A stretch of DNA of 63,598 nt, the filler included, from Collodictyon triciliatum (lineage: Eukaryota), in NCBI GenBank assembly GCA_043381765.1. It is 25 parts of 25 records of this genome, joined end to end, with 100 filler letters (N's around TTAATTAATTAA, not from the genome) between each part and the next. Parts side by side here need not be neighbours in the genome. Positions count along the whole stretch, not along the records: positions 1 to 2,396 come from JBHJMP010008972.1; 24 more parts are not named here. The stretch is one strand, 5' to 3'. Under the pieces are notes generated by a model that saw nothing but the letters and a program-made list of their open reading frames with translations, was not told where the DNA came from and ran no database searches. Positions 1 to 63,598 of the stretch are shown piece after piece. The first letter of the stretch is position 1, and each line of letters opens with the position of its first letter. The position numbers were made by a program, and so were the translations under genes.

Positions 1-840
1 TTTCTTTTTCTTTTCTTTTTCTTTTTCTTTTCTTTTTCTTTTCTTTTTCTTTTCTTTTTCTTTTTCTTTTCTTTTTCTTTTCTTTTTCTTTTTCTTTCTT
101 CTTTTTTCCTTCATTTTTATTTCTTTTTCTTTTTTCTTCTTTTTTCCTTTTCTTTTTTTCTTGTTTATTCTTTTCCTTTCCCTCTCTTCAGTCTCATTCA
201 ACCTGTAAATGGATAGACTTCATTACAAAGCTTGTGACGAACTTGGTTTTACCCCTTTTAAGTCACAACGCTTTTTATACAACGAAAGTGTACCCATATA
301 TAACAGTTTATTGCACAGACAAACATCGCATTAAATCTGGATTGACAAAAGCAGGAACTTTGATGAATCCAAGAAACATCCTGAATAATATAATAATATG
401 ATTAGTATATATTAAGGTTGAAAAATACTGAATAATTTCATTCTTTTCCTATAATCAATTTATATTTTATTTTCCATTATGTAACATTATCGTTAAAATT
501 CAATTACAAACATGCCATTGCCTTGGTTCAGACAGAACCCACCCTGTAAACCTGCCACCAAACATGCATCTCAAAAAAGCAAACTATCCTCACTTGCGGC
601 GGTAATCATGCTGTTTGAGGCCGATATGTTGAATTTCAGTCGCAATGGCTATACGGCTGTCCTTTCGAACTCGCCGACTCGGCTCTCAGTATTTCGTCTC
701 AAATCACTTGTAAAAAAACTTTGCGTGTTTGTTTGCCACAATGCGCACACTTTGAAAGTCTCGGTAGATGCTTGATTCTTCATAATTGATTTTATGCAGT
801 TTTTTTTTATTATTAAATAGACTATGATTAAAATTTTATT

Positions 841-848
841 AAAATTGA
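841..848 (+). promoter_or_regulatory. AAAATTGA octamer, identical to the Mimiviridae early-promoter motif, upstream of the Fanzor-like gene
   Basis: AAAATTGA starts 54 nt upstream of the ATG at 895 in an AT-rich stretch. The octamer is AT-rich and also occurs in LINE tails in this window, so chance is possible. Confidence 0.35.
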
Positions 849-894
849 AAACTCGGTAATTTTCTAAAGGAAAAAGTAAAACAAAGACTTTCAG

Positions 895-1111
895 ATGAAG
901 AAAAGAAAGCGTCTTGAGTCTGAGAATCTAAAGTCTGTAAAACGAGACTATCGAAATGTGAAAGCATCTCTAAAGTTGATTGTAAAGAATGCGGATGACT
1001 ATTACAAAATCAACGATACGGTTTTATTATGTCATAATTTGGTTACTGACATTTATCTGTTTGCAAGATGATACGTATTGAAATCACAGAAGTCCCAACA
1101 ATCAATCAAAT

Positions 1112-1172
<61 letters not shown>

Positions 1173-2157
1173 TAAAATTTAAAGACAGTCGGAATAGTTT
1201 CACAAGATAGACCTGCATTTTTAAAAAACAACAGATATGAGAGATGACATGATGACTTTTTATTTGAATGGTTTTCGATTCCTTTTGTCCCGAAAAGAAC
1301 GCTTTCCGTTGATTGGACTGTCTCGTGTATTACCGTACTTGGCGAAGCAAATGTTAACAGCTTATCATAATGACATTAAGGAATATTTTGTAAAGAGGTT
1401 ACTGCGCTTTATAAATCAAACAGTACCTAAATATGAGAATATTACGGAAGCTATTAAAAAGGCAGATACGAAAGTAAAAAAAAGTCATCTCCAAGAAAAT
1501 CCAAATACCAAAACAAAATAAAGATCGACTATAACGCCTTTGCATCGTATCATTCCCAGCGATATTGTAAAAGCTATCGAATATGACATCAAAGTCAACC
1601 CAAACAAGTGCATTCCATGTCTGATTTACATGAATCGCATTTATGAGGACATTGGACCCAAACTGTTTCGACCAATCCTCATAATGACTACCAATATACC
1701 ATGCTATATTACTTTAGATACTGCATAATTGATAGATCTATTAATTTTATCTGGAAAAACATATTAAATAAGAACATATCAGTATGCAAAGAGACCCTAT
1801 GAGATGAGTTCTTTGAAATGAAGAAGAGGGTCTTTCATCAAAGAGACTACCATTTTAAATACATGATATAAACACACAGCTTGGTGGTGTCATTATTGTT
1901 TGAAAAGAAAGGGATTTCAAATTCAAAAATCCAAGTTAATCAAAGGCTCAAGAATATGTTTATAGATGAGCTTTTCGAAGAGCAGTTATCTTTATTAGCG
2001 AAAAAAACAGTTGGAGTGAACGCAAGCAAGTTTTATTTGGTTTACATTGGATGAGACAGGTAAGAAATTACGTTGCACGGCACACCAAAGAAGACATGAT
2101 AGCAAATCTCTTAAAAATCACAAAATACGCCTGCGCGAGAAAGAAGAGTACAATTAG
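895..2157 (+). pseudogene. Fanzor1-type (eukaryotic/giant-virus TnpB-like RNA-guided nuclease) pseudogene, 3'-truncated after RuvC-I
   Basis: Stitching frames gives MKKRKR...VKASLKLIVKN..KINDTVLLCHNLVTDIYLFAR*YVL, EVPTINQMF, FYLNGFRFLL..VLPYLAKQMLTAYHNDIKEYFVKRLLRFIN, IEYDIKVNPNKCIPCLIYMN..KLFRPILIMTTNIPCYITLDTA*LIDL, YHFKYMI*THSLVVSLLF (the IQTDGxxxSLLF block), FIDEL..KKTVGVNASKFYLVY (RuvC-I VGxDPGK) and DETGKKLRCTAHQRRHDSK. This is the motif order I recognise from Fanzor1 proteins. It has several stops and frameshifts, a 59-nt poly-T at 1113-1171, and no introns. Confidence 0.85.
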
Positions 2158-2300
2158 TCAGGGATATATATGGCAACAGGTTTACAAAGTGCTGTTTCTT
2201 TTGGTCTCAGGACTTTTGAAGAGAATCAGCTGTTTGAGACATTAAGAGTATCTTTTAATCGATTTAGAGACAGGACTGAGTAAACATAATTCATGCACGG

Positions 2301-2396
2301 TTTTTTTTTTTTTATTCTTCCTTTCAACTTTTGTGCAGGACCGAGGGGGGGTGTTGGCTTTGGTTCGCTAGCCATCGTTTGCATGGACGCTACTTG
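2301..2396 (-). mobile_element. 3' end (ORF2 stop, 3'UTR, poly-A) of L1/Tx1-like LINE family A
   Basis: Near-identical to 3128-3219; the poly-T on + is the poly-A tail. Cut by the scaffold end. Confidence 0.85.
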
Positions 2397-2496
2397 NNNN
2401 NNNNNNNNNNNNNNNNNNNNNNNNNNNNNNNNNNNNNNNNTTAATTAATTAANNNNNNNNNNNNNNNNNNNNNNNNNNNNNNNNNNNNNNNNNNNN
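2397..2496. other. Artificial scaffold-joining linker N44-TTAATTAATTAA-N44 (first of 24; others e.g. 7128-7227, 9624-9723, 61827-61926)
   Basis: The same 100-nt block, with stops in all six frames, recurs about every 2.49 kb. Confidence 0.98.
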
Positions 2497-2555
2497 TTTT
2501 TTTATGAATTTATTCTTCCTTTCAATTTTGTGCAAGACGGTGGGAACGTTGTTGA
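2497..2555 (-). mobile_element. Short diverged LINE 3'-tail related to family A
   Basis: tattcttcctttcaattttgtgcaagac matches the family A terminus tattcttcctttcaacttttgtgcaggac, next to poly-T. Confidence 0.6.
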
Positions 2556-3127
2556 GATATCTATAAATTTATTGAAGGAATTTTCGTATAATAACGCAGA
2601 AGAATCAAACGAATGACCAAAGTTTTTTAGCTACTTAAATCCAGTGAGGTTTCTGATATTTGTTGCTTGCAGGTCCAGACAAAGAATCATGGCCGGTCCT
2701 TTGGTCTATGACATTCCTGCTGCCTTTGTATAATTGAGGAATACCAAAAGGAATACTCTAAAGTATATCCCTGACTCAAGTTTCGAACGATGTTAGAGTA
2801 CGAGCATATCAACACTCACGTCACATCATCTATAGTCATGATCGATAATCACAGACGAGTCTATAAAAATGAATACTCTTTAATATGAATCATATCCAAT
2901 CCGTCTTTTTGAATCATCCCAGTTCCAGTGTCGGAGCTATCGAAATATGGCCGGCTGGTGGTGACGACCAAAAGGGATTCACCCACAGAGGGGGCGTCAC
3001 TAGGAGTCTGTCATCTTCCCTGGTCCGCCGGAGCCCCCAACCAAGACCCCTGCTGAATCTTGAGGCTTTTGTAGAGCAGGAACTAACAGTGCTGCGTTTC
3101 CCAGAGTAAATTTCATTCAAATATGCA

Positions 3128-5052
3128 TTTTTTTTTATTCTTCCTTTCAACTTTTGTGCAGGACCGAGGGGGGGTGTTAGCTTTGGTTCCCTAGACATCG
3201 TTTGCATGGACGCTACTTGGTGGCTGGTTGGCAGAGAAGTAGTCGGTAATCAGGAATTGCATCCTGTGGTTTGGCCTGTAACCTGGGTCTTGTGCTTGCA
3301 TGAGAGAGGCAAGGCGAGGTTTAATATCTTTCTCAGCCTATTTCCACATGTCTCTTCTCACGGGGTCGGAGTAGTAGAGAACGTGCAAGTGGCGAAGAAA
3401 GCTGTTGAGAAAAGCATTTGTATGATGTCATTCAGTCTATTATCAGGAATGGGTGGCTGGTTGTTGACCCTTACTTTGCATGAGTATACGCGCGCTATCC
3501 ACTTAGTCCATAGCAAATGGCCTCGTGTCACTGCCCAGAATGTTTTTGCCTCTGGACGCAGCTGTTGCAGAGGTTTAATTATCGCCTGGATTGGACAAAC
3601 AGCCGCAGCCGTCTTGAGTGTCAGTCGAAGAGTCTCACCGGCTGTTTTGCGTATGGTTTTGAGCGAAGGGACATTGTAAAAAATGTGTGCTCAATGGATT
3701 CATCACGGTGGCTGCAAAGTGTGCATTGTTGGGAGACTTTGCCAGCTTTTGCCGCGCGTGTGCCTATCCATAGCTCCCTATTGGTGATATCAAGCATTAG
3801 AGAGCGGTGATTTGGAAGGAATTGCGGGATTCGTGCTTGTCTCCAGCTCGCGGTGAGCGGGGCGTGGGTGATGCCCAGTGTTTCTCCCCACCGTTGATGT
3901 TTTGACTTTTTGTAGGGTGTTGGTGGCGATATTTTGTATCGAAAGAATTTGGAGTAGACCATAGCCATCGAGAACTGAATAGACTGCGCACCGTTAGACG
4001 AGTGTTCGTTCTTGAGGCGGAAAAACAATGGCGACGGGATGTTGTATGAGAATGGTCTGCGTGAGCGCCATTTTCCTTTGTTATTCAGGACAGCTGTGGT
4101 TGGCTGTGTATCTTGTGCGCGGAATGCAGTGGAGCTTGGCGTTGTGATGTGCGAGCCGTCTTCTTTGAATGAGATTTCTGTGATGGTGGCCGCGTTGCCT
4201 TCGTGAACCTGTTTGGTGATGCAGAAGCCTTTCTGGTTGTCCCAGCATATTTGTGCTGCTGCCAATGGCTCGTTCAGGGGTATTCTCATTTCGCAGTGAG
4301 TATACAGAATCTGCCAACGCGAGAGCAAAGACTCTGGTGTATTTGGAGGTGGTGTGGGATTATTCTTTGTTGCAACTGTGTTATGAAGGGAGAGATGTCT
4401 TGATGACTTGGAAGAAGGTGGCGTACGCTTCACTAGGTAGGCGGTCAGGGCCTGGTGCTTTGCGCTTCGGCATGGACTTGATAGCGCTCCACAATTCGCT
4501 GTCATCAATGTCTTTGACCATGGATTCGGCCTCTCTTTCGTTCGCCACAGAGCAGTTTTTTCTTACCAGCTCGAGAGCGGCACGGTCAAAGTCTCGTTTC
4601 TTCCACACATCGGCGTAGAAGTTTAGGGTGTTGGTTTTGCCAATCTCTTCAGGTGGCAGTGGTTCATTCTCGTCTGACTCTGGCAGTGGAGGGCAGGGCG
4701 TCATTTCTTTTTCTTTACCAAGTCCGAAGAACCATCGGTCGATTTGCTCGTAGTACCTGATGTGTCGTGATTCCCATTTTCGTCTTTCAGCTTCGATGTC
4801 CTCCGATAGCTGTGCAATCAGTTTATCTTCGACCGATACGATTATTATTATTATTATTTTTAAGGCCATCGCTCCATGATGAGGGTTTTGTAGAGGTTGA
4901 CATGAGAACGTCTCTATCTCTTTCGAGTGTCCTCTCTATGTTGCTTTTTTTCTTGAATTCGCTGGATTTCTCGTTGAGCAAGGAGATGAGCTTCTCTTTG
5001 ACAGCCTTCCAGTCAGCGTTGATATTGAGAATGAATTTATTGGATAACACGT
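3128..5052 (-). mobile_element. L1/Tx1-like non-LTR retrotransposon family A; 5'-truncated, RT core internally deleted, decayed
   Basis: The ORF2 linker and RT start (ELWSAIKSMPKRKAPGPDRLPSEAY) are fused near 4385 to post-RT sequence. The C-terminal CCHC finger CTLCSHRDESIEHTF..C follows, then the C-terminus RMQFLITDYFSANQPPSSVHANDV* (stop 3191-3193), a short 3'UTR and poly-A. Confidence 0.9.
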
Positions 5053-5592
5053 AATGTAGATTCTACGAGTGCTCGGTGATTCATTCTGAAATCTTTTATT
5101 ATTATTTTTATTTTTTAAAATAAAAAAAACCCTGTATCTGTCGATAAAACTGGAAACGATGAACCTTGCGGGCTGCTAAAGACAACCACTCCCGCGAACG
5201 GCGCATAATGCGGGGTGAAATATTGCTTCTCTTTGAACGGAATTTGCAATTAACTTTCAATATCCACAGCGGGGTGAAAAATGCGTCAAAATTTAGGACG
5301 AAACCCTTTCTTTTCTTTTCTGTCTGTTCTTTTATCGTTTTATTTGTTTCCTGAAAATAAACTTGTGTCTGTGAGCTCGGTCCGCCTTGGAGTCGCAGCT
5401 CTTTGGGTTGAACGACTTTGACTACTAGAAAATCATTAATTTTAAGAAATCCACTATGGGGAAAGGATTTAATCGTCAACCTATTTTACTGCTTACATGC
5501 CAAAATATAATCTCATTGCATCGGTGGGTTTTTTTTTAATTTAGGAACTATGTACCTCTAGCAGAGTGTTTCTCACCTTTCTGTGGAACACC

Positions 5593-6977
5593 TTATTTTC
5601 CACCCTTCTTTGGCTGTTCCGTCTTCTTGACTGGCTGTTCAGCTGGCTCTTTCGAGTGACCGTCAGGGATATTGAATAGAACTGGGGGCTTGCTTGTGTT
5701 GATGAACGGACTGTCAACGATATAGTAACCCTTGCGTTCAAGTTGAATAATATCGCCTGTCCAGAATAAATTGTATTAAGATGCTTAGTATAGAAATGTA
5801 AATCTATCCAATTATCACATTTTCTCACTTCTGCTTCTGTCTTGATTACTATAACAACTTGACTCAATACATTATTGGTATTTGTTGTTTGTGTTATTAA
5901 GTGTGGGACATTGCTTTAAATAAATATAGAAGTGGACAACGACGAGACCTTTTTGAAGATTGCGGAGGTTGGAGTCACCAATGGCCAAAGTCTAAACAGT
6001 AAGACCAGAGTTAGTGAGGCGAAAATAAATCACGACTTCGAAAAGACCACGTAAGTATGCAGTATTAAAGTGACTCAAGCCTCTTTGCGGCTGCTTGGAT
6101 TGATAAAATTCAAAAAATCGTCTTCTTCTTCCAGTTTCTTCTTTGTCATCAAGTGACCGAAATCAACTAACACAAGCGGCACCGAGTCCTCGATGTCAGC
6201 AACCTATAAATTAAAAATGAATATATATGAAGAGAAATTGAAAGTTGTGCATAAAGCAAAGGATAAGATTAAAGCAGACCCATTGCAGTTTCTTTTTCGT
6301 GTTTTTGACGTTTCCTTCCAGGTTAAGCTTTCCTTGAAGAGAAAGAATCTTTCCACTCTCATCGCGTTTAATCTCAGACACAATGGCATTGCCCCAGTCC
6401 ATCAACGTCACCTGGTCCACCAGCGGTTGATTTTAAACATTCTTTTAAAAGTTGCAATTAAACCGAATAAAAAGAAAAGGACAGAAAATTGAAAGGAAGA
6501 ATAAGAATTAAAAAAAGAAAAAGAAAAGAAGAAAAACCACCTCCTCATTTTGTACGATTTCACGGGCATCCTCTTGATCGAGGAAGATGGTTTTGTAAAA
6601 AACGGTCACTTTGTTGCCAACGTCAGGATTTTTCTTGTGTTTGGGAATGGTTCGGCCCTCGGGTGTTGCGGGTCCGTCCTCCAAGGTGAACGGTACTCTA
6701 CATAATTATGGATGTGTAAAAAAAAAATGTAGAATTTTTTTCGTGGAGTATGAACAAAAATATTGATGTGTAGCTGCAAATAACGAATGAAACACAACTG
6801 ATGAAATATACTTGTCAGATGCTCCCACAGCGGAAAAACGAGGAGCTATTGGGTCAATCAGGCGCTTGTTGATAACCCACAGCTTCTCCCATTCCATCAA
6901 ATTCAGATTCTTTGAGGCACCCTGGACAAGGATGAACTGCTTCATGGCTTCAACCAAAAGTCCACGACGAACAAGCC
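5593..6977 (-). CDS. Cytosolic glutamyl-tRNA synthetase, 3' part (6 exons; 5' end beyond the scaffold)
   Basis: Exons encode GLVRRGLLVEAMKQFILVQGASKNLNLMEWEKLWVINKRLIDPIAPRF, IPKHKKNPDVGNK, VTLMDWGNAIV..KNTKKKLQW, DFGHLMTKKKLEEEDDF, TLAIGDSNLRNLQKG and DIIQLERKGYYIVD..LFNIPDG..GGK* (TAA at 5593-5595). Confidence 0.93.
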
Positions 6978-7227
6978 CTGTATGTAAATGATAGATGTTT
7001 TTTTTCTCTTCAAAGGATTGCAATATGATAAAGATATCTGAATAATTTTTTTTTTTTTTTTTTTTTAGTTTTAAATTTTTTTTTTTAATAAAATAAAAAA
7101 AAAAATTTATTTTTAAAAAGAAAAAAANNNNNNNNNNNNNNNNNNNNNNNNNNNNNNNNNNNNNNNNNNNNTTAATTAATTAANNNNNNNNNNNNNNNNN
7201 NNNNNNNNNNNNNNNNNNNNNNNNNNN

Positions 7228-7320
<93 letters not shown>

Positions 7321-8153
7321 TTAAAAAAAATAATAACTATGATAATCACGAAAAAAATACTCTGCGATTGACATCGCCCTGTCAAATCAAAATAAAACAA
7401 GATGCTGCGGATCCAAAAAGACACTTTCAAAGAATCCATGCCATAAATGCACAAAATTCAAGTGCCTTTTTTTTCACTTGTCCTGCCATGACTTGTCTTT
7501 TCAGCCCATAAACGCATGTTCAGTTCCCACACACAAACACACCCACAGATGCATAAACACCAACGGCATGTTGCTCGACTCGTTCTTAAGCGAGCAAGAC
7601 AGAAGGCCTTGGCCTGCTTCCAGTTGGCTATATGGGCTTAGCAATAGGTGACATTTGTCTTTGTCTTTGTCTTTTTTTTTTAACTATTTCTTTAGTACTC
7701 CTCAGAAGAGAAGGATATGAGTCGCTATGTTTCGTCAAGCTCGGCATCAAGTATTTTTTCTAACGCCTTTGAGATGGGCAGGCGGACTAGGTATGACCTC
7801 TGATTTTGTCCTTCTCTGTCTTTTATCTTCTCAGTTTCCTTTCTACTTTTTTCTTCTTTTCTTTTTTCTTGTCTTTCGTTTTCGTTTTCTTTTTTATCTT
7901 TATGTTTATCTTTTTACTTTCCTGTTTCTGTTTTTTCTTTCATACTTTCAAAACCTTTACCTGGGCTTTTCCCGATGAAATGCTCTACTCATAATTGCAC
8001 TCGATCCATATAATACCAATTCCTTTTTCTCCAATAATATCAGTTATTTTCTTCGTTATTGAATTACTGGCATTACTTTACAGTCATTTAACTTTTTTTT
8101 TTTTGTCATTTTAGTCATTAGAAGTAAGCTAATAAGTCATTCCGATTATACAG

Positions 8154-8419
8154 GAATATCACAGAATCAATATCTTCTATTTTCTCATTGGGCTCAATGG
8201 CTTCACTGAGTCGGGTGTCCTTTTCGAGCTGGAGTTCAAAATCATCTGTTGCCATTCAGAATCACCAATGGGAGCACCGATATTCACTCTTGGTTGTAAT
8301 AGTAATGATTCCGCCGTTAATTCTGTCACTAGGTGCCACACATTAATTCCCTCTTCACTTTATTATTATTATTATTATTATTATTGTTGTTGTTGTTATT
8401 ATTATTATTGTTGTTGTTA

Positions 8420-8502
<83 letters not shown>

Positions 8503-9496
8503 ACCGCTGAGGATTATATTTAATTTGATTAAATAGCTTTGTTATATGTTTATTATTTTCTTTAATATTTCTGGTCATTTCTTGGCATCATTTTAGTCGA
8601 GGATGTGGATGAAGGGAATAATGAGCATGACCATCCTCCTGGCGATAGTTCTCAAGACAAAAAAGACAGAATGAAATTATTATTCTATCATTTGTATGGA
8701 TCCATTGTTTCCATAGCTTGCTGTTCTCATGTATTTTGGAGTTACTTTCGCATCAGACGCAGCAAGCGAAACAAAAATTATGTCTCATCTCCTCCAGTCA
8801 TATTACTTCTATGTAGTAATACATGCGATATGATTTTTGCAGTGGTTACTATTATTGACTCCCTCAATTACGAAGCACGTTCTCAATATTAAATAATATA
8901 TTTACAAGATAAATACATACCGTGTCCCTTTTTTCCCCAATAACAAAGAAAGAAATCAGCCGAATGATTAAAAACAATTTTTTTTCAGAAAATGAATTTT
9001 ATTAATAAAAAGAACTCATCATGCTCTAGAATAAGGTGTGCGCAACCTACTCGACAATTACCCAGTTCTCATTGATTGGTTCAGCTCTTTATGTCGTGTC
9101 TCTGTCAATAGGTTTATTTTGCTTTAATTTCTCCTTTCCTTTCCTTTCCTTTCCTTTCCTTTCCTTTCCTTTCCTTTCCTTTCCTTTCCCTTCCTTTCCC
9201 TTCCTTTCCCTTTACCTCAAAATTTAATATAAGGATTATATGAAACAACAACAATAATAATAAAATAATAATAATGAACACGGTGGCTCCAATAGTAATG
9301 AATTTGATTAATTATTCATCTAATCGTTCGTAACACAGACCTCCTGATGACAATTCAGTTCTCGTTCATGAATCATAAGCTTTTGCTACCTCTCTACCAC
9401 GCCTTCGTATTGACTATCAGTGGAGTTACAAGTTTTGCATTATTGCTATCTGGTGCATATGGTATCTCACCATACAGGCGCTGCTGGATCGAGGCT
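8154..9496 (+). CDS. Seven-transmembrane receptor, cAMP-receptor-like (CAR/Crl-type), partial, multi-exon
   Basis: TM1 LYGSIVSIACCSHVFWSY, TM2 VILLLCSNTCDMIFAV, TM3 VCATYSTITQFSLIGSALYVVSLSIDLLMTIQFSF, TM4 YHAFVLTISGVTSFALL, then loop YGISPYRRCWI. Further upstream exons are probable at about 7500-7790. Confidence 0.65.
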
Positions 9497-9570
9497 GTAT
9501 GTATGTAAACACTCCAATTTTCCTTCATGGTTATGGGCTTTTAGGTCACATTTTAACGAGTCACAGCCCT

Positions 9571-9623
<53 letters not shown>

Positions 9624-9910
9624 NNNNNNNNNNNNNNNNNNNNNNNNNNNNNNNNNNNNNNNNNNNNTTAATTAATTAANNNNNNNNNNNNNNNNNNNNN
9701 NNNNNNNNNNNNNNNNNNNNNNNTTTTTTTTGTTTTTTTTTGTTTTTTGTTTTGTTTTTTGTTTCTTGTCATTGAGAATAACCTTATTATCATCTGAAAT
9801 GTAAAATGTGAAAAGAAAAAAAAAACGAAGTGTATGATACTTTTTTCTACTCATTTTTTTTGAGACAGTTTTACCATACAGGGTAAAAACATTGAGAAAG
9901 TAACCATACT

Positions 9911-24829: not shown

Positions 24830-27076
24830 TCTAAAATAACCATCCGTCTGCCATTTTCGCTTTTTAGCAAATGGGGATGAGACTGTGATTAGATTGTATG
24901 AGGAGATGCAAAGAGTATTACCAAGAAGAATAAAACTATCGATTAATAGGTGGTTTCCCTTAAACCGTCTATTAAAAATCGGAATGAATCATTTGTCAAT
25001 CTTAGATAGTTCAAATCAACATTTTTCCCCCTTTATTCGATTGAAAGTGCAGCGAGGTTATCCCATACAAGAGGCGAGATAGCTGCGCATGGTAGAGAGT
25101 AAACGCGAGTAAGAGAAGACACTACCGTGGAGAGGTTGGCGTTGGAAAGAAATCAGTGATAGCGAGTTGGTCAGGTGGGCGTCCCAACTGGTTGATTGAT
25201 TGCGCGGGTAGCAGGGGTTGGATATGCTGTGGGAGATATCGCACGACACATTCCCACATTTCTCTTCGCTTGCAGTCAGAGTAGCGAAGAATGCGAGCGT
25301 GTTTCAGCAGGCTGTTCAGTAAGCTGTATTGCACGAGGCTTTCAAGCCTGGATGCATCGATTTCTCTTTCGGGTGAATTATTGGAGCGAGAGAATGCACG
25401 CGCACATTCCTTGAAAACCCCAGCATATGTCCCCTTGTGAATGTCCAGAGTATTCTAGAGTCGTGGGTCATTTGGTATTGTGGGCCAAAACAGGCTGTCG
25501 GATGCGCTGAATCGGTTTGGAGCATAATCAGGCTCAGAGAGCATCTTGTGGGTTGATTTTGTGACTTTTTGAGCAAGGGAGCACTTCACAAATGTGTGTT
25601 CGATAGAGTCATCTCCACTATGGCACATGGTGCATTCTGGAGAGGTCGTTGCTTCATGGACTACACGCGCACCTATCCGCAGCTCTCTGTTGGAAATATA
25701 TATATATATATATAAGACAGGTGAATCCGTTACAGAAGCCCCTTTTCTGTAAGATAGTTACCAGTGCTTCGCGGTTCGCATAGTCGTATGCTTTCTCCAG
25801 GTCGTAGAAAATCATAGCGCGGGGTGTCCCGCTTACTTGATATTCCATGTACTCTTTGTTGACAACCCAGATGTTTGTGTCGATGTTCCTTCCGTTCATG
25901 AAACCAATCTGCTCTTTGGATATGAGTTTGTCAGCGATGAGTGATATGCGATTTCTGAGTAGCGTCGTAAATATCTTGTAGTCGTTATTCAATAGTGATA
26001 TTGGCTGCCAGTCTGCAAGATTACTCGAGTTTCCTTTTTTTGGTATCTGACGCACCGTGGCTTCTGTATATCCTTGCGGTAGGTCGCCACCAGACATGAT
26101 TCCATTCAGAAAAGTCACTAAGGATGCCTTGACCTCATTAAAGAAAGCAGAGTATATTCCGTTGGGCAGCCTATCTGGTCCTGGCGCCTTTCCGTTGTGT
26201 AGCGACTTGACCGCTTTCCACAATTCGCCTGCATCTATTGGTGCTATCATGCTGGCTGCTTGCGAGGGTGAAGCCTTGGAGCAGTTTGTGGTGATAAGCT
26301 CGAGAGTAGCAGCATCATAGTCTCGCCTTGACCACATCTTTGAGAAGAAGACGTGGGTGTTCTTTTTGTTGTTGCGAGGTAATAAATGATGCATGTCCTC
26401 AGATGGTGTGCAGGACGGATACAAGGTCTTTTCTTTTTCCTTTCCTAGTCCAAAGAACCATTTCTCCATCTGCTCAAAGTCTCGCAAGTATCTCGCTTCC
26501 CATTTTTCGCGGTATTTGTGGATATCTGATGTTAGCTGCTCGGCAAGTTTATCCTCCAAGCTCGCCAGTTTTTCTTTTTGGGTGCGTTTCCACCCCGATG
26601 GTCTACCGGCTGCTTTCATCAGAGCCTCTTTTTCCCTTTCAAGCTTCTTCCGCTCCTCTCCATCCTTATTTTTGAACCAGCTCGATTTTTGGATAAGAAG
26701 AATAGAGAGCTGCTTTAGGATTATTGGCCATCCCGCCTCGATGGGCGCATCACCTGGAGTGTTGAAGTAAGCCCTGAGCTTGTTTTGTATGTCTTGTATC
26801 GACTTGGAGTCATTGTATGTCCTCCAGTCTATATACCTCGCCTGCGAATCACAGCCACTGCCTGAATCGATGTGAGCCAGGATAGCACTGTGGTCGGACA
26901 ACACAGAATAGACTGTTTTAAGTTTCTTGAACCACGCATGCAAGTCCCTTGTGCAGAGGAAGCGATCGATTCTGCTCCACGTGAAGCCGCTTTTTGTATG
27001 TCTTCTGCACGTTGCTCCTAGAGAGTGAGGATTGAGCGTCTTCCAAGGGTCTTGCAGCTTGTGTCTGATTGTCCAG
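24830..27076 (-). mobile_element. L1/Tx1-like LINE family B: AP-endonuclease end, RT N-half, internal deletion, CCHC finger, 3'UTR
   Basis: Endonuclease end WSRIDRFLC..SDHSAIL; RT motifs KAPGPDRLP, IPKKG..WQPISLLNNDYKIF, EQIGFMNGRNI, YDLEKAYD. It jumps at the (TA)n near 25700 to CTMCHSGDDSIEHTFVKC and ends DQLAITDFFPTPTSPR*. Confidence 0.93.
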
Positions 27077-27301
27077 NNNNNNNNNNNNNNNNNNNNNNNN
27101 NNNNNNNNNNNNNNNNNNNNTTAATTAATTAANNNNNNNNNNNNNNNNNNNNNNNNNNNNNNNNNNNNNNNNNNNNTATGTATGTATGTATGTATGTATG
27201 TATGTATGTATGTATGTATGTATGTATGTATGTATGTATGTATGTATGTATGTATGTATGTATGTATGTATAGATATAATTTTGTTAACACAATACCACT
27301 A

Positions 27302-28383
27302 GATTTCCTTGATTAGTGTAGGAATCATGACGAACTTATATATTATTGAGCAAGAAATCCGAGAAAAGTTTGGCGACAGGTTCGATGTCGTTGTTGGTAA
27401 TGAGGATAATAACGCTTTTGTTCGTATCAGATGCAGCTTAGTTGATGTAAGCATACAATCAAAGTGATCTTTTAGCAATAATGGCTTTCCAAATGATTTC
27501 ATTTTTATATTTATTCCCAACCATAATTCAAAATAGGAATCATATCTCAATATCCAGAAAAATAATGAAAACTATCAATAAAACACATAATCCATATATT
27601 ATAATATGTATTTAATCAGCAGCAAGGGGTGAGTGATATGGAACAAGAGAAAAATTCTCTTGGGCTCCTAAGAAAAACAGAAAGGGACTTCCTTGATAAA
27701 GTAATCTCAACACCTTCCATGATTCCAATCTACAATACTTTGATTATGGGTGAACGTGCTTCAATTGCCATGTTTGATAACCGTAAAATATGCTCTTTCA
27801 AAAACACAAATAGGTTAAGCTCCTAGGAATTGAGGAGGTCAAAGTTGCTGAGGTGCGAGAGTCGAATGCCATCTCGGATACCTTTACTAGGAAATTCTTT
27901 GATGTTGATGGGCGGCTCAAAAGAGTCAACGAAAAAATAGTGGAAACTTGCGGGTCCAATCTCTTGGCTGCCTTGAACGTTCGTTATGTTGACCGGAACC
28001 GCACAATCAGCAATGAAATTGTAGAAGTCAGCCACGTCCTTGGAATCGAAGCAGCGAGAAAGTTACTCATGCTGGAGCTGAGAAATATATATGGAAGCGA
28101 CAAAATCAACTACCGCCACTTGGCAATTTTGACCGAAGTGATGACACACCGAGGTCATCTCGCAGCTATCACGCATTCAGGAATCAACACAAGCGAGAGC
28201 AGAACTCTGATGAAATCCTCCTTTGAGCAAACCGTGGAGGTCTTGCTGGAAGCTGCAGTGATGTCTGAATGCGACCGCCTTCGAGGCGTGAGTGAAAACA
28301 CCCTTCTCGGGTAACTAGCGCCAATGGGCACAGGCGAGTTTGAGCTCCTTATGTCAGTCAACCAGGTGAAAAGAGCGAAGTAG
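27302..28383 (+). pseudogene. Divergent RNA polymerase II largest-subunit (RPB1-like) C-terminal region; 3 exons, in-frame TAA, no CTD
   Basis: Exons about 27302-27446, 27621-27700 and 27814-28383. Encodes RTISNEIVEVSHVLGIEAARK, INYRHLAILTEVMTHRG and SFEQTVEVLLEAA..LRGVSENTLLG*LAPMGTGEFEL, with TAA (28312-28314) at the conserved Gln. The next stop is TAG at 28381. Confidence 0.75.
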
Positions 28384-28933
28384 GATCAGTTGGACACTTC
28401 AGTGCGTGACGAAGGATGGCGAAAATTTTCTTGATTGTCTGGGACTAATGCCCTCAAGAAAGAATAAAGGGTATTGAGAGCGGCATCCTTTTCCTTTCGA
28501 TGTTTGATTCGGAAAGCTCGACCGAGGACACTGCCTTCGCCTCTAGGACAAAAATGAGTTGTAGACGAGACAATTTAAAACCTCGGATTGTGTGGTTGGG
28601 GTTTTTGTGTTTTGGGTGGAGAAAAAGAAGGAAAGAAAAAGAAAAAGAAAAAGAAAAAGAAAAAGAAAAAGAAAAAGAAAAAGAAAAAGAAAAAGAAAAA
28701 GAAAAAGAAAAAGAAAAAGAAAAAGAAAATAGAAAGGAGAGAAAGGGTTCTCACACGCAGACTAATCTACCCGAGGTGAATAAGCTACAACACGATTTCT
28801 GGTTGTATTCGAGAGTGATAGAAGAGCGGATAAAGTTGTCGGGTCGATGAAAGTACGCACATGGCAGTTACTCCTCAAATCGATTCGACGAGTCCTTTCA
28901 ACCGTCTATCTCAGACAAAGTTTACATCCTATT

Positions 28934-29564
28934 TCATTCCACAGGATGAGTCTTTTGAGGGGACAACGGGTCATTTTCCTTGCATTTCTTGCTGGGCGAC
29001 TCTGACAAAAAGCGATACATAGTTGTTTGTCTGGTATTATCGGAAGTGGCGCTTGACCGTCCCCTGGCATCGGGACCATGCGCAGCCGGCAGTGGACTTT
29101 GCTTAACCGGAGAATGAATACGCGTTTGTGGTTTTAGAAACATACGCTCCTGCTTGCTCGGACTGTCTTTGGTGTGTAGAGTTCCAACCCTGGATTCTAC
29201 TTGTGGTGTTTGCTCTTGCTCCTTGGTTCTCGGTGCGACGGGCTGGGCAGGGTAAACGGACTATCTTTGGTGGGCGCTGGTTCTTGTGTTGCCTTCGTTT
29301 TGGAGTATCCTTTCGGATAAGTAGCGAAGACTTCCTTGAGGTTTCCTCTTTAATCATATTCATGTCAGTCTGAATGGGTAGTGTAAGGGTGATTTCTTTC
29401 GGGGTTTGGAGATGCGCTGCTCTTGGGTCTTGCGATGTGCGGGCTTGTCCGGTGTTGGCGGTGTTGGGCTCGAGTGCGAGGATTCTGAAGAGGAACCGAG
29501 ATTTCCTTCCATGTCATCGTCGCTGTCGCTGTATGCGCGTATCTGCTGTGAGTCTTGTGGGCTC
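28934..29564 (-). mobile_element. LINE ORF1 C-terminal fragment (same family as 23140-24024)
   Basis: Shares about 130 nt near-identically with 23171-23301 and continues in a frameshifted basic, S/P-rich frame. Confidence 0.6.
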
Positions 29565-29988
29565 NNNNNNNNNNNNNNNNNNNNNNNNNNNNNNNNNNNN
29601 NNNNNNNNTTAATTAATTAANNNNNNNNNNNNNNNNNNNNNNNNNNNNNNNNNNNNNNNNNNNNTTGTTTCTCTTTGTTTCTCTTTGTTTCTCTTTGTTT
29701 CTCTTTGTTTCTCTTTGTTTCTCTTTGTTTCTCTTTGTTTCTCTTTGTTTCTCTTTGTTTCTCCTTTCTCCATCTGTTTCTCTTTCCTCAATCCTTATTT
29801 CCTTCACTTTTTCTTTTTCAACTTGTATCCTACTTCACCACTTGATCGATGCGCCTCTACTATGCTAAATGAAACAATTTTTAATCATATAGTGTTCCAT
29901 TTCTTCGTTTGGCAGATATATCACATATGTTGAATGTTAAGTAGAAAAGTGAACATTGCACTTTAATCATCCTACTTTTCATTATCAG

Positions 29989-30481
29989 GTTTTTAAACCA
30001 AGAACACCCCCAGAACTGATAGACCTTGTTGCAAAGACTTTGGTATACACCCCATTCAACCGATTGAAAGCTGTGGATGCGATGGCACACACAAGCTTTG
30101 ACGAGCTTAGAGATGCAGCAAACAAAGCATCGGCATCAAAGCAGCTCTCGCCGCTGTTCGACTTTATGCCCTTAGGTAATACCGCACGAGGATGTGTGCG
30201 TGGCCCACCCTTCGTATTCTTTTATTTGCTGGATTTATCATATTTCTATTTCATTAAAAAAGAAAAAAAAGAAAAGGAAAGGAAAGAAGGAAGAAAAGGA
30301 ATTGACTCTTATGTTTTCTTGTGCCAAAAAATATGCAGAACTTAAAGGCTCGTCAGTAGAGGTTATAAGAAGGCTTATTCCAGAGTCGTACATAGGACTA
30401 CTTACGGTACCTTTCAATCAGCTTGTCGCCATGGCTGCCGTCCAGAACGCTGATGCAAACCATGGCACAGCACCCAAATAG
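29989..30481 (+). CDS. GSK3: GSK3/shaggy-like kinase, last two exons
   Basis: VFKPRTPPELIDLVAKTLVYTPFNRLKAVDAMAHTSFDELRD..LSPLFDF, then ELKGSSVEVIRRLIPE..*: the characteristic GSK3 C-terminus. Confidence 0.85.
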
Positions 30482-30783
30482 TTGATGCTGATAAACTGAA
30501 TATCCGCTATGTACCCAACCGTGATAAACAAAAGGAAAAAGATGAAAGAAAAGAAGTATATCGCACTGTAATTCCCTAGTAAATATTCGTGCAATCACAA
30601 CACTCAAGATGGAAGAGGTGTAGACATCTTTAGAATTATTCTTTCTGCATATGGTCTCATAAACTACTCTAAGTATAGTGGTCATGCAAAAAGCGTGGTA
30701 ATTAGTCAGCGGATTTATTACGTGCCATTTTTTTCTCGTTGTCCAAAGACAAAGATGTTCTATTGAAGTTCTTCATAAAGTGA

Positions 30784-31765
30784 TTATCTGTCCTTCTTGG
30801 CGCGAACGAACTCCCGGTCTTTCCATGTACTCTTGCGCAGCTTCATGGGTCTATTGCCGCAATATTTCCCTAGAAATGTATCATTGGACCAGATAGTAAA
30901 AAAATATGTATATACAATTCTCATGAACCTCTCTAGTATTGGCGGTTCTTCTCTTTGGGGCTAGTCTTCAGACATTCAAAAGAGCATTAATAATCGAGGA
31001 TAATTGATTCACTTGGAGTCTACTTTTTCTTTGAAACTCATACCATTCATCTCTTTTAGGGCTCTTACAAAATCACATGGGTCAAGAAAGCTAACGAAGC
31101 CGTATCCTTTCGTCTTGCGAGTTCTCTTGTCCCGAATTACCTGAGTTTCCCATTTATTAGGATATGTGGCCCTTTGTATATATCAATCTTCCTTTCCATT
31201 TGTTCGAGATATTGGATGTTTTTGGCTTTAATTTGCTAGTTTTTGTAGGATAAATACGCATGTACATATTCTACTCGAAAGATGGTTTTCGTAATCGATT
31301 TAGTTACCGTGGAAATGAATACATTGGTTTTATACTTACCCTCGCTTTTGTGGCAGAGGGATATTTCCGAAAAGCCAGCAGAAGTGTGTCATCGCTCACG
31401 TCATTTCCAAGGTCCCCACAGAACATACGGAAATCACCTTTTACCGTCGGACAGGGACGTTAGCGTGAAGTACTTTGCAGCCCCTCCGACGCGCCGCGGC
31501 GAAGGGATTATTTCGCAGTGCGTGGGATTGTCAGAAGGATATGTGCTTTTGGAGCATACCGGGAGTGAAGTGACAAAGCAGAGTGGCATGGAATTATTAT
31601 ACATATTAATGATAACTCAGTATCGAAGAGAGTATGGCAGATACCCTCAGGCCAGTCCAAGAGAGACTCGTCCTCCCATGTATGTCCTGCTGCGTGGCGC
31701 ATCATTCTCTTCCTTTTTTTATCATCCTTTTTTTCATCTATACGAGTAGGAGGAGGTCGGGTGGC
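30784..31765 (-). CDS. RBM42: RNA-binding protein RBM42 (RRM), 3' exons
   Basis: RHAAGHTWEDESLLDWPE / DFRMFCGDLGNDVSDDTLLLAFRKYPS / VIRDKRTRKTKGYGFVSF..ALKEMN / GKYCGNRPMKLRKSTWKDR..* (TAA 30784-30786). Not seen in the ORF track because of introns. Confidence 0.92.
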
Positions 31766-31920
31766 TTGAATTAAAACACATAAGACTAATTATATACCAT
31801 CATCTATTTCTATTTTCAATCATCCCTCTATCGATAGGAGGTGCATCGCAAAATGAGAAGGGGTAAAGTCCATCGCACAACTTCATCTTGAATTTATAGA
31901 TTGTGGATTGATTATTATTA

Positions 31921-32009
<89 letters not shown>

Positions 32010-32289
32010 GTTATTGTTATTGTTATTGTTATTATTATTGTTATTATTATTGNNNNNNNNNNNNNNNNNNNNNNNNNNNNNNNNNNNNNNNNNNNNTTAA
32101 TTAATTAANNNNNNNNNNNNNNNNNNNNNNNNNNNNNNNNNNNNNNNNNNNNAACAATAAAACAATAAAACAATAAAACAATAAAACAATAAAACAATAA
32201 AACAATAAAACAATAAAACAATAAAACAATAAAACAATAAAACAATAAAAGTAAAAAAAAGGAACTTATTTGCCTAATACTTTGGATCA

Positions 32290-34539
32290 AGTGAATGGCA
32301 GGTACTGTGGCTGCGTCGTCGGTTTATTGTGTTCTTGTTTGCCCCGCGTCGAGTTGATCAGCTCCGGGCAGATAAGGTGGTATTGCTGGGCAGAAAAAGA
32401 ACCCGATCCCTCAAACTACTCTTTCCACTCCGAGGCGAAAGACCGAAGAGCCCTGCCAACAAGAAAGTGTGAGTTAGCAAGCGCCGCCCATTCCAAAGTC
32501 TGCCAAGAACAATCGATTTTCAGAGATGTCCAGCGCGATCAGGCGCGTCATCCCAAAGAGCGACTCTGGCAAGGAGGACAGCTTGTTTCTTGCGATTCCC
32601 AGGTGGGTTAGGCTCGTGAGAAGGGAGACTTGCGGGGGCAGGATTGATATTTGATTTTGAGACAGATTGATCTGCAAGAGGCCTGTCAATTCCAACAAGG
32701 GAGGCGGGAAAAAATGAAATAGGCTGCCTGACAGGAGGACACGCGAGAGTCTGGTCAACTTGGCAATGTCTGGTGGCAGTTCGGATAGGCAGTTTTCTGA
32801 GATGTTGAGGCAAGTCAGGTTGCTCAGCACTGATATTGTGCCTGGGAGGTGGGATATCTGGGATGAGAGCATCGATTACTGTTGGTGCGATAGATATCCA
32901 GGGGGAGTGTAACCATGAAGGATAAAGTATGTGAACCAACAAGCTCCAACAGGAGAGCTTTGAAGAAAAGATATATAAAAAAGAATCTAAAAGAAACAAC
33001 ATCAACAACAACAAAAAAAAAGTATGAGACAGAAAAACAAGACTGGCAATCAATACCTGATTGCTGGAGAGATTCAGGGTCGCCTTGCCAGGAAGATTCA
33101 TCAGAACGGAAGGGATCGTTGTGAACGAATTATGTGTTGACTCAATTTTATCGGATGAATATTTAATGGAATCCAGGAATATTTGAGATTCAGATAGGAA
33201 AGAGTTCTCCCACAGTTCAAGTATTTCGATATTCTCCAGTGCGTAGAGGTTTGGGAGGGTGTGAATCTTTGTAAATTGAAGGCACCATTATTATTATTAT
33301 TACTATTATATGTTTCATACTAGCTCCAACTGACCATTTTCAGGACTTGTGGAAACAATAAGGCAGGGTATTCAGATTTTGGAAACTTTGATGAGAAATA
33401 CCTTATTATCGCGAGCACGAAGTGCATTCAACAATGTCAGCATGGATATTTCTGGTGGGAGGGACTCCAACCCCCCGTAAGAAATATCAAGGGATGTTAG
33501 CAAAGTTAGACTCGAAATTTGGGACGACAGGATGTTTATCGTGCTGGTGTCAAGTGAAATGCAGACGCAGCGCTCTAAACTTGCATGTTCTGGATATCCT
33601 CTAGGGTTTAGGAGAAGGATTTCTTTTGATTCCTACATAATAAAGATATTAACAAAAACTCTTGATTCTTTACGGTTGGGCTCTGATAATCACCGAGGCT
33701 TCCCATTAAAATCCATATAATAACTATATGCCTTAGTGTATATTTGGATTACCCCGGATACTACTTGGTGTCCTGACAATAAGTACTTTAATTCGACTAA
33801 TGTTTCAACTCTATCGGCTACATTGCTAAAGGTTCTTCGGAGAATATCCCCACTGTAATTGTTTATAACTAACCTTGGGTTATACCGGACAGGCCTCGGT
33901 TTATTCATCAGTAGGGCCCAGATCACACCACCTATCTCACTCACGGTACATCGCTCAAACAAGGAAGCGTGTGCTTTGGGTATGTTTTCTATCAACCAAA
34001 TCGATTGGATTGCTCGGATATATTCTGCGCTTAAGGCTTCATATCGGTGATTGAGCCCATAATCACACAGAACAACTCTTCCGTCCGACTTCAGAAATAT
34101 ATTTGATGGTTTAATATTGCAAAAATCAATCCCATCTTCTCGTAGACGAATGGCCAGATGACAAAGCTCCTTTCCAAGGATGACTGCATCCTCCCAAGTG
34201 AATCTAGTCTCCCTGATGAGGTCTGAGTAACACTTTCCGTCTATCCACTCTCGAATGATGTAAAAGTTTCCTTTATCAAAATACGTAGCAATGTACGGAC
34301 AAAACCTCGAACCGCAAACAGCTCGCTTCAATCTTTCAATATCAAAGGCTAAAAAGCGTTCTTTCAAGGATTGATCCGCCCCCAAGTTGTAGCACTTCAC
34401 CGCAACATCCAAGCCTAATCCTCCAAGGTGTCCGCGGCACAAGCTGTAGCCCATAAAAGTATAGACTTCATGACTGGTGATAAGATCCTCGGGCAAAGTG
34501 TTGCCTTTGTATCCTCCGAGTCTTTGAATTCCGACGTTC
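32290..34539 (-). CDS. Degenerate protein-kinase domain followed by leucine-rich repeats (possibly pseudogenised)
   Basis: Kinase-like VAVKCY..IIREWIDG..DFCNIKPSNIFL..LCDYG, open to the scaffold end. Downstream exons encode LRRs (LTSLDISYGGLESLPPEI, LTCLNISENCLSELPPDI, LTHLGIARNKLSSLPESL). There are apparent frame breaks near 32880-32950 and 32480. Confidence 0.7.
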
Positions 34540-34639
34540 NNNNNNNNNNNNNNNNNNNNNNNNNNNNNNNNNNNNNNNNNNNNTTAATTAATTAANNNNN
34601 NNNNNNNNNNNNNNNNNNNNNNNNNNNNNNNNNNNNNNN

Positions 34640-37026
34640 ATAGACGGATTACTTGAACAAGACATTCCTATCACCGACGATGATTTTTTAGACGACATTG
34701 CAATAATGTTTATAGCCGCACAGGAAGAAGCCGACCTACTTCCGCCAGATGTCAGACAAGCCCTGAACGATTCTATAAAAATATTGAATGAAAAAGTAAC
34801 AGTGTCACCCGATGATATTGATGTAACTTTTACAGAAGAACCACAAGAATCAGACACACTTTTAGCTACACCGGCAAACACACCACGAGGGAACTTAGGT
34901 TTAGCCTCACAATCATACACACAAAGAACATCTGGGTTTGGAACTAGAGTAGTAGGTGACCAAGGGGAAATTGCTAGAAGAGAATTGACTTTTGATGAGC
35001 CAGGTGGCGAATCAAAAGATGAAACAATCAGACGACTACAACAGGAAGTTAATGATCTGAGACAAGAATTAGTAAGAATGCGAGAAGTAGCAAGTGAAGC
35101 TCAACAACTATATGACAAATTATTCTATGATATGATTAGAATACAAGACGTGAACGAGACGGCCCGCAAAATGGACGCCGAGTATATTAGCAAGTTACGA
35201 GTAAAAATGGCAGAGTTAACACCTCGTCGGCCTGGCAAATTTAAACAACCTACTCCGATTTCGCAAGCTCAGGCTGCTACCCAAACCTGGACTCCGCTTC
35301 ATATAATCAGACATCAAGAATATCCTGAAACACCACAGAAAAGTGGGGGTGTAAGGGTAGTAATAACACCCCAAAAACAACTGACAGGGCCGATCGAATC
35401 AGGCGCATCAGAACAAACAGCTTACACACGAAAAGCGTTTTCGCCTAGACCCCCATTAGCTCCTGCTACCCCTGTACGTGTGTTTCCACCAGAAAAAAGT
35501 CCAGCAGCCCAAGAATTAATAGACAATTCAAAAGCCTTGACTGTCAGAATATCTCAGGTGACCAGAAATCTAGCAATGGCCAGAAGTATGACCCCGGGTA
35601 GATTAACACAAGGCGATTTAATGGGCGCCCAGCAGCTGTACATTGATCAACTCAAAAATGAATTATTAGAATTAAGAGGACAAGTAAAAGATCATCGATT
35701 TGCTATTCGAGACGTAGACAGACCTGAAGCGCAGAATCAAGTCGCACAAACTAGAAGTAATTTCCTGGCCCTTGAAGATAATCGTGCTGCTAGAGTTCAA
35801 GCCTTACAAAATGATGTAATTAACACACAATTAGCTCTCATTGAAAGACGAGGCGATTTAACTGATGAAGGCAATCAGGAACTTAATAATTTAGAGAAGG
35901 CACTAAATGCAGCAGCCAGCGACTTGGTTAAACTTGAAAAGCTGAGACTACAACAATTGGAATTTTTTATGTCTCTCGATCAAGAGCGACAAGAGCAAAT
36001 CGAAGCACTCAAAGGAGCCGCTCCAAAAGCCCCAAGTAGACTAGCCCAGGAAGCAGCTAAAAGAGCAGCTGAACAGGAAAGAAGAAATGTAGAACTGGTT
36101 CAAGAAAAAGCAAAGTTAGAGAAACAATTGGCTGCGCTTCAAGCACAACAACAACAAGCACAAGCTCAACCGTCAAGCACAGACCCTGATGAACTTAGAC
36201 GACAACAAGAATTACTCGCACAACAAAATGAACAGCTAAGAGACCTACAAAGACAACTAAATGAAAAAGAAGTTCAACTTAATGATGGAGCTGCCAAAGA
36301 AAGACAATTACAAGCCGAATTAGAAGCAGCTAAAGCCGCAGAAGAAGCAGCTAAAGCCGCACCCAAGGCCACACCCAAAAGACTGAAACAAGCAATCAAC
36401 CGCGCTAACGAGGAACAAACCAGAAACCAAGAGCTTCGACAACAGATTGAAGAAGTAGGTAGAGCAAGACAAGAAGCAGAAAACAAACTTGCAGCTGAAA
36501 GACAAAGGCAAGCTGAAAAACCTGTGACAGGTAAAACTCCAGAGAAAAAACAAGAAAATCAAGTTAAACGTGAACAAATTATTAATACTCTAGAAAATAA
36601 ACTTGATCAACAAGAGCGACGATATCAGAGAACGATAGCTCGATTAGAACAAAGTAATCTTGACCTTGTGCGTGAATCAGACAAGGCACTTCAACAATTA
36701 CAAGCAGACAGGGAAAAAGATGCTCAGACCATACGCAATTTAATCGCACAAACACAGGCACAGGGAAACACGATTCAATTCCAAGCCCGAGAAGCACAAG
36801 AACGAGAACAAGAACAGCAGAGACTTGTCCAGGAAAATATTGACCTACAAGCAAATATAGAAAGACTGAGAGCAGAAAAAAGAGCTGCATCCAGAGCGGG
36901 CAGCGCAGCAACAACTCCTAGACAAACGCAAAATAATCCTCTTGGTAGTAATATGGGATCACGTTCACAACAATCATTTACTGCTTCTCAACGCGGCGCA
37001 GGTATCAATCCAACACCCTCGTTTGT
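34640..37026 (+). CDS. Large intronless Q/E/A/R-rich coiled-coil protein of unknown function, open at both scaffold ends
   Basis: A single uninterrupted frame spans the whole scaffold, with A-ending codon bias, heptad-like segments and many S/T-P-x-K/R motifs. Confidence 0.75.
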
Positions 37027-37231
37027 NNNNNNNNNNNNNNNNNNNNNNNNNNNNNNNNNNNNNNNNNNNNTTAATTAATTAANNNNNNNNNNNNNNNNNN
37101 NNNNNNNNNNNNNNNNNNNNNNNNNNGGAATAAAAAAGGAATAAAAAAGGAATAAAAAAGGAATAAAAAAGGAATAAAAAAGGAATAAAAAAGGAATAAA
37201 AAAGGAATAAAAAAGGAATAAAAAATGTAGA

Positions 37232-63598: not shown

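Follow-up and report, generated by a model that had tools for sequence, protein, structure and literature searches.

Evidence for a dead, 3'-truncated Fanzor1 gene copy from a multi-copy family

Fanzor1 genes are already on record from giant viruses and, among cellular organisms, from protists, fungi, algae and some animals (PMC3627910 Table 1, PMC10432273 and PMC10530073), and the last source gives 3655 unique Fanzors with up to 122 copies per genome. Fanzor families typically comprise many copies, decayed ones among them; for example, CMe-1A is described in about 150 copies, with about 80% identity to their consensus (PMC3627910 section 12). Bao and Jurka give the Fanzor signature as D...[TS][TS]..C4 zinc finger..RD (PMC3627910), describe mariner elements both with two genes (PGv-1, PUl-1) and with Fanzor only (PUl-4) (PMC3627910 section 7), and place viral and cellular Fanzors intermingled on the tree (PMC3627910 section 16).

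The locus described here follows the same colinear order as the solved Fanzor1 proteins GtFz1 (9cer), SpuFz1 (8gkh, 9ceu) and PpFz1 (9cf0), from an N-terminal REC/WED part through T-D-G to RuvC-I, and differs from them in that it is a pseudogene without the C-terminal 192 codons. Its intact homologue P0004 has the [TS][TS]-C4 zinc finger-RD tail and the fold (modelled for P0004) in common with the solved proteins, at about 18-21% identity over the structural alignments.

The relic and its genomic setting

The stretch of DNA analysed (the window) is 63,598 bases long and comprises 25 short contigs, mostly of ~2.39 kb, with 24 identical joints, each made of 44 N, TTAATTAATTAA and 44 N. The relic lies in contig 1 (window 1-2396), and we are highly confident that 895-2300 on the plus strand is one colinear pseudogene, the dead and 3'-truncated remnant of a Fanzor1 gene. 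The features, in window positions, are:

1-159, no strand assigned: polypyrimidine (CT-rich) microsatellite at the contig start, in runs 1-110 and 120-159
505-894 (left limit approximate), plus strand: 5' non-coding part of the element, common to the related copies in runs X2 and X5
895-2300, plus strand: very probable Fanzor1 pseudogene, equivalent to residues 1-456 of the 648-aa P0004, from tblastn, frameshift-aware alignment, profile HMM and PDB comparison
895-921, plus strand: N-terminal basic motif M-K-K-R-K-R, from translation, with the same start in P0003, P0004 and the viral L084 ORF
1113-1171, plus strand: 59-nt poly-T tract, which replaces ~five codons (F-F-L-Y-A) of relatives
1869-1880, plus strand: decayed (Q/E)-T-D-G block, now stop-T-H-S (codons TAA ACA CAC AGC)
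2010-2030, plus strand: RuvC-I motif V-G-V-N-A-S-K (GTT GGA GTG AAC GCA AGC AAG)
2301-2396, minus strand: 3' end of a non-LTR retrotransposon, its 13-nt poly(A) tail adjoining the relic, running to the contig end
2742-2840, plus strand, next contig: possible, weak trace of another Fanzor relic, a scrap of 33 codons (residues 473-505)

Under the standard code the relic is divided into five plus-strand ORFs of at least 40 aa (895-1071, 1237-1521, 1540-1728, 1881-2054 and 2051-2245). The preliminary description had proposed one colinear protein split into three ORFs; the colinearity is upheld by tblastn and the profile HMM, and the count is corrected to five pieces with five frameshifts. A word-indexed protein search with the longest read-through piece (P0001, window 1237-1797, stops as X) recovered five longer proteins, including P0003 (331 aa, 55% identical) and P0004 (53%), the intact 648-aa metagenomic homologue which we use as the main reference protein. 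When searched against the contig by tblastn, P0004 matched 895-2253 with its residues 1-442 in colinear order (E 2e-102) and 2255-2296 with residues 443-456 in a second segment, and the frameshift-aware alignment of the relic to P0004 contained 254 identical codons among 457 aligned. A profile HMM of 35 full-length relatives, from which the window sequence was left out, matched frame 1 over 895-2154 (E 5.9e-57) and frame 3 over 1752-2069 (profile positions 273-383, with TDG and RuvC-I; E 8.6e-18), and no minus frame passed at the sequence level (E 6 each). Judged by these searches, the homology of the relic lies far beyond chance. The earlier proposal of a dead Fanzor1 relic is thereby borne out, together with a match of P0001 to GtFz1 (E 3.1e-8), five frameshifts and at least seven stops; of the span first given, 895-2157, the start is retained and the end is moved, with homology continuing to ~2300.

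No Pfam model of any kind, Fanzor and TnpB models included (local copy, without PF26935), matched the five ORF pieces or the read-through pieces; the precomputed label of the relatives is PF26935 (DUF8286). Neither tblastn nor blastn found a second copy within the 63.6-kb window. The possible scrap in the next contig has an alignment score of 55, where 40 shuffled sequences averaged 33.2 (sd 4.9) and reached at most 45, and a tblastn E of 0.17 over the whole window.

The window is eukaryotic DNA. Besides retrotransposons, it encodes a protein kinase and a cation-efflux protein, together with fragments of an actin-like protein and of RPB1. As to the host lineage, the search for RNA markers gave no match, an Atlas search with the cation-efflux protein returned nothing more specific than 'Eukaryota', and the RPB1 fragment reached no more than 53% identity to its long relatives, which were from plants, a red alga, Naegleria and unnamed metagenome proteins. 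Host ORFs as long as 790, 443 and 426 codons can be read through in the window under the standard code, and an RVT_1 ORF at 25654-26940 (Pfam E 8.2e-11) is of the same kind as a zf-RVT retrotransposon ORF found in the contig next to the relic. Polypyrimidine/polypurine runs of at least 40 nt occur in 14 of the 25 contigs, contig 1 included, and the CT-rich run at its start is a signature of the host genome that lies outside the Fanzor element. Contig 1 has both these runs and the retrotransposon tail in common with other contigs, which ties it to their genome.

Lesions and the retrotransposon junction

The frameshift-aware alignment places five frameshifts in the relic, near 1087, 1230, 1765, 2049 and 2254. 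In-frame stops number at least seven, with all three stop codons represented: TGA at 1069 (Cys in P0004), TAA at 1519, TAA at 1726 (Cys in P0004), TGA at 1800 (Trp in P0004), TAA at 1869 (Glu in P0004, Gln in P0003), TAG at 2155 (Glu in P0004), and one further stop directly past the poly-T tract, which is itself a frame-breaking homopolymer expansion. The codons quoted for the T-D-G and RuvC-I blocks in the preliminary description are present as given, and its statement that the RuvC-I Asp is replaced by Asn also stands: the relic has AAC at 2019-2021 and, directly after it, Ala-Ser for Pro-Gly. All 35 relatives have the Asp (D364) and the P365 that follows it. Also invariant in these relatives are T312, E555, S559, R603, D604, N606 and N610, and conservation is 90% or higher at D313, G314, C565, C587 and C590; the intact P0004 carries E555, T558, S559, C565, C587, C590, R603 and D604. 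The conserved residues of the relatives are consistent with the D...[TS][TS]..C4..RD signature. The RuvC-I motif of the relic is recognisable yet inactivated, and the copy is evidently dead, because it combines five frameshifts, stops of all three kinds, the poly-T expansion and the change of the RuvC-I Asp to Asn.

At its other end the relic opens with M-K-K-R-K-R, which resembles a nuclear localisation signal and may function as one by analogy with the N-terminal signals present in about 60% of Fanzors (PMC10530073).

Homology stops at ~2300 (...S-C-T-V), and the plus strand then continues with T13 from 2301. The sequence beyond, 2305-2396, has a 96.7% identical counterpart at 3128-3219 in the next contig, where this tail stretch closely follows the 3' end of a minus-strand ORF with zf-RVT (Pfam E 8.9e-5). 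Read on the minus strand, the stretch that adjoins the relic is an untranslated 3' end closing in the poly(A) tail. The tail motif is found at 2314, 2512, 3137, 54244 and 6489, and is common to contig 1 and two other contigs. A non-LTR retrotransposon thus inserted after codon 456, with the contig ending inside it at 2396. RuvC-II/III, the zinc finger and the omegaRNA had been described as missing and they are indeed absent, because of the retrotransposon insertion at ~2300 and the assembly break that follows it, so their absence is not evidence of an intragenic loss. Similarly, no C-terminal [TS][TS]-x-x-C4 zinc finger-RD was found in the window: homology reaches only residue 456 of 648, and elsewhere there is just the weak 33-codon scrap.

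Assignment to Fanzor1 and giant-virus relatives

Against PDB sequences the relic piece P0001 matched Guillardia theta Fanzor1 over 170 residues, at the E-value given above, and Parasitella Fanzor1 (E 5.8e-4), and the RuvC-I piece alone (P0002, 81 aa) gave no Fanzor, with chance matches at E>1. The intact P0004 matched GtFz1 (E 2.1e-28), PpFz1 (E 2.7e-24) and SpuFz1 (E 3.7e-23), with no Fanzor2 chain at E<=0.01. The structure comparison was run on an AlphaFold2 model of this intact homologue, not of the relic (35-sequence alignment; pLDDT 84.4, pTM 0.81), and agrees with the earlier proposal: the top seven PDB matches found by Foldseek are all Fanzor1, with SpuFz at E 1.8e-28, TMq 0.74 and TMt 0.79. 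Fanzor2 (ApmFz2, 9b0l) and TnpB (ISDra2, 8h1j) have RuvC core and zinc-finger nuclease ancestry in common with the family of the relic, but they lack the large N-terminal REC part present in it and give weak fold matches to P0004 (TM 0.20-0.32): mimivirus ApmFz2 is at rank 19 (E 3.8e-5, TM 0.23) and ISDra2 TnpB at rank 33 (E 2.6e-4). Membership of Fanzor2 was rejected on this rank and TM and on the lack of a Fanzor2 sequence match in the PDB at the above threshold.

By sequence, the relic protein can be placed in a large, known Fanzor1 clade. HMMER against 1.84 billion representatives returned 3147 relatives among these 50%-identity representatives at E<=1e-3, of which 537 were at E<=1e-30. 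The suggestion that the family is possibly unreported is therefore not sustained, as the clade is very large and protist Fanzor1 genes are already in print (PMC10432273 and PMC3627910 Table 1).

The closest relatives with known context are giant-virus mariner-type Fanzor1 elements. The Atlas clusters nearest to P0004 are 92-100% viral (Nucleocytoviricota), and outside its own subfamily P0004 shares no more than 46-48% identity with any protein. One relative, P0005, is 38-39% identical to the window piece, and 309 of its 312 matched IMG/VR stretches were confirmed, many of them in giant-virus MAGs; the best representative, P0012, is 45-48% identical to P0004 and has five loci among 42 matched IMG/VR stretches. 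The P0012-type viral elements and the window family have the N-terminal basic motif and the strand following it in common. Two loci, L082 and L084, contain a common 3.3-kb element, bounded by ~50-nt terminal inverted repeats, in which a 343-aa DDE_3 (IS630/Tc1-mariner) transposase (Pfam E 1.5e-15) lies opposite the Fanzor1 ORF. Their terminal inverted repeats and IS630/Tc1-mariner DDE transposase match the architecture of PGv-1 and PUl-1, which were compared by description only. The window family differs from PGv-1-type elements, as there is no transposase in the window and the family appears to be single-ORF and ~2.6 kb. Direct scans with P0004 gave one locus only in the metagenome collection (JGI), at 21% identity, no relative in IMG/VR and no locus in prokaryote genomes.

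Related copies, element architecture and history

None of the public sequencing runs contained half of the words of the stretch. We compared the window with read contigs of four runs, two of which, X2 and X5, represent two organisms from one study, possibly not of the window's species. X2 yielded 256 contig pieces (19 at >=99% identity, 70 at 95-99%, 101 at 90-95% and 66 at <90%) and X5 yielded 259 (9, 69, 99 and 82 in the same classes); together they cover 29 of the 30 bins over 480-2300, the sole empty bin being that of the poly-T (1090-1150). The Fanzor1 family is multi-copy, because each of the two organisms has about 250 pieces at 85-99% identity, whose codons are CAA and GAC at the sites of TAA and AAC in the window. 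At 1869 every covering contig has T>C (17 of 17 in X2, 13 of 13 in X5), in agreement with the earlier view that this TAA is a single base change from a Gln codon. Both covering contigs in each organism have A>G at 2019 (AAC to GAC) and A>G at 2025 (AGC to GGC), so related copies elsewhere, in the four contigs that cover this site, have an intact Asp codon. The restoration of the motif to VGVDPGK was right in its Asp codon and not in its exact form, since the RuvC-I motif of the X2 and X5 copies is V-G-M-D-A-G-K. A GG insertion after 2047 is present in one X2 contig (depth 10.2/17.3) and two X5 contigs (57.9/57.9), and one base fewer at 2253 in five X2 contigs (100.4/110.9) and four X5 contigs (84.2/186.6). 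At least five lesions of the relic, at 1869, 2019, 2025, after 2047 and at 2253, are therefore private to the window copy.

In the other two runs, a freshwater metagenome (X1) contains two 151-nt contigs identical to window 1780-1930 and 1928-2078, lesions included (depth 2), and a lake-water metagenome (X4) contains one contig identical to window 929-1079 (depth 2). These contigs speak independently against assembly error as the source of the lesions, and the identities in both metagenomes are a weak hint of a freshwater habitat.

Upstream of the ATG, X2 and X5 contigs cover 518-894, with loose ends at 502-505 and a depth peak at 541-662; some copies skip from 689 to 860. As the related copies extend over this upstream stretch too, ~390 nt of 5' sequence is a conserved part of the element. 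Rfam gave no match at either the gathering or the E-value threshold, the 5' part included, and there was no folding signal at 505-700 on either strand (z -0.15, +0.22). No transposase remnant was found in the window by tblastn with a viral DDE transposase (best E 6.1), and the inverted repeats in contig 1 are only low-complexity or weak pairs; no element end, TIR, TSD or omegaRNA was found in this contig. P0004 lies on a contig of 2610 nt and P0010 on one of 2597 nt. From these contig sizes and the read cover, in which no element is complete, we infer that the family is probably a single-ORF, transposase-less element of ~2.6 kb (390 + 1947 + about 270 nt).

The ancestral element, as the family suggests, would have been of this transposase-less, single-ORF kind, with the conserved 5' leader of ~390 nt, a 648-codon ORF with a basic, NLS-like start, and a short 3' part, the source of the omegaRNA in Fanzors. 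The protein of the element would have acted as an omegaRNA-guided RuvC endonuclease, cutting DNA beside a target-adjacent motif and so aiding persistence of the element. The window copy would then have drifted neutrally, accumulating frameshifts, stops and the poly-T expansion and losing the catalytic Asp, with no remaining function, and the non-LTR retrotransposon would have inserted after codon 456 later, the assembly breaking inside that repeat.

Three other readings were weighed against this history. The gene might be alive and only seemingly broken, with stops read as sense codons, with splicing or with assembly errors; four of its stops are TAA, homopolymer tracts such as the 59 T are error-prone and the contigs are short. 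However, TGA, TAA and TAG are all in frame alongside five frameshifts, and an alternative genetic code was rejected on this presence of all three kinds of stop and on the long host ORFs open under the standard code. The substitution of the invariant D364 and P365 and the conserved D313, the CAA at 1869 in relatives, the two freshwater-metagenome contigs identical over 1780-2078 with lesions included, and the replacement of the last 192 codons by the retrotransposon tail speak against it likewise, and we regard a living gene as extremely improbable. That the contig derives from a giant-virus genome, endogenised or contaminating, and is not a host-resident transposon copy, is somewhat less remote and still very unlikely. 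It would accord with the viral share of the Atlas clusters nearest to P0004, with the occurrence of P0005 and P0012 relatives in giant-virus MAG contigs (309/312 and 5/42 stretches), and with the RPB1 fragment on another contig, which is <=53% identical to any long relative and has a best match with intein domains. Yet the retrotransposon that breaks off the relic is also present in other contigs, beside RT-type ORFs, the genome-wide polypyrimidine/polypurine runs occur in contig 1 as well as in the RPB1 contig, the copies amount to about 250 pieces in each of X2 and X5, contig 1 contains no viral gene or mariner transposase, and P0004 has no IMG/VR relative.

We also consider it unlikely, though less so than a viral origin of the contig, that the family is an autonomous mariner-type two-gene transposon of which the window copy merely lost the transposase gene. 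The absence of transposase similarity from the window, the same ~390-nt upstream region in the X2 and X5 copies as in the window, and the contigs of only 2.6 kb that carry the intact homologue all point away from such an element, whilst the closest relatives with DNA (L082, L084) are 3.3-kb TIR elements with DDE_3 opposite the Fanzor1 ORF, and both two-gene and Fanzor-only mariner elements are known (PMC3627910 section 7). Returning to the transposase-less family, we suggest tentatively, as a possibility we do not favour strongly, that it is a high-copy Fanzor1 family with elements of ~2.6 kb, sister to the giant-virus mariner-Fanzor1 elements, in a eukaryote lineage that is poorly sampled and probably lives in freshwater. 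Virus and host would then have exchanged such an element, which later amplified in the host, and some X2 and X5 copies are perhaps intact and active with their own omegaRNA.

The host species may already be included in the published Fanzor censuses (Saito 2023, Jiang 2023). By itself the relic carries little weight, as dead Fanzor copies are common. It serves as a pointer to an abundant Fanzor1 subfamily in its source genome and in two related organisms; the kinship of this subfamily with giant-virus mariner-Fanzor1 is a lead for gene flow between viruses and hosts, and the subfamily, being divergent, is a lead toward intact pairs of nuclease and omegaRNA.

Contig structure and retrotransposon copies

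The window (1-63598) consists of 25 artificially joined contigs, most of them 2.35-2.40 kb and one of 4.6 kb, with 24 linkers between them (each N44-TTAATTAATTAA-N44), and no feature is valid across these linkers. Long polypyrimidine/polypurine microsatellites of at least 40 nt, with CTTTT-like units, occur in 14 of the 25 contigs (for example at 1-110, 40519-40683, 51666-51930 and 61695-61824). These tracts are frequently sited at contig ends, and they probably cause breaks in the assembly and ORF interruptions, e.g. in the cation-efflux gene at 40371-41702 (minus strand).

We found a non-LTR retrotransposon family at 2497-7127 and 24687-27076, whose conserved 3' tail terminates in poly(A), and one copy of which truncated the Fanzor relic, a dead Fanzor1 pseudogene on contig 1.

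Features of the non-LTR retrotransposon family
3621-4505, minus strand, zf-RVT domain (E 8.9e-5)
25654-26940, minus strand, RVT_1 domain (E 8.2e-11)
2314, 2512, 3137 and 54244, plus strand, and 6489, minus strand, tail motif

Possible further traces of the Fanzor element

At 2742-2840 (plus strand), 33 codons resemble residues 473-505 of P0004, an intact metagenomic homologue of the relic, and these residues lie just past the point at which the contig 1 relic ends. The alignment scored 55 against a mean of 33.2 and a maximum of 45 in 40 shuffles, with a tblastn E of only 0.17 across the whole window; these codons may be what is left of a second Fanzor relic. Within 518-894, the summed depth of contigs from sequencing runs X2 and X5 at 541-662 was about twice that across the Fanzor1 ORF, and some related copies in these runs join 689 straight to 860. 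A long terminal repeat carried at each end of the element, or derivatives lacking the ORF, could account for this excess and these joins.

Giant viruses and the other genes

Two IMG/VR giant-virus contigs carry a mariner-type element in which a Fanzor1 ORF accompanies a DDE_3 transposase on the minus strand.

L084 3620-6970 and L082 3620-6952, TIR-bounded mariner-type element, 3.3 kb

Giant-virus MAGs are very rich in Fanzor1 of the type of P0005, a relative of the window piece (309 of 312 matched stretches confirmed; 84-92% identity among the 80 matches listed).

Other genes of the window
27814-28311, plus strand, RPB1 domain-5 fragment (Pfam E 3.4e-21)
34706-37026, plus strand, Gln/Glu-rich, coiled-coil-like ORF of 790 codons
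50624-51106, plus strand, divergent actin-like fragment (Pfam Actin E 9.7e-21)

The 790-codon ORF spans its whole contig, continues off the contig end and has no Pfam match. The RPB1 fragment shares at most 53% identity with any long relative, and its best match contains intein domains. The RPB1 and actin-like fragments point either to a poorly sampled or fast-evolving host lineage or to a giant-virus origin of these contigs.
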